A stretch of 64,000 nucleotides of DNA from an uncultured cyanobacterium (lineage in GTDB: Bacteria > Cyanobacteriota > Cyanobacteriia > Phormidesmidales > Phormidesmidaceae), in NCBI GenBank assembly GCA_963793265.1, contig CAWBZI010000007.1, positions 288,001 to 352,000 of the forward strand. Direction: 5' to 3'. The notes under the pieces were generated by a model, which searched no databases, was not told where the DNA came from, and saw nothing but the letters and a program-made list of their open reading frames with translations. Shown here one piece after another: positions 1 through 64,000 of the stretch. The translations under genes were made by a program, and so were the position numbers. Each line of letters starts with the position of its first letter. Within the stretch, counting starts at the first letter, position 1.

Positions 1-1214
1 AAATTCCAGACGGCGGTGAGTGCGATCGCAATCAAATTAGCCACGTACACTAGGCTACCGGCAAAGATAAAGTGATAGATCAGCTTCAGCAGCAGCACGT
101 CTAAAACCAGCCCAATAAAGCAGACAATATTGAACTTGAGCAGGCGCTTGAGGCGCGATCGCCAGCCTCTTTGGCGTCGTGCCATATCTGCAAACGTCCA
201 GGCATCGTTCCACAGAAAATTATTTACAATTGCAACTTCTGCGGCAATCACTTTGCTTAAGACAATACCTGCGCCAGCCGTCTCTACCAGTAAATAGAAC
301 AGCGCCATATCTACAAATACGCCGCTGAGCCCAACTAGCCCGTAGCGAATAAATCGCTCAGTCGGAAACGTTGTTTTAGATCTAGAAACGCCACCGCCTG
401 AACGTAATCTTGCTAGGTGGCCTAGATACTCTACGTATTGCTTCCAAGTAACTTTACTCTCGCCCGACTCGCGCTCTTGAAACACGTAGCCAGCTTCAGC
501 AATCTCACCGATATTGCCTCGGCCAATCACTTCCAAAAGAATCTTGTAGCCAAGCGGATTGAGATGAGGCCCAGCGATCGCACTTCGGCGCACCATAAAG
601 TAGCCGCTCATCGGATCGCTCACTCGCCCCACTACTGCCGGACACACTACCAGCCCGAGTAGCTGAGCGCCCCGAGATAGAAAGCGCCTAACAACGCTCC
701 AATCGCTGACCCCACCGCCTTCTACATGGCGACTCGCCACCGCTAAGTCTGCACCGTCTAAGGTGGCCTGTAATAGCTTTAATAAGACTTCTGGTGGATG
801 CTGAAGGTCGGCATCAATAACACCTAATATTTCGCCTCTGGCAACCTGCCAGCCGCGAATAACGGCAGAAGAGAGTCCGCGTTCGGTTTGGCGACGCATC
901 ACCTGTAGCTGTGGGTACTGTTCGGTGAGGGCCTGGGCGACTTGCCAGGTGCGATCAGGGCTATTATCATCTACCAAAATTAGCTCGTAGCGGTTGGGGA
1001 TGAAGCCATCGAGGAGATTGGCAAGCTGAGCGACGATTTTATCGACGTTGCCGCGTTCGTTGTATGTCGGAATAATCAACGAAAATTGTATAGATCGGCT
1101 GGTGCTGGGTAAATTGTGAGGAGATGACGCTTTAGCAAACACCTCTGCTGCGGTAGGAGCGGCAAAGGGCACCTGCAAGGGGCCTTGCGGCGGTGTAAGC
1201 AGCGGATGAGTCAT
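1..1214 (-). CDS. Polyprenol-phosphate glycosyltransferase (GT2, Dpm1-like) fused to a C-terminal GtrA domain; 3' end runs off the window
   Basis: Not in the ORF track because no stop falls in the window. Manual minus-strand translation from ATG at 1214 gives FSLIIPTYNE, LILVDDNSPDRT, GVIDADLQHPPE, SDPMSGYF, then GtrA-like RFIRYGLVGLSGVFVD and NNFLWNDAWTFAD. Confidence 0.9.
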   Translation of the reverse strand, partial: MTHPLLTPPQGPLQVPFAAPTAAEVFAKASSPHNLPSTSRSIQFSLIIPTYNERGNVDKIVAQLANLLDGFIPNRYELILVDDNSPDRTWQVAQALTEQYPQLQVMRRQTERGLSSAVIRGWQVARGEILGVIDADLQHPPEVLLKLLQATLDGADLAVASRHVEGGGVSDWSVVRRFLSRGAQLLGLVVCPAVVGRVSDPMSGYFMVRRSAIAGPHLNPLGYKILLEVIGRGNIGEIAEAGYVFQERESGESKVTWKQYVEYLGHLARLRSGGGVSRSKTTFPTERFIRYGLVGLSGVFVDMALFYLLVETAGAGIVLSKVIAAEVAIVNNFLWNDAWTFADMARRQRGWRSRLKRLLKFNIVCFIGLVLDVLLLKLIYHFIFAGSLVYVANLIAIALTAVWN

Positions 1215-1408
1215 AGCGAGAGCACGTTGAAGATAAAGTTAGCTGTGAAGAAAGGGTATGCAAACTTAATAGAAGCTTGCCCAACAATTTTTTTTAATGA
1301 ACGCGAAGGCAGTGTAATTGACTACACGTGTTTCAAAAGGCAGGATTAGCTCATCTAGGACGGCTGCTGAATAGCAGCGATCGCACACCGAATATCAGGC
1401 GCAATCTT

Positions 1409-2527
1409 ATGGAGACATTTTCAGGCCCGCAGCCCACAATCCGGCCATCTTCTGCACCCTCTACGGTAGAAAACTCCCCAGTAGAAATTTCTGTGGTGGT
1501 GCCGCTTTACTGTGAAGCGTCTAATATCGACTATCTGTTTAAGCGATTGGAGCGTGTCCTTGAACATTTGGGATGCACCTATGAAATTGTCTGCGTGGAT
1601 GATGGCAGCTACGACAATACTATTGAAGGGTTGCAAGGGCACCGGCAACGTAATTCTCGGATTAAGATTGTGGCGCTTTCTCGTAATTTTGGTAAAGAAC
1701 TGGCGCTAACGGCGGGGATTGACTATGCCTGCGGCGCTGCGGTTGTGCCGATTGACGCGGATTTGCAAGATCCGCCGGAGCTAATTGAGGCGCTGGTAGC
1801 AAAGTGGCGCGAAGGCTATGACGTGGTGTATGCCAAACGGCGATCGCGTCAGGGCGAAACCTGGCTCAAGCGAGCAACGGCCAACTCGTTTTATCGAGTG
1901 ATGGAGCGCATGAGCAAGGTGCCAGTGCCCCGCGATACTGGCGATTTTCGCCTGCTAGACAGACGCGTAGTTGAGGTGCTTAAGCAACTGCCCGAGCGAA
2001 CCCGCTTTATGAAGGGGCTGTTTGCCTGGGTGGGCTACCGTCAAGCCGAAGTGCTCTACGACCGAGAGCCACGCTACAGCGGCGAAACCAAGTGGAACTA
2101 CTGGCGACTGTGGAACTTTGCAATTGATGGGATTGTCTCATTTAGCGTAGCGCCGCTGCGCGTTTGGAGCTATGTGGGTATCACCTTTGCCAGTATTTCC
2201 TTTTTATACGGTGCTTTTTTACTCGTGCGTACGCTAATATCTGGCAACGATGTGCCCGGATATGCCTCATCAACCGTGATTATCCTGTTTTTAGGCGGTA
2301 TTCAGCTCGTTAGCTTAGGCATATTGGGCGAGTATTTGGGCCGTATTTACGAAGAGGTGAAAGGTCGCCCGCTGTATTTGGTCAGAGACGCTTACGGGGC
2401 CGGTAGAAAGCCGACGATAGATCGCTCTAGAGTGCTGATTGAGACAAGTCCTGATCTCATTCAGCCTATTCATAAACAACCCGATCCTAATCAAACAGGC
2501 TTCTCTCCTGCTGAGGAAAATGCTTAG
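1409..2527 (+). CDS. GT2 glycosyltransferase, GtrB/bactoprenol glucosyltransferase-like
   Basis: ISVVVPLYCE, VDDGSYD, LSRNFGKE, IDADLQDPPE, TGDFRLLDR, two C-terminal TM helices, GEYLGRIYEEVKGRPLY. ATG 1409 preferred over the upstream GTG at 1328. Confidence 0.92.
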   Translation: METFSGPQPTIRPSSAPSTVENSPVEISVVVPLYCEASNIDYLFKRLERVLEHLGCTYEIVCVDDGSYDNTIEGLQGHRQRNSRIKIVALSRNFGKELALTAGIDYACGAAVVPIDADLQDPPELIEALVAKWREGYDVVYAKRRSRQGETWLKRATANSFYRVMERMSKVPVPRDTGDFRLLDRRVVEVLKQLPERTRFMKGLFAWVGYRQAEVLYDREPRYSGETKWNYWRLWNFAIDGIVSFSVAPLRVWSYVGITFASISFLYGAFLLVRTLISGNDVPGYASSTVIILFLGGIQLVSLGILGEYLGRIYEEVKGRPLYLVRDAYGAGRKPTIDRSRVLIETSPDLIQPIHKQPDPNQTGFSPAEENA

Positions 2528-2534
2528 CCCTATG

Positions 2535-2574
2535 TAAAGCACCTATAAAGCACCTATAAAGCACACCTATAAAG
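2535..2574. repeat. Short tandem repeat, 11-nt unit TAAAGCACCTA, about 3.5 copies
   Basis: taaagcaccta taaagcaccta taaagcacaccta taaag, read directly in the intergenic gap. Confidence 0.85.
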
Positions 2575-2602
2575 AAGTTGTTATTGGAAGCGCTATCGAC
2601 TT

Positions 2603-4345
2603 ATGAGCTATGTTCCTGCCAATACAGATGCAGAGGCTTCTTTGAGCAGCAGTTCAAAGGATAGATCTATAGGGCTTGACGTGTGTTTGAGTGTAGCGAT
2701 CGCACTTGGCACTATTCTACGAATTGCCTGGGTCGGTAAGCGTGAGCTTTGGTACGACGAAGTGCTCTCTGTGCTATTCGCATCAGGGCAAAAAAACGCC
2801 TACGCACCGCCGATCAATACACCTTTTAAGATTCAAGACATCTCGCAGCTCATCACAGGGCCATCGGTACGAGGACTGAGTTCTGTTGAAACAGTCAAAG
2901 ACGTGCTGAAGGGGACGTTAGGCGATCCCCATCCTCCCCTATTTTATCTGGCTGGGCACGGCTGGACGCGGATATTTGGCACCAGTGAAACGGCGCTGCG
3001 TGCTTTGATGGTGCTCATTAGCCTGCTCGCTCTGGTCGTGAGCTATCACTTAGGTCGCAAAGTATTAGGCCGCAGAGGCGGACTGATTTTTGCAGCGCTG
3101 CTGTCGCTGAATCCATTTTTTCTCGCGCATTCGCTCAACCTACGAATGTACGCGCCGATGGTGCTTTGGGTGCTGGTGAGTGGATGGTGTCTGTCAGCGC
3201 TGATAGAGGTAAATAAAGAGCCTACTCAAAACCATAAAACTCGTCACATCAAAAAATGGATGTGGAGAGGGGGCGTTGCTCTGTCGCTAGCTGCTGGTCT
3301 ATTAACTCAGTATTTATTCGCTTACTGGCTATGTTCGCTGGTAGCGCTGGCGCTTTATTTAGACCGCAACCGCTGGTCACAGTATGCGCTAACTATAGGA
3401 ACCGGTGTGCTGCTGTTCATACCTTGGGGCCTATGGGGCACTCGCCAGCAAATACACAATCGACGAGACGTACTCGATCAAATTTCATCAGCATACGGGC
3501 CGCTAGAGTCGGCTTTGCGCCATGGCAAAGATATCGCGCAAACGCTAGGAAATCATCTTTTGCTGGGACACTCAACAACGAATATGCTGCCCTTTGGAGA
3601 GGATATTAAGCCAACGGCGGTGGCGGTAGGCTGTGGGGTTATTGGCTTTTTGGCAGTGTGTATCGTTGGCCTGTACCGCCGCCGTCAGTATCGAGTCCTG
3701 ATGATCTGTGTTTTGATGGGCTTGCTTCCGCTGGCGGCGGCTTTGGCTGTGGATGTGGCAGCAGGTACGTTTACATTGGGATTTGGCTGGGGCCGCTCGA
3801 TCATCGTAGCGCTGCCGGGGTGTTTGCTGCTGGTGGCAGCTTGGCTAGAGCTAGGGTCTGGGCGATCGCGCACGGCAATGACAGGGCTTTTGCTGGCGGT
3901 GTATTTGGGCGTGAATGTGGTAGATTTTGGCGGGCGCGATCGCCAAATGTTCTACACAATCGATGCTTATCTACCACAATCAGACGAGCCAAGCTTAGTT
4001 GTGATAAATTCTCAGGCTTGGGGGCACGTGCTAAGGCTTGCCTACTATCTAAAAGATTCTGCAAATACTGAAGTGCTGGCAACAGACGCGGCAGATGGGC
4101 CTACGGCTTTGGCAGCGGCGCTATCGGCTAAAGACTATAGCCGGGTGCTATGGCTGCGATCAAACGATCCGGTATGGGGCGTTACTGATGGAGATGCTGA
4201 GGTTGATGTGGCTGCGTTTGCAGACGAGACAGAATCGTTATTGAATGAGCATTACGCTGCGGGAACTAAGCGAGGTATACCTGCCAAGCAAATGTTAGAA
4301 GGCACGATGGATTTAGATTCTTTTACGTTGCAAGTCTACGAATAG
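2603..4345 (+). CDS. GT-C fold (family 39/ArnT-PMT_2-like) membrane glycosyltransferase
   Basis: ELWYDE after the first TM helix, DPHPPLFY, SETALR, LRMYA; many TM segments. Confidence 0.85.
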   Translation: MSYVPANTDAEASLSSSSKDRSIGLDVCLSVAIALGTILRIAWVGKRELWYDEVLSVLFASGQKNAYAPPINTPFKIQDISQLITGPSVRGLSSVETVKDVLKGTLGDPHPPLFYLAGHGWTRIFGTSETALRALMVLISLLALVVSYHLGRKVLGRRGGLIFAALLSLNPFFLAHSLNLRMYAPMVLWVLVSGWCLSALIEVNKEPTQNHKTRHIKKWMWRGGVALSLAAGLLTQYLFAYWLCSLVALALYLDRNRWSQYALTIGTGVLLFIPWGLWGTRQQIHNRRDVLDQISSAYGPLESALRHGKDIAQTLGNHLLLGHSTTNMLPFGEDIKPTAVAVGCGVIGFLAVCIVGLYRRRQYRVLMICVLMGLLPLAAALAVDVAAGTFTLGFGWGRSIIVALPGCLLLVAAWLELGSGRSRTAMTGLLLAVYLGVNVVDFGGRDRQMFYTIDAYLPQSDEPSLVVINSQAWGHVLRLAYYLKDSANTEVLATDAADGPTALAAALSAKDYSRVLWLRSNDPVWGVTDGDAEVDVAAFADETESLLNEHYAAGTKRGIPAKQMLEGTMDLDSFTLQVYE

Positions 4346-4368
4346 CGTTAGGTTCAGCAGAGTCAAGC

Positions 4369-4866
4369 CTACTTACTTTTAGTGCGCCAGCTTAGCTTGA
4401 GGTTGATCCAAAAATTCCAGAGGGTTACTATCGCGATCGCAACCACCTTGGCAAAGTACTCATTAGCGTTATCTGCCCAGTCTGCCGCTGTAAACTGCCC
4501 TATAAATATTGGTATCTGCTCGGTCATAGGAATCGCTAAGATTAGTGCCATAATGCCGATTTGCAAGATCGCCCCGATCACACACACGGCATTGAACTTT
4601 GCAAACCGCTGTAATCTAGCGCCCCAACCCTTTTGCTTTTGCGCCAGATCGGCAAACGTCCAGGCGTCGTTCCACAAAAAGTTATTGATAATCGCCGCCT
4701 CGATCGACAGCACCGTACTTGGGTATAGCGGCAGGCCAATTAGCTCACGTAGCAAATAGAACATCACCAAATCGACGAACAGTCCGCTAAAGCCGACGAC
4801 GCCAAACCGCAAAAAGCGCGCAATTGGAAATGCCCGCAGTCGCTGCGCTAAGGAAACTTTCTTCAT
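4369..4866 (-). CDS. GtrA family protein (putative flippase)
   Basis: RFLRFGVVGFSGLFVD, NNFLWNDAWTFAD, TLWNFWINLKLSW; paralogous to the GtrA domain of the first gene. Confidence 0.9.
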   Translation of the reverse strand: MKKVSLAQRLRAFPIARFLRFGVVGFSGLFVDLVMFYLLRELIGLPLYPSTVLSIEAAIINNFLWNDAWTFADLAQKQKGWGARLQRFAKFNAVCVIGAILQIGIMALILAIPMTEQIPIFIGQFTAADWADNANEYFAKVVAIAIVTLWNFWINLKLSWRTKSK

Positions 4867-6635
4867 GATGCGATCGCCACTCTATACAGCGGATACTTGC
4901 CATAGGTGCCCAGTTCTTCAAACGCAATTGATCCGCCACTTTCTAAACCCAGCTCACTAGCAGGCGTATCTGGCGTAGGGCAGTCGCGATGAGGATAGCA
5001 CACGTACAAAAACTCGCCCTCGTTTTGGTTGGCTAAAGCCTCTGCTAACTGTTTTACATCAGCAATTGCTTCCGTCCGAAAGAAAACTTTCTCAGGCAGC
5101 GCGTTCCATAGCTGCTGAGCGACGAATTGGTGAGACATTGCAATCCACGGCAGCGGCTGCTGCTTTAGCTGGGCGATCGCAGGTGCAATCGGCTCATAGT
5201 TAGCGGCTAGCGAAGTAGACTGCGTTTGTTCATCTTTAAACACACTAAATGCGCCTTGAACTGTATTGGTATGAATGCCAAAAATCAGCATAACGGCAGT
5301 GCCCACTATCGCCAATCGACGCGCCCAGGGCTGAAAGTAGCCCATACGCAGCCGGTCAGCGAGAACCAAAGAAAGTAGGGGTACCAAAATAAGATAGAAC
5401 CTTGGCCCCCACTGTTTGCCACCCGAGCCCGGCGGTACAATTAGCGGTACGCCAATCGCAAAAAGTATGCTTAATGCGAGGACAAAGCGAGTGGGAATAG
5501 GCGCAGTTTTAACAGGGCTGACAATACCTATAGATTCAACATTAGGCGTTTTGAATCCTTTGAATTGATTACCCGTTTTAAGACCAGTTCGGCTAAATTC
5601 TGGCCCCGCTACAACGATGAAAGCGAGTAATATAACGGCTGGAAAGTAGCGTAGGAGTGATCGCCCCATTTGCACATAGCTGTCTTTTGCCTGCGCAACT
5701 TGTGTGCCCACTGACGATTCTTCAACAATCTGAATAGCGTGAATGCCCAGCGGATGACCGTATATGCCGTAGTTAAGCGCAAAGAAAATGCCTATTGTGC
5801 AGGCCATCGCGCCCACCAGAATAAAGACTTTTGCAAAGGTGAGTTTAGGCGCGAGTCGCCAGCTCGGGCGCAGCCAGCTCACGGCCGCAAGAAAACCAAC
5901 AGCGGCTACAAAACATAAAAATTCTGGACGAAACCATACGGACAAACCAATTAAGACGCCGCTATATAGGGCTCGATAGCCAGAGACAATCGGTTTGTGA
6001 GGCGATTCTTCAGGAGTGATTCGAGGAAACAACAGCGCTGTGATGCCCCAAAAGGCAAGCGCTACAGCCAGGGTGTGCTCCCAATACATGCCGCCGTAAA
6101 GACTCAGCGGTGAAGCAAAAATAAGGACTACCAGCCCCAAACACAGGGCAAATGTATCTAAGCTAATTCGTTTGCCAACTTGCCAAAACCTTGCCCAGGT
6201 GGCCCAAAGCGCAAGGATCGGTACGATGTAGAGGCCGCGATCGCCAAAAAGCGCGTAAAAAGGCGCTGTAACGGCAGGGAATGTAAAAGGAAACGTAATA
6301 AAGTATTGCGAGCCCACTTCGTACATGAAAGGCGGCGTGAAAGGATAGAGTCCCTGCTGCCACACCGCATCAATCCACTCAGTACCGCCCCCATCTATAG
6401 GCAAACTCAAAGACATTTTCAGCGGCAAAGTCCCTGCTGAAATTTGTTGTGCGAGTTGTTGGGCTAGCAGCGCCTTCAGTCCACCATCACCGCTGAAGAC
6501 AACGCCGTTTCGAGAAAATCCCTGCATCCATACGGTGAGTAGGATGCCGCCCAAGATCACAATTGCTGGCAGCAGGACTGGCAGTAAGTTTGATGATCGG
6601 CGTGAGCCTATATGCTCTTTCACATTTGCATTCAT
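4863..6635 (-). CDS. Polytopic membrane protein, probable GT-C glycosyltransferase
   Basis: About 12 TM segments, FSGDGGLK, YWEHTL, WFRPE, QWGPRF. Overlaps the gtrA start by 4 nt. Start uncertain (ATG 6635 or TTG 6695). Confidence 0.65.
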   Translation of the reverse strand: MNANVKEHIGSRRSSNLLPVLLPAIVILGGILLTVWMQGFSRNGVVFSGDGGLKALLAQQLAQQISAGTLPLKMSLSLPIDGGGTEWIDAVWQQGLYPFTPPFMYEVGSQYFITFPFTFPAVTAPFYALFGDRGLYIVPILALWATWARFWQVGKRISLDTFALCLGLVVLIFASPLSLYGGMYWEHTLAVALAFWGITALLFPRITPEESPHKPIVSGYRALYSGVLIGLSVWFRPEFLCFVAAVGFLAAVSWLRPSWRLAPKLTFAKVFILVGAMACTIGIFFALNYGIYGHPLGIHAIQIVEESSVGTQVAQAKDSYVQMGRSLLRYFPAVILLAFIVVAGPEFSRTGLKTGNQFKGFKTPNVESIGIVSPVKTAPIPTRFVLALSILFAIGVPLIVPPGSGGKQWGPRFYLILVPLLSLVLADRLRMGYFQPWARRLAIVGTAVMLIFGIHTNTVQGAFSVFKDEQTQSTSLAANYEPIAPAIAQLKQQPLPWIAMSHQFVAQQLWNALPEKVFFRTEAIADVKQLAEALANQNEGEFLYVCYPHRDCPTPDTPASELGLESGGSIAFEELGTYGKYPLYRVAIAS

Positions 6636-6775
6636 AGCCAAAGACGGAAGGTGATGGGTCGCGCCATCGAATTCTATAGGGCTATTGGCTACCAATCAAA
6701 CAGCTCCGCCAGAATCACATTTCTCGATAGAGCTGTTTTGTTCTATTCAGTAAAAAATACAGCCAGAGTAGCGAT

Positions 6776-7549
6776 TTACCCTAGCCGGTAGCCAAAACCG
6801 CGTACCGTCTTAAGATATTTTGGGCTGCTGGGCACTTCTTCAAGCTTCTCTCGCAACCAGCGAATATGCACGTCTACTGTTTTGTTGTCACCCATAAAAT
6901 CGTAACCCCACACCTGATCGATAATTTGATCGCGCGACCATACGCGCTTAGGCTGGCTCATCAAAAGCTCTAGAATCTTAAACTCTTTAGGCGACAGGCT
7001 AACTTCTTCACCGGCTAAGAAAACCCGACACTCATCTGTATGTAAGGAGATATCTTCAAACTTACGAACAGCTTTGTCAGCTTGCTGTAACTTAGAGTGC
7101 GATCGCCTCAGCAAAGCCCGACATCGCGCAATCAGCTCTCTCATGCCAAAAGGCTTGGTTAAATAGTCATCTGCGCCCACTTCCAGGCCAAGAACGCGAT
7201 CGGTTTCCGTTCCTTTTGCACTCAAAATTAGGATGGGCACGTCTAGTCCACGGTGACGTACCAAACGACACAGATCCAGGCCATTCATACCAGGTAGCAT
7301 GAGATCTAGAATCACGAGGCCGATGTCTGCGATCGCCCTTTGCACCCCCGGCTTACCCCGCTCAGGGCTACCTAGTAGCATCTCTAATGCCTGCTGTCCA
7401 TTGTCAGCCACAAATACTTCAAATCCTTCGTCTGCAAGCGAGAGGGCCACAGTCTCGCGAATCAGCGCCTCGTCCTCAATGAGCAAAACCTTACCTAGCC
7501 CAATCCGAACGTCTGCTTGGGTGGGTGCTGACTGCAAAGAAGCCATCAA
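6776..7549 (-). CDS. sphR: OmpR-family response regulator, SphR/PhoB type
   Basis: Receiver domain (LLIEDE, LDLMLPG, ILSAK, YLTKPF) plus winged helix with DNKTVDVHIRWLREKLE and TVRGFGYR, typical of cyanobacterial SphR. Confidence 0.8.
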   Translation of the reverse strand: MMASLQSAPTQADVRIGLGKVLLIEDEALIRETVALSLADEGFEVFVADNGQQALEMLLGSPERGKPGVQRAIADIGLVILDLMLPGMNGLDLCRLVRHRGLDVPILILSAKGTETDRVLGLEVGADDYLTKPFGMRELIARCRALLRRSHSKLQQADKAVRKFEDISLHTDECRVFLAGEEVSLSPKEFKILELLMSQPKRVWSRDQIIDQVWGYDFMGDNKTVDVHIRWLREKLEEVPSSPKYLKTVRGFGYRLG

Positions 7550-7640
7550 AGGAACCTGTGTCTTTTCGTCTAAATTTTATCAGGAATTACCGCAAGATAA
7601 CAGCACGGTTCCCTTCAAATTAGTGGTTAGCTTTCAGAAG

Positions 7641-7660
7641 GTTAACCCTTCCTTAACCTC
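7641..7660. promoter_or_regulatory. Possible Pho-box tandem repeats (two copies, 11-nt period)
   Basis: GTTAACCCT at 7641 and CTTAACCTC at 7652 resemble the cyanobacterial PyTTAAPyPy(T/A) repeat, about 90 nt upstream of sphR. Confidence 0.35.
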
Positions 7661-7683
7661 GCAACTTCTTAGTTTATAAACCT

Positions 7684-10286
7684 TCAGACTGCTACGAAAT
7701 TAACCAGCTTATTAGGAACAACAATTACTTTCTTAATTTCCTTGCCTTCCAAATATCGCTGAGCAACCTCCGACTCACGGGCATAGGCTTCCAAAGCAGC
7801 TTTGTCAGCGCTAGCAGGCACCTGCAAAGTCCCTCGGGTTTTACCCATTATCTGAATCACCAAAGTAATCTCATCAGCGACCAAAGCCGCAGGGTCAACT
7901 TCAGGCCAGGCTTGCTGATGCACCGATCCGGTTCCTTCGCTAATTTGTGACCACAGCTCGTCTGCAATATGAGGTGCAAAAGGCGCAATTAACAGCACCA
8001 GTGTACAAACACCTTCTGCATAGGCCAGGGTCGTTTTGTCTGACGTATCGTTGAGCGCATTGCTGAGCTTCATCAGTTCAGAAACGGCTGTATTGAACTG
8101 ATAATCGCCTTCGATATCTTCAGTAATCTCTTTGATGGCGGTATGCGTTGCCTTGCGAAGGGTTTTGTCTTCTTTGTTAAGCTTACTTTGATCGATCTTG
8201 CTAACTTTGCTGACCAAATCGGCACTATCAGACTGAGCAAATCCGGCCACCGTACGCCATACTCTGTTCAAAAAGCGATACTGCCCTTCTACGTCAGCGT
8301 CATCCCACTCCAAATCTTTTTCGGGAGGTGCCTTAAAAAGAATGAACATACGAGCGGTGTCAGCGCCGTATTTCGCCAGCACCTGTGAGGGTGGCACACC
8401 ATTGAACTTAGACTTCGACATTTTTTCATATGAAACCTGTAGCACCTCGCCTGTGTCAGGATCAGTGGGGGTTTTAAGATCGGCAATATTTTCAGGCACA
8501 ATGAACTGGCCTTCAGCATTTTTGTAGGTGATGGCCTGTACCATGCCCTGCGTTAGCAGTCGCTCGAAGGGTTCGTCAAAGTCTAGAAGATTGCGATCGC
8601 GCAAAACCTTTGTAAAAAATCGCGAATACAGCAGGTGCAAAATCGCATGCTCAATGCCGCCCACGTACTGATCGACCGGCAGCCAGTCATTCACCCGCTC
8701 AGGTGTAAAAATGCTCTCTTCATTATTCGCATCGGCGTAGCGCAAAAAGTACCAGGACGAATCTAAAAAGGTGTCCATGGTGTCGGTTTCACGTTTGGCA
8801 GCAGTGCCGCAGCTTGGACAAGGCACATCGACCCAATCAGCCATCTTTGAAAGCGGCGAAGCGCCTTTGCCAGTAAACTCTACATTTTCGGGAAGCTTTA
8901 CCGGCAAATCAGCATCAGGTACGGGCACCGCACCACAGCTCGGGCAGTGAATAATTGGAATCGGCGCGCCCCAGTAGCGCTGGCGAGAAACCAGCCAGTC
9001 ACGGAGGCGGTAATTGGTGGTGCCTTCACCCAGAGATTTTTCTTCGAGGTAGGCGATCGCCTGCTCAACACTTTCACCTTTCCCTTTGCCAGCGATCGCA
9101 CCATCCAACGGCCCCGAGTGCACCATCACACCCGCCCCAACATAGGCAGCTTCCATCGCAGCACCAGACAGATCTTCACCTTCGGGCTGAATCACCTCCT
9201 TAATCGAAATCTCGAACTTGCGCGCAAAGTCAAAGTCTCTTTGATCGTGAGCAGGCACGGCCATAATCGCACCCGTTCCATAGTCCATCATCACGTAGTC
9301 AGCCGTCCACACCGGCACCTTTTCACCATTCACCGGATTAATGGCATAGCTACCCGTCCACACACCTGTTTTCTCTCGACCTTCATCCGTGCGATCAATC
9401 GTACTAAGACTAGCCGCCTTCTCTTTATATGTTTTAACCGCATCAGCCAAAGCATCCGTCGTCAACGTCTCTACCAACGGATGCTCTGGGGCAACCACCA
9501 TAAAGGTCGCACCCCAAAGCGTATCGGGGCGCGTAGTGTAAATGACCAAATCCTCGCCAGCTTCCGTTTTAAAAGTGACTTGGGCACCCGTAGACTTACC
9601 AATCCAGTTAGCCTGCATGGTTTTAACGCGCTCTGGCCAGCCAGGAAGCTTATCCAAATCAGTAAGGAGCTGTTCGGCATAGTCCGTGATCTTAAAGAAC
9701 CACTGACGCAAAAGCTTACGCTCTACTTTCGCCCCAGAGCGCCATGAGCGACCTTCATTATCGACCTGTTCATTCGCGAGTACGGTCTGATCAATAGGAT
9801 CCCAGTTAACAGCCGCTTCTTTTTGGTAGGCAAGGCCCATGTCGAAAAACTGAAGGAAAATCCACTGTGTCCACTGGTAGTAATTAGGGAGGCAGGTGGC
9901 AACTTCGCGATCCCAATCGTAAGACATTCCGAGGATCTTGAACTGCTCACGCATCTGCGCAATGTTTCTAAGCGTCCACTCAGCCGGAGGAATGCCTCTG
10001 TTTATCGCGGCATTCTCAGCGGGCAGGCCAAAGGCGTCCCAGCCAATTGGATGGAGAACACGATAGCCCTGCATCCGACGAACGCGAGCAATTACGTCGG
10101 GATCGTGTAGTTGCGCACGTGTCCCATGTGTAGGTCGCCAGACGGATAGGGAAACATTGCGAGCACATAGTACTTTCCTGCCGCGTTCTCACCATCTTCT
10201 AGCGTCAGGCGTTTTGTTCGTTCGTGGTCGGCCCAGTATTTTTGCCACTTAGTTTCGATGTCTGCTGGGCTATATCGCAATTCCAC
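7684..10286 (-). CDS. leuS: Leucyl-tRNA synthetase, split by a 1-nt frameshift at about 10100
   Basis: N-terminal ORF 10092-10286 has [13 protein letters not shown] (HIGH motif). The second frame continues [73 protein letters not shown]. Confidence 0.97.
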
Positions 10287-10378
10287 GCCGCTTATTCCTT
10301 GTCTGCTGTCACATTACTAAGGTTGTATTTTAGTAGGTGAAACGGCCTTTCGATGTTTTTTGTAAAAATACAGTTGCT

Positions 10379-10816
10379 ATGACTGCTGAAATTGCTGATC
10401 CTGTAGCCGAACTTTCTGTGTTCGTGTACGGCACCCTAAAGCCGGGCGGTCGCTTTCACCAACGGTATTGCAGTGAGGCGATAGAAATGACTCCGGCCTT
10501 AGTGAAAGGTCGGCTGTACGATTTTCCTCAGCTTGGATATCCAGCGATGACGGTAGGTGATGACTGGGTGAAGGGCTGCTTGATTCGGTTTCAGCAAGAA
10601 TTAGAAACGCAGACGAAGATTCTGCGACGGCTAGATTGGCTAGAAGGCTACAAAGCAGATCGCCTGCCCGCTGAGAACGACTATCAGCGCTGTTGGGTGA
10701 TGATATTTACGACAGACTACAAGCCTGCTGAGGAGGCTTGGGTTTATGTGATGGATGCAGATCGGGTGCGATCGCTCCACGGCATCTACTTACCCAGTGG
10801 AACCTGGCCAAGCTAA
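10379..10816 (+). CDS. Gamma-glutamylcyclotransferase (GGCT/AIG2-like) family protein
   Basis: VFVYGTLKPG, GYPAM, LDWLEGY, YQR, AWVY. Confidence 0.85.
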   Translation: MTAEIADPVAELSVFVYGTLKPGGRFHQRYCSEAIEMTPALVKGRLYDFPQLGYPAMTVGDDWVKGCLIRFQQELETQTKILRRLDWLEGYKADRLPAENDYQRCWVMIFTTDYKPAEEAWVYVMDADRVRSLHGIYLPSGTWPS

Positions 10817-13398
10817 GTGGGCTCCTGGCTCAAACACTGCGCCGTTTGCCAACTAGGAGAGGACACATCAGGTAAGGCCATAAGCGTTACCTGCCCGTTC
10901 TCATTACGCTGCCAGGCTACGGCCTCTGCAATAGCTTCTTCGGCGGCGATTGAAGCAGCTCGAACTATTGGCGTGTGACTAGCCGCAACTGTTCGAGCCA
11001 GCAGTGGGCGTGTGTCTTGCCAGGGCTGTAGGGACTGTAAAGTTTCACTCGGGTTCACCGAAAGTCCGCCGCGCCCCGAAGCGACGAACTGATTGCCTTG
11101 CGTGTCTGCGCAACCCGCTGCAATCTGCTGATCTTGATCGAGCAGCGTATCTGAAAGCGCTGCCGTGCCTGAACTAGGATCGACCTCGGGCGTACTGATT
11201 TTGACGGTGCCATTGAGGCCGAATTGGGAGCTAGCGGTGATATCGCTTTGGGGGGTGAGGCGATCGCGAAAAGCCGTCCCTAAAATGCTCTGCGTCGTAA
11301 TATCAATGTTGCCACCGTCGCCTTGAACAGCATTAGCAACAATATCACTGTTGCCAACTGCCACAATAGCAGGCGCTGAGATAGAGATGTTGCCGCCATT
11401 GCCGGTACCGTCAGACTCCACCGTTAAGCGGCTACCGTTTCTCATGACCAGCGAATCTTTTAGCTGTAGCTCAATATTGCCGCCTTCACCGTTAAATGTT
11501 CGCCCTCGAATCTCGCCAGAGTTAGCTAGCCGAACTGAATCGGCCACAATCAGAGCATTACCCGCATTGCCTGCACCCACGCTTTGCACATTGATGCCAA
11601 AAGCCCCGTCTATTGATAAAGCTGGCGTGCGAATGGTGACATTACCCGCGTTGCCACCGGGTCTTGAAAAAGGAATTCCTAAAAAAGCCTGCTCGGCTAG
11701 AGAGGGCGTTATCACAGAAGAGGTAATCGCATCACCACGTCGAGTCGTTGCTGAAGGGCCAGAGATATCTAAACGCTCAGCTGCATTAATTTCGATACTA
11801 CCAGCATCGCCATCGGTGATAGAAAGAGCTGCGATCGCTGCTGTATCTGAAATAGACAATAAGCGCGTATTAATCTCAACATTACCCACTTCCCCCACGC
11901 CGTAGTTAGTAACAGATATCGTGCTCGGAACGTCGCTCGCTCTATTTCGGCCTGATAGCGTCAGCGTATCTGCATTTACCTGCAAGTTGCCCGAGCGCCC
12001 TTGCGCAAAATTAATAGAGACAATACCACCACCCGCCGATAAGGTAGTGTCAGTAGCAGTAGCCGTGATGTTGCCAGAGGTTCCGGTTGCACCAATAGAC
12101 GCCGTAGCAATAGTGCTACTGAGGCCCTGATCAATTGCATTTACGCCTTCGATCTGTAACGTCTCAGCGATCTCTACGTTAATAGAGCCACTACTGGCAT
12201 CGGTAAAAGTAAACCCGGTGATACCCGCGCCTTCTTTTATTTGAAGGTTATCTGCCGAAACATGAATATTGCCGCTAGGCATAGCCCCCAACGTTTCACT
12301 GAAGATACCGCTGCGAACAGTCGTTTCAGCCTCGCTACCTATCAGTGAAAGTGTTCCATTCGCACTCACGCTTATAGCTTGTCCTGGGCCTGTCGCGAAG
12401 GAACCGCTTTGCCCTAGCAGCACTGAATTATCTAATAAGTTAATGTCTTCTCCAACGACTTGCGCTCTGCCCTGATCGCTCACAAATAGCTGTAGCGGAG
12501 AATTTGGCCTAAGTGCCATCGGTAGCCCGCTAACGTTAATCAATGACCTATTTACCAAGTCAACCGCAGCAAACGCTTCCACCTGAGCATAGTCAGTCGC
12601 AAACCCGAATGGCGTTTCGACCAAACCTATCTGATTGCCAGCCGCAACACTACCAACCTCCACATTCCCACTGTGCGCCGCCAATAGTCCACCCTCCAAC
12701 CGAACACCCTGGCCAAACAGTCCCAGCGTTTTACCTGGGTTAACCTGCAAGCCTCTGCTTGTCCCAATCTGAACGTGAGGGGCTAATATGCCAGTCTCTC
12801 TAGTACTCGGATTGATTTTAGTGAGATTGTGACCTGTATTGTTAACGGTAATGGCGCTAGAGGAATCGCCCATATTTAGCCCAATGGGCGCGCTCACGGT
12901 CAGCAGCGAAGGGGCCGACATACTCTCAGCACTGAAGACTTCACCATTGCTAAAAATAGCCTGCTCAGCGGTAGTCGCAACAAAAGAGCCTGGCAGGTTG
13001 AGCTGAGCAGTTGGCCCGAATACAATACCTGCTGGGTTGAGCAAAAAAAGATTGGCACCACTGCCAGAAATCTCTAGCGTACCGTGAATTTCAGAGGCAA
13101 TATTACCTGTTACTCTCGAAATAATATTCTCCACCGATGGCGTGGTCACAAAGGTAACTGTATCGGCAGGAGAAAGCGAGAATTGCTGGAAGCTATGAAA
13201 CAGATTTTGACCTGAAGCAGAGTCTCCTGTTGTCCTTCCGCCTGAGATAACACCGCTGTTGTTTTGTGTGCCTAAGCTGCCGTCAGGAATGACCTGTGCC
13301 TGGGTTGGCATTAAGAACCCTGCTATCCACAGCGACAACAAACCAGATTGAGCTGCCATAAATTTTGAGGCAGCAGCGATCACTTTATTTAATTTCAT
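10813..13398 (-). CDS. Filamentous haemagglutinin N-terminal domain (TpsA-like) secreted beta-helix protein
   Basis: Signal peptide ending AQ-VIPDGSLGT; NLFHSFQQFS, NIISRVTG, ANLFLLNPAGIVFGP; GxAGxI repeats; C-terminal SDITASSQFG...FVASGRGGL. Confidence 0.92.
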   Translation of the reverse strand: MKLNKVIAAASKFMAAQSGLLSLWIAGFLMPTQAQVIPDGSLGTQNNSGVISGGRTTGDSASGQNLFHSFQQFSLSPADTVTFVTTPSVENIISRVTGNIASEIHGTLEISGSGANLFLLNPAGIVFGPTAQLNLPGSFVATTAEQAIFSNGEVFSAESMSAPSLLTVSAPIGLNMGDSSSAITVNNTGHNLTKINPSTRETGILAPHVQIGTSRGLQVNPGKTLGLFGQGVRLEGGLLAAHSGNVEVGSVAAGNQIGLVETPFGFATDYAQVEAFAAVDLVNRSLINVSGLPMALRPNSPLQLFVSDQGRAQVVGEDINLLDNSVLLGQSGSFATGPGQAISVSANGTLSLIGSEAETTVRSGIFSETLGAMPSGNIHVSADNLQIKEGAGITGFTFTDASSGSINVEIAETLQIEGVNAIDQGLSSTIATASIGATGTSGNITATATDTTLSAGGGIVSINFAQGRSGNLQVNADTLTLSGRNRASDVPSTISVTNYGVGEVGNVEINTRLLSISDTAAIAALSITDGDAGSIEINAAERLDISGPSATTRRGDAITSSVITPSLAEQAFLGIPFSRPGGNAGNVTIRTPALSIDGAFGINVQSVGAGNAGNALIVADSVRLANSGEIRGRTFNGEGGNIELQLKDSLVMRNGSRLTVESDGTGNGGNISISAPAIVAVGNSDIVANAVQGDGGNIDITTQSILGTAFRDRLTPQSDITASSQFGLNGTVKISTPEVDPSSGTAALSDTLLDQDQQIAAGCADTQGNQFVASGRGGLSVNPSETLQSLQPWQDTRPLLARTVAASHTPIVRAASIAAEEAIAEAVAWQRNENGQVTLMALPDVSSPSWQTAQCLSQEPT

Positions 13399-13624
13399 AG
13401 ATTGTTACACGTTGCGAGAAATTTAGATTCTTATAAAAGTCATTCGACAGTAGGATGCCCTAGCCGTATTCAAGAGAGTCTCAGGTGATAGCTAAGACGC
13501 TAGGAAGACAGGTGATTGTACGGGTGGTTGCCGAAAGAAGCATGGGGGGAATTCTATCGAGGAATGCTGATGGTAGATTTTTGATCGCTTTTTGGTTAGG
13601 CAACTTTTAGTTAGGCAATAAATA

Positions 13625-16222
13625 ATGACGCGCACTTGGCAATATGTTGTGGCCAGTTTTTTAGGCGCAAGTGCCTTCAGTGGTGGTATTGCAGCAACGC
13701 CTGTTATGGCTTTCAATAGCGCTGATATGGGCGAGGTGCATCAGCAGGTTGCAGAGCGCGCAGTAGATGCAGATGCGATCGCCCACGGACGCCAGCTTTT
13801 TAACGAGGGTCAATTTTCTGCTGCCGCTGAAACTTGGCAAGCTGTTGCTGAAGCGGCTCGCCGCCAAAACGATGTAATAACAGAGACGATCGCACTAAGC
13901 TATAGCTCTCTAGCCCACCAAGAACTAAATCAGTGGGACAAAGCTCAGCAAGCTATCGACAGCAGCGTAGATCTTTTAGAGAACGATGCAGCTAGCAATG
14001 CTGATGCCGCACTATGGGCACAGGCGCTTAATACAAAAGCAAGTTTGGACTACTACTTAGGCCGAGCCGAACCCGCGCTAGAGCTGTGGGAGCAGGCGGA
14101 AGTGTTTTATCAGCAGGCCGATGATAGCGCAGGCGTTTTAGGCGCTCAAATCAACCAGGCGCAGGCGCTGCAAAGCTTGGGGTTTTACCGGCGATCGCGC
14201 CAGCAGCTCGAAAAAATTGCCCAGCAGCTCGGCTCTATGCCCGATTCTGAGCTAAAGATAAACGGCTTTAGAACCTTGGGAACGGCGCTTCAGGTACTCG
14301 GTGACTTATCGGCAAGCAGGGCAGCACTATTCGAGAGCGCTAACATCGCGATCGCTATCGATGCCACCAACGAACTCAGTGCGACCTATCTGAGCTTAGG
14401 CAGAACCGCCGCCGATTGGGGTGATGCTAATGCCGCTATAGATATGTTCGAGCGTGCTCAGTCAGCGGCCAAAAACCCTACCGATAAACTACAGGCTGAC
14501 CTCAGCCGACTGCGATTTTATGCCAACGGCGCTGATGCCGAAAAAGTTGATAGCGTCGCGACTGAAGTCGCACAGCAGCTAGAAGCCCTACCGGCCAGTC
14601 GATTGTCTGTATATGGCACGGTTAATCTTAGCGCCAGCTTAGCTAGATATAACGCCAGACAAAGTTCCAAACAAGATCGAGCAGCGCGATCGATCTCACG
14701 TTCTATCCCAATCGAACAAACAAACCAGCTACTCGCCAAAGCAGTAACAGCGGCCCGAGACTTGAACGACAAACAGGCTGAGGCGTACGCGCTCAATCAG
14801 TGGGGTTCGCTCTATATGCAAACCGAGCAGTGGTCAGACGCGCTTAAGCTTACGGAAAAATCGCTTGAAATTGCGCGCGCTATTAATGCAGATGATATTG
14901 CCTCTCAGTCGGCCTGGCAGTTGGGTCGTATTTTGAAGCAGCAAAACAATACGACCGAGGCGATCGCAGCCTACAGCGAGGCCGTCGATTCACTACAGTC
15001 TTTGCGAAGCGATTTGGTAGCGATTGATCCTGACGTACAGTTCTCTTTTCGAGAAAATGTAGAGCCTATCTATCGAGAGCTGGTGAGCCTGCTGCTCAAG
15101 GGTGACCCCCCCAGCCAAGAAAATTTAATGAAAGCCAGAGAGGTAATCGAGGCCCTTCAGCTTGCAGAGCTAGATAACTTCTTTCAAGAAGCCTGCATTG
15201 ACGCAGAGTCGGCTCAAATCGATCAGGTCGATACGCTTGCAACCGTCATCTATCCGATTATTTTGCCAGACAGGATAGCGGTGATTGCTTCTAGCGCGAA
15301 TCAACCGCTAGAGTACTATTCCACAGCGGTTAGTGCCGAAACGGTAGAAGCTACGCTGAATGACCTGTTAAGTGCGATTCATCCGGTTTCTGATAATCGC
15401 GATCGCCTGGCCCTATCTCAACAGGTCTACGATTGGCTGGTGCGCCCAGCAGAAGACTCTCAGCTAACCGCTAATAGCAAAACCATGGTGTTTGTGCTAG
15501 ACGGAAAGCTACGAAACATACCGATGGCCGCGCTCCATGATGGCGATCGCTATCTGATTGAAAAATACGCAGTGGCGCTCTCACCTGGCCTACAGCTGAT
15601 GAGTTCAAGGTCGCTCGACCAGATCAAAACTGACGCAGTTGTCGGCGGCATTAGCCAAGCCCGTAACGGCTTGAGCGCACTTCCTGCGGTAGAAGATGAA
15701 ATTGCAGATATCAGCCGTTTAGTATCTGCTGATACGCTTATCAATGAAGAATTCACCAGCGATAGCTTAGCCAAAGATATCAAAAATAGTTCAGCGAGCA
15801 TCGTGCATCTAGCCACCCACGGTCAGTTCAGTTCACGGCTCGAAGACACGTTTCTCTCCACCTGGGAAGGCCGCTTAAGTGTAAAAGAGCTATCTGAAAT
15901 TCTGCTGACCAGAGGACGGGCTAATGCTATTGAGCTGCTGGTGCTCAGCGCTTGCGATACTGCTTCAGGAGACGATCGAGCAGTGTTAGGGCTCGCCGGG
16001 CTCGCGGTAAAGTCAGGTGCGAGATCTACCGTTGCAACGCTGTGGCCAGTCAAAGACCAGGCCGCTGCCAAAATGATGAGAGTACTCTACGAAAATATTG
16101 GCGAGCCCAGTGTCAGTAAAGCCGAGGCGCTAAGGCAGGCACAGCTAGCTTTACTCGCAGATCCTGGCTACAGCGATCCGTTCTTCTGGTCGGCCTATAC
16201 GCTCGTTGGAAACTGGCAGTAA
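13625..16222 (+). CDS. TPR + CHAT (caspase/HetF-like) domain protein with N-terminal signal peptide
   Basis: TPR-like repeats; LQLAELDNFF; HLATHGQFS (catalytic His) and LVLSACDTA (catalytic Cys); ATLWPV; PFFWSAY. Confidence 0.93.
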   Translation: MTRTWQYVVASFLGASAFSGGIAATPVMAFNSADMGEVHQQVAERAVDADAIAHGRQLFNEGQFSAAAETWQAVAEAARRQNDVITETIALSYSSLAHQELNQWDKAQQAIDSSVDLLENDAASNADAALWAQALNTKASLDYYLGRAEPALELWEQAEVFYQQADDSAGVLGAQINQAQALQSLGFYRRSRQQLEKIAQQLGSMPDSELKINGFRTLGTALQVLGDLSASRAALFESANIAIAIDATNELSATYLSLGRTAADWGDANAAIDMFERAQSAAKNPTDKLQADLSRLRFYANGADAEKVDSVATEVAQQLEALPASRLSVYGTVNLSASLARYNARQSSKQDRAARSISRSIPIEQTNQLLAKAVTAARDLNDKQAEAYALNQWGSLYMQTEQWSDALKLTEKSLEIARAINADDIASQSAWQLGRILKQQNNTTEAIAAYSEAVDSLQSLRSDLVAIDPDVQFSFRENVEPIYRELVSLLLKGDPPSQENLMKAREVIEALQLAELDNFFQEACIDAESAQIDQVDTLATVIYPIILPDRIAVIASSANQPLEYYSTAVSAETVEATLNDLLSAIHPVSDNRDRLALSQQVYDWLVRPAEDSQLTANSKTMVFVLDGKLRNIPMAALHDGDRYLIEKYAVALSPGLQLMSSRSLDQIKTDAVVGGISQARNGLSALPAVEDEIADISRLVSADTLINEEFTSDSLAKDIKNSSASIVHLATHGQFSSRLEDTFLSTWEGRLSVKELSEILLTRGRANAIELLVLSACDTASGDDRAVLGLAGLAVKSGARSTVATLWPVKDQAAAKMMRVLYENIGEPSVSKAEALRQAQLALLADPGYSDPFFWSAYTLVGNWQ

Positions 16223-16412
16223 CAGAGTTTTGATCAGGGCCATTGTCATCCGTAGCTTGCGTAGTCCACTTAGTAAAAAGTACGCAATCGTTTCAGTAGT
16301 TTTGCACACACCTCTTAGAAGATTTACACAAATTTCCGAAGGGCTACCGTACGCACCGGAAAGGGCAAGTTCTTACTATGGATAACAGCAAGACTGTAAT
16401 TAGGAGCGCGCT

Positions 16413-17423
16413 ATGAAACAACATCGGTTAGCAAAGACTTGGGGCATAGCTGCCTTAACGGCTGTTTCAGCAATCGGCACAGGATGGCGCTATCCAAATG
16501 CTGCCTACGCCGTTACTTTCGAGCCGCCAACAGATCAAGCACCTCATTCAACAACGGGCGGCGCTTCCCGCAGCAGCGTTTTTACCCCACCCAATGACCT
16601 GGCTCCCGTAAACACCACAGGCGGATCTTCTCGGGGTGGATTCTTTACCCCACCCGCTGACAACGCGACGCCTCAAAACGGAACAGCCGGTGCCTCTCGC
16701 GGCAACTTCTTTGCGCCACCTGCTGACAATGCCGCACCTCACAACGCTGCGGGCGGAGCCTCTCGCAGTGACTCATTTGCACCACCGCCTGAGAATGCGA
16801 CGCCTCAAAACACTTCCGGGGGCGCTGCCAGAGGAGAGGGATTAGCTCGGAGTAATGTCTATGGCGTTACCTACTCACCAGAAGGCGTAACTATCCCTGC
16901 CATGATGGCTGTTATGCCTGATACTTTCTATGGCACAACCTTAGAAGCTAGGCCAACTGTTCTTGTCTATACACCGGCTTCTAACGCTGAAGAAGCTATT
17001 TTTAGCCTGAAAGATGAAGCCAAAAACATGGTTTATCAGATGCCAGTCGCTATCCCGGCTGGTGGAGGTGTTATGGCCATCGAACTACCCGCTGATGCCC
17101 CTGAGCTAGCAGTCGGTGAAAACTATCAGTGGTATGTTGCTATGAAGCTAGACAATGAGCTGAGTCCTGCTAGCCCATTTGTAGATGGATGGATTAGTCG
17201 AATTGCGCCCGAACCTCAGCTAACAACAGCATTAAGCCAGGGCGATGCCCTAGCTAAAGTTGAAGCATTAGGGGCCCATGGCATTTGGTACGATACCGCA
17301 GCACAGCTAGCCCTATTAAAAGAGGCTGACGGTAGCGAGGTGATGAGTACTCATTGGTACGAGCTACTGGAGGCTGTAGGGCTCGCAGAGATTGCCTCAG
17401 CGCCTATTGATATTGTTGAGTAG
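16413..17423 (+). CDS. DUF928 domain protein with signal peptide and five N-terminal repeats
   Basis: GTTLEARPTVLVYTP, LAVGENYQW, VDGWISRI, GIWYDTAAQL, WYELLEAVGL; AYA signal-cleavage site. Confidence 0.88.
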   Translation: MKQHRLAKTWGIAALTAVSAIGTGWRYPNAAYAVTFEPPTDQAPHSTTGGASRSSVFTPPNDLAPVNTTGGSSRGGFFTPPADNATPQNGTAGASRGNFFAPPADNAAPHNAAGGASRSDSFAPPPENATPQNTSGGAARGEGLARSNVYGVTYSPEGVTIPAMMAVMPDTFYGTTLEARPTVLVYTPASNAEEAIFSLKDEAKNMVYQMPVAIPAGGGVMAIELPADAPELAVGENYQWYVAMKLDNELSPASPFVDGWISRIAPEPQLTTALSQGDALAKVEALGAHGIWYDTAAQLALLKEADGSEVMSTHWYELLEAVGLAEIASAPIDIVE

Positions 17424-17468
17424 TTGGACAGTGTAGTTAGACATTCACTAAGTATTGACACGAGGATT

Positions 17469-17509
17469 AAAGGCGGACGAGCGTTGAGGCTCGCTCCGCT
17501 TTTTTCTTT
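17469..17509 (+). terminator. Intrinsic terminator after the DUF928 gene
   Basis: GCGGACGAGC-loop-GCTCGCTCCGC stem (one bulge) followed by TTTTTTCTTT. Confidence 0.7.
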
Positions 17510-17516
17510 GCCTAAT

Positions 17517-17550
17517 TTTTGACTGGCTTCTTTTGACTGGCTTCTTTTGA
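17517..17550. repeat. Tandem 14-nt repeat TTTTGACTGGCTTC, about 2.4 copies
   Basis: ttttgactggcttc ttttgactggcttc ttttga. Confidence 0.8.
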
Positions 17551-17636
17551 ATGGAAGGGCTAAGAGCAACGACTCAATTGTAGGTAGTAGGATAGAGAAA
17601 CAAGCTGTTCTGTGGCGATTGATAGTGGTTGAAAAG

Positions 17637-18833
17637 ATGTCGGTGATTGAGGATATTTTAGAGAGGGCTTTAGCCGGAGACGATATTTCGGTTGCCGATG
17701 GCGTTGCTTTGTTGAAAGTAAAAAATATTGAGCAAAAGGAACGCGTTCGCAGCACCGCAGATACACTCAGGCAGCGACAGGTAGGTGATACGGTCACCTA
17801 CATTCTCAATCGAAATATTAACTACACCAATATCTGCGAGCAGCACTGTAGCTTCTGCGCGTTTCGACGAGATGCCGATCAGTCCGGGGCCTACTGGGTA
17901 GATTGGAGCGGCATTTTAGAGAAGGCGACGGAGGCAGCTCAGTTAGGTGCGACAGAAGTCTGTATGCAGGGCGGCTTGAATCCTCAGGCAAAGATTGCAG
18001 GTACGTCGCTAGGCTATTACCGTAAGCTGGTAGAAACGATTAAAGCCGCTTCGCCTGATCTGCACGTCCATGCGTTTTCCCCTCAAGAAGTGCAGTTTAT
18101 TGCTAGAGAAGACGGGCTCACGCTCGAAGCCGTTTTAGTTGAGCTGCGCGATGCGGGCGTGGGCTCGCTACCAGGAACAGCCGCAGAGGTGCTAGATGAT
18201 AGCGTGCGGCGAATACTTTGCCCTGAGAAAACAACTGCCGCAGAGTGGTTAGAAATTGTTGGCCTAGCGCACAAAGTAGGACTGCCGACCACTAGCACTA
18301 TGCTATCGGGACATATTGAGACGATTGAGCAACAGGTTGTTCATTTAGATTTGCTACGACAGCTTCAACAGCGCTCTCTTGCCGCTGAATATGTTGGAAT
18401 ATCAGAGTTTATATTGCTGCCGTTTGTTGGACAAGAAGCGCCTAAACCGTTGAGACGTAGGGTAGGCCGCGACCAGCCTGTTTTAGAAGATGCTTTGCTG
18501 CTGACGGCGGTGGCCAGGATTTTCCTGGGAAATTGGATTGTGAATCATCAGCCAAGCTGGGTGAAGCTGGGCTTAGTGGGGGCGACTGAGGCTTTGCGGT
18601 GGGGCTGCAATGATATTGGTGGCACGCTGATGGAAGAGCATATTACGTCTATGGCTGGGGCGACTGGGGGAACTTGCCAAAGTGAGGAAGATTTGGTGGC
18701 AGCGATCGCCTCTACCGGTCGGCAGGCAAAGCAGCGAGATACGCTGTATAGCCACAAGCAAAATAATGTTAAGACTGCTGCGGCTGTTGGTCGTGCAAAG
18801 CTTGTAGCAGCGCCACAAGTTCAGTGCGGATAG
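17637..18833 (+). CDS. cofH: FO synthase subunit CofH (radical SAM)
   Basis: [19 protein letters not shown] (CxxxCxxC), [38 protein letters not shown]. Confidence 0.88.
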
Positions 18834-19365
18834 ATTGATGGGTGCAGTCGGCGTCGGGGTGAGGAGCGGTGTCTGGACGCTGGAAGTAGGGGCGATCACC
18901 TGTGAGCTTGCCTTGAGCAATCGCGACTTGCCGCGCAAATTCGTGGAAGGTCGTCGGCTCGGCTAGGATGCTTGCAGTAATTTGAGCTAGAGCAATCAGC
19001 GGTGTGTCGAGCTGACGGCTCACGCGAATGTCTTGGCTAACCCAGCTCTGAAGAGCTGTAGAAAGCGCGCTAGTATTAGGGTTCGCAAGATATTTAAGGA
19101 TGAACCGATTGATCTTAGCTGTAGCCCGTAGCGGGCGCGGAACGGTTGATTCGCCCTTCATAAAGCTACCGCCCTCTCGGCCAATGGCTTCGGCTAGTGA
19201 GAACTTGCGCTGCGCTCGGATTTCTCTTTGGAGGTCGTTTAGATTGTTTGGGGTTGAGTTGGGCTTGGATTCAGGCGGAAGGGGGTGTGATCGCTGCCCA
19301 GGCTGTTGAGAATCTGGGACATTAAAATTCAGATAAAACCATAGCTTTCTAAGAAAAGAGATCAT
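18769..19365 (-). CDS. Hypothetical protein
   Basis: 198-aa ORF with a globular-looking core ([30 protein letters not shown]); convergent 65-nt overlap with cofH. Confidence 0.7.
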
Positions 19366-19467
19366 AAGAGATTTTCGTTATTCGTAAGCAATATTACTTT
19401 TTTGGCGGCAGTGCCTCTACGTACATCTACGGCGGGAACCCTTAGTAGAAAATATATTGAAGAAAAT

Positions 19468-20121
19468 ATGCTGGGTATTAATAAGCAAGCTGGGGTTTCG
19501 CTTTTATGGGTAGGCGTTAACTTCGTTGGGATTTTAGCGGGCACGCTAGTCGCCTTTTTTCTGTACACGTTTCTCACGCTAAACAACAATATTACGCTAG
19601 ATGCCGTAAAACTACTGGCTCAGCTCGCTATCTGCGGTGCCGTTCAAGGGTTCATTGTAGCTGGGCTGCAGACCATTGTTCTGTTGCTTGGCAAGCTAAA
19701 GCTAGTGCAGTGGCTAGTGACTAATATGCTCAGTATGGCGGCTGGTATGGCCGCACCTACCGCCTATGCGATCGCGATTCATCCTAACTTTGAAGCAACC
19801 GTTTCTTTTAACCAATACGTGATGTCTGGCTGGGTGCTCTCTTGGGTGTTGGCGGGTGCTAGCGGTGGCATTGTGCTTGGGCAGGGGCGATCTCAAAAGA
19901 TTCGCTGGGCCACCTTGAACGCAGCCGCTTACCTCTACTGGGGACTCTCAGCAGCTTGGGGGATGCGCTTGCTGGATGCGGCGCTATATGGCGTCTCGAC
20001 ACTATCGACCCGCTGGGGACGTAGCCTACTATTGATTGGACTAATGCTGAGCATAGGCGCTTGGCTGCATAGCTACGTGTTTAGAGGCGTAGCGCGAAGA
20101 CGTAACCGCGTAGAAATCTAG
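19468..20121 (+). CDS. Hypothetical integral membrane protein
   Basis: About 6 hydrophobic segments; ATG at 19468. Confidence 0.65.
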   Translation: MLGINKQAGVSLLWVGVNFVGILAGTLVAFFLYTFLTLNNNITLDAVKLLAQLAICGAVQGFIVAGLQTIVLLLGKLKLVQWLVTNMLSMAAGMAAPTAYAIAIHPNFEATVSFNQYVMSGWVLSWVLAGASGGIVLGQGRSQKIRWATLNAAAYLYWGLSAAWGMRLLDAALYGVSTLSTRWGRSLLLIGLMLSIGAWLHSYVFRGVARRRNRVEI

Positions 20122-20241
20122 CTAGCGATCATCCTATTGCTACTACACATAAAACAGTTAAAGAGAAGCAGGCGATGAAGGATCATTCCCAAAGTGTGTT
20201 TTAAGATACATATTTGATCCCTCAGTAGTGATGACGAGCTA

Positions 20242-20267
20242 AAAAGTAGCTACGCGCTAGCTATTTT
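20242..20267 (+). terminator. Possible hairpin/terminator
   Basis: AAAAGTAGCTA-CGCGC-TAGCTATTTT inverted repeat; weak AT-rich stem. Confidence 0.3.
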
Positions 20268-20932
20268 ATCCCTGAAGAAATTTATTTAAGTATTATTTTA
20301 CTAAAACGGTAGAAACCTGCCTTGAGAAAGGGATACAGGCAGATAAAATCTCGCAAGCGATATTCTAAGATAAAGACATACGCTTCCTACATGCCATAAT
20401 GTTTTGATTTTCTGACAATCGAAAGATTGTGTCTAGCAAGAGATATTGAAAGTATTGTCTTTATTTTTCTCTTGACTACTGAACTTCATACAAGCTCGCT
20501 GTTTTCCATCAGTTACTGATGTCTGCTTTTTTTAGAATGCCTCAAACAACTGATATGAAGCAATTGGGTAGCGATTTATCTTGTGAGCATAACCTAGTAC
20601 TAAGCCGAATATCTGACTTAGCTTCACATACATCGCTGAGCATTTTATATATTCTTTAGCCGCTTGAAGTGCTTCTTTTTACAAAGCAAAAACAAAAAGC
20701 TTCAGTATCACGTATGTCTATCATTAAGGAGATGTATTAGCGTCAGGAATCTTACTGATAGCCTGCATACTTGACTCTTTTGCGAATGCGAGATAATACT
20801 GACATCATCTATTAAGAGCGCTGAATGACGATAATATTATGACTTTCTGGCTGTACTGTTGGCGACTTTTGTAAAGAGCCAAAAGATATTTTTATCGACC
20901 TAACAATTTAATTTACGAGCTGAAAAGAATCC

Positions 20933-22021
20933 ATGAAATCATCTCCAGATTCGTTCCCAAACTCACCTCGATCTTCAATCAATTCTTCAGAGGTGCTCTC
21001 GCAATTTTGGGAGGAGATGCTTCTCAAAATTGACGCTGATAAAATTCCCGTCGCACTGAAAAGAATAGAGAAGTGGACAAGCACTCAGCCTGAGCTAACA
21101 AGCGTACTCTGTGGCTATGTTATGCGGTATGCTGAGCAGCTTAAAGGAAATCAGGTAGAGGCGGCTATAGACAGAATCGTTCGACAGCATATTGTTGACG
21201 ATTGGGAGCACGGCGCATTAGCCCTTCATTTTAATAGAATCAAGCAGACGCTTTTAAGTCACGATCGCAAAGATTCCTTGCTAATTGAGTACATCCGAAT
21301 TTTGCAGCGGGGGAGCGTTCCGGCAAACAATACTTCGGAGCAGTTCGTTTTGCTGCGCTCTGGTCTAGTTGAGATAGAGCGAGGAAGCTTGAAGGTAGCG
21401 AACTCTACCTATGCAGAAGTTTTCGATCTGAGCTGGGTAGAGCAGCAAATTCCGGGTATCACTAAGCCTGTGGCTATTATTTCGCCCAGTGCCGCCAGCA
21501 ATCGCCCTTCAGCTTTATCTAAACTGTATTCCAAAGTAGCGATCGCAGCGTGTGGCATTGCCTTATTAGGTGCGGCAGTTTCTTCGTATATGAAAGAATC
21601 AGGCGGACAGGCGATCGCAATTAGCGAATCTGGTAGCCAGCTACTTGTCGATCAGCCGGTCGTTGAATCGCGCATTAGCCAGTCGGAAGAAGCCTCTGCC
21701 TCAGTGCCCGCGCCAATAGTCTCTGAACCAGCAGCCTCTGAATCTGCTAGCACCAGTACGCTAGCGATGACACAGAATACAGAGATACAGAATACAGAGA
21801 CACAGAAAGCATTCTTTGATAATGGTGAGGAGCACGCTAAGAACAGTCGCTGGGTGCTGATGATGAGACAGTTTTGCGGCCTTTCGCCCGATTCTATCTA
21901 TTTTTTACCCGCTCAGAAGCATTTAGACCAGTGGAGCGTTTTGTACCCCGATGATATTCAGATTGCAAAAGATATTGTAATGCAGGAAAAATCGGGAAAT
22001 TGCGCGATCGCTACGGAATAA
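20933..22021 (+). CDS. Membrane-anchored protein with an AAA_35/STAND-like post-ATPase helical region but no P-loop
   Basis: WTSTQPELTSVLC, IVRQHIVDDWE, LLRSGLV, LKVANSTYAEVFDLSWV resemble the helical region after cyanobacterial AAA_35 domains; one TM helix; Ser/Ala-rich linker. Confidence 0.6.
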   Translation: MKSSPDSFPNSPRSSINSSEVLSQFWEEMLLKIDADKIPVALKRIEKWTSTQPELTSVLCGYVMRYAEQLKGNQVEAAIDRIVRQHIVDDWEHGALALHFNRIKQTLLSHDRKDSLLIEYIRILQRGSVPANNTSEQFVLLRSGLVEIERGSLKVANSTYAEVFDLSWVEQQIPGITKPVAIISPSAASNRPSALSKLYSKVAIAACGIALLGAAVSSYMKESGGQAIAISESGSQLLVDQPVVESRISQSEEASASVPAPIVSEPAASESASTSTLAMTQNTEIQNTETQKAFFDNGEEHAKNSRWVLMMRQFCGLSPDSIYFLPAQKHLDQWSVLYPDDIQIAKDIVMQEKSGNCAIATE

Positions 22022-23546
22022 TGGCGGGGGCGGCCCCTTTTTCTTCCATCTCTATCGGGACTCTCAAGCCCAGTCTGCTGATATGCAGTAAGTAGGTAAG
22101 CAGCGAAACTTTTGTACGGTTCGTTGTGACGTAGCTTGTTTTTATTTTCTCTAGCTGTTGCTTGCTAATTCTTTCAGAGCTAGGGCTTGATATATACAGC
22201 AGTAAGCCTACACAAGTCCACGCTATAAAGCTCAAAGTAGCAACCGTTGCAGAAACGCTGATCCACCCTACAACTTGATACAAAACCTGTGACACCCGGC
22301 GGTAGTTATCTATTTGATATTCGCTAGAGCTAGAACTAGCAAATAACCCGACTGCTAGCGTACCCCAGCCGCCACAAACTAAATGAACAGGAATAGCCCC
22401 GACAGGATCGTCAATTCTCCAATCGGTTAGCCGATTTTCGGCATATAGCACCAGCAAGCCACTGACGGCTCCGATGACAACCGCTATGCCGATACTCACG
22501 TAGGCAGACGAAGCGGTGATGCCAACTAGGCCACCTAAAATGCCATTGATAATAGAGTAGAGCCTGGCTTTACGGTCGGTGGCAAACGGGCTAAAAATGA
22601 CGGCACCCAAGCCACCTGCTGCGGCTGAGAAGAAGGTTGTGGTCAAAATATGAGGGACATATTCGAGGCTAGCTGTTGAGCCGCCGTTGAATCCGAACCA
22701 GCCTAGCCAGAGGATGAGGCATCCCAAGGTGGCTAAGCTGAGGTTGTAGGGCTGAAATCTTTTGGCGTCTTCTACAGCTACAAATTTTTGGGTGTTTGCC
22801 TGATAGCCAAACTTGCCCTGTCTGGGGCCAACTATCAGTGCGCCAATTAGGGCAGCGATGCCGCCGACTGAATGGACGACAGTAGAGCCCGCGAAGTCTC
22901 GGAACTGTATAGGCACGGATGATAGCCAGCCGCCGCCCCAAACCCAGTAGCCTGCAATGGGGTAGATAAAGCCTACGAGCAAAAAGCTGAACAGGATAAA
23001 GGCCCAGAACTTGATGCGCTCGGCTACTGCGCCAGAGACAATGGTGGCTGCGGTGCCTGCAAACACTAGCTGAAAGAAGAAAAGGGCTGCAAATGACCTG
23101 CCGGGCCAGGCGATCGCTAAATTACGAAAGCCCGGTGGAAATGGATTAGGAACACTGGCAGAGGGAAAGGGAAAATCGACTAGGAACCCGATCTGTCCGA
23201 TGACTGCGCTGGTGCTGTCGCCAAACATGAACCTGAAGCCAAATAGCCAGAAGGCGAAGGTTGCAATACAAAAGACGATAAGATTCTTGGCGAGGACATT
23301 GATAGCATTGCGGGTGCGACAGAAGCCGGTTTCGAGCATGGCAAAGCCAGCGTTCATAAAAAACACGAGCGCGGCGGCAATTAGTAGCCAAATGGTGCCG
23401 ACTGGATCAAAGGTATTGGCGATCGCTGTCTCTTGGGCTACAGATTTGCTAGCAAATACAAGCAGCAAAATAACTGATAGAGCCAAGCACGCATTGAAAG
23501 AAACAGAAGCGAGGGCGTTGCGTAATAATTTTCGCGGGCGAAACAT
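22011..23546 (-). CDS. amt: Ammonium transporter
   Basis: FFMNAGFAMLETG, ATIVSGAVAER, DFAGSTVVH, WLGWFGFNGGS, DDPVGAIPVH (both pore His present). Confidence 0.95.
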   Translation of the reverse strand: MFRPRKLLRNALASVSFNACLALSVILLLVFASKSVAQETAIANTFDPVGTIWLLIAAALVFFMNAGFAMLETGFCRTRNAINVLAKNLIVFCIATFAFWLFGFRFMFGDSTSAVIGQIGFLVDFPFPSASVPNPFPPGFRNLAIAWPGRSFAALFFFQLVFAGTAATIVSGAVAERIKFWAFILFSFLLVGFIYPIAGYWVWGGGWLSSVPIQFRDFAGSTVVHSVGGIAALIGALIVGPRQGKFGYQANTQKFVAVEDAKRFQPYNLSLATLGCLILWLGWFGFNGGSTASLEYVPHILTTTFFSAAAGGLGAVIFSPFATDRKARLYSIINGILGGLVGITASSAYVSIGIAVVIGAVSGLLVLYAENRLTDWRIDDPVGAIPVHLVCGGWGTLAVGLFASSSSSEYQIDNYRRVSQVLYQVVGWISVSATVATLSFIAWTCVGLLLYISSPSSERISKQQLEKIKTSYVTTNRTKVSLLTYLLHISRLGLRVPIEMEEKGAAPAIIP

Positions 23547-23681
23547 AGAAACGATAGTTTTTTGTGAAAGGTGCAGATAGTCAGGAAAGCGGCTATAGCT
23601 TAGGCTCTATAGTATTATGCTGAGCACCCTTAAGCTATTTGAAAGGGGGTATAAATTGGCACTTTGTATGTAAGGCGGCTT

Positions 23682-25016
23682 ATGGAAGTTTTGGAGCAAT
23701 TGAAGTCGGGTCAGCTAGCCGGGCAAAGGGCGCTGAAGATATCGGCTGAGCTAACGGAATTTCCTGTAGAAATTTTTGACTTGGCAGAGTCATTGGAGCT
23801 ATTGGTGCTCTCGAATAATTCGCTAAGCACGCTGCCTGAAGATTTTGGCCGATTGAAAAAGCTCAAGCGTGTCTTTTTTAACAACAATGCGTTTGAAACG
23901 TTCCCGGCGGTACTGGCTGAGTGCCCGGCGCTTTCAATGATTAGCTTCAAGAGCAACAAAATAAAAACAGTTCAAGCAGGCACCTTATCACCGGCTATTC
24001 GCTGGTTGATACTAACGGATAATTTGCTTGAGGCACTACCGGCTGATATCGGTCAGCTAAGTAAACTGCAAAAGCTGATGCTGGCGGGCAACCGGCTCCA
24101 GGCTTTGCCCAACGAGCTAGCGAACTGTCAGAATTTAGAATTAATTCGACTGTCGGCAAATCAGCTTGAGACGATACCGCGCTGGCTGTTTTCACTACCG
24201 CGTTTGTCTTGGCTAGCTTACGCAGGCAATCCTTTTAACAGTCATAAGACTATTGCTGCTGGCGCCGCACAGAGTACTCTACCAGTCGTGCCTGAAGATG
24301 AGGTACCGCTAGGGAAGATTTTGGGAAAAGGCGCTTCGGGCGTTATTTATAAAGGCGCGTGGCGTTCAGACTTGGCGGCAGAAGAGACGGTGGCCGTTAA
24401 GGTCTTTAAAGGAGAGATCACCAGTGATGGTTTGCCAGCCGACGAAATGCAGGCTTGTATGGCAGCAGGAGCGCATCCTAATCTGGTTACGGTACTGGGT
24501 AAGTTGGACAGTCCTGAAAAAGCAGGCTTGATATTTTCTTTTCTCTCCGCTGACTATGAAAATCTGGGCGACCCACCAGATTTAGATTCTTGCACAAGGG
24601 ATACTTACGATGAGACAGTTTCCTTTACATTGCCAGTTGTTTTAAATATTGCTCAAGGCATTGCAGCGGCGGTCTTACATCTTCATACAAGAGGAATTAT
24701 GCATGGGGATTTGTATGCTCACAACATATTGATTGATAAAACTGGCAAAAGTATCTTAGGCGATTTTGGCGCGGCGTCTTTTTATAATGTTGCTGATGAA
24801 AGCATGGGCAAAGCACTACAGCAGCTAGAGTCTAGAGCTTTTGGCTGCTTATTAGAAGATTTGTTGGATCGCTGTGTTTTAGAGAATGACAATTCATCTA
24901 CTGCTTGCTTTGATGGATTGAGACAGTTGCAAGTGGATTGTATGAAACACAAGCCGGATGAAAGACCTTTGTTTTCAACGATTTGCGAAAATATAGACCA
25001 GTTAGAGAGGGTTTAA
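23682..25016 (+). CDS. Leucine-rich repeat + protein kinase domain protein
   Basis: LxxLxLxxNxL repeats, then GKGASG, VAVKVFK, HGDLYAHN, DFG. Confidence 0.9.
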   Translation: MEVLEQLKSGQLAGQRALKISAELTEFPVEIFDLAESLELLVLSNNSLSTLPEDFGRLKKLKRVFFNNNAFETFPAVLAECPALSMISFKSNKIKTVQAGTLSPAIRWLILTDNLLEALPADIGQLSKLQKLMLAGNRLQALPNELANCQNLELIRLSANQLETIPRWLFSLPRLSWLAYAGNPFNSHKTIAAGAAQSTLPVVPEDEVPLGKILGKGASGVIYKGAWRSDLAAEETVAVKVFKGEITSDGLPADEMQACMAAGAHPNLVTVLGKLDSPEKAGLIFSFLSADYENLGDPPDLDSCTRDTYDETVSFTLPVVLNIAQGIAAAVLHLHTRGIMHGDLYAHNILIDKTGKSILGDFGAASFYNVADESMGKALQQLESRAFGCLLEDLLDRCVLENDNSSTACFDGLRQLQVDCMKHKPDERPLFSTICENIDQLERV

Positions 25017-25098
25017 TCAGGTCATAAATACTTCGATCCACCGATGAAGTGCTACTTTTTAAGTTGTTTGCCAAGCTGTTTTTCTTTAGAGAGTTACC

Positions 25099-25779
25099 AT
25101 GGAACGCTACGTCAAGGCCGATCCTTATCCTTATCCCTATAACGGTGATTTACGACCTGAAAATACGGTGCTGATCGTCATTGATATGCAAACTGACTTT
25201 TGCGGTGAGGGTGGCTACGTCGATAAGATGGGCTATGACTTGACGCTGACTCGGGCACCGATTGAGCCTCTGCAAAAGCTGCTAGGGGTGATGAGAGCGC
25301 AGGGGTTTCATATTATGCATACAAGGGAAGGTCATCGGCCAGATTTGGCAGATTTGCCTGAGAATAAGCAGTGGCGATCGCGTCAAATTGGCGCAGGCAT
25401 CGGCGATCCTGGCCCCTGTGGCAAGATACTCGTGCGCGGTGAAGCGGGATGGGAAATTATTCCTGAGCTAGCGCCTCTACCGGGCGAGGCCGTTATTGAC
25501 AAACCGGGCAAAGGTGCTTTTTTCGCAACAGATTTAGACCTGTTACTGCGCGGTAAAGGCATACAAAATGTTGTGCTTACAGGAATTACAACAGATGTAT
25601 GTGTACACACAACCATGCGTGAGGCGAACGATCGCGGCTATGAATGCCTGGTACTTTCCGACTGCACGGGCGCAACCGATTACGGCAACTATTTAGCCGC
25701 GCTTAAGATGATTAAAATGCAGGGCGGCGTGTTTGGAACAGTGGCAACTTCAGCAAATCTGATTGAGGCAATCTCCTAA
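25099..25779 (+). CDS. biuH: Biuret hydrolase (cysteine hydrolase/isochorismatase family)
   Basis: [33 protein letters not shown] (Asp-Lys-Cys triad) and KMQGGVFG match the BiuH signature as I recall it. Confidence 0.85.
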
Positions 25780-25789
25780 CGGTGCTCTC

Positions 25790-26776
25790 TTAATATTGCA
25801 CCTTAAAGCTGTTGCGACTATCCACTGTCAAGGTCGCAGCGCAAAGATCTAGATCGTTCCAGTCTAGCGGCAGATAGTTGCCGCCGAGCTGAAGCGTTAG
25901 GTTAACGTCGCAGCCGTTGCTGAGAGGAACGGTTTGAGACTGGCCGATTGCGAGTGGGCCGTTAAGGACGTTGGCACCGGCTATTTTGAGCGATCGCAGC
26001 TCGACCGTACCATTGTTAACCACCGTGAACTGGCGATCAGCAGCGGCAGCACCTCTAGGGGCGTTGGCATAGTTAATCACACAGACGCTCCGATAGGTCG
26101 CGTGGGTACTACAGCCCGCGCCTGCCATCGCCCAGCTTGGCCGAAAGATGTTTGTTCTATGACCGCGATCGGCAACCCCGTCATCCACAATCAGGTTTAC
26201 CATAATGTCTTGTGCGTCTGTCGGGCCGTAGGCAATGTTCTCACCAACGCCTGCATTTTCGACGTTGAAGCGAGCCACGCGATCAGAAGGTCTGCTGCCG
26301 TCTGAGCCGGTATGACCAAAGTTGCCGTTGCGCTGATCGTAAGCGTGAGCCTTAGCCGCCTGAGCAATGCCATCGGAGGCTGATAATGCGCCGACCGCCG
26401 TTTGATTTTCTAGAAAGCGGATGGCTTCTTCTACAGCGGGCCTACCTTCATTCGTCGTGAGCGTACAGTTGCGCCCGCATCCGTTAGGAATGTTGCCCTG
26501 TCGGTTCATGCTGGCTAAGCGCGCTTCTAGTATGGGAATGTAGCTTTGAGGATTTTGGCGAACGCGGTTGTGCTCAGCAATCAAGTTTTGCTCTACAGTT
26601 GCCCAGTCAGAGGTTTGGGCTTGAGCTGTATTAGTCGATGCGAGTGAATTAAACTGCTGAGCGGGGTAGCCACAGGCAGTCGCAACGAGTGCAGCCGGTA
26701 GCGCTATAGCAAGCTTCCATTTGTGAGGGAGTAGAGCCGATAGCTGGCTAGATAGCTGGGGTTTGAGCACTTTCAT
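25790..26776 (-). CDS. CAP/SCP domain lipoprotein
   Basis: Lipobox-like LVATAC; EHNRVR, HTGSDG, GENIAYG, VDDGVADRGHRTNIF. Confidence 0.88.
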   Translation of the reverse strand: MKVLKPQLSSQLSALLPHKWKLAIALPAALVATACGYPAQQFNSLASTNTAQAQTSDWATVEQNLIAEHNRVRQNPQSYIPILEARLASMNRQGNIPNGCGRNCTLTTNEGRPAVEEAIRFLENQTAVGALSASDGIAQAAKAHAYDQRNGNFGHTGSDGSRPSDRVARFNVENAGVGENIAYGPTDAQDIMVNLIVDDGVADRGHRTNIFRPSWAMAGAGCSTHATYRSVCVINYANAPRGAAAADRQFTVVNNGTVELRSLKIAGANVLNGPLAIGQSQTVPLSNGCDVNLTLQLGGNYLPLDWNDLDLCAATLTVDSRNSFKVQY

Positions 26777-26837
26777 TAAAAGCAATCTTCTATTTAGGGC
26801 GACTTATGGCGACAAACTAGCATTGTAAATGCACTAC

Positions 26838-26868
26838 AAAAAATTACCAGGATCAACAGTCCGGTAAT
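26838..26868 (-). terminator. Probable intrinsic terminator downstream of the Rieske/AH_C/nuclease genes
   Basis: Minus strand ATTACCGGA-CTGTTGA-TCCTGGTAAT followed by a T-run. Confidence 0.5.
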
Positions 26869-26930
26869 GAAGCGTCTAGGACAAATAATTTAATGACACA
26901 CTGTTGCCTTTTCTACCGTATGGCATTGCG

Positions 26931-27563
26931 CTATTGAGTAACGATATGCTTTCCTAGCCGCTTCAGAACTTGAAAAACGGAATAGAGTTCATTGCCTGGA
27001 TTGACTAGAGAAAACAGCCTGGAGTTGGCGTATTCTGGACTTGTCAGGCGAGATGACTTAAGGAACAAAAACTCGCTTCCGTTGGTAATCATTCCGAATG
27101 TTGGCTGCTGTCGTTCTGGGTTTGCCAGCATGTAGGCAAGTGCTTGTGGAAGCGCTCTAGTCACTGCAAAATCACTTCGCTTAGATTCAATCACTAGCAG
27201 CCATAAACGTTGCCTTAAGACTAAGACATCAATGCGGCCTCGAATAACAACGCCGTCATCCTGCATTTGGATCTTTGTGCTGGTTTCTGTTTCTATACGA
27301 AAGGGCTGCTGGTAAAAACCACACAGATCTAGAAGGGGTGCGAGCACTACCATCTTGACGCTATTTTCAAGCATCGGCGGGTCGTCCATTAGCGCTATAA
27401 AATTCGACTTTACGCGGTCTAACAGTACTTGTTCTATCTCTGTAGGTGTAGCAGAGGCTTCTGTCCATTCAGGAAAAAAATCAGGATCTTGAGAGGCCTG
27501 CAAACCAAACGCCTGCTTTAGCTGCCGCAAGGTAGCTTCGGTTGCTGGTATTGCTCGCACCAT
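26931..27563 (-). CDS. Stand-alone PD-(D/E)XK protein resembling the type I restriction HsdR N-terminal domain
   Basis: ENSVKMVVLAPLL, RGRIDVLVL, LVIESKR, PQALAYM, GMITNGSEF. Confidence 0.75.
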   Translation of the reverse strand: MVRAIPATEATLRQLKQAFGLQASQDPDFFPEWTEASATPTEIEQVLLDRVKSNFIALMDDPPMLENSVKMVVLAPLLDLCGFYQQPFRIETETSTKIQMQDDGVVIRGRIDVLVLRQRLWLLVIESKRSDFAVTRALPQALAYMLANPERQQPTFGMITNGSEFLFLKSSRLTSPEYANSRLFSLVNPGNELYSVFQVLKRLGKHIVTQ

Positions 27564-27599
27564 CTGGTTTATCCTGCTTTTGTAGCCTATGAATCTAAA

Positions 27600-28001
27600 T
27601 CATACGTTCTTTCCTGATTTTAATGCTGCCTGATAAGCTCGCCAGCCGCCATACTGCGTGATTTCTTTTTTACCTTCTACTGTCAAAGGTTCACCGATAA
27701 CGCCGAGCACTTCTTCGTTATCCTCTAACGTCAGCTTACCGATGGCAAGGCCGGGCGGTTCTTGGGAAAGGATAATGCCCAAGCCTGCAAGCGGAACATT
27801 CCACACTTCTAAAGCAACAGAAACGCCGCCTTCTTTCACTTTAATCATGGCGGGATAGTCATCGTCTATTGACCAGATTCGATAGCTGGGTTCTGTTTTA
27901 GCTTCTCGCTCAAAGGTAGAACCTACGTTGAGCATGTTTGGGTTGAGCGAAAGACCCTTCATTAGCGTACCGTTGACGGCTAGCTTTAGCGTGTCTGTCA
28001 T
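27600..28001 (-). CDS. Stand-alone allophanate hydrolase C-terminal domain-like (GGCT-fold) protein
   Basis: LAVNGTLMKGLSLN, LEVW, EPPGLAIGKLTL, EITQYGGWRAY resemble the C-domain of AtzF/Dur1,2. Confidence 0.75.
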   Translation of the reverse strand: MTDTLKLAVNGTLMKGLSLNPNMLNVGSTFEREAKTEPSYRIWSIDDDYPAMIKVKEGGVSVALEVWNVPLAGLGIILSQEPPGLAIGKLTLEDNEEVLGVIGEPLTVEGKKEITQYGGWRAYQAALKSGKNV

Positions 28002-28003
28002 AG

Positions 28004-29134
28004 TTATGTGGTGTATAGCTTACTTAAGCCTAGCTTAGCGAGTCCTTTTCGATAGATAATAGAGGTTTGGTCAGCTTCGATGTGCGTTTCAGCTCGCAAG
28101 TCGAGTGGGAGATCTTCAGGGTATTGAGCTTCAACAATTACTTTGTCTTCATTAAAGATTTGGTAGTTAAATTCATAGACAGGTTCTAGGGGCTGATCTT
28201 GATCGAAGTTGCGGCAGATAGGGCTAAAAACACGAGTTTTGCGGGCGGAGATAGGAGAGGCGGCGTTGAGGATACACAGACGACCTTCGTTGGGAAAATG
28301 AACCCGAAGCAGAGCGGTGAATGGGAGGAAAACGGTGAAGTCTCGCAGCCATTGAAAGTCTTTAGGCGCGAGGTGCTGAAGGCTTTTGGGGAAGTTGCTG
28401 ACGCTGCTGAGATATTTGGCTCGCAGGCCGCGCGGGGTAGAGGAGACTTCGTAGCGGGGGACGATGGGATTGTTGCGATCGCCAAAAGAGTCTCCATGTA
28501 CCCAGGCAAAATGAGCCACATCTAAAAAGCCCTCCATCTGCCTACCTGCTGCCGCTTCTACCGCAATTGAATCTGGTAGAATTTGCTGGTAGCCCGCGTC
28601 TGTCCATTCAGGGTACACAGGCAAAGCGTCTTTGTTGTTTTGACCCGCTAGCGTTGTCCACACCAAACCATAGGCTTCTTGAACAGGATAGGTTTTGAGG
28701 CATAGCTTGCTAGGAATACTGGCCTGCGGGCTAGCGGGTATGAGCGTACACTGGCCCGTGTTGTTGTAGTGAAAGCCGTGATATCTACAGATGAGCTGAT
28801 CTTGTTCGATCAGGCCCATGCTTAACGGAACGCCCCTATGCAAGCAGATATCGTTGGCAACAGAAATCCCTTCAGCAGTACGCCAAACGACGAGACGCTG
28901 ATCGAGCAGTGTGGCGGCAACGGGCGAGTTTTGGACGTTGTGGCTATAGGCGATGGGATACCAAAAAGGGGCGATCGCATCCCAGTCGGTTTCAGAAAAC
29001 GTGCAGTCTTTAGGATAAGTTGTTCTGATTTCATCGCTCGCTTTGTTTCTTACTTGACTGACCACTCGACTGACCACACACATCACCTCTCTATCAACAG
29101 CGTTCTTTTTTCGCCAATAGCAGTACCATAACAA
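28004..29134 (-). CDS. Rieske non-heme iron oxygenase alpha subunit (VanA/NdmA-like)
   Basis: CLHRG...CRYHG Rieske ligands; EGFLDVAHFAWVH iron motif; IFNED. The true start is probably downstream of 29134. Confidence 0.9.
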   Translation of the reverse strand: MLWYCYWRKKNAVDREVMCVVSRVVSQVRNKASDEIRTTYPKDCTFSETDWDAIAPFWYPIAYSHNVQNSPVAATLLDQRLVVWRTAEGISVANDICLHRGVPLSMGLIEQDQLICRYHGFHYNNTGQCTLIPASPQASIPSKLCLKTYPVQEAYGLVWTTLAGQNNKDALPVYPEWTDAGYQQILPDSIAVEAAAGRQMEGFLDVAHFAWVHGDSFGDRNNPIVPRYEVSSTPRGLRAKYLSSVSNFPKSLQHLAPKDFQWLRDFTVFLPFTALLRVHFPNEGRLCILNAASPISARKTRVFSPICRNFDQDQPLEPVYEFNYQIFNEDKVIVEAQYPEDLPLDLRAETHIEADQTSIIYRKGLAKLGLSKLYTT

Positions 29135-29155
29135 CTGCGGTTTATTATTTCCACG

Positions 29156-30115
29156 ATGCCTTCAGATGCTTCAGCACCCCTCAAAGATACGGCTGCTCGT
29201 TCAGACGATCTGTCTCAAAAGACACCAGAACAATCATTGATCTTAGGCGCTGGTCTAATTACATTCGGCTTTTTAGCAAATACAATACAGGGCGCTTTGG
29301 GGAAAGTGGCTCAAGAGACAATCGGCCCCGGTCAATTCTTATGGCTGCTAATTTTATTAGCGCTGGCCGTGCTAATGCCCTTTGAAGCAATCAGACGCGG
29401 GCAAGACCTGAAGGCGGGTTTTAACGCCCAGATACTGCCCTACTATCTAATGCGAGCCGTGTTTGGTCTGTGTGGTTTCTATCTATTTATTTGGGCGGCG
29501 GGGTTAGGCAGCTTGGTAAGTGCAAACGTGCTGCTCAATACAACGCCGATTTTTATCCCAGTGATTGGTGCGGTGGTGCTAGGTAAGCAAATTTCACTGA
29601 AGCTGTGGGGTGCGATCGCCATTGGCTTTATCGGCTTACTCCTCGTCGTGCAGCCCAACGCCGAACTGCTCCGAAATCCTGCAAATCTGATTGGCTTAGG
29701 CGCTGGCCTTTCAGCTGCTATTGAGTTTTTGACCGTACGCAAAATCAGCGAAACGCAGTCACCGCTCGGCCAAACGCTCTACTATCTACTCATCGGCGCT
29801 ATTCTCACTGCGCCGATCGCGCTATGGCAATGGCAGCCCTTAGAAACAAGCACCGTAGGCTTCGTCGTTGCTGCCGCTGCTGCTTTTCTCACCTTTCAGC
29901 TACTACTCGTGAAAGCCTACCGCTACGCCGAGCCCCATCAGATAGGCGTTTTTCAGTACAGTAGCGTCATTTTTTCTGCCATCATTGGCTGGTTGTTCTT
30001 TAACGAAATTCCCAACGCCCTTTCTATCGGCGGTATGGTGTTAATAACGGTAGGTGGGGCGCTGGCTATATATCTAGAGCAAAAACCGCAGGTACAAGAA
30101 AGCCGAGGGAACTAA
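29156..30115 (+). CDS. DMT/EamA family transporter
   Basis: About 10 TM segments in two EamA-like halves; NTTPIF, AYRYAE, FQYSSVIFSAIIGWLFFNEIP. Confidence 0.9.
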   Translation: MPSDASAPLKDTAARSDDLSQKTPEQSLILGAGLITFGFLANTIQGALGKVAQETIGPGQFLWLLILLALAVLMPFEAIRRGQDLKAGFNAQILPYYLMRAVFGLCGFYLFIWAAGLGSLVSANVLLNTTPIFIPVIGAVVLGKQISLKLWGAIAIGFIGLLLVVQPNAELLRNPANLIGLGAGLSAAIEFLTVRKISETQSPLGQTLYYLLIGAILTAPIALWQWQPLETSTVGFVVAAAAAFLTFQLLLVKAYRYAEPHQIGVFQYSSVIFSAIIGWLFFNEIPNALSIGGMVLITVGGALAIYLEQKPQVQESRGN

Positions 30116-30160
30116 GTGGTCAGCTTAGAACCCCTCAGCGGTTAACCGTCATAGGCAAAA

Positions 30161-31921
30161 TCACGGCAGTAGGGCCGGATTCCTGACGTTTGAGCCGATA
30201 CTTGCAGATTGAGAGATTAAGTCAGCGAGTAGGCGGTTGAGGGCGCTGGTGACGGCGTAGAAGGAGGCTGTGACAATGCTGGTGTGGATGCCAATGCCGT
30301 AGCTAGCGCCTTGGGGCGTCGTGATTTCGATTAGGGCGATCGCCTGACTTTGGCTACCCTTGGGCAGATCGCCCGGACGAGTCGGCAGGGCCATTTTCAG
30401 CGATCGCTCCTCATACCCGCTCACCTGCATTTGGCCGAGGCGATCGCCTAGTTGGCTACCATTCAAAGCCGCTACCAAAGCGTCAATTGGCCCATTGCCT
30501 TCACCTTCTAGCGTATGCTCACAGCCCTCAATCTCGACACAGACCGCTATCTGCGTGCTTCCTGCTTTTGTTGACACGCACTGATGAGAACAGTATGTCA
30601 ACGGCCCGGTAGCTCGAAGATATTCTGCCTTGAAAATCTGCCAAATCACGTCAGCAGTGACCTCTTTCCCACTATCTTCTACGGCCCGCTGCACTATCCG
30701 ACTGAACTCTATTTGCAGCCGTCTAGGAAGCACCACCCCATAATCTCTTTCTAGCAAAAAGGCAATGCCTCCTTTGCCCGACTGACTATTTACCCGCACA
30801 ACAGATTCGTAAGAGCGCCCCATGTCCGCTGGGTCTATGGGTAGGTAAGGAACCGCCCATGTATCTTCAGGCTGTCTTGCAGCAAAGCCCTTTTTGATGG
30901 CGTCTTGATGAGAGCCTGAGAAAGCAGTAAAAACAAGTTCGCCTGAGTAGGGGTGGCGTGAATGAACCGGCAGCTGGGTACAGTCTTGGGCAACTTGAAC
31001 AATGTCGTCTATACGAGAAAAATCTAGACCCGGCGAAATGCCCTGCGTGTACAGATTCATCGCTAGCGTCACCAGATCGACATTTCCCGTCCGTTCGCCA
31101 TTGCCAAATAAGCAGCCCTCTACCCTCTGCGCGCCAGCCATTTGAGCCAGTTCAGCAGCAGCCACGCTACAGCCCCGATCGTTGTGAGGATGCACGCACA
31201 GCACCACGGCCTCGCGGTAGTCAAGGTGGCGATGCATCCATTCCACCTGATCGGCAAAAACATTAGGGGTGGATACTTCTACGCTGGCTGGAAGGTTGAT
31301 GATTGCTTTTGCTGCAGATGTAGGCTGCCACACGGCCAGCACTTCATTGCAAATCGCTTTGGCAAAAGGCAGCTCGGTTGAGGTAAAAACTTCGGGAGAG
31401 TACTGAAATCGCCAGGCGGTTTCATGTTGGGCAGTCGCTAGCTCTTTGATGAGGGCAGCGGCATCGGTTGCTAAGCGAATAGTGCCTGAGCGATCGAGAT
31501 TGAAAACAACTTTTCGGAAGGTGGGCGCAGTGGCATTGTATACGTGAACGATCGCCTGCTTAGCGCCTTTTAGAGATTCAAACGTACGGCGAATAAGGTG
31601 ATCTCTAGCAGGGGTAAGAACCTGTAGCGTGACATCGTTAGGAACTAGATTTTGCTGTATGAGGTGGCGAACAAAATCGAATTCTGTTTGAGAAGCACCA
31701 GGGAAACCGACTTCGATTTCTTTGAAACCAATATTGATCAAGGTGTGGAACAGGCGCAGCTTGCGAGCGATACTCATGGGCTCAATGAGCGCTTGATTGC
31801 CATCACGTAAATCGGTACTGAGCCAGGCTGGCGGCTGCGTGATGGTTTTGCTCGGCCAGGTGCGATCTGCGAGATTAATAGGCGTAAATGCGGCGTACTT
31901 GCTATTTGGTTGAGTCAACAT
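30161..31921 (-). CDS. leuA: 2-isopropylmalate synthase, yeast/actinobacterial/proteobacterial type
   Basis: RTWP, STDLRDGNQAL, QYSPE, HPHNDRG, GNGERTGNVD, AFSGSHQDAIKKG, PYLPIDP, RVNSQSGKGG, GNGPIDA. Confidence 0.95.
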   Translation of the reverse strand: MLTQPNSKYAAFTPINLADRTWPSKTITQPPAWLSTDLRDGNQALIEPMSIARKLRLFHTLINIGFKEIEVGFPGASQTEFDFVRHLIQQNLVPNDVTLQVLTPARDHLIRRTFESLKGAKQAIVHVYNATAPTFRKVVFNLDRSGTIRLATDAAALIKELATAQHETAWRFQYSPEVFTSTELPFAKAICNEVLAVWQPTSAAKAIINLPASVEVSTPNVFADQVEWMHRHLDYREAVVLCVHPHNDRGCSVAAAELAQMAGAQRVEGCLFGNGERTGNVDLVTLAMNLYTQGISPGLDFSRIDDIVQVAQDCTQLPVHSRHPYSGELVFTAFSGSHQDAIKKGFAARQPEDTWAVPYLPIDPADMGRSYESVVRVNSQSGKGGIAFLLERDYGVVLPRRLQIEFSRIVQRAVEDSGKEVTADVIWQIFKAEYLRATGPLTYCSHQCVSTKAGSTQIAVCVEIEGCEHTLEGEGNGPIDALVAALNGSQLGDRLGQMQVSGYEERSLKMALPTRPGDLPKGSQSQAIALIEITTPQGASYGIGIHTSIVTASFYAVTSALNRLLADLISQSASIGSNVRNPALLP

Positions 31922-32090
31922 AGGATGGCTGTGAATAATTGTATTGGGGTGGTTTTTGTTTGTGCATAGATGAGGCGGCAGCGATGCAGCGAGTAAGCGC
32001 TAGGTTGAGCGATCGCAGGGTCTAAAACGAATGCAGCCTAGCGGCACAAGGAAGTGAGCCGCAAGAAAATGACTGGTTGTAAAAAAGTAA

Positions 32091-32168
32091 TTATGCGCGC
32101 CCGCGCAGCAGCTTCAGCCCAATAAGGCTAAAGCTAAGCTTGTAGAGAGGTGCAGGCCGCTTGTTCAT
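32091..32168 (-). CDS. Putative leuA leader peptide MNKRPAPLYKLSFSLIGLKLLRGRA (25 aa, 6 Leu)
   Basis: ATG 32168 to TAA 32091 on the leuA strand, ending 169 nt before the leuA ATG. Leu codons CTC, CTT, CTT, CTG, CTG, CTG. Overlapping alternative stems lie downstream. Confidence 0.7.
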   Translation of the reverse strand: MNKRPAPLYKLSFSLIGLKLLRGRA

Positions 32169-33073
32169 AGGTCTTTTGCATCGGTAGCCCCATTTAAGCA
32201 CAGACTAAGCATAGGCTGAACGCAAAAAATCTGGGTTTCCAGCATCTAGGTCTGTAGCATACTTATTATCATAAAAACAGACCATCACATCACCGTATTA
32301 TGCACAAACAAACAGTCGTAAATGAGTGCTTTCCTAATACAAAAATGGTCTTCCATTGAGGTTTGTATACTGTTCTTCTAAAAAGAGCGTATAGAGTGCA
32401 CAGATTGATTTTTTGACCTTTTGAGAGTTCTCATGTTTGCTTCAAGCGTTACGGGTGCTTAAAGATACAGGCAATAATAAAATGCTCAGTACCCAGGTTA
32501 AAATTTTTTAGAAGATCCATTATTTATTATGGTAATCGTGTATGCTTCCTTTTATAAACGCAATGGAAGCTTAGACATTGCTCATTCTATTGGTGCTTAT
32601 CTACATTAGAGTTCATAAAAACCTTTCTAACTAAGCAAGCATCGGCGTTTGTGCAGTAAGTAAGGGATTGCAAAGATTGTGATTGGAATGATCTAAAAGT
32701 AAAAAGCATACATTTATTGCAATATCTGCTTTTGCAACTATCTTGTAGAAGGGCGATCTTCTTGAGTTAATTGAGACAGGTTACGTAGAGCTTTAATGAG
32801 TCTGATAGGTTGCTGCTCAATTGTTTAAGTAAGGGTTAGGCTGGCTGTCTACAAGGGATTAAGTTGCTGTTGTGATAAGCGGCCTAATTTATTCGGCTGT
32901 TTTGTGAAAGTTAGATAGGCAAAAGTAGGTGAGCTTAGGAACTCATTGCGTTAGATAGAAGACTTTAGCTTTAGTATCAACGTTTGAAATATAAGCTTGG
33001 TGCTAACCACTGAATATCCGTAGGTGAGTTTGGCTTTGGCTTTGCGTGGTTTTTAAAGAGGGTTGCTGCTACT

Positions 33074-35215
33074 TTGGCAGATGAGGATGTGAATGTGGAT
33101 TTGACGACTGCGCTGAAGTGGCTGAACGCTGCGGTGATGAATGGTGTTGGGCATCCCTTGCGAGAGCCTGAGATTGTGATATTGAAGGGCACCTGGCGAG
33201 GGTTGACGTATGAGCAAATGGCAGGCGGATCGGACTACAGCACTAATTATCTGATGCGGGACGTGGCTCCTAAGCTATGGAAGCAGCTTTCGAGCGTGTT
33301 TGGGCGCTCGGTCGGCAAGACTAATTTTCGAGTAGCGCTAGAAGCCTACGCCGTTTCTAATAAGGCGCTTGCCTCTGAAATTGCTGCTTCGAACTTTGGC
33401 TTTACGCCCGATTTTGAAGCAGACGTGATGCATAGCCGAGAGCAAGGTCGAGATGCGTTTGAGGGGCCTGGAAGCTCAAAAAGAAGCTTGGACAGTGGTA
33501 GTGGAACGACAGGCACGGACTACAGGCATCCTTCTATGCTTGGAAATGCCTCAGCTAGCGGCGGATATCGTGGACTAGCGATGCCTGTAAGTTCGGAGGC
33601 ATTGATGTATGGATATGAAGATGAGCTGGCTCAGATCAAACAGTGGATTTGTGAGGGCATTGGAGAAAGCTCCCTCTTAGCAGGCACCTCTTCAGGTGTG
33701 CTAGTGGGCCTGTGGGGCCTGTGCGGCGTTGGTAAAACGCTGCTGGTTGAAAAGGCGATCGCTCAAGTCGGCGATCTTGTTGAAGGCGTTGTGTGGCGAT
33801 CGCTACAGTCTCAACCCAGCTTGAACGACCTGAGCGCCAGCATTTTATCCAGCTTGGGGATTCGGTTAGCTGAGGCTCAAGCCGCCATTGCGCCTGCTCA
33901 GCTGATCGCGCTGATGAACCAGCGATCGCTTCTAATTGTTTTAGAAGGGGCAGAGGCGCTGCTACAGCCCGGCGTGCTTGCAGGCGACTATCAGCCAGCG
34001 TTTCAGGCATACGGTGAGTTTTTTCAGTCGGTATTGGGATCGCGTAGCTGTGTAATTATGACAGGTATTGAAGGGCCTGCTGAGCTGGTGCGCCAGGGTA
34101 GCTATAGCCAGCGGCAAGGGGTGCGATCGCTTTATCTCAAGCGGCTTCCAGAAGCGGCTGCGATTTCCCTTTTGCAAGCTGAGTCGAATCAGCAAGCGTC
34201 TTCGGCTGAGCACTGGTCTGAGCTGATTGCCCGCTACCAGGGTCACCCGCTGGCGCTGAAGTCAGCCGCTCGGGTCATTCAAGAAATTTTTAATGGCCGC
34301 GTCGATCAGTTTTTGCAGCAGGGGTCTGTATTATTCACAGATATCTTGCGGCTGCTCTCGCCGTCTTTTGAACGACTGTCTTCATCTGAATTAGATATTC
34401 TCTACTGGTTAGCCAGCCAGGAAGCGCCGATTAGCTTGGTTGAACTTCAGCAGACGCTCCCGAGATCTGTGGCGGCGAACGAACTGATCTCAGCGCTGGA
34501 CTCATTGAAGCAGCGATCGCTCCTGAGCATCCATACTGATAGCGAGGATCTGCCGACCTTCTATTTACCTGCGCTGATAAAAGCGTATGCGGTGCATCGA
34601 TTTATGAATCGATTTGGTGAAACGCTTACCGCTGACGCCATCGGAGAAAAGCGCAGCAGCGAGCCGTTAACCCGATTGAGCGCCCAACCAGCCTATAGCG
34701 ACCCCAATCAGGTGATTGACTTAAGCCCGCCAGCCGCCACGCGCGTACAGCTCAGCCAGTGGTTTCAGGGACAGTTTGAAGCCGATTGGCAGTCGCTAAA
34801 CCGTCTATTTGAGGCGTCTGCGCGTCCGGCACTGCGGCTGCGTAATGCTTATCATCTGCAAGATGAAACATTTATTAAGCGCTGTAAGTCAATTGTTTTA
34901 TCTAAAGAAAATCAGGCCAGCAGTCGGGTAAGTGCCTCTAAACCGGCGGCGGTACTCCTAGTGGCTATTCATCAAGATGGTGAGAATCTGTACAAAATCT
35001 GCGTACAGGCTCAGCCTCCCAAAGACGCTAGCGTGCTGCCCGAGCACCTGGCGCTAAAGCTACTAGATAATCAGCAGACTGTTTTGGCTACGGTCGTTGC
35101 TCAGCAAGACGACACGTTCATTCAACTGCCCTACTTTCGAGGGGCCGTGGAAGAACCTTTCTCCATTGAGCTGAGCCTGGCAGATAGTCATCATACAGAG
35201 ACTTTTGTGATATAA
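33074..35215 (+). CDS. N-terminal HTH + NB-ARC (STAND) ATPase + C-terminal DUF1822-like domain
   Basis: ILKGTWRGLTYEQMA...APKLWKQLS...VGKTNF HTH-like region; Walker A GLCGVGKT; VVWRSL; GHPLALK; C-terminal LSQWFQGQFEADWQ...ICVQAQP...FIQLPYFRG...ETFVI. Start uncertain. Confidence 0.8.
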   Translation: MADEDVNVDLTTALKWLNAAVMNGVGHPLREPEIVILKGTWRGLTYEQMAGGSDYSTNYLMRDVAPKLWKQLSSVFGRSVGKTNFRVALEAYAVSNKALASEIAASNFGFTPDFEADVMHSREQGRDAFEGPGSSKRSLDSGSGTTGTDYRHPSMLGNASASGGYRGLAMPVSSEALMYGYEDELAQIKQWICEGIGESSLLAGTSSGVLVGLWGLCGVGKTLLVEKAIAQVGDLVEGVVWRSLQSQPSLNDLSASILSSLGIRLAEAQAAIAPAQLIALMNQRSLLIVLEGAEALLQPGVLAGDYQPAFQAYGEFFQSVLGSRSCVIMTGIEGPAELVRQGSYSQRQGVRSLYLKRLPEAAAISLLQAESNQQASSAEHWSELIARYQGHPLALKSAARVIQEIFNGRVDQFLQQGSVLFTDILRLLSPSFERLSSSELDILYWLASQEAPISLVELQQTLPRSVAANELISALDSLKQRSLLSIHTDSEDLPTFYLPALIKAYAVHRFMNRFGETLTADAIGEKRSSEPLTRLSAQPAYSDPNQVIDLSPPAATRVQLSQWFQGQFEADWQSLNRLFEASARPALRLRNAYHLQDETFIKRCKSIVLSKENQASSRVSASKPAAVLLVAIHQDGENLYKICVQAQPPKDASVLPEHLALKLLDNQQTVLATVVAQQDDTFIQLPYFRGAVEEPFSIELSLADSHHTETFVI

Positions 35216-35222
35216 GCGCTGC

Positions 35223-37721
35223 ATGAAAAAAGTTATCTTGAACTTAGGCGGTGGCACCCTTATCGAAGGGTGTAAGAACGTTATTGGCGAATTTTTGGGC
35301 GAGTCTTTGAGCCAGCCTCAGAATCAGACCCAAAGCCAACCCTTGGGGCCGTCATCAACAGCGCAGAGTCAGGCATATCCTATTCGCTTCACCGGGGAGC
35401 TACCGGCAGCGCCTCAGCTAGCGGCCACGCAAACGCGGTGGCAGCACCTCTATGCCGCTCGCAATCAAGATCAGGCGCTACGCATTCATCTGCTTGATGT
35501 AGAAGGACTTCGCTACTCTGAAAATGATTTTAATCAGTGCTGTTTGCAGCTTGTTAATCAGTTTGAAGCCTGGCTAAATACGCCTGAATTGCTGCAGATT
35601 GATCGCGCCTTGAGAACCGAGTTCAAGCGCAGCGATGACGTTCAAATTATCTTAGAAACCGCCGACCTTCAGCTCTGTAAGCTGCCCTGGCATCTGTGGC
35701 CGCTTTTTGAAGATTATCCTCAAGCCGAGCTAACGTTTGGCGCGCTCGACTGGCGACCGCTGCCCAACCGGCCATTCAATCACCGCAAAAATCAGGGGCC
35801 TAGTGCATCCTCACGAATCCTAGCCACGCTGGGCAATCACGATGGCCTCGACTTGGCGGCTGATTTGACCACGCTCAATCATCTGCAAAACACTCATCTC
35901 AACGTTCTTGATACCCCTACGCTCAACCAGCTACACGAGCATCTTTGGGAGCCTGAAGGATGGGATATTTTCTTTTTTGCAGGCCACAGCCAAACCGAAG
36001 GAGAAACCGGCATTATTAATCTCAATCAGCATGAGCGGCTGAGCATTGAGCAGATTAAATATGCGCTGAGCCAGGCGATCGCGAACGGTCTAAAAATTGC
36101 CATCTTCAACTCCTGCGACGGGCTTGGGCTCGCCAGGCAGCTTTCGAGCCTGCAAATTCCGTATGTGGTGGTGATGCGAGAGCCGGTACCTGATGCGATC
36201 GCTCAGCAGTTTTTACGCTATCTACTCGCAGCTTTTACCCAGGGCCTGCCGTTTCACTTAGCCATGCGTGAAGCGCGTCAGCGGCTCGCTGGGCTAGAAA
36301 ATGAAGCGCCCTGTGCAAGCTGGCTGCCGGTTATTTGGCAAAATCCTACCGCGCCTGCGATCTACTGGCAAACCCTACAGCCGCAGGCTGATGGAGGAGT
36401 TAAGACGGCAAAGAGATGGGGGCGATCGCACGCTAAGCAGTTCGCTTTCAAAACTTTAATTGCCAGCGGTATTGTACTGGGCATTCGAGCGCTGGGGCTG
36501 CTAGAGCCGGTTGAACTAATAGCTTATGACCAGCTTATGCGGCAGCGGCCCACCGAATCAGTCGATCAAAGAACCGTTGTTGTCGAAGTCACTGAAAAGA
36601 CAACTAGCCAGTATGGCTACCCGCTACCTGACGAACAGCTAACGGCATTAATCGACCGGATAAATGATGCGCAGCCTTTGGCAATCGGATTGGACTTGCA
36701 CAGAGCGCGGCCCAATCCTTCTAGAGCAGAAAGCAGCTTAATCACTGATGTAGAACCTAGCTACGATAAGTTTTTGAGACAGGTAGAAAGCACACCCTCT
36801 CTGTTCTTAGTTTGCTTTTATGACAGCAAGGACAAGAACTACGGGACGCCAGCTCAGCTTTCTGAGGAGGTTCGCGCCTATCAAGTCGGCTTTAGCGACC
36901 TGCCGATTGATCGCTTTACTCAATTTGGCGGTAATCCTCGCAGCGATGTCACCGCAGCGGGCAGCAATGCGCGAATGGGCGAAATGGTGCGCCGCCAGTG
37001 GCTCTCTTACGATCCTAATCTCTCACCCGCTTCACCAAACTGTGAAACGCCCTATAGCCTGAGCTTTCAGCTTGCCTTTGAATATTTAGACCAGGCTGGG
37101 GTAGAGCCGCTGACGGTCACAGACGATGAACGCTGGCAGTTTGGCCCGGTTGTTTTTGACTGGCTACCGCAGCGGGTAGGCGCTTATCAGCAGCTAGCAG
37201 CGCACAGCAGCCAGGTTTTGCTGAACTACCGAGCGAACCAGCCAGGCGAAGAAATTACGGTTGAGCAGCTCATGTCAGACGGGTTTGATCCGCAAATGCT
37301 GACCGACAAAATTGTGCTCATTGGCTACACCGCGCCTGTTTCTAAAGACTATTTTGAAACGCCTTATGGGCCAATGGCTGGGCTGTGGGTGCACGCTCAT
37401 ATGGTGAGCCAACTGCTGAGCGCGGTGCTAGATGACAGGCCGATGATACATGGGCTAGCTCAATGGCAGAGCTGGCAGTGGGGCGACTGGGTGTGGATTG
37501 CGATGTGGGGATGTGCAGGGGGCTACGTGGGCATTGCGATTAAGCGGCGATCGTACTGGCTGCTGAGTCTCCTGCTAGGGGGAGGCGCGCTGTATCTATG
37601 GTGTTGGATAGCCTTAATATCCGGGCTGTGGCTACCGCTGGTACCGAGTGCTTTAGCTGCGACCGGCTCAACCGTTTGGCTACGGGCAAATCGCCCGTCT
37701 GACAAGAAGCTTGCGGATTAG
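35223..37721 (+). CDS. CHAT protease + CHASE2 sensor membrane protein
   Basis: LPWHLW, FFFAGHS (His), FNSCDG (Cys), MREPVPD; TM helix; ELIAYD, AIGLDLHR, VLIGYTA, GLWVHAHMVSQLL; C-terminal TM helices. Confidence 0.9.
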   Translation: MKKVILNLGGGTLIEGCKNVIGEFLGESLSQPQNQTQSQPLGPSSTAQSQAYPIRFTGELPAAPQLAATQTRWQHLYAARNQDQALRIHLLDVEGLRYSENDFNQCCLQLVNQFEAWLNTPELLQIDRALRTEFKRSDDVQIILETADLQLCKLPWHLWPLFEDYPQAELTFGALDWRPLPNRPFNHRKNQGPSASSRILATLGNHDGLDLAADLTTLNHLQNTHLNVLDTPTLNQLHEHLWEPEGWDIFFFAGHSQTEGETGIINLNQHERLSIEQIKYALSQAIANGLKIAIFNSCDGLGLARQLSSLQIPYVVVMREPVPDAIAQQFLRYLLAAFTQGLPFHLAMREARQRLAGLENEAPCASWLPVIWQNPTAPAIYWQTLQPQADGGVKTAKRWGRSHAKQFAFKTLIASGIVLGIRALGLLEPVELIAYDQLMRQRPTESVDQRTVVVEVTEKTTSQYGYPLPDEQLTALIDRINDAQPLAIGLDLHRARPNPSRAESSLITDVEPSYDKFLRQVESTPSLFLVCFYDSKDKNYGTPAQLSEEVRAYQVGFSDLPIDRFTQFGGNPRSDVTAAGSNARMGEMVRRQWLSYDPNLSPASPNCETPYSLSFQLAFEYLDQAGVEPLTVTDDERWQFGPVVFDWLPQRVGAYQQLAAHSSQVLLNYRANQPGEEITVEQLMSDGFDPQMLTDKIVLIGYTAPVSKDYFETPYGPMAGLWVHAHMVSQLLSAVLDDRPMIHGLAQWQSWQWGDWVWIAMWGCAGGYVGIAIKRRSYWLLSLLLGGGALYLWCWIALISGLWLPLVPSALAATGSTVWLRANRPSDKKLAD

Positions 37722-37746
37722 ATATTTAGATAGAATTTGCGAGATT

Positions 37747-38514
37747 ATGTTTAATTTTTCCACTCGGGTTTATGTTCAGTGGCTGCTAATTGTAAATATG
37801 GTGTTAGGGGCGATCGCTGTACCGCTGGCGGCTGTGGCGCGATCTCAAAACGTTCAGCCGCCAGCCGCCCGTCATCAGGCCCGCTCTCAGGTGCGTCGTC
37901 AGGTTCGTCGTCGCCCGCGCCCACCGCGCAGGCTACCGCCCAATCGGGTGCAGCCGGGGGGCGGCTTAGACGTGGCCGCGCAGTCTTGCGATTCTAGCCG
38001 CCAACCGCTGACGGCTTTAGTCCCTGTGGAAAATCCAGTCTTTACAGCGTCGGCCTATCCCACATTTCTCTTTCACTTAACAGACGATCCCGATCAGATT
38101 GAGCGAGCCGAGTTTATGCTGCTGGATGCTGATGAGAAAGAACAGATCTACGCTATGCAGTTCGAGCCCACGCAAGCAGGCATTGTTAGCATTTCGCTGC
38201 CTGCTGAGGCCGCCTACGCCCTTGAGCCTGAGCAGGCTTATCACTGGTATTTGAACATTCATTGTAAAAGGAGCACGGCGGTTTTATCTGTAGATGGTTG
38301 GGTGCAGCGGCTAGGCGAAGCCGAGAGCATAGAGGCGCGTGACGAGTCGGGTTTGCCAGTGGTTTGGTATGACGCGATCGCTCAGGTGGCCACTGAATTA
38401 GCGGTGTCTTCACAGGCGACCAGTCAGCAAGAATGGGCAGCGCTACTGGCAGCCGTTGGGCTAGAGAGCGCAGCAGCAGCGCCCATTGCAGGCACTGCCA
38501 TATCTCTTGAATAG
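37747..38514 (+). CDS. DUF928 domain protein
   Basis: Signal peptide; LTALVP, PTFLF, LEPEQAYHW, VDGWVQR, VWYDAIA, WAALLAAVGL. Confidence 0.85.
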   Translation: MFNFSTRVYVQWLLIVNMVLGAIAVPLAAVARSQNVQPPAARHQARSQVRRQVRRRPRPPRRLPPNRVQPGGGLDVAAQSCDSSRQPLTALVPVENPVFTASAYPTFLFHLTDDPDQIERAEFMLLDADEKEQIYAMQFEPTQAGIVSISLPAEAAYALEPEQAYHWYLNIHCKRSTAVLSVDGWVQRLGEAESIEARDESGLPVVWYDAIAQVATELAVSSQATSQQEWAALLAAVGLESAAAAPIAGTAISLE

Positions 38515-38551
38515 GCGATTGAGTAGGCGGTTTTGGTGGGCGATCGCCTTT

Positions 38552-39064
38552 TTACGACGATCGCAAAGCAACCACCTCAATCTCAACCAGCCAGCCCGGA
38601 TTGGCCAGTCCTGCAATCTGCATTGCCGAGCGAGACGGTAGGTTTGGCTGCGTCTCTGTACCAAAGAACTGAGTGTAGCTGGCCATAAACCCAGCAAAGT
38701 CCATCTTGCCTTCCATCTCTGGATCGCCCACCAAAAACGCCTGCATTTTCACCACATCGCCCATCGTCAAATCCAAGCTTGTCAAAACGCTCTCAATCTT
38801 TTCTAAAACGCTGTAGGTTTGAATCTCGGTATCACCGTAGGCCATAATCGTTCCAGACTCAGCCGCTTCGTTAGTGACGCTAGGCACCTGACCGCTCAAA
38901 TACACTAAAGAGGCATCAGCCGGTATTTCAACCGCCAGCGAAATGGGGAAATCTGAGTCTGGAATAGGGTGGCGAATAGGCATTTGAGCCGAGACACGCG
39001 GCGTAAACCCAATAATTAGACCGATGACTAGCAGCGCGCTCAACAATACTTTTTTGAAAGACAT
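38552..39064 (-). CDS. RidA/YjgF family protein with Sec signal peptide
   Basis: MSFKKVLLSALLVIGLIIGFTPRVSA signal; VYLSGQVP, DVVKMQAFL, PSRSA (conserved Arg), LVEIEVVA. Confidence 0.9.
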   Translation of the reverse strand: MSFKKVLLSALLVIGLIIGFTPRVSAQMPIRHPIPDSDFPISLAVEIPADASLVYLSGQVPSVTNEAAESGTIMAYGDTEIQTYSVLEKIESVLTSLDLTMGDVVKMQAFLVGDPEMEGKMDFAGFMASYTQFFGTETQPNLPSRSAMQIAGLANPGWLVEIEVVALRSS

Positions 39065-39125
39065 TCCCTGATTTTCCTTTTGTGTTTGTTCTTGTTTGCT
39101 ATCTCGATTTGCTATCTCGGATGGG

Positions 39126-40736
39126 CTAAGCCGCCTGTACCCGACTGGCAACACCCTCTACCGCCGCCAGCGCCGATCTCACAGAGCCTTCCTGCCACCC
39201 TGTTAGATAGCTTAAATGTTCTCCTGCCAAAAATATTGGCCCATCAGGCTGCAATAACACTTGATAAGCCCCTTCTCTTTGTTCATCTTCCCATTCAGCC
39301 CATCCGCCTTGACTATACGGCACATTCTCCCAGGCAATCGTTACCCCATTTGCCGCCGATACTTCTGTTGCATAGTCAGGATGAATGGCGCTACCCTCCT
39401 CAATCGCTTTGGCTAAGCGGGCCTCGGGCGATAATGTGCCCCACACATTGCCAATCGGGTTATCCCAAATATAGGCACCGACTAAAATGCCTGTATCGCT
39501 TTGAAAATCGGTAGAAGGATACCAAATTTGCGTGATGTCTCGTTCTGTCCAAGAGATGCCGCCGTAGATGTTAGAGTCTTCTTCCCAAAAGCGTCGATTG
39601 GCCTGGAATGCAACCTTCACCGCGTTCGCATAAATGCCTTTACTCTCCTCAATCGCCGCCGTCATCTCTGGTGAAAAGTCCGCATCTACAGTCGCTAATA
39701 CAGGTAGAGGAAATGTGCAGATAGTGTAGTTTGCCTCTAGAGCTTTCTCTTCATCCGTTGCTAGATTTTTGTAAACAACTCTCACACCCTCTGGCGTTTT
39801 CCGAATTTCACTGACCTCAGCGTTATATTCAATTAGCGCTCCCACTTCTCGCTCAAACGCCTTGATAATCTGATCCATGCCGCCAACGGGCTCTAACATG
39901 GTTGCAGCCTGGGTATAGCCTTCGCCAAAGTGAAGCTTATAGTCCCAAAAGTCCGAGCTGAGCAGCTCGGCTAATCCTAAAGGCTCAAACGCCTCGCCTA
40001 CGTCGTTGCCCGCTGCTGGCCCGGCTACATAGCCGCCGCGCGAACCGCCTACATAGGTGTAATCGTCGCCTAAACTGCCAAAGCTTTTGACAAATGCCAT
40101 CAGCCGCTCTTGGTCAAGTCCTGACACGGCCTGATCGAGAGATTTTTGACTAATCGCCTTGGCCAGCAGCTCAGCAATATAGCCTCGGCTGTCGTTCACG
40201 ACCCGGCGGTTGAGCATAGGCGAACCATTGAAGGCTTTGTCGTCTTGAAAATAAGCGGCTCTGTTTTCATTAACACGCACCTGTAGGGGCACACCTAATT
40301 CTTTGCAGTATCCTAGAATCGCCGTGTGATGGTATGGAATGCGGGCAGGCCCCGGATTAAAGTACAGGCTCTGGTTGCCCTCATCGAAAGGGCAGATTTG
40401 CTCAGTATCGAATTCTTTAACAACATCGCCGCCTCGAATGGTTTGACAGCGACCGCCTGCGCGATCGCGTGCCTCTAACACAACGCACTCATACCCTGCC
40501 TTTGTCAGCTCATAGGCCGCCGTCATCCCAGCAATGCCAGCCCCCAAAATAGCAATTGTGGTGCCGTTACCTGACTGGGCCTGCAATGCTGGCTTTTGAA
40601 TGGCTTCGGCAGGTGCTAGCAGTCCCATTTCCTTCATAGTCGTCAGCACAGCCGCCGTGCCTCCGGCCCTGCCCACCATTTTTAAAAACCGCCGTCTTGA
40701 AGGAGAACCTACCGGGCGATGGCGAGAATTAGACAT
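39126..40736 (-). CDS. Flavin monoamine oxidase/L-amino acid oxidase with Tat signal
   Basis: SRRRFLK twin-arginine motif; ILGAGIAG, LEARDRAGGR, FNPGPARIP, GGMDQI, AGEHLSYLTGWQEG. Confidence 0.9.
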   Translation of the reverse strand: MSNSRHRPVGSPSRRRFLKMVGRAGGTAAVLTTMKEMGLLAPAEAIQKPALQAQSGNGTTIAILGAGIAGMTAAYELTKAGYECVVLEARDRAGGRCQTIRGGDVVKEFDTEQICPFDEGNQSLYFNPGPARIPYHHTAILGYCKELGVPLQVRVNENRAAYFQDDKAFNGSPMLNRRVVNDSRGYIAELLAKAISQKSLDQAVSGLDQERLMAFVKSFGSLGDDYTYVGGSRGGYVAGPAAGNDVGEAFEPLGLAELLSSDFWDYKLHFGEGYTQAATMLEPVGGMDQIIKAFEREVGALIEYNAEVSEIRKTPEGVRVVYKNLATDEEKALEANYTICTFPLPVLATVDADFSPEMTAAIEESKGIYANAVKVAFQANRRFWEEDSNIYGGISWTERDITQIWYPSTDFQSDTGILVGAYIWDNPIGNVWGTLSPEARLAKAIEEGSAIHPDYATEVSAANGVTIAWENVPYSQGGWAEWEDEQREGAYQVLLQPDGPIFLAGEHLSYLTGWQEGSVRSALAAVEGVASRVQAA

Positions 40737-40833
40737 ACAACACACCCTGCTTAAAACGTAGATTTTTAAGCAGTATGCACCAAGAGTCAATTTAAAAACT
40801 GTTCAATGAGCGACTGAAATCTGTCGCAAAATG

Positions 40834-40849
40834 TGTGATGTGCCTCACA
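40834..40849. promoter_or_regulatory. CRP (SyCRP1)-type binding site
   Basis: TGTGA-TGTGCC-TCACA, an exact TGTGA-N6-TCACA match, about 100 nt upstream of the oxidase start. Confidence 0.6.
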
Positions 40850-40871
40850 GGTTTTAAATGCGTTCCGTCAC

Positions 40872-40907
40872 AGCTACAGCTACAAGAGATTTTTTGTAGC
40901 TGTAGCT
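40872..40907. repeat. Perfect 14-bp inverted repeat
   Basis: AGCTACAGCTACAA-gagatttt-TTGTAGCTGTAGCT. Confidence 0.9.
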
Positions 40908-40910
40908 ACA
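40895..40910. promoter_or_regulatory. NtcA binding site
   Basis: TGTA-GCTGTAGC-TACA (GTA-N8-TAC) with T- and A-run flanks, upstream of an ammonium-releasing oxidase operon. Confidence 0.7.
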
Positions 40911-40930
40911 AAAGCAATGTATCTCGAACC

Positions 40931-42469
40931 TCACTGCATGCTAACACCTGCTGCTCTGAGCATATACGCCGCGCTAAAGTGACTCTGCCCAGGAGAAGAT
41001 CGCTGCTGCCGGGCTTGGGCGTCGGCCTCTGCGTATCGCGCTTTGTTACTGCTGACTAGCTCTACTGCTGAAACAAAGTATTCAGTGGCCGAGCGCAAGG
41101 GCCTTTGCTGAGCCAAGTCGTAGGCGTACAGCGTCTTGCCATCTTCAACAAGGCGCTTGAGATCTGCGCCTGTAAACCCTGTTGTTTCAGACACTATTTT
41201 AGAAACGTCTGCCCCTGATAGCACAGCCGGTAGCTGGCTAAGATGCTGCTTTAGAATGTCTCCTCTGGCTTCATCATTCGGAAGCTGTAGCTCTAGCCAA
41301 AGCTCAATCCGCCCAGACCTCACCAAGGCAGGCGGCAAGCTGCTTACGTTCATCGCCGTCATCATCAGACACACGCGGCCAGCGTTTTCACTTTCTAATC
41401 CGTCTAGTAGCGTGAGCAGATAGCGGTAAAATCCTAGCTCGTCGCCACCTTCAAAAATCACGTCGCCATCATCGATAAAAACAACGGCAGGCGCGTTTTG
41501 TTTGGCGGCCTCAAAGATTTGATGAACCTTACCGTAAAAGTCTCCTGTGCCGGAAATGATCGTGCCGTCTATGAGAAAGAACTTGCTTCTTAGCCGGTGG
41601 GCCAGCGCGCGGCCAATGGTGGTTTTGCCGGTGCCTGGCGGCCCTACGAGAAGCACGCCGCGCTTGGGCTTCAGGTTTAGTTCAGTCGCGATCGCATCAT
41701 TCTCCAAAGGCAAAATGATATTAGCTTCCAAACTCTCCACAACGCTCTCCACACCTTTAAGCGCGCTTAGCTCAACTGCCTGTACCTCGCCTAAGTCAAT
41801 ATTGCTCACGAGCTGCCGGGCTTTAAGATATTCAATAAAGCTATCAGTACTTGTATCAGCCTCTAGTGCATCTGCTTGCTTTAGCCACAAGCAGGCGTCT
41901 TTGATTTGGTAGGCGTTTAGCTTACTCGCAAAGCGATAGATTTTAGCATGATCGAGAGTTTGCGCGACCTCGCCCAAATAGTGCTCACACAAAAACTGAT
42001 AGTCTTCTACCGTTAGTCGAGTTATGCTCATCCATCCGGCCCCCTGAGTAAGAAAACCCATCCCGCAAGGCTGACCCGAGAAAATTAGATTTTTGTCAGA
42101 CTGGGCCGCGTAGGTAGAAACAATCTTAAGCGGAATATCTAGCAGTCTAGCGCGAGGATAGAACTGGTTTTGAAGCGTTGTGCACAGCAGATGCATATCA
42201 TCAACTACAACAACATCGTGCGCTTTGAGGGCAGATAGAACCAGCTCCTCAAACACTTCCTCCATCGCAAACGGGTGGCCCTGACGCACTGAGTCTATAA
42301 AGTCTTTGAACTGAAAGACTGTCCCGCCTAGCTGCTCAAGCATGGCGTTGATGATTGTTGTTTTGCCTGAGCCACTTTCTCCAGAAAGCACGAAAGTAGA
42401 ATACAGCGGCATTTGCTGAAGCAGGCCGTTGAACGTTTTTTCTTGAGAAGGATAAAGCGATTTAGGCAT
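40931..42469 (-). CDS. AAA+ ATPase with two P-loop modules
   Basis: GESGSGKT...VVVVDD; GPPGTGKT...VVFIDDGD; SRH LPPALVRSGRIE; lid TGFTGADL. Confidence 0.88.
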   Translation of the reverse strand: MPKSLYPSQEKTFNGLLQQMPLYSTFVLSGESGSGKTTIINAMLEQLGGTVFQFKDFIDSVRQGHPFAMEEVFEELVLSALKAHDVVVVDDMHLLCTTLQNQFYPRARLLDIPLKIVSTYAAQSDKNLIFSGQPCGMGFLTQGAGWMSITRLTVEDYQFLCEHYLGEVAQTLDHAKIYRFASKLNAYQIKDACLWLKQADALEADTSTDSFIEYLKARQLVSNIDLGEVQAVELSALKGVESVVESLEANIILPLENDAIATELNLKPKRGVLLVGPPGTGKTTIGRALAHRLRSKFFLIDGTIISGTGDFYGKVHQIFEAAKQNAPAVVFIDDGDVIFEGGDELGFYRYLLTLLDGLESENAGRVCLMMTAMNVSSLPPALVRSGRIELWLELQLPNDEARGDILKQHLSQLPAVLSGADVSKIVSETTGFTGADLKRLVEDGKTLYAYDLAQQRPLRSATEYFVSAVELVSSNKARYAEADAQARQQRSSPGQSHFSAAYMLRAAGVSMQ

Positions 42470-42661
42470 GGCTAGAACCTTGTACAAAATTGCTGGGGCT
42501 GACAGAGTTGATGAACGATAACGTACATTTGTATTATTTTCAAGAGAATTCTGCTATTTTCTACGTATTCGTGAGAATTCTTAAGGTGGCTCTTGCACAG
42601 ATAGTCGGCATTGCCGATAATACAAGCTATCTACTTAATCACTGACTTGTACAGATATCTA

Positions 42662-43006
42662 ATGGTTAATGTGTCTATTGTAAAATCTGAGCTGTTAGAA
42701 AAAATGGTTCAAGCCATCGTCAAGGTAGCTGAGCCTGAGAAAATAGTTCTCTTTGGCTCTAGAGCAAAAGGAACTGCTCAATTCGATTCTGATTATGACT
42801 TTTTAGTCATCAAATCAAAGTCATATTTTGAGAAATATAGTCGTCGTAAAGAGTCTGGTAATTTGAGGCGAGCGCTGGCGAAGTTTGAAGTGTCGAAGGA
42901 TATTTTAATGTACAGCGCTGACGAGGTAGAGCAGAGACAGAACTGGAGAAACGATATTGTTTCTTGCGCCTTGAAAGAAGGTCAGGTGCTCTATGAACGA
43001 TCTTGA
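42662..43006 (+). CDS. Minimal nucleotidyltransferase (MNT) of an MNT-HEPN pair
   Basis: LFGSRAKGTAQFDSDYDFLV (GSx10DxD); ALKEGQVLYE. Confidence 0.9.
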   Translation: MVNVSIVKSELLEKMVQAIVKVAEPEKIVLFGSRAKGTAQFDSDYDFLVIKSKSYFEKYSRRKESGNLRRALAKFEVSKDILMYSADEVEQRQNWRNDIVSCALKEGQVLYERS

Positions 43007-43424
43007 GAAGGCTCAAGAACTCTTTAAAGCTTCTGAAAGAGAACTGAGAGGTTTGATTGGAATGCTTCAAGTTAAGGACATGTTTTCCGATGAGTTTTTT
43101 GGACAACACGTACAACAGGCAACCGAAAAACTTCTAAAAGCATGGATAGCGGCACTTGGCGAAGATTTTCCATACACACATGATTTGGAGCGTTTGCTTC
43201 AGCAGCTAGACGATTTACGGGGTGATGTTGCTGACTATTGGAGCTTGGTAGATTTTACCGACTTTGCTGTGAGGATCAAATATGAATCTTTGCTAGCAGA
43301 TGTCGAACCTATTGAACGAGAGGCTGTAGTTGCACAAGTTCAAAGTCTTTATGACCGAGTAAAGACCTTATTGCAGCCATCAAATGAAGGATCATTCACG
43401 GAACAAGAACTGCCTAAAAATTAG
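42993..43424 (+). CDS. HEPN domain protein
   Basis: HVQQATEKLLKAWI, PYTHDLERL; overlaps the MNT stop by 14 nt. Confidence 0.88.
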   Translation: MNDLEKAQELFKASERELRGLIGMLQVKDMFSDEFFGQHVQQATEKLLKAWIAALGEDFPYTHDLERLLQQLDDLRGDVADYWSLVDFTDFAVRIKYESLLADVEPIEREAVVAQVQSLYDRVKTLLQPSNEGSFTEQELPKN

Positions 43425-43463
43425 ATTTGTTATGGAAATATATTTAGACAGATCGCGAGTTTT

Positions 43464-44114
43464 CTAAGGCAACAAATGTTCGTGTGCCCAGAGTGCGGCT
43501 TGGGTGCGATCGCGTGCCTCTAAAAGACTAAAAATATTGGTCAAATGATTCTTAATTGTGCCCTCGGTTAAATGCAGCGCCGCCGCGATCTCTCTGTTGC
43601 TACAGCCTTTGCCCAACAGCTTCAATATCTCTAGCTCACGAGCATTGAACAGTCTTATAGTATCTTTTTCAGGCGTAGCTTTGGGCGTGGCGATCGCTGC
43701 TCTCACCTGAGAGAATACCTTAGTAGCAATCGTGGGGCCAAGCTGAGAGTAGCCGTGATGGACGTTGCGAATCGCGATCGCAACCTGTTTAGCAGGCGTA
43801 CTCTTAAGCAAATAGCCCAGCGCCCCCATCTCTAAAGACTGAAACACATAGTCATCTTCATCAAACGTCGTCAGCACCAAAATCCGAATCCAGGGAAACT
43901 GCTGGTGGATCTGGCGCGTGGCTTCTACGCCATTACACACCGGCATCCGCATATCCATCAAAATCACATCGGGCTGAAGCTGAGCGCTTAATTCTCTTGA
44001 CTCTTGCCCATCACTAGCCTCGCCCACAATCTCAAAATCCGTCTCTAGCCTCAGCAAAGATGCCAGACCTTGCCTAAACATAGGCTGATCGTCCACCAGC
44101 AAAATCTTAATCAT
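43464..44114 (-). CDS. NarL/LuxR-family response regulator
   Basis: LLVDDQ, LMDMRMP, LTTFD, YLLK; LuxR HTH SNREIAAALHLTEGTIKNH. Confidence 0.93.
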   Translation of the reverse strand: MIKILLVDDQPMFRQGLASLLRLETDFEIVGEASDGQESRELSAQLQPDVILMDMRMPVCNGVEATRQIHQQFPWIRILVLTTFDEDDYVFQSLEMGALGYLLKSTPAKQVAIAIRNVHHGYSQLGPTIATKVFSQVRAAIATPKATPEKDTIRLFNARELEILKLLGKGCSNREIAAALHLTEGTIKNHLTNIFSLLEARDRTQAALWAHEHLLP

Positions 44115-45415
44115 CGCGGAATCACTACTCGAATAGTCGTGCCTACAGCGGCGGTGCTCTGTATTGTCATCTGACCTCTCAATAAGTGCACACGCTCCTG
44201 CATTCCTCGTAAACCAAATCCAGTGTTAGACGTCTTATGTGAGAACCCAACGCCGTTATCTGAAAGTTCTAACGTGACCTTTTTGGCAGTTGTTTGTATC
44301 CATAGGTTAAGCTCGGAGGCTTGAGCGTGCTTGCCAACGTTGACTAAGCCTTCTTTAACAATTAGATATAGCTGTTGGTTCACCTGAAGCGGCAGGATAG
44401 GGACATCAATTTGGGTGGTCACCTCAAGGTGATGCGTTTGCTTGATTTGTGCTATGAGATTAGCGATCGCCTCTTCTAAATCAAAGTCGCTGTGGCGCAT
44501 CGTAGAAACAGCGCGACGCACGTCCTGCAAAGACTCGCTGGAAAGCTCTTTAGCAATATTTAATGCCCGCAATGACTCATCAGGGTTTTGCGTGCGAAGC
44601 GTTTGCGCGACCTCTAGCTGCACATCAAGGGTCGTGAGCGTATGACCGAGCGAATCATGAATGTTTCGAGCAATTCGAGTCCTTTCTAGATCTGCGGCTA
44701 AAGCCTCTACTGTTTGGGCGAGTTCTACGGCCTGCTGCCTGCTTTTGCGCTCGGTAAGTATTGCCATACTCAACAGAACCACTAAAAAGCTCAGCGTGAT
44801 ATAAATAGTGCTGCTATTGACCAGCTCAGCTAAAAACAACAGTGACTTATTAGGTGCTGCTAAAAAATAGCCGTAGTCCTTTCGCAGCACTTCTACCGGC
44901 CCAAAGTAGCTGTGAGACATATTTTTTGCCACCCCTAGCTGCCAGGCAACGCCACCGGCAATAGTGGTAAAAATCACGTCTGAACGGCTTAGCAAAAAAC
45001 AGCTTTTCACCAAAACCAAATACATGATTGGATCGAGATCCCAGCCTGCAAAGGTTCGCCCTGCAAGCAAACAAACAATCTCTATAAAAATGTAGCCTCG
45101 CCGCTGCCACAGAGGCCGGTTGACTGGAAAGACATTGCTCAACGCGGCTAATACAAAGACTAACGCCAGCGCTAAATAGTTTCCGGCATCGGCGCGAAAG
45201 CTTGAAGATTTGCTCAGCACCTCCATCAGCAGCCGTAAGGCCAGCGCCAACAAAGAAGCCCACTCTATATAAAGCAGGGCCCTGTAGATAGAAGGGGCGA
45301 TTGTTTGGGCTGCATTTGAGCGCGACGCGGCAGTTGTCGTCACAGGTTCCTTGTTTGAAGCGTGTTGAGTGCGATATTTAATCACAGCGCCGCCCTTTTT
45401 ATCAGGTGAGGTCAA
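44111..45415 (-). CDS. HisKA_3 sensor histidine kinase
   Basis: N-terminal TM segments; ERTRIARNIHDSLGH; EGLVNVGKHA; DNGVGF; GFGLRGMQER. Start uncertain. Confidence 0.92.
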   Translation of the reverse strand: MTSPDKKGGAVIKYRTQHASNKEPVTTTAASRSNAAQTIAPSIYRALLYIEWASLLALALRLLMEVLSKSSSFRADAGNYLALALVFVLAALSNVFPVNRPLWQRRGYIFIEIVCLLAGRTFAGWDLDPIMYLVLVKSCFLLSRSDVIFTTIAGGVAWQLGVAKNMSHSYFGPVEVLRKDYGYFLAAPNKSLLFLAELVNSSTIYITLSFLVVLLSMAILTERKSRQQAVELAQTVEALAADLERTRIARNIHDSLGHTLTTLDVQLEVAQTLRTQNPDESLRALNIAKELSSESLQDVRRAVSTMRHSDFDLEEAIANLIAQIKQTHHLEVTTQIDVPILPLQVNQQLYLIVKEGLVNVGKHAQASELNLWIQTTAKKVTLELSDNGVGFSHKTSNTGFGLRGMQERVHLLRGQMTIQSTAAVGTTIRVVIPR

Positions 45416-45548
45416 TGTATAAATTCAAGCAGAATAATGACTGGCTGTTTCAGTACGGTATCTATCTTTTTTAATAGATCACACTTACCAAAGCAGCTTA
45501 ACTAAAACATTATCTAGCCCTTATCAGAATTTTCTATAAACCTTAGAA

Positions 45549-45579
45549 GTGACAAACGTCATGATTTGGCATGACGTTT
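45549..45579. promoter_or_regulatory. Inverted-repeat operator, candidate site for the NarL-type regulator
   Basis: TGAC-AAAC-GTCA overlapping a perfect 10-bp IR AAACGTCATG-N6-CATGACGTTT (45554-45579); TAGTAT -10-like hexamer at 45609-45614. Confidence 0.55.
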
Positions 45580-45646
45580 CGCTATAGGAGAGGGCAGACA
45601 AGCGTCGCTAGTATTCGGGCAAGACCGCTGCTACAACAAACGAACT

Positions 45647-46330
45647 ATGAACCATTTTTCAGTATTAATTTGGCTATTGCGCGATCGCCGCAAGTTTTTA
45701 GATGATGTGCGATCGCATACTAAACTAGACACCAAAATCGCCTCGCTCTTAGTTGCCAGCAGCCTATTTTTCTCAATATACGGTGCCATCATCGGCTCCT
45801 ATGGCGGCGGCTTACAAATCATCTCTTCTGCTATCAAGCTCCCTTCGCTATACCTCTTAACGCTAGTTATCTGTCTGCCTGCGCTTTACTTCTTTGATAT
45901 TCTCTTCGGCTCTAAGCTGAGCTTTAAGCAGTATGCAGCCATGGCGCTGACCTCGGTTGCCGTCATTAGCGTGTTGTTGTTTAGCTTCGCGCCAGTCGTC
46001 CTGTTCTTTTTAATTTCGGTGAGAGGCTACGACTTCTTTTTGATGCTGAACGTACTGGTGATGGCGATTACAGGCTGCGTTGGCGTGAGACTCTTTTACA
46101 AGGGGATGCTCGATATGGTAGGCCCGCAGGCCATTGAGCAAACTATGCGTCGCCGGTTATTACAAGGATGGGTTGTGCTGTATGCCCTAGTGGGCTCACA
46201 GCTTGGCTGGACGCTTAGACCCTTTGTCGGCAGCAACAGCGAGGCTTTTCAGATTTTTAGGCCCGAAATTGACGGCAATTTTTATGCTCAAGTTGTTCGC
46301 TCTATTAGCTCTATGCTGGGTCTGAATTGA
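45647..46330 (+). CDS. Conserved membrane protein (about 5 TM segments)
   Basis: SSAIKLP, ICLPALY, YALVGSQLGWTLRPFVG, GNFY. Confidence 0.75.
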   Translation: MNHFSVLIWLLRDRRKFLDDVRSHTKLDTKIASLLVASSLFFSIYGAIIGSYGGGLQIISSAIKLPSLYLLTLVICLPALYFFDILFGSKLSFKQYAAMALTSVAVISVLLFSFAPVVLFFLISVRGYDFFLMLNVLVMAITGCVGVRLFYKGMLDMVGPQAIEQTMRRRLLQGWVVLYALVGSQLGWTLRPFVGSNSEAFQIFRPEIDGNFYAQVVRSISSMLGLN

Positions 46331-46376
46331 TCGCTCCAGATCGGCGTGAAGGAACTGGGCGTTAGGAACACCAACT

Positions 46377-47075
46377 ATGAATGAAGGATCGATTCGCTTA
46401 GACAGTTTAAGAATCGGCTCACAAGAGCTAGACGAGATAACAGGCTTAGATATTAGCTATATGACAATGGGATGGGCTTACCGTCAGCGTGCGTTTGAGC
46501 CTGAGCATCGATGGGCGTTGTTGATCGATCAAGTGCTGAGCGGCTGTATGGCGCTGGTGCTGTGCATTCCGATTATGGTAACGCTGGTGCGGGCGGCAAG
46601 TGGCGACGATGTGCAGGCTGTGTGGCGATCGCTGCCGATAGGGTTTTTGGGTGCGATCGCGCTTACCCTTGTCTGGAATCTCTTTCGCTGGCAAGCAGGC
46701 AAGCGTCTGATCACGCTAAGCCACCTACTCGACGAAATTGACCGCTTTAACGAGATGGTTGTCGCCGTCGAAATTTTAGAAGAACTTGGCTCAACAACAC
46801 AGCCGCTCACGCTAGAAAACCGACATGACGTGATAGAAGCGCTTCATTTAACCCGAGAGAATTTGGTATATGGGCTCTCTACAGAGCGAATTATGCGCAG
46901 GCACCAGCGGTTTATGGCCCGCCGTCAGGAAATGTTCTCTAGCATTGAGAGAAACTTAGTCACACTGCATCTCTTAGATGTCAGTAATGAGGCCAGCGAG
47001 TATGGCCAACTGCTCAATGAGGCCATCATGATTGGTATTAGCGTCCGTGAAGAATTAGCAAAAGATTCTCTTTAA
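46377..47075 (+). CDS. Hypothetical protein, two TM segments plus helical C-terminus
   Basis: 232-aa ORF at operon spacing from its neighbours. Confidence 0.7.
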   Translation: MNEGSIRLDSLRIGSQELDEITGLDISYMTMGWAYRQRAFEPEHRWALLIDQVLSGCMALVLCIPIMVTLVRAASGDDVQAVWRSLPIGFLGAIALTLVWNLFRWQAGKRLITLSHLLDEIDRFNEMVVAVEILEELGSTTQPLTLENRHDVIEALHLTRENLVYGLSTERIMRRHQRFMARRQEMFSSIERNLVTLHLLDVSNEASEYGQLLNEAIMIGISVREELAKDSL

Positions 47076-47089
47076 TTTCGCCTACTATC

Positions 47090-48496
47090 ATGTTTTCTAC
47101 ATCCTCCTACTTCCTTCGTTTCACTTCAGTTTCTGCAGTCGCTAGTGCCCTTGCAGTAGTTGGCTCAGTCGCTATCCCGATGATTGTGCCCTGTCGCACC
47201 GCAGCCTGGGCAAATCACGACCGGCATGGACGAGAGCAAACGGAGCAAACAACACATCTTTTTGGTCGAAATGCTCAAAGCGGTAGAGATGGCAGCTCGG
47301 GTCGTGATGGACAATCTGGGGCTGACCAGACTATCTATGTGCAAGGCGCTCCTATGCGCTTAGATCTCTCTGGCCGCGATGGCGAAGCGGGCCGCGATGG
47401 CGAAGATGCTAGGCGACCTCGCTGCGAAAGACAGCCTCGGAACAGGCGCTATCATCAGCGGGCCGCAAGCGGTGGCGACGGCGGCGACGGGGGCGCAGGT
47501 GGTGACGGCGGCAATGGGGGCCTTTTGACAATTCACTATGCAAACCCTGAAGACTTGCGGCAGGTACTTGTGAATGCGGCGGGCGGTAAGGGCGATCGCG
47601 GCGGACGCGGCGGGCAGGGAACTAACGGCTGCAACTGTAGTGACTATCGGTGGACGGTTGAGGTGTGTGATGAGGAGACTTGTCACGATGAGCACTATAC
47701 CTGCCAAGCGGGACGCGATGGTGAAGATGGACAGAATGGTCGAGACGGTGCAGCAGGCGAACTGGGCTATGTCACGTTGATTGATCAGCTTGCAGCGCTA
47801 CCCTCCGAAAGACCTAGCCAAACAAAATCAATAGAGCGGCTGGCTAACGGTGAGCCGGTCAGATTATCTCGTAATCTTTGGGAAATTCGCAGCGGCGCGA
47901 GCGGACTTTTGGCCCCTGGTTCTGTTGTTCAAGATGATTACAAAGCCTATAAAGGCTTCATAGAACAACAGTTTTCTTTAGACTGGCAGGCACCGCAAGA
48001 CTTTGACGCGTTTGATGATGAAGTGAATCTGTCACTCGCAGAAGATGGCGAGGTTGAGATGATTTTTCCTGATTCGTATTGGCTGTTGGGCGAGACTCTC
48101 GAACAAGTGGATTCAACTACCTATCGCGTAGAGGGCATTTTACCAATTGATGATGTCACCCGGCTAGCTATGGGTCGGGTGACAGGTCGCAGCCGCACGT
48201 TTGAAGTGAGTGCGATTGATCAAGCTCAGCTATCAGACGAATTAGACACTGAGTTTGAGGTACGCTACAGCACCTCAAACAACGAGGGGCGTCGCTACGA
48301 GGTTAAGTACGAGGGGCCCGTGCCTGCTGATTTGATTGTGCGCGATCACAACAAATTCACGCTAGCGTTGGGGCGACTGCCGATTCGCTCTCAGCTTATG
48401 AGTGGCGGTACTGAGGCGCGCGTGGAGCTGATTGCTACCCGCAGCTATGGCCGCAATTCTAAGCAGCAAACGCTTACTTGGTCGGGGCGTTTGTAG
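47090..48496 (+). CDS. Secreted protein with collagen-like G-X-Y repeats
   Basis: Signal-like N-terminus; SGRDGSSGRDGQSG, GRDGEAGRDGED, GGDGGDGGAGGDGGNGG, GRDGEDGQNGRDGAAG; acidic beta-rich C-terminus. Confidence 0.8.
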   Translation: MFSTSSYFLRFTSVSAVASALAVVGSVAIPMIVPCRTAAWANHDRHGREQTEQTTHLFGRNAQSGRDGSSGRDGQSGADQTIYVQGAPMRLDLSGRDGEAGRDGEDARRPRCERQPRNRRYHQRAASGGDGGDGGAGGDGGNGGLLTIHYANPEDLRQVLVNAAGGKGDRGGRGGQGTNGCNCSDYRWTVEVCDEETCHDEHYTCQAGRDGEDGQNGRDGAAGELGYVTLIDQLAALPSERPSQTKSIERLANGEPVRLSRNLWEIRSGASGLLAPGSVVQDDYKAYKGFIEQQFSLDWQAPQDFDAFDDEVNLSLAEDGEVEMIFPDSYWLLGETLEQVDSTTYRVEGILPIDDVTRLAMGRVTGRSRTFEVSAIDQAQLSDELDTEFEVRYSTSNNEGRRYEVKYEGPVPADLIVRDHNKFTLALGRLPIRSQLMSGGTEARVELIATRSYGRNSKQQTLTWSGRL

Positions 48497-48518
48497 ATAG
48501 GCCGCTTTGTTGCGCTTT

Positions 48519-49826
48519 TCAAATCCAGGAAGGTAGCCACCATCTATGGCTTAAGCTCTCTGGCGTAAGCGGTGCGCCTAAGCTCAGCGGGAGCCAAAAG
48601 AGAAATGCTAGGGCGATCGCAATCACCATTGCCAGTCCAACTGTTTTCACCCAGGCAGGCGATCGCCCGCTTGGCATACACAGCCACTCACTCAACAGCC
48701 AAGCGAGCCCCATAAAGCTAAAAATAGCCGAGGGCATATACAAATAAATAAAAGTGCAGCGTTTCACTAAAATCCAGGGCAACCAGTTAGCCAAATAGCC
48801 CGCTAAGAGATAAGTGCTAAGACTATCGGTAGCTGCTTTGCGAGCTTTCGCTTGGGCATATCTCTTAAGTGAAAGTACAACAATAGCTGCGCTAGAAAGC
48901 CACCACAAAATAGGATTTCCCATATTGTTGACGGTGTAGACCTGCTGGCCTGCGTCTTCGTACCAGTAGGCAATGGGTTTGATTAAAAGCGGCCAGGTGT
49001 ACCACTTTGAGCAGGCTGAGTGGCCGGTAGTCGGGAGGCCCTGGTGAAAGGTGAGTAGGGATTGGTGTAGGGTTAGTAGGTTTTGGCTGGTGAGATGAAT
49101 GTGGGGTAGCCAGATCAGAAGGTATGTGATGAGTGGAACTAAAAGGGTGTAAAAGAGAAGATTGAACCGGCGGGTTTTGTTCTTTGGGCGGCATAGTTCC
49201 CAGCAGATGAGGCTAAGGACGAAGCCTAGACCGTTCCACTTTGTTGCGATCGCACCTCCCAAACAAATCCCCGCTAACAGCCTCAGGCCGTCTCTAACAA
49301 AAGGAGACTGAGCCTTTGAGTGCAGCCATAGCCAGTGCCCCAAAAAGCCAAAAAACACCGTGTATATGTTGATTAGCCCGTAGCGGGATTCGGTGATAAA
49401 AAGGCCATCTATGGCAACAAAGCTGCCTGCTAAAAGCGCAAACGTGATTGCTCTAGCTCGGTGACGTGAATGGCTAAACCCTTGGCTCAACAGTCGAGCA
49501 ATATCTGTGACAACTAAAGGAATCAGGCTTCCTACTAGCGCGTTCATCCATCGGTAGGAGAATGGCGATTCGACATTGAAGAGGCGACCAAAAAGACGAT
49601 TGCTGCTGAACTGATCGCTTAGCCATATGGCAGCCGCAATGAAGTATTTGCCCAAAGGTGGATGAGCATCAAACTGAGGCGCTTGTTCTAAATAAGCCTG
49701 AGCAAATTTGACAAAGTAGACCTCATCAAACACCAGATCGCTAAAGCGAGAAAGCTGCCAAAATCGGAGGCCAAAGCTCAGAAGTGCGATCGCTAACAGT
49801 CCGAGGCAATAGAACGCTCTGAGCAC
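48519..49826 (-). CDS. Protein O-mannosyltransferase-like (PMT, GT39) glycosyltransferase
   Basis: LVFDEVYF, FDAHPPLGK, ESRYGLIN, ATKWNG, HSACSKWYTWP, MGNPILWW, FIYLYMP. Confidence 0.88.
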   Translation of the reverse strand: MLRAFYCLGLLAIALLSFGLRFWQLSRFSDLVFDEVYFVKFAQAYLEQAPQFDAHPPLGKYFIAAAIWLSDQFSSNRLFGRLFNVESPFSYRWMNALVGSLIPLVVTDIARLLSQGFSHSRHRARAITFALLAGSFVAIDGLFITESRYGLINIYTVFFGFLGHWLWLHSKAQSPFVRDGLRLLAGICLGGAIATKWNGLGFVLSLICWELCRPKNKTRRFNLLFYTLLVPLITYLLIWLPHIHLTSQNLLTLHQSLLTFHQGLPTTGHSACSKWYTWPLLIKPIAYWYEDAGQQVYTVNNMGNPILWWLSSAAIVVLSLKRYAQAKARKAATDSLSTYLLAGYLANWLPWILVKRCTFIYLYMPSAIFSFMGLAWLLSEWLCMPSGRSPAWVKTVGLAMVIAIALAFLFWLPLSLGAPLTPESLSHRWWLPSWI

Positions 49827-49841
49827 AATCCGGGCACAAAC

Positions 49842-50771
49842 TTAGTTAATTTTGGGCTGCTGAACGGCTATTGTAGGGCCATTCAACCGCTTCACAACCC
49901 CCATACCCAAGCGAGTATTGCGGCCAATAGCGCAGTAGCGGGTGAAGTCGGCCAGGGTATTCACTCGTTTGATCGTCAGCGGGTCACTATCGCCTGCGAT
50001 GCGAAAGCTAATTTGTCCCGTGCAGCCAACAATCAGCTCAGGTGAGCTGCGTCGCAAGTTTCGGGTCACCTCGGTTTGAATATTGAAATTCACGGGGATA
50101 ATGTTGCTGATTAGGCTGGGTGCAAATACCAGACCACTGTAGCAATTCCATTGTTTTCTAAGCGAGTGAAAGACCACTTCGGCCGTGGGTAAAGGCGTGA
50201 GATAGCCCGCATTACTGAAGGCAGTAGGGGTTACAAACTGCAGGTGAATATCGCGATCGCAGCTAGAGGCGTGCTCATAAATATCACGGTAGCTACAGCT
50301 AGAGGCCCAGTCAATACCCGGTAAATCGGCGGCGATACTGGTGATGGTAACGCTGCTGGAACCTAAAGGAAAAGGCTCGTCTCGGAGCTGATTCCAAAGG
50401 AAAATGAGATGGTCGAAGAGGTCATCATCTAGAAAGGAAATTCGCCACCAGCAGGAGACGTTTGCCTGTAAAGCCTCTCTATGAGCGTACTGAAGCTGGC
50501 AGGTCTGTAACCTCGCTTGAGACTGCACTTTAGAGGGAAACAGGCGAACATTACTCTTGGACGAAGGCCGCGCTGGCCAGCTAACCCCTTCAGACTGAAG
50601 CGCACTTAAGGCGTAGGAACGGTTGCTTTTATCGCGCCGAAGAACATGGCCTAGCTCTGGATCTACCGCCTCTACTAGCTCAAAAAATAGCATCTGCAAG
50701 GAATAGCCCTGTAGATGATCCAGGCTGATAGAAGACTGGGTGACTAAGTTGAGCACAAGACTTTGGGGCAT
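49842..50771 (-). CDS. cas6: Orphan Cas6-family RAMP protein resembling cyanobacterial type I-D Cas6, apparently degenerate
   Basis: MPQSLVLNL, CWWRISFLDDDLF, FVTPTAF, PLPTAEVVFHSLRKQWN, GCTGQISF, C-terminal G-loop AIGRNTRLGMG. No other cas gene or array in the window. Confidence 0.85.
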   Translation of the reverse strand: MPQSLVLNLVTQSSISLDHLQGYSLQMLFFELVEAVDPELGHVLRRDKSNRSYALSALQSEGVSWPARPSSKSNVRLFPSKVQSQARLQTCQLQYAHREALQANVSCWWRISFLDDDLFDHLIFLWNQLRDEPFPLGSSSVTITSIAADLPGIDWASSCSYRDIYEHASSCDRDIHLQFVTPTAFSNAGYLTPLPTAEVVFHSLRKQWNCYSGLVFAPSLISNIIPVNFNIQTEVTRNLRRSSPELIVGCTGQISFRIAGDSDPLTIKRVNTLADFTRYCAIGRNTRLGMGVVKRLNGPTIAVQQPKIN

Positions 50772-51108
50772 ACGTTCTATGCGAAGTATTCACGCAAACA
50801 TGTAGATAAACAGTGACAGCATGTGAGGCGGAAGGCTGTTAACCTCGGCCTAATTAAAAGATAGTCAGAAATAGCACCCTCAGAAAAAGACATAAAGGTA
50901 AGGAGAAAGTGTTAGAAAAATCGCTGGGTTCATCAAATCTTTAAACTAAAAGAACCTAAAAGGCTAGACTCTACTCAATCACATCTATTTCATATATCTA
51001 TGGAGCTTGATGTAAAGTTTTACTTTAAGCAAGCGATTGTACTTAGCCAATAAAGGCTATGACAGCTCGTCAACTGGGCTTTAGTCTTGAAAATAAGGTT
51101 TTAGAAAG

Positions 51109-52323
51109 ATGTGGCGAAGTATGAGTAAGCGCGCTATTTGGCAGGGCGTGATTTGGCTGGCGGCTGGGGTGACTTTTTTGTTGAGTCTGTGGATTGTGCT
51201 GCCCGGCACTAATTTATTTCTTTTGACCCTGGCGGTGGGGGCTCCTGAAATAAGCCCGCTTTTAGGACTCATAGCGCTCATTTTGCTAGTGCTGGCGCTG
51301 CGACTGTATCTTCGAAAGCATCCTCGAAAAAAAGGGTTTCGAGGACGCGCTTTTCGCCTGCTAGTAGCGATGCTGCTAGTGACGCTGACGCTGAGCAGCT
51401 TGCCCTTGTTGCAGCAACCCGGTGCGGTAGCCCAAGCGAATAGATCGATGGCGATCGCATTTCCCAATGCAACCCCAGCCGCGACGACTGCGCCCACCTT
51501 TAGCTGGCTTAATTTTGCCAGAGGCATCCCTACCCAAAACGTACGCTATCAGGGCCAAATTCCGTTTGCCTCACCGGACAATCAGCCTCTATTTTTAGAT
51601 ATTTATCAGCCGCCAGAGGTGGGGCAGTATCCGGCAGTGGTGACGATTTATGGGGGGAGCTGGAAACAGGGGAGCCCTGCGTCGAGTGAGAAGATTGGGC
51701 GATATTTGGCGGCTAGGGGCTACGTGGTGGTAGCGGTGGACTATCGACACGCACCTGAGCATCGCTTTCCAGCGCAGTTAGAAGATGTGCAGGCGGCTTT
51801 GGATTTTGTGTACGATCGCACCGATGAGTATGAAATTTTGCGCGATCGCATCGGCCTATTAGGCTGGTCAGCAGGCGCACATTTAGCCATGCTCGCAGGC
51901 TTCCAATCCTCACAAATCAAAAGCATCGTAGACTACTACGGCCCGGTAGATTTGGCGGCTGGATATGCAGATCCGCCGAACCCCGATCCAATAGATGTCA
52001 GGCAGGTGCTTTTAGCCTTTATGGGCGGCCCGCCGAGCGAGCTACCTGAAGCCTACGCAGTAGCTTCACCGATTACCTACGTAAACTCTGCTCAGCCCAA
52101 GACGCTGCCGCCTGTTTTACTCATTTACGGCGGGCGAGATCATCTAGTCGAATCGCGATTTGGCAGGCGGCTATACGAAGCCCTGATTGCATCCCAGAAC
52201 CTCGCCGTTTGGGTAAAAATTCCCTGGGCCGAACACGCCTTTGATTCGATATTTAATGGCGTTAGCAATCAGATGGCGCTGCACTTTATAGAGCGATTTT
52301 TGTCGCAAACACTGGGGCGCTAA
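51109..52323 (+). CDS. Membrane-anchored alpha/beta hydrolase (esterase/lipase)
   Basis: N-terminal TM segments; YGGSW oxyanion motif; GWSAG nucleophile elbow; GGRD; AEHAFD. Confidence 0.88.
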   Translation: MWRSMSKRAIWQGVIWLAAGVTFLLSLWIVLPGTNLFLLTLAVGAPEISPLLGLIALILLVLALRLYLRKHPRKKGFRGRAFRLLVAMLLVTLTLSSLPLLQQPGAVAQANRSMAIAFPNATPAATTAPTFSWLNFARGIPTQNVRYQGQIPFASPDNQPLFLDIYQPPEVGQYPAVVTIYGGSWKQGSPASSEKIGRYLAARGYVVVAVDYRHAPEHRFPAQLEDVQAALDFVYDRTDEYEILRDRIGLLGWSAGAHLAMLAGFQSSQIKSIVDYYGPVDLAAGYADPPNPDPIDVRQVLLAFMGGPPSELPEAYAVASPITYVNSAQPKTLPPVLLIYGGRDHLVESRFGRRLYEALIASQNLAVWVKIPWAEHAFDSIFNGVSNQMALHFIERFLSQTLGR

Positions 52324-52483
52324 ACATCGGAGCGCTAGCTTGGTTCTTTAGCTCTGAGCTGTCTGCTTGTCTGACAGCTATGGCTAGCGCGCTTTCGGTG
52401 GTAGTCTTTTTGATACTCGGTCAATGTCGTCAGATTTAACGATCTGTTGGCTAAAACAAGGTGTATTCAACAAAGAGATAGTT

Positions 52484-53368
52484 ATGGCTGTGAGATTGCG
52501 AAGCGCACTGTCTGCTGGGTTACTTGGCGCACTGTTATCAGGCGTATTGAGTTCTCAGAATGCAAGGGCTGAAGGTGTAAAGGCTGAAAGTGCGATCGCT
52601 AAAATTCCGCTTCAAACTCGTAGCCTCAAAACGGCAGTAGAAATTCCTGAAGATGCCGAAGGCCATGCCAGTGCGCTGCCAACTTCTGCAGCTAAGGTCG
52701 GCAACGTTCGCCAAGAAATGACTGAGATTACAGAAGCCGACGGTACGACCGTAATTTTGCCGCCAGGCTACGAAGAAGGCCAGGCTTATCCAGCGCTAGT
52801 GCTGATGCCCTACACCAATCGCACTGCGCTCCATATGTTCAACTGGGGCATGTACGAAGCCTATCACCAGCGCACCGAAGGGTCATTCATTGTGATTATG
52901 CCGCCGGGCCAAGGTAGCTCAGCGAACTGGTCGGGCTCGGGGTGGGAAGCTTTGGTAAATGAGTACGAAGCTTACGTGCAGCAAGACTTAGAACCATTAG
53001 TAGCTAAGTATAATGTCGCGCCCGATCAGCTCGCGATTGGTGGCTTTTCGCTGGGTGGAGACTTGAGCTGGACGCTCAGCTTGCGTAACCCCGATATTTT
53101 TAGCGGCGCGATTGTGATGGGTAGCATGTCGAACTACCGCAATCCGCAAAGTGCCAGGCAGCTAGCGGGCAATGACTTTCGCTACTTTATGGTGATGGGC
53201 GGCTATGACGGTAATCGAGGCGCTATGCACAATGCGTTAGATAGCTTAGAGGCGCATGATATTGACTATCACTATGAAGAGGTTAGTAATGCGGGCCACG
53301 GCGATTTGCCAGCGCAAATGCAGCCCGATCTATTTTTGTCGGGTATGGACTACGTTTTTTCGGAATAA
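52484..53368 (+). CDS. Secreted alpha/beta hydrolase (esterase family)
   Basis: Signal peptide; ILPPGY, GGFSLGG, GGYD, AGH. Confidence 0.8.
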   Translation: MAVRLRSALSAGLLGALLSGVLSSQNARAEGVKAESAIAKIPLQTRSLKTAVEIPEDAEGHASALPTSAAKVGNVRQEMTEITEADGTTVILPPGYEEGQAYPALVLMPYTNRTALHMFNWGMYEAYHQRTEGSFIVIMPPGQGSSANWSGSGWEALVNEYEAYVQQDLEPLVAKYNVAPDQLAIGGFSLGGDLSWTLSLRNPDIFSGAIVMGSMSNYRNPQSARQLAGNDFRYFMVMGGYDGNRGAMHNALDSLEAHDIDYHYEEVSNAGHGDLPAQMQPDLFLSGMDYVFSE

Positions 53369-53761
53369 GTTTTTTTGAATCAGGGATTGCTCTATGCGAT
53401 CGCTGCAAAAGATCTATGCATTTTTCAGAAGCATCAATATACAGCCTTCATAGCGTTTATCTAGGTAAATTCTAGATGCTGTCAATTACATTCTCTAATT
53501 TTCTTTGCGAAACTACTGATACCACGCGTTACAGGTTATTTTGACGTATCTGTGAAAAGACTGGGCAGTATAAAGCGTGCATAAACCTAATAAAAATTGG
53601 CAATACACATTTCAGTAAACATTTCTACCGTAGGTAACTGTGCTCATGTTTTAAAAGTTGCGGTTGCGCTAAAGGTTGTTTTAATGTTTAGTGATATGAG
53701 CATTTTTGATTAGCTGTTGTCTACCTGCCAACAGATTACTTAGTCTTTTCGCATACTTTTT

Positions 53762-54889
53762 ATGACTAATAAACAAGAGAGTCCTTTCTTCAAGGGCTTC
53801 CCGTTTGCGCTGCCCGCTCTTGCTGTAGGAGCAGTTCTAGGTTTTGGTAGCTATAATTTTGCGCGTCACAACAGTTTGAGTACTCATAAGTTGTTGTCTG
53901 CGATACTAAATGCAAATTCTGCTGTAGCTGCTGAAACAATTGATACACAAATTGCCAAGCGTCCGGTCAATCCGCCTCAAGCGGTTACCACTCAAACGCT
54001 CTGGCAATCAAAAGAGATTCGAGGAATTTATCTTAGCCGGTATCAAATAACTGGCAGTACCAGAGAAGAGACTATTCGCGATCGCGTTCGATACTACAAA
54101 TCGCAAGGGATCAACACCATCATTCACGGCGTATGGGGCAATGGCTGCCCAATGTACAACAGTAAAGTGATGGAAGATACCTTTGGGATTAAAAGCTGTC
54201 CTAACGCTTTTAATGAAGAGTGGCTAGACTGGCTGCTAGATGAGGCCCATAAGCAGGGAATGCAGGTACACGCCTACTTTGAAAAAGGGATTAAGCTAGA
54301 CGAAGACAGTCCTATTTTTGAAACTGCTGTTGCTAACAATTGGTTTGTTCCTGGTGTTGATCGCACCTATGCCGGTGTTGATCACTATCTGTTGAATGTC
54401 GATAAGCCTGCTGTGAGCACATTCTTTAGCCAAATATCGGCAGAGTTTGTTCAGCGATATCCTACTGTTGACGCGGTGCAGTGGGACGATTATCTAGGCT
54501 ATCATTCTGACTTGCCGGGCTCGGAATATCGCACATCTTCACTCACCCGGTTTGTGCAAAGGCTCAGAACAAGCGTGAAGCGGTCTAATCCAAACGTGAG
54601 CTTCGATCTGTGCCACCACAATCCCTATTGGAGCAGTCGCTATTTCGCGGCTGACTGGACAAATTGGGATGCGGATCGGGCGTTTATTCAAGCTTACAAC
54701 GACAACAACTTTCGAGATGAGATAGCCTACGCTGAAGCCCATTCAGGCGTAGCGATTACTGAAAATCAGTTTCATCGATTGGATGAGCTGGTGAAGAACG
54801 AGAATATCGAGAGCATTTTGATATTTCCGTCTCAGGGAAATCCTGAAGAGGCCGCGGGGTTGATTAAAAACTATACGGCGGTGCGGTAG
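53762..54889 (+). CDS. Glycosyl hydrolase-like family 10 (DUF187) protein
   Basis: EIRGIYL, EAHKQGMQVHAYFE, YPTVDAVQWDDY. Confidence 0.82.
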   Translation: MTNKQESPFFKGFPFALPALAVGAVLGFGSYNFARHNSLSTHKLLSAILNANSAVAAETIDTQIAKRPVNPPQAVTTQTLWQSKEIRGIYLSRYQITGSTREETIRDRVRYYKSQGINTIIHGVWGNGCPMYNSKVMEDTFGIKSCPNAFNEEWLDWLLDEAHKQGMQVHAYFEKGIKLDEDSPIFETAVANNWFVPGVDRTYAGVDHYLLNVDKPAVSTFFSQISAEFVQRYPTVDAVQWDDYLGYHSDLPGSEYRTSSLTRFVQRLRTSVKRSNPNVSFDLCHHNPYWSSRYFAADWTNWDADRAFIQAYNDNNFRDEIAYAEAHSGVAITENQFHRLDELVKNENIESILIFPSQGNPEEAAGLIKNYTAVR

Positions 54890-54894
54890 ATACG

Positions 54895-55170
54895 GTAGAG
54901 GGCGTAAGGCATTCATTGGTGTCAACTTAAGCATGTATCCCTCGTGGCGTAAGCTGCTCAGCCCTCATCCTAAATCCTTCTCCCGAGGGGAGAAGGACTT
55001 CAGAGTCCGGGTTCCCTTCTCCCCTCGGGAAAACGCACTATGCTACCAAGGTGTCACTAAGTTGTGTCTTTAAAGGGCTAGGGATGAGGGCTACGAAACG
55101 TATGCTGAACACCTATGACTGCAAGCATTTCAGCGTTAAGTTGACACCAATGATAGCCATGCGCCCCTAC
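54895..55170. repeat. GTAG-type REP-like palindrome split by the MITE
   Basis: Left arm GTAGAGGGCGTAAGGC (54895-54910) and right arm GCCATGCGCCCCTAC (55156-55170) are imperfect complements. Confidence 0.55.
54913..55153. mobile_element. MITE-like element with perfect 18-bp terminal inverted repeats and internal palindromic repeats
   Basis: TCATTGGTGTCAACTTAA (54913-54930) and TTAAGTTGACACCAATGA (55136-55153). Internal IRs at 54960-54970/55082-55092 and 54981-54996/55015-55030. No transposase-like ORF. Confidence 0.75.
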
Positions 55171-55179
55171 GACGTTTTC

Positions 55180-57033
55180 TTACACCTGCTCAACTAGCTC
55201 CTCAAACCGAACAACAGATTTTTCAACAATATCCAAACTATCTTGCCAAAACTGAGGCTGTCTCAGATCTTTCTGCAAGTGCTGCTGCACCAGATCTTCT
55301 GCTGTCATCGTGCCGGTATCACGCAACAGATCGGTATATCGCTGGTTAAAATCGCTGCCGTAAACAGGCTGCTGCGCATAGATCCCTAAGCTGAACAGAT
55401 AGCCAAACAAGTACGGATAGTTGTAAAAGCCGAGACTAGAAATAGAGAAGTGAAGCTTGCTCGCCCAGAACAGATCGTCGTACTGGCTGAGGCTATCTTC
55501 AAACCACATTTTCCAGCTATCACGCATCATCTCGCTGAGCTGAGCGGGCCGCAGCGCGCCCACTTTTCTCGCCTCAACCAAACGCTTTTCAAACTCAAAC
55601 CGAGCGGGAATATTTAACAGAAAAACCGCTGCGCTGCTGGCATCTTCCCAAGCAATTTCCATCTGTTGCGCGGGGGTCGTAGCCCTTTGCATGAGCGCAT
55701 CTCGAACGAGCGTTTCGGCAAAGATGCTCGCTGTCTCAGCTAGGGTCATCGGGTAGCGGGTTTTCATTTTAGACAGATCGCGCATTACCCAGTTGTGCCA
55801 GGCGTGGCCTAGCTCGTGGGCAAGCGTGATGACGTTGCTCATCGTGCCCTCGTAGGTCATAAAAATGCGGGGCTCTCTCGGGTCGCTAAAGCCGGAGCAG
55901 TATGCGCCTGTCGATCGGTTTGGGGTGGGCTTGCCGTCTATCCAGCCTTTTTCGGCCATCATGGTAGCGAATTTGCCCATTTCAGGCGTGAGATTGTTGA
56001 AGGCGTTTGAGATCAGGGCGATCGCCTCTTCAAACGGAATCTTCTCACCATCTCCTGATGCACTAGGCGCACCCGCCATCGTATCCCAAGGATTCATTTG
56101 CGCCTGACCCAACGCCTTAGCCATCGCGGCTAGGGCTCTATGCCCAATCTTTCGATTTTGATAGGTTGTGTCCATCAGCGCATCAAGCGTCGATCTTTCA
56201 ATTCGGCTTTGATGACAGCTTTTATCGAGGTAGTGGAGCTGACGCACATTAGAGCGCTTTTTGGCTTCTTCTAATCGCCAGCCATTAATAGCATTGAGTC
56301 CAGCGGCAACGGCAGGTTGTTGAGTAGCCCAAGCGCTACGGATACCGTCCCAAGCCGCTTTGCGAGTATCAGCGCTAGTGCTGCTCAGCAGATTAGCTGC
56401 CTGAGCGAGGCCCATGGTTTCTCCCTGCACTTCGCACTTTAGGGTGCCTGCTAGCTCGCTGTAGAGATTGCCCCAGGTGTGCAGTCCATTAGTAGCCAGC
56501 GCCGTCATGAGCTGTTCTTCAGCTACGCTGAGTAAAAAGTCTTTTTGTTTACGAGCGTGACGCAGCAAAAACTCAATTTCGCTCAGGTCGGGGTCAGCCA
56601 GTAGCGCCGTTATGAACGCTTCGCTAGCCCTTTCTAGGAAAATATTCAGCGGCTTCATGCCCTCTTCCAAGTCAGCGCTGAGCTTTTGCAGGATGGGCAT
56701 CCAGGTATTAGCGTGCTCATCTTGGGTATCGACACTGAGGGCGGTGTAGATGAAGGTGCCAGTGTTGCCTAAGCGGCTGAGGATGTCTTTGCGCTGTAGG
56801 TGAATGGGGCGAATTTGATTGATGAGATTGGCGTAGTCGGCCAGATCAATCGTTTCGGCGGTTTCGGCTAAAGTTTTGAAGGGCTTGCAGTCAGCAGTGA
56901 TATTGGCAATGTCGGCCTTAAGGGCTTCTACGGTGGCGTCGATTTTAGGATCGCGGGTGCTGCTGTAGAACTTCGTGTTGTCCCAGGTTTGGCGCAGTGT
57001 CGCTGTAGGCTTTGCAGGGATGGTAGCTGTCAT
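55180..57033 (-). CDS. M3 family oligoendopeptidase (PepF-like)
   Basis: GAYCSGF, TLAHELGHAWH (HEXXH), AETASIFAE, FYNYPYLFGYL. Confidence 0.92.
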   Translation of the reverse strand: MTATIPAKPTATLRQTWDNTKFYSSTRDPKIDATVEALKADIANITADCKPFKTLAETAETIDLADYANLINQIRPIHLQRKDILSRLGNTGTFIYTALSVDTQDEHANTWMPILQKLSADLEEGMKPLNIFLERASEAFITALLADPDLSEIEFLLRHARKQKDFLLSVAEEQLMTALATNGLHTWGNLYSELAGTLKCEVQGETMGLAQAANLLSSTSADTRKAAWDGIRSAWATQQPAVAAGLNAINGWRLEEAKKRSNVRQLHYLDKSCHQSRIERSTLDALMDTTYQNRKIGHRALAAMAKALGQAQMNPWDTMAGAPSASGDGEKIPFEEAIALISNAFNNLTPEMGKFATMMAEKGWIDGKPTPNRSTGAYCSGFSDPREPRIFMTYEGTMSNVITLAHELGHAWHNWVMRDLSKMKTRYPMTLAETASIFAETLVRDALMQRATTPAQQMEIAWEDASSAAVFLLNIPARFEFEKRLVEARKVGALRPAQLSEMMRDSWKMWFEDSLSQYDDLFWASKLHFSISSLGFYNYPYLFGYLFSLGIYAQQPVYGSDFNQRYTDLLRDTGTMTAEDLVQQHLQKDLRQPQFWQDSLDIVEKSVVRFEELVEQV

Positions 57034-57159
57034 AGGGTTTTGGTAATTTGATTAATACAGAGATGCTTAAGGGTAGCAAAACTGGAACAGGGCGGCTTGC
57101 TGGTGAAGGAAGGAACATACACAATAGAGACTTTTAACAGCGATCGCACGGCAGCATTC

Positions 57160-58926
57160 ATGAGTAGTTTAATCGGCAAACGCCTGCAATCTGGAAAGTA
57201 CAAGCTGGATACCGTGCTGGGTCGGGGTGGATTTGGTCTGACGTTTCGAGCGCATCAAACCTTTCTAGATCAGGTGGTGGTGATTAAAACGCTGCATGAA
57301 ACGCACTGGCGCGCGCCGAATATTGGCGATTTGCAGCGGCAGTTTCAAGACGAGGCCCGGCGGCTGGCGATGTGCAGCCATCCTAATGTGGTGCGGGTAA
57401 GCGACTTTTTTTTGGAAGACGGCCTGCCCTACATGGTGATGGATTACATTCCAGGGCGATCGCTCTTCGATATCGTCATCCCCAGCAATCCGCTCCCTGT
57501 CAAAGCCTCTGTAGACTACATCAGCCAAATAGGCCGAGCCCTTCAAGCCGTTCACGCTAAAGGCTTACTGCATCGTGACGTAAAGCCGCAAAACATCATG
57601 ATTCACGAGCTGACCGGAGAAGCCGTGCTCATCGACTTTGGCATTGCCCGCGAGCTAACGCAAAACCCAACTCAAACCCACACCAGCATTGTCTCAGAAG
57701 GATATGCGCCGATTGAGCAGTATTTGCCCAAGGCCCATCGGTCGGCGGCAACTGATATCTATGGCTTAGCCGCGACGTTATATACGCTATTAACCGCTGA
57801 GGTGCCAGTGGCGGCGGTGTTGCGCGATCGCAATCCTCTAACGCCAATCAGACAGCTTCGGCCTGATGTGCCTGAACCAATGGCGGCGGCAATTGAGCAG
57901 GGAATGAATATTGAACTGCGCGATCGCCCGCAGTCGGTCGGTCGGTGGCTAACTATGCTAACAGAGGGGCAAAAGACAGGGATCTTCGGGCGATCGCAGC
58001 GTCCCACCGCAAAGCAAGTTTCTAATCGCCTACCGAATTCCTCAGCCGTGCCAACCCAGGTTGCAGCACCAGGCTATCGATCAGCGCCTGCTGGCACGAA
58101 CAGTAAAACGGTAGCGGTGCCTGTTCCTACCGGCTACCGAGAAGAAACCGCTTATCGCCCAGCCGTCCAGCCCAAACCAAAAGGAAAAGGATTGAGCTGT
58201 CTTTCTATTTTAGGACTGCTGGCGTTGTTGATTATGGGCGCTGTAGCGGGCGGTGGCTACTGGCTGTATGAACAGTCTCGGGGACTTTCGCTGCCGCAAA
58301 TAGAGCTGCCCGATGACATTGAGGTAACACTGCCTGAAGCAGAGAACCCTGAGTCAGAATCGGAAGAACCCGAAAGTGAGCAGCCTGAAGCGGAGCCTAC
58401 TCCAGAGCCAAACGTGCCCGATGAGCCTGAGTACACGCCCGTACCTGATAAACCTGTGAGCAGCCCAGGCGCGCCGCCGCTGGTACTTGCAAACAGCGGT
58501 AATCCTGCCAATGCCCAGCCTGGCAACACGGGTGGAATGGTGCCTGTACCAGGATTTTCGCCGGGCACCTCAGAAGATAAGGTAACCGCCAGGCTCGGCC
58601 AACCTACTCGAACCAATTCGGCCAACGGCTTTTATACAACAACTTATACGCTGGTTCCCAATCGCGTCACAGTAGCCTACGTATACGACCAGGGCTCCGA
58701 TCAAGTGCGACAGTCTGAAGCAGCATTTTCACCTGCTACCGACCGGTTTGTCATGCGGACGGCTTTGATCGGCATGTTGAACGGGCGATCCACCACAGAA
58801 ATTGAGAATGGGCTGAAGGCGGTAAGAAAGGGGGAGCGCGATCGCTTTCCGATCAATACAGGCGCGTTTACAGGCGCTATAGAACGCAACGCCAACGGCT
58901 ACATTCATATTCACGTGCAGCAGTAG
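57160..58926 (+). CDS. Hanks-type Ser/Thr protein kinase with TM helix and extracytoplasmic domain
   Basis: GRGGFG, VVIK, HRDVKPQN, DFGIAR, GYAPIEQ; TM helix; Glu/Pro-rich linker. Confidence 0.93.
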   Translation: MSSLIGKRLQSGKYKLDTVLGRGGFGLTFRAHQTFLDQVVVIKTLHETHWRAPNIGDLQRQFQDEARRLAMCSHPNVVRVSDFFLEDGLPYMVMDYIPGRSLFDIVIPSNPLPVKASVDYISQIGRALQAVHAKGLLHRDVKPQNIMIHELTGEAVLIDFGIARELTQNPTQTHTSIVSEGYAPIEQYLPKAHRSAATDIYGLAATLYTLLTAEVPVAAVLRDRNPLTPIRQLRPDVPEPMAAAIEQGMNIELRDRPQSVGRWLTMLTEGQKTGIFGRSQRPTAKQVSNRLPNSSAVPTQVAAPGYRSAPAGTNSKTVAVPVPTGYREETAYRPAVQPKPKGKGLSCLSILGLLALLIMGAVAGGGYWLYEQSRGLSLPQIELPDDIEVTLPEAENPESESEEPESEQPEAEPTPEPNVPDEPEYTPVPDKPVSSPGAPPLVLANSGNPANAQPGNTGGMVPVPGFSPGTSEDKVTARLGQPTRTNSANGFYTTTYTLVPNRVTVAYVYDQGSDQVRQSEAAFSPATDRFVMRTALIGMLNGRSTTEIENGLKAVRKGERDRFPINTGAFTGAIERNANGYIHIHVQQ

Positions 58927-59029
58927 CGGCTGAGCTATTCCATGAATCTTCTTTGACTTCGCTACGGCGACGCGAGTTGAACGATAAACTGAGGTCTTGT
59001 CGCAACCTACGCAAGGCAGTTCTACAGTT

Positions 59030-61807
59030 ATGTCTACAGTTCAGCAGTGGCACACGCTAGGAACAAGTGAAGCTTTGACGGCCCTTAGCAGCAGCTCAGA
59101 AAAGGGACTAAGTGCGGCAGAAGCAGACAAGCGACTAGCGGAATACGGCACGAATGAACTGAAGGAGACGGGCGGTCGCAGTCGCCTGAAAATTTTGCTC
59201 GATCAGTTTGCAGATGTGATGCTGCTGATGCTGATTGGGGTGGCTGTTGTGGCGGCGGTGCTGGATATTCGGGCGGGAAATTTTCCCAAGGATGCGATCG
59301 CAATTTCCGCCATTGTCCTGATCAACGCAGCCTTAGGCTACTTTCAAGAGAGCAAAGCAGAAGAGGCGCTATCTGGATTAAAAGCACTTTCTGCCCCAAA
59401 CGTGTCGGTACTGCGAGACGGTCAGCGACAGCAGCTACCGGCAAAGGAGTTAGTGCCGGGCGATTTGGTGCTGTTAGAAGCGGGCGATCAGGTGGCAGCC
59501 GATGGGAGACTGTTAGAAGCAGCTAGCTTGCAGGCTAGGGAGTCGGCGCTGACGGGGGAAGCGACTGGGGTAGAGAAGCGATCGCAAGAAACGCTGCCTG
59601 AGGACACTGCACTAGCCGACCAAAAGAATCTTGTTTTTCAGGGCACCGAGATTGTTCACGGACGCGGCAAGATGCTGGTGACGCGCACTGGCATGGACAC
59701 AGAGCTAGGCAAAATTGCCACCATGATTCAGTCAGTATCCGTGCTCTCTACACCCTTGCAGCAGCGGCTCAAGCAGCTAGGCAACGTGTTGGTCATTGGC
59801 TCTCTTTCGCTGGTAACCATTGTTGTTGTTGTCGGTACAATCGTTCTAGGCTGGCCGTCGTTTGAAGAATTGCTTACCGTGTCGTTGAGTATGGCGGTGG
59901 CGGTGGTGCCAGAAGGACTGCCTGCGGTGATTACGGTGACGCTGGCGATTGGAACGCAGCGGATGGTAAAGCGACAGTCCTTAATTCGCAGGCTCCCGGC
60001 GGTAGAAACGCTGGGCTCGGTGACGACCATTTGTTCTGATAAAACCGGGACGCTGACGCAGAACAAAATGGTGGTGCAGTCGGTGCACGTTGCCGGGCTT
60101 CCTTTTGAGAGCAATATAGAAGTTAGTGGCGAGGGCTATGTGCCTGAAGGAGAGTTTCTGTTAAAAGAGAAGGTGGTGGAGCCTTTAGAGAAACCGACGC
60201 TGGCTTTGTTGCTGTTGAACTGCGCGCTGTGTAACGATGCCGCGCTGCAAAAAGAAGATAGCGCAGAAGGTAAGCAGTGGGGGATTGTGGGCGACCCGAC
60301 AGAAGGGGCGCTGGTGACGCTGGCGGCTAAAGCTGGACTGGATAAAGGACAGCTAGACTATGAGTTTGTGCGGCAAGATGAATTTCCGTTTTCTTCTGAG
60401 CGCAAGCGGATGAGCGTGATGGTGTCGGTGCCCGAGAGTAATAAGCTGGGGATTGATGCGGCGGCGGTGGTGTTTGCCAAGGGGTCTGCTGAGCTGTTGC
60501 TAGAGCGCTGTAATCGGATTGGGCATGGGGGGCGATCGCTTGCTGAAGATGACCGAAAGGAGATATTAAAAAAGACCGAAGCGCTAGCGAGTGAAGGCGA
60601 GAGAGTGCTGGGGTTTGCCTATAAACCGTTAGAGTCTGAGAGCCAAAAGCTGACAGAAGAATCGGCTGAACAAGATCTGATTTGGCTGGGGCTAGTTGCG
60701 ATGATTGATGCCCCCAGACCCGAGGTACTAGGCGCGGTAAAGCGCTGCCAAAGAGCCGGAATTCGTCCGGTCATGATTACAGGCGATCATCCTCTAACCG
60801 CGCGGGCGTTGGCATTTGACTTGGGCTTAGTGAGTGCGCCTGATTCGGAGGTGTATACGGGGCAAAAGATAGAGGCGATGAGCCAGGATGAGCTAGAGCA
60901 GGTTGTGAAGTCTGTGAGCGTATATGCGCGGGTATCCCCTGAGCACAAGCTGCGAATTGTACAGGCATTGCAGGCGCAAAAACAGGTCGTCGCGATGACC
61001 GGAGACGGGGTGAATGATGCCCCTGCGCTGAAGCAGGCCGATATCGGCGTGGCGATGGGCATTACGGGCACTGATGTCAGCAAAGATGCAAGCGATATGG
61101 TACTGCTAGACGACAACTTTGCTTCGATTGTGGCCGCTGCCGAAGAGGGGCGAGTGGTGTATAGCAATATTCGCCGGTTTGTAAAATATATCTTAGGCTC
61201 CAACATTGGCGAGGTGATTACGATTGCCCTTTCACCTTTACTGCTGCCAATCGTCGCCGTGCCGCTTACGCCCTTACAAATTCTGTGGATGAATCTTGTC
61301 ACCGATGGCTTTCCGGCTTTAGCGCTGGCGCTAGAACCACCGGAGCCAAACACGATGGATCGGCCACCGCACGACCCTAAAGAGAGTATTTTTGCCCGCG
61401 GGCTGGGTTGGTATATGGTGCGCGTGGGCATCGTGTTTGCAATCTTGGCGATTTCGCTGATGCTGTGGTCATATGGCTATACGCAGCAGAGCGGCAATCC
61501 TGAGCGATGGAAGACGATGGTGTTTACGATGCTGTGTTTGTCGCAAATGGGTCATGCGATCGCCGTTCGTTCTAGCCACAAGCTCGCAATCGAAATGTCT
61601 CAGCTTTCTAATCCTTACGTACTCCTAGCTGTTGTTACCACCACCGTGCTACAGCTCTTACTCATCTACGTACCTTTCCTACGGAACTTCTTCGGCACAC
61701 ACTACCTATCGATTACAGATTTGCTGGTATGCGTAGGCTTTAGCTCGTTGTTGTTTTTGTGGATCGAACTGGAGAAGCTGTTTATTCGTAGCAGGTCAGC
61801 GACGTAA
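59030..61807 (+). CDS. Cation-transporting P-type ATPase (P2A, PacL/Ca2+-ATPase-like)
   Basis: [52 protein letters not shown]. Confidence 0.95.
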
Positions 61808-61836
61808 GCGGCCAGCCGACCAACGCTAAACGTTTA

Positions 61837-61892
61837 ATCTTCTGGCTAAATTCTTCTGGCTAAATTCTTTTAGCCAAATTCTTCTAGCCAAA
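61837..61892. repeat. Tandem 14-nt repeat x4, overlapping the stop codon of the cupin gene
   Basis: atcttctggctaaa ttcttctggctaaa ttcttttagccaaa ttcttctagccaaa. Confidence 0.85.
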
Positions 61893-62441
61893 CACAACCC
61901 CCTTTTTGGCATCATCAGAGTATACGTGAAAGGTAAATCCAGGCTCCAAGCAGGTAATGCGATGAATGCAGTTATCATAGCGCTCGGCTTCTCCAAAAGA
62001 CCAGGTAGCCTCCGCCTGCTGTAGCCGCTGGACTTCTTTTACATACAGACCGCTAGTGAGCGTTGTCCCAAAAGTTTCTACTTCAAACACGCCGCTGACA
62101 ACATAGTAAAAAGAGAAGTCGGGATGACCATGAATAGAGGTTTTTGCCTGCTTATCCCAGCGCATTACCAGTGCTTCAAAGTCTCTATAGTCGAGCGTGG
62201 CACTCGGTTCCGTAATTAATGACTCTTTTGCGATACAGGTTCGCGTGTAGTTTGCTGACTCAAACGGCATATGATCCATATTAGGAAAAGCCCCTGTGTC
62301 GAGGTTGCCCTGTAGCCATAGTCCTAATAGCTGACGGCTCGCGGTATTCTCTAGAGCGGTATTGTGAGAAGTGTTTTGGTCAATATTATCTCGGTAGTCG
62401 AGCAGCCTTTGAAACAGACGATCTAGGTCAATAGTTTGCAT
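61884..62441 (-). CDS. Cysteine dioxygenase-like cupin
   Basis: YTRTCI, MRW, TSIHGH (HxH), IHRI (third His), FHVYS. Confidence 0.75.
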   Translation of the reverse strand: MQTIDLDRLFQRLLDYRDNIDQNTSHNTALENTASRQLLGLWLQGNLDTGAFPNMDHMPFESANYTRTCIAKESLITEPSATLDYRDFEALVMRWDKQAKTSIHGHPDFSFYYVVSGVFEVETFGTTLTSGLYVKEVQRLQQAEATWSFGEAERYDNCIHRITCLEPGFTFHVYSDDAKKGVVFG

Positions 62442-62733
62442 TAGCTCACCTGCGCTAAATCAAAATGATCGGTCGCTCGGAACATAGACAAACCCCTTTT
62501 TGCGTTGCTAGCCCATAGAAGACGAGAAAGATGAGAATAGGCTTTGCAAGCTCAATCACAAACCTTAAAAAATCTGACTAACTGTTTTTTCGACAAGAGC
62601 ATCATCATAGAGCATCCAGCAATACTATTCATAAACTAAACCATTTCTCATTATCAACTCATCTCGCAAATCGTCTTGCAGGCTAATAGTTAGCTACACC
62701 TGTTCAAAACAGCAGTCACTCTAAAGCCTCCCT

Positions 62734-63351
62734 ATGAATCGAAAAACGTACAAAAAAGTGCCCAAAAGACTGCTTTACGGCACTGCATTTGCAGTCAGCC
62801 TATGCCTATTTGCAAGCACCGGCTTCTCTAATAACCTATCTGCACCTCGCCTGGGTTCAGCCACCGCTCAGGCCCAAACGTCAGGTATGACGCTAACGCA
62901 GCTAGAAGCCATTCTCAAGGCAGAAGACAACAACTTACAGGGTAGCGCCGGGCAGTGGCAGCTCAATGTAAACGTTCAAAATCCTGAAGATCCTTCATTA
63001 CAGGCTACTCGCCCTGTTGTCGTACTGGCTGACCAAACCAACAACCGCATGAGAATTGTGGCTCCTGTGGCTGCTGCTAGCGAGATGTCTGCGCAGCAGG
63101 TGCAAATTGTTTTGCTCGCCAATTTTCATACGGCTTTAGACGCCCGCTATGCCCTGTCGGAAGACACGCTGGTTTCTGTTTTTGTTCATCCGCTGGGCTC
63201 TCTTAGCGAGGACGATTTGCGCTCAGGGCTGAGCCAGGTCGCTACTTTAGCCGATACTTTTGGCACCACTTACTCTAGCGGCATCATTGGCTTTGGCCCC
63301 GGCAATCAGTCAAATTCTCAGCCTGCCTCTGCTGATGATTTGCCTATTTAA
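62734..63351 (+). CDS. Secreted protein with a YbjN/type III chaperone-like fold
   Basis: Signal peptide; NRMRIVAPV, LLANFHTALDARYA, TFGTTYSSG. Confidence 0.65.
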   Translation: MNRKTYKKVPKRLLYGTAFAVSLCLFASTGFSNNLSAPRLGSATAQAQTSGMTLTQLEAILKAEDNNLQGSAGQWQLNVNVQNPEDPSLQATRPVVVLADQTNNRMRIVAPVAAASEMSAQQVQIVLLANFHTALDARYALSEDTLVSVFVHPLGSLSEDDLRSGLSQVATLADTFGTTYSSGIIGFGPGNQSNSQPASADDLPI

Positions 63352-63421
63352 CGCTGTGTTTATGTAGCTTGCTCACCTCACAAAGGTTCATCCAACAGGA
63401 TTCATCTAACAGGATATTCTC

Positions 63422-64000
63422 ATGACTTCTAAAACAACGATCATTCGCGCGGGTCTGACGGCTTCGGCGCTAGCAGTCGCGGCCCTCTTGGGCAGTGCCC
63501 CTTTATTTGGCAGCGCTGCTAATACAGAACCTGTTGCTGTTACGGTCACTATCGAAAACATCGCGCCCGATCAGGGGCCGGTGCTCACGCCGCTGTGGGT
63601 AGGGTTTCATGAAGGCGATTACGATTTGTATGAGTTTGGGGCGGCGGCTTCGCCCGAGCTAGAGCGGATTGCTGAAGACGGCAGTCCGGCGGCGATTAGA
63701 GAGGCGTTTGCAAGTGAAGGGGAGGCCCGAGTGGATGGCGTATTGACGGGTGAGGGCATTAGTCCTGAGTCACCACCGCTGATTCCGCCCGGCACCTCAG
63801 CGACGATGACGTTTGAGGTGAGCGCGGCCCATCCCTTTTTCAGCTATGCCTCGATGATTTTGCCGAGTAATGATGGCTTTATTGGCAATGAGAGCGCCAG
63901 TGGCTACCGTGTGTTTGATGTTGAGGGTAACTTTATTGGCACGGAGTTTATTGTTATTGGTAGTCAGATTCAGGATGCTGGGACTGAGGTGAATGATGAG
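63422..64000 (+). CDS. Secreted spondin-domain protein; 3' end runs off the window
   Basis: Manual translation: signal peptide, VTVTIEN, LTPLWVGFH, ASPELERIAEDG, FSYASMILPSNDGFIG, DAGTEVNDE. Confidence 0.88.
   Translation, partial: MTSKTTIIRAGLTASALAVAALLGSAPLFGSAANTEPVAVTVTIENIAPDQGPVLTPLWVGFHEGDYDLYEFGAAASPELERIAEDGSPAAIREAFASEGEARVDGVLTGEGISPESPPLIPPGTSATMTFEVSAAHPFFSYASMILPSNDGFIGNESASGYRVFDVEGNFIGTEFIVIGSQIQDAGTEVNDE

Follow-up and report, generated by a model that had tools for sequence, protein, structure and literature searches.

The yeast-type leuA gene of an uncultured cyanobacterium is preceded by a leader which, judged by comparison with its relatives, is real, widely conserved and of unusual build, and for which a leucine-sensing function is putative. 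The leader was analyzed in a window of 64,000 nucleotides (contig CAWBZI010000007.1 of assembly GCA_963793265.1, family Phormidesmidaceae), the numbering of which is used throughout, and it comprises a short, leucine-rich upstream open reading frame (uORF1) together with the RNA helices that lie within it. A homologous uORF was detected on the leuA strand in 76 of the 77 assessable yeast-type leuA loci, which belong to cyanobacteria of many families. Such conservation places uORF1 far above chance, and we regard it as a genuine element. A first-pass annotation, made from the window alone, had described an ORF with 6 Leu among its 25 residues, located on the leuA strand 169 nt ahead of the leuA ATG, and had proposed looking for its counterparts upstream of yeast-type leuA in other cyanobacteria; the ORF was confirmed upon re-reading the sequence, and the counterparts were found.

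The gene that follows the leader encodes a 2-isopropylmalate synthase of the yeast/actinobacterial type, which scored 725.2 bits against TIGR00970 (cut-off 697.4) and matched the M. tuberculosis LeuA (1SR9) over residues 12-564 (E 1.9e-174). Genes of this type were present in 74 of the 401 sampled genomes of the class, representing 34 of 169 genera. The same genome carries a second leuA, of the bacterial type (G000:C2:339082-340605; 771.8 bits versus a cut-off of 598.7), for which no Leu-run uORF was detected within 400 nt upstream. The leader thus belongs to the accessory, yeast-type enzyme. On its other side, the leader is separated from a divergent ORF of 713 aa (33074-35215), which lacks an NCBIfam match, by some 900 nt of A+T-rich intergenic sequence (32169-33073) with small ORFs only and no Rfam match.

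Table 1. Coordinates of the leuA leader and of neighbouring features in the window.
Feature	Position	Strand	Description
uORF1 (leader ORF)	32091..32168	minus	25 codons plus TAA, peptide MNKRPAPLYKLSFSLIGLKLLRGRA*; ATG at 32168, stop codon at 32093-32091; covariance model R1, 20.4 bits, E 6e-5
P0 5' strand	32150..32160	minus	GCGGCCUGC.C, codons 3-7; pairs with 32106-32095 in the MFE fold
P1 hairpin	32110..32135	minus	AGCUUUAGCCU / loop UAUU / GGGCUGAAGCU, 11 pairs; MFE and centroid folds
Control codons	32106..32117	minus	CTG AAG CTG CTG (L-K-L-L); 3-4 consecutive CTG here in relatives
P2 hairpin	32094..32107	minus	UGCGC-GGGC-GCGCA; found by terminator-like scan; dG -7.5
P0 3' strand	32095..32106	minus	MFE fold; same bases as P2
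Stop codon and A/U tract	32079..32093	minus	UAAUUACUUUUUUAC; U6 at 32086-32081
Two overlapping stems of the first-pass annotation, judged incidental	31998..32062	minus	z -1.13; no counterpart in relatives
uORF2 remnant	31902..31967	minus	MHKQKPPQYNYSQPSYVDSTK*; within the C/A-rich tract; extends 20 nt into leuA
leuA, yeast/actinobacterial-type 2-isopropylmalate synthase	30161..31921	minus	586 aa; TIGR00970

The conservation of uORF1 was assessed within a set of 78 loci, consisting of 26 usable loci from 61 relatives, 18 from the 401-genome sample of the class and 34 fetched by coordinates. One of these (L016) has only 90 nt of upstream sequence and was not assessable for the uORF. A further locus (L026), whose contig carries only the 3' part of leuA, was left out of the set, and about ten more yeast-type leuA places at contig edges lie outside it. 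The sole exception among the 77 assessable loci, L098, encodes a LeuA that is only 52% identical to that of the window and has an unrelated long open frame upstream.

Among the 76 uORFs, the start codon is ATG in 74 and GTG in two, and the length is 24-28 aa in 70. The distance from the start codon to the Leu run takes nine distinct values, every one of them in frame. The peptides contain a median of eight Leu residues, and about 30% of the codons specify Leu, including those at positions outside the helices. The consensus within the window's genus is MNAQPxTLhIFSLSLNGLLLLRGRA*, and outside this genus it is MxTQQRSLxxxxSxLLGLGLLLRLGRK*. An exact 21-nt core of uORF1, CTNCTGCGCGGGCGCGCATAA, was present in 22 records of the genome collection. 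Of these, 21 bear cyanobacterial titles (Phormidesmis, Phormidesmidales, Leptolyngbya, one "uncultured Synechococcus" and others; Leptolyngbya sp. BC1307 and cf. Phormidesmis sp. LEGE 11477 are among them), and one is a metagenome bin titled Paludibacter. The uORF1 peptides of the window and of one relative matched no Pfam or NCBIfam family at E values up to 1.

The last Leu run of uORF1 comprises at least three codons in 71 of the 76 loci. Its codon usage is strongly biased: CTG accounts for 224 of the 254 Leu-run codons in the 76 loci, versus 14 of the 53 Leu codons in the leuA gene of the window. The nucleotide sequences of the run and of the helices P2 and P0 are nearly invariant within the window's genus, and the run is complementary to CAGCAG or CAGCCC close to the start of uORF1.

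The helices P0, P1 and P2, conserved and covarying as judged from the aligned leaders, all sit within uORF1. P1 is located immediately 5' of the Leu run and occurs in the variants CAGCC/GGCUG, CUAGCC/GGCUAG, CCAGCC/GGCUGG and GACCUA/UAGGUC, such that all six modelled pairs change on both sides among 82 aligned hits. The 3' arm of P1 enters the Leu run, and in the window the hairpin can be extended by three further pairs to 32140-32107. P2, a GC hairpin, opens on the U of the final Leu codon and, in the window, closes on the base adjoining the stop codon. A hairpin with a dG of -6 kcal/mol or lower occupies this position in 72 of the 76 loci, and in 53 of the 76 the stop codon of uORF1 lies 0-2 nt past the stem. 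The P2 stem varies by lineage (UGCGC/GCGCA, UGCGCC/GGCGCA, UGCCC/GGGCA, CUGCGC/GCGCAG), with five of its six pairs changing on both sides. P0 joins the first third of uORF1 (often AUG, then CAGCAG or CAGCCC) to the region of the Leu run and P2. The first 33 nt of uORF1 are complementary to this region with z <= -1 in 64 of the 76 loci and z <= -2 in 22, the median dG of the duplex is -19.5, and four of six pairs covary, in few sequences. In the window the 5' strand of P0 (GCGGCCUGC, 32160-32152) pairs with bases that also form P2, so that P0 and P2 are mutually exclusive. The segment 32180-32075 folds with -34.7 kcal/mol (z -2.36), a value equalled by 6 of 200 shuffles.

For the covariance model R1, which contains nested helices only, 33 of the 51 leaders from other genera than the window's were used, the other 18 having been dropped for atypical length or extensions. 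In 76 of the 78 loci, R1 located the leader where it was expected. Outside the genus the scores were mostly 42-95 bits, with seven at 15-34, and within the genus they were 16-37 bits. On the R1 alignment, which is fitted by the model and leans towards it, 85.4% of the cells assigned to pairs were paired, compared to 80.1 +/- 0.5% after shuffling of columns, a test inflated by the kinship of the sequences (0 of 500 shuffles reached the observed value). In the same alignment 15 of 18 pairs changed on both sides, against 8.1 +/- 1.4 in the shuffles, and slid controls paired at 21.6-49.5%. Most of the covariation signal arises between families. With a MAFFT alignment comprising 65 of the 76 leaders as input, RNAalifold returned no structure. 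The sequence alignment shifts the Phormidesmis-type and other leaders by 3 nt off the P2 stems, and the alignment by covariance model was therefore used instead.

A search of 151 genomes of the class with R1 gave 24 hits of at least 30 bits, every one of them located just upstream of a known yeast-type leuA place. Weak hits were also obtained in genomes that lack the yeast-type gene; the two that were checked (G115 and G051) lay within long open frames, showed no leader layout and were dismissed as noise. A weak second hit in L010, downstream of leuA, was likewise rejected, as there is no leader ORF at that place. The top R1 hit in the genome of the window is G000:C7:39390-39499(-) (L105), with 22.5 bits (E 2.4e-4), slightly above the score of the leader itself. 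Searches of Rfam yielded nothing relevant in the window between 31000 and 34000 (E up to 10), nor in the corresponding loci of six relatives (E up to 0.1).

The element could be an untranslated structured RNA, serving as a site for a protein or ligand as has been proposed for the actinobacterial LEU element, in which the open frame would be a by-product of CUG/CAG and GC-rich helices. The sequence CTGCTGCTGCGCGGGCGCGCATAA is indeed nucleotide-invariant across species whose LeuA proteins are only 70-78% identical, and the C-terminal residues of the peptide vary along with the P2 stem (RGRA, RLGRK, PVGH), which suggests that the RNA, rather than the peptide, is selected there. A protein-bound LEU element is also what the authors of PMC1262725 favour in the excerpted text of that paper. 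On the other hand, the start codon is kept in all 76 leaders, the nine in-frame length variants never break the frame, and the stop codon is held within 2 nt of the end of P2 in the 53 loci mentioned above. The abundance of Leu codons extends beyond the helices, and no conserved unpaired nucleotides of the ligand-pocket type were seen in the leaders. An untranslated element is accordingly considered decidedly unlikely, and uORF1 is presumed to be translated.

In the window, P2 (32107-32094) is followed by UAAUUAC and then by the U6 tract, and the consensus scan designated P2 together with this U run as terminator-like. The first-pass annotation had seen no U-tailed terminator here, a description that no longer holds. 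The scan detected two sites in the window, versus 2.0 in shuffles, and is on its own no proof. Across the 76 loci, a U-rich tract follows P2 in 26 cases under a strict rule, which 9.7% of background positions satisfy, and in 49 under a relaxed one; in 27 loci there is no U run within 6 nt of P2. The P2 helix is 5-7 bp long, and the U run begins 5-7 nt past the stem. Under a lenient rule, 33 of the 76 loci have a terminator-like site between -20 and +130 of the uORF1 stop codon, compared to 10 in the reverse complement and 6.4 in shuffles. Most of these sites are P2 itself, and the remaining 43 loci lack any such site. A terminator, or a hairpin-stabilised pause, has this layout of a closed helix beside an A/U tract. 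Owing to this terminator-like hairpin with its U run at the end of uORF1, a transcriptional read-out is ranked first, and termination or pausing at P2 is probably the manner in which the leader is read.

Neither arm of P2 has a partner within the next 110 nt (median z about 0; z <= -2 in 3/76 and 2/76 loci), and a classical four-segment terminator/antiterminator is therefore absent; P2 has a single competitor, the upstream strand of P0. The first-pass annotation had suggested leucine-sensing control by a non-classical mechanism, either translational or based on RNA stability. The preservation of frame, start codon, Leu run and stop codon across families, together with the lack of a four-segment switch, accords with a leucine-sensing leader of non-classical type, but its restriction to translation or stability was too narrow, as a transcriptional read-out is possible and ranks first. 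Its statement that cyanobacteria lack Rho agrees with the genome under study, in which Rho was not found (best match 26.7 bits versus a cut-off of 509). To our knowledge, Rho is missing from cyanobacteria in general, and little is known of how their transcription is terminated.

A match to the sigma-70-type promoter pattern TTGA[CA]N-16..18-TAnnnT was detected within 200 nt upstream of uORF1 in 62 of the 74 loci with enough sequence, whereas spacers contain 0.025 matches per 200 nt. The interval between the end of the -10 box and the uORF1 ATG is 22-29 nt in most families and 28-116 nt in the window's genus. Judged from these matches, the uORF1 of the relatives would be located at the extreme 5' end of the transcript. 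The window itself contains no match to the pattern ahead of uORF1. Between uORF1 and leuA it has a weak promoter-like site (TGCACA-17-TACAAT, 31966-31938), one of three such sites detected where three are expected by chance.

In several families (e.g., L063, L066, L077 and L083-L089), a TTGACA-like motif is situated just 3' of the uORF1 stop codon, and in one family TATAAG occurs 18-21 nt past it (counted by eye), which may represent an internal promoter or a motif acting at the RNA level. An internal promoter directly after uORF1 is plausible for that one family, in which the spacing is variable. It was not adopted, because the Phormidesmis-type loci have TTTACA without a -10 box.

The same motifs bear on the possibility that uORF1 is a free-standing small gene, encoding a small hydrophobic peptide or a dual-function small RNA, with its own promoter and terminator and merely situated beside a separately promoted leuA. 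Promoter, ORF and hairpin with U run would then form one compact unit, and the TTGACA-like motif, with its accompanying TATAAG in one family, would serve leuA. We consider this highly improbable. The synteny is strict, all 24 strong R1 hits being upstream of yeast-type leuA with none elsewhere; the conservation of the peptide follows the RNA stems, and no Pfam or NCBIfam family is matched. The -10 box that such an arrangement would call for is missing after TTTACA in the Phormidesmis-type loci.

The interpretation that we tentatively prefer, at somewhat less than an even chance, is that the leader functions as a leucine gauge read by the ribosome, in which stalling would keep P2 and P0 open and lead to read-through, while free passage would lead to termination or pausing at P2. 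Transcription would start shortly upstream of an ORF of 24-28 codons, about one third of which are Leu codons, with the CUG run wedged between P1 and P2 and the A/U tract following P2. When leucine is scarce, a ribosome awaiting Leu-tRNA on the run would keep the 5' arm of P2 in its mRNA channel and would also occupy the 3' strand of P0; by geometry, a ribosome stalled on the run must hold both. With P2 and P0 blocked, RNA polymerase would pass the A/U tract into leuA. When leucine is plentiful, the ribosome would reach the stop codon and depart, P2 or P0 would close beside the A/U tract, and most polymerases would pause or terminate at the closed helix. P1 may delay the polymerase long enough for the ribosome to arrive. 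Since P2 would also be covered by a ribosome at the stop codon, we have to assume that the polymerase lingers in the A/U tract. The read-out at P2 is the most conjectural step of this scheme, more so than translation of uORF1 or stalling on the run. Weighing against the scheme are the shortness of P2, the gap between its stem and the U run, the loci that lack a U run or a terminator-like site and, in the window, the broken Leu run, the missing promoter match ahead of uORF1 and the promoter-like site behind it.

The identical sensor, with stalling on the CUG run, could act on mRNA stability instead of termination. Stalled or queued ribosomes would shield a short 5' end and the start codon would stay open; once the ribosomes had been cleared, P0 would sequester the AUG, and the exposed 5' tail and A/U tract would allow degradation by RNase E or J. 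We rate this as unlikely, although several features of the leader are compatible with it: the 5' UTR would be short, as the -10 box of most families ends 22-29 nt ahead of the ATG, P0 ties the AUG-proximal third of uORF1 to the region of the Leu run and P2 (median dG -19.5), and the hairpin is followed by an A/U-rich single-stranded tract. An effect on stability would, in addition, be independent of the distance to leuA, and P2 is poor as a canonical terminator. Under such a mechanism, however, neither P1 nor the placement of the stop codon at P2 has an evident role, and the enrichment of terminator-like sites (33 loci versus 6.4 in shuffles) is left unexplained.

On sequence grounds, the copy in the window is the most diverged of its genus. 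It might be a decaying relic, no longer regulatory, of an element that works in the relatives. Its Leu run is interrupted by Lys, it has no promoter match where 62 of 74 relatives have one, its uORF2 (see below) is truncated, and its R1 score of 20.4 bits is among the lowest and not the top hit in its own genome. Such decay appears very unlikely, given that the window's leader retains an intact frame with its ATG and stop codon, as well as P2 and the U run. Moreover, P1 in the window is an uninterrupted helix of 11 bp in which the window-specific Lys codon AAG pairs with an equally window-specific UUU, which suggests ongoing selection on structure.

Ribosome-mediated attenuators that respond to amino acids are textbook examples of regulation in Proteobacteria, Firmicutes and Actinobacteria. 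By its described layout, the closest known system is the actinobacterial leuA leader, as far as the excerpted texts cited here describe it. The actinobacterial LEU element (Seliverstov et al. 2005; PMC1262725) combines a uORF containing a Leu run with a pseudoknot and with a base stem in which the run pairs with the leuA Shine-Dalgarno box, and the leuA leader peptide of C. glutamicum, cg4015, contains four consecutive Leu codons (PMC4046766). According to the same portion of PMC1262725, mutations of the Leu codons in the Streptomyces leuA leader were reported to be without effect on regulation, which counts against the interpretation preferred here. The cyanobacterial leader and the LEU element, as described there, both have a short uORF with a Leu run ahead of a leuA of one and the same type, yeast/actinobacterial; in both, the run is itself a strand of a conserved helix, and no classical terminator/antiterminator is evident. 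Unlike the LEU element of that description, the cyanobacterial run pairs with the 5' part of uORF1 itself, at a distance of 127-644 nt from leuA, and the base stem between the Leu run and the leuA Shine-Dalgarno box has no equivalent in the cyanobacterial leader.

The cyanobacterial leader resembles the enterobacterial leuL (Leu_leader, RF00512) in having a leader peptide with consecutive Leu residues and a GC-rich hairpin with a U run before leuA. It differs from leuL, and from the classical trp, his and phe attenuators, in that there are no four mutually exclusive segments and no match to RF00512. In contrast to classical attenuators, the control codons abut the terminator-like hairpin, and the stop codon is at its 3' foot. 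In attenuators of the pyrBI type, the translating ribosome directly blocks the terminator, and the signal is the pausing of RNA polymerase at low UTP. The leader described here shares with this type an ORF that runs through the terminator-like hairpin, such that the ribosome would physically block its folding. Unlike in the pyrBI type, the signal would be ribosome stalling on cognate codons.

No report of a leuA leader or of an amino-acid attenuator in cyanobacteria was found in the full-text literature searched, the coverage of which excludes subscription journals. The accessible part of PMC8632094 describes other uORF motifs and not the cyanobacterial leuA leader. With the yeast-type gene occurring in roughly one fifth of the sampled cyanobacterial genomes, its leader would provide a natural and compact test case, which could reveal how translation is linked to transcription or to mRNA decay in these bacteria. 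The layout is unusual in that the hairpin adjoins the control codons directly and has the stop codon at its foot, and that the closing helix involves the start codon, unlike the four-segment design. The leader would also mark the accessory isopropylmalate synthase as the putative leucine-regulated one, which is relevant to the engineering of branched-chain pathways in cyanobacteria.

The distance from the uORF1 stop codon to the leuA ATG, 169 nt in the window, ranges from 127 to 644 nt across the loci, and the spacers are not conserved. Over such distances, direct masking of the leuA start codon or ribosome-binding site by the uORF1 module is excluded. In several loci the spacers contain tandem repeats that differ by species (units of 12-18 nt in 3-4 copies; L002, L003, L012, L017, L021 and L027), and by filling the spacers these render the distance between uORF1 and leuA highly variable. 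The spacer of the window is without counterpart among the relatives, and it folds no better than shuffled sequences (z -1.13; 32 of 200 shuffles equal it).

It is in this spacer that the first-pass annotation had placed its alternative structures, a GCGGC...GCCGC hairpin and an overlapping second stem, with the suggestion that covarying stems be sought across cyanobacteria. Both structures exist in the window, the hairpin (32062-32041) as 5 bp with a loop of 12 nt and the second stem (32043-32034 with 32007-31998) with 9 of its 10 positions complementary. However, they do not exceed chance expectation and are not conserved, and the covarying stems that were found are P0, P1 and P2 inside uORF1, which replace them as the relevant alternative structures. 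The C/A-rich, G-poor tract that had been noted ahead of leuA is present.

About 45 of the 77 loci have another conserved upstream ORF, uORF2, which is about 45-60 codons long (e.g., L012:1346-1504(+), L024:1343-1504(+) and L064:3138-3290(-)). It is Leu-rich, with the consensus M..L.LL.LRL..GCQ...(W/R)(H/Q)PDSP...RKRSC*, and its TGA stop codon overlaps the leuA start (ATGTTGA). Five uORF2 peptides matched no Pfam or NCBIfam family at E values up to 1, and uORF2 had no match in Rfam. The L-x-G-C motif recalls that of lipoproteins, but this assignment was rejected, as no family is matched and the hydrophobic stretch is not only short but also broken by Arg.

A broader proposal, which we regard as doubtful, is that uORF1 and uORF2 together constitute a previously undescribed, two-tier and Rho-independent leucine sensor common to cyanobacteria with yeast-type leuA. 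In the first tier, a ribosome stalled on the clamped CUG run of uORF1 would switch the leader between a closed (P0) and an open (P2) form, without a classical terminator/antiterminator pair. The second tier would be uORF2, of about 50 codons, with its covarying hairpin of 12 bp; as its stop codon overlaps the start of leuA, uORF2 would set the translation of leuA by coupling or occlusion.

The uORF2 remnant of the window resembles the 3' part (...QKYKPPQ...) of the uORF2 of its relatives, and the hairpin-bearing 5' part is absent. In the relatives, an inverted repeat of 10-12 bp is formed in uORF2 by CAGGGCUGUCAG...CUGACAGCCCUG, with the compensating variants GGGUUGUCAG/CUGACAACCC and GGGCUAUCGG/CUGAUAGCCC.
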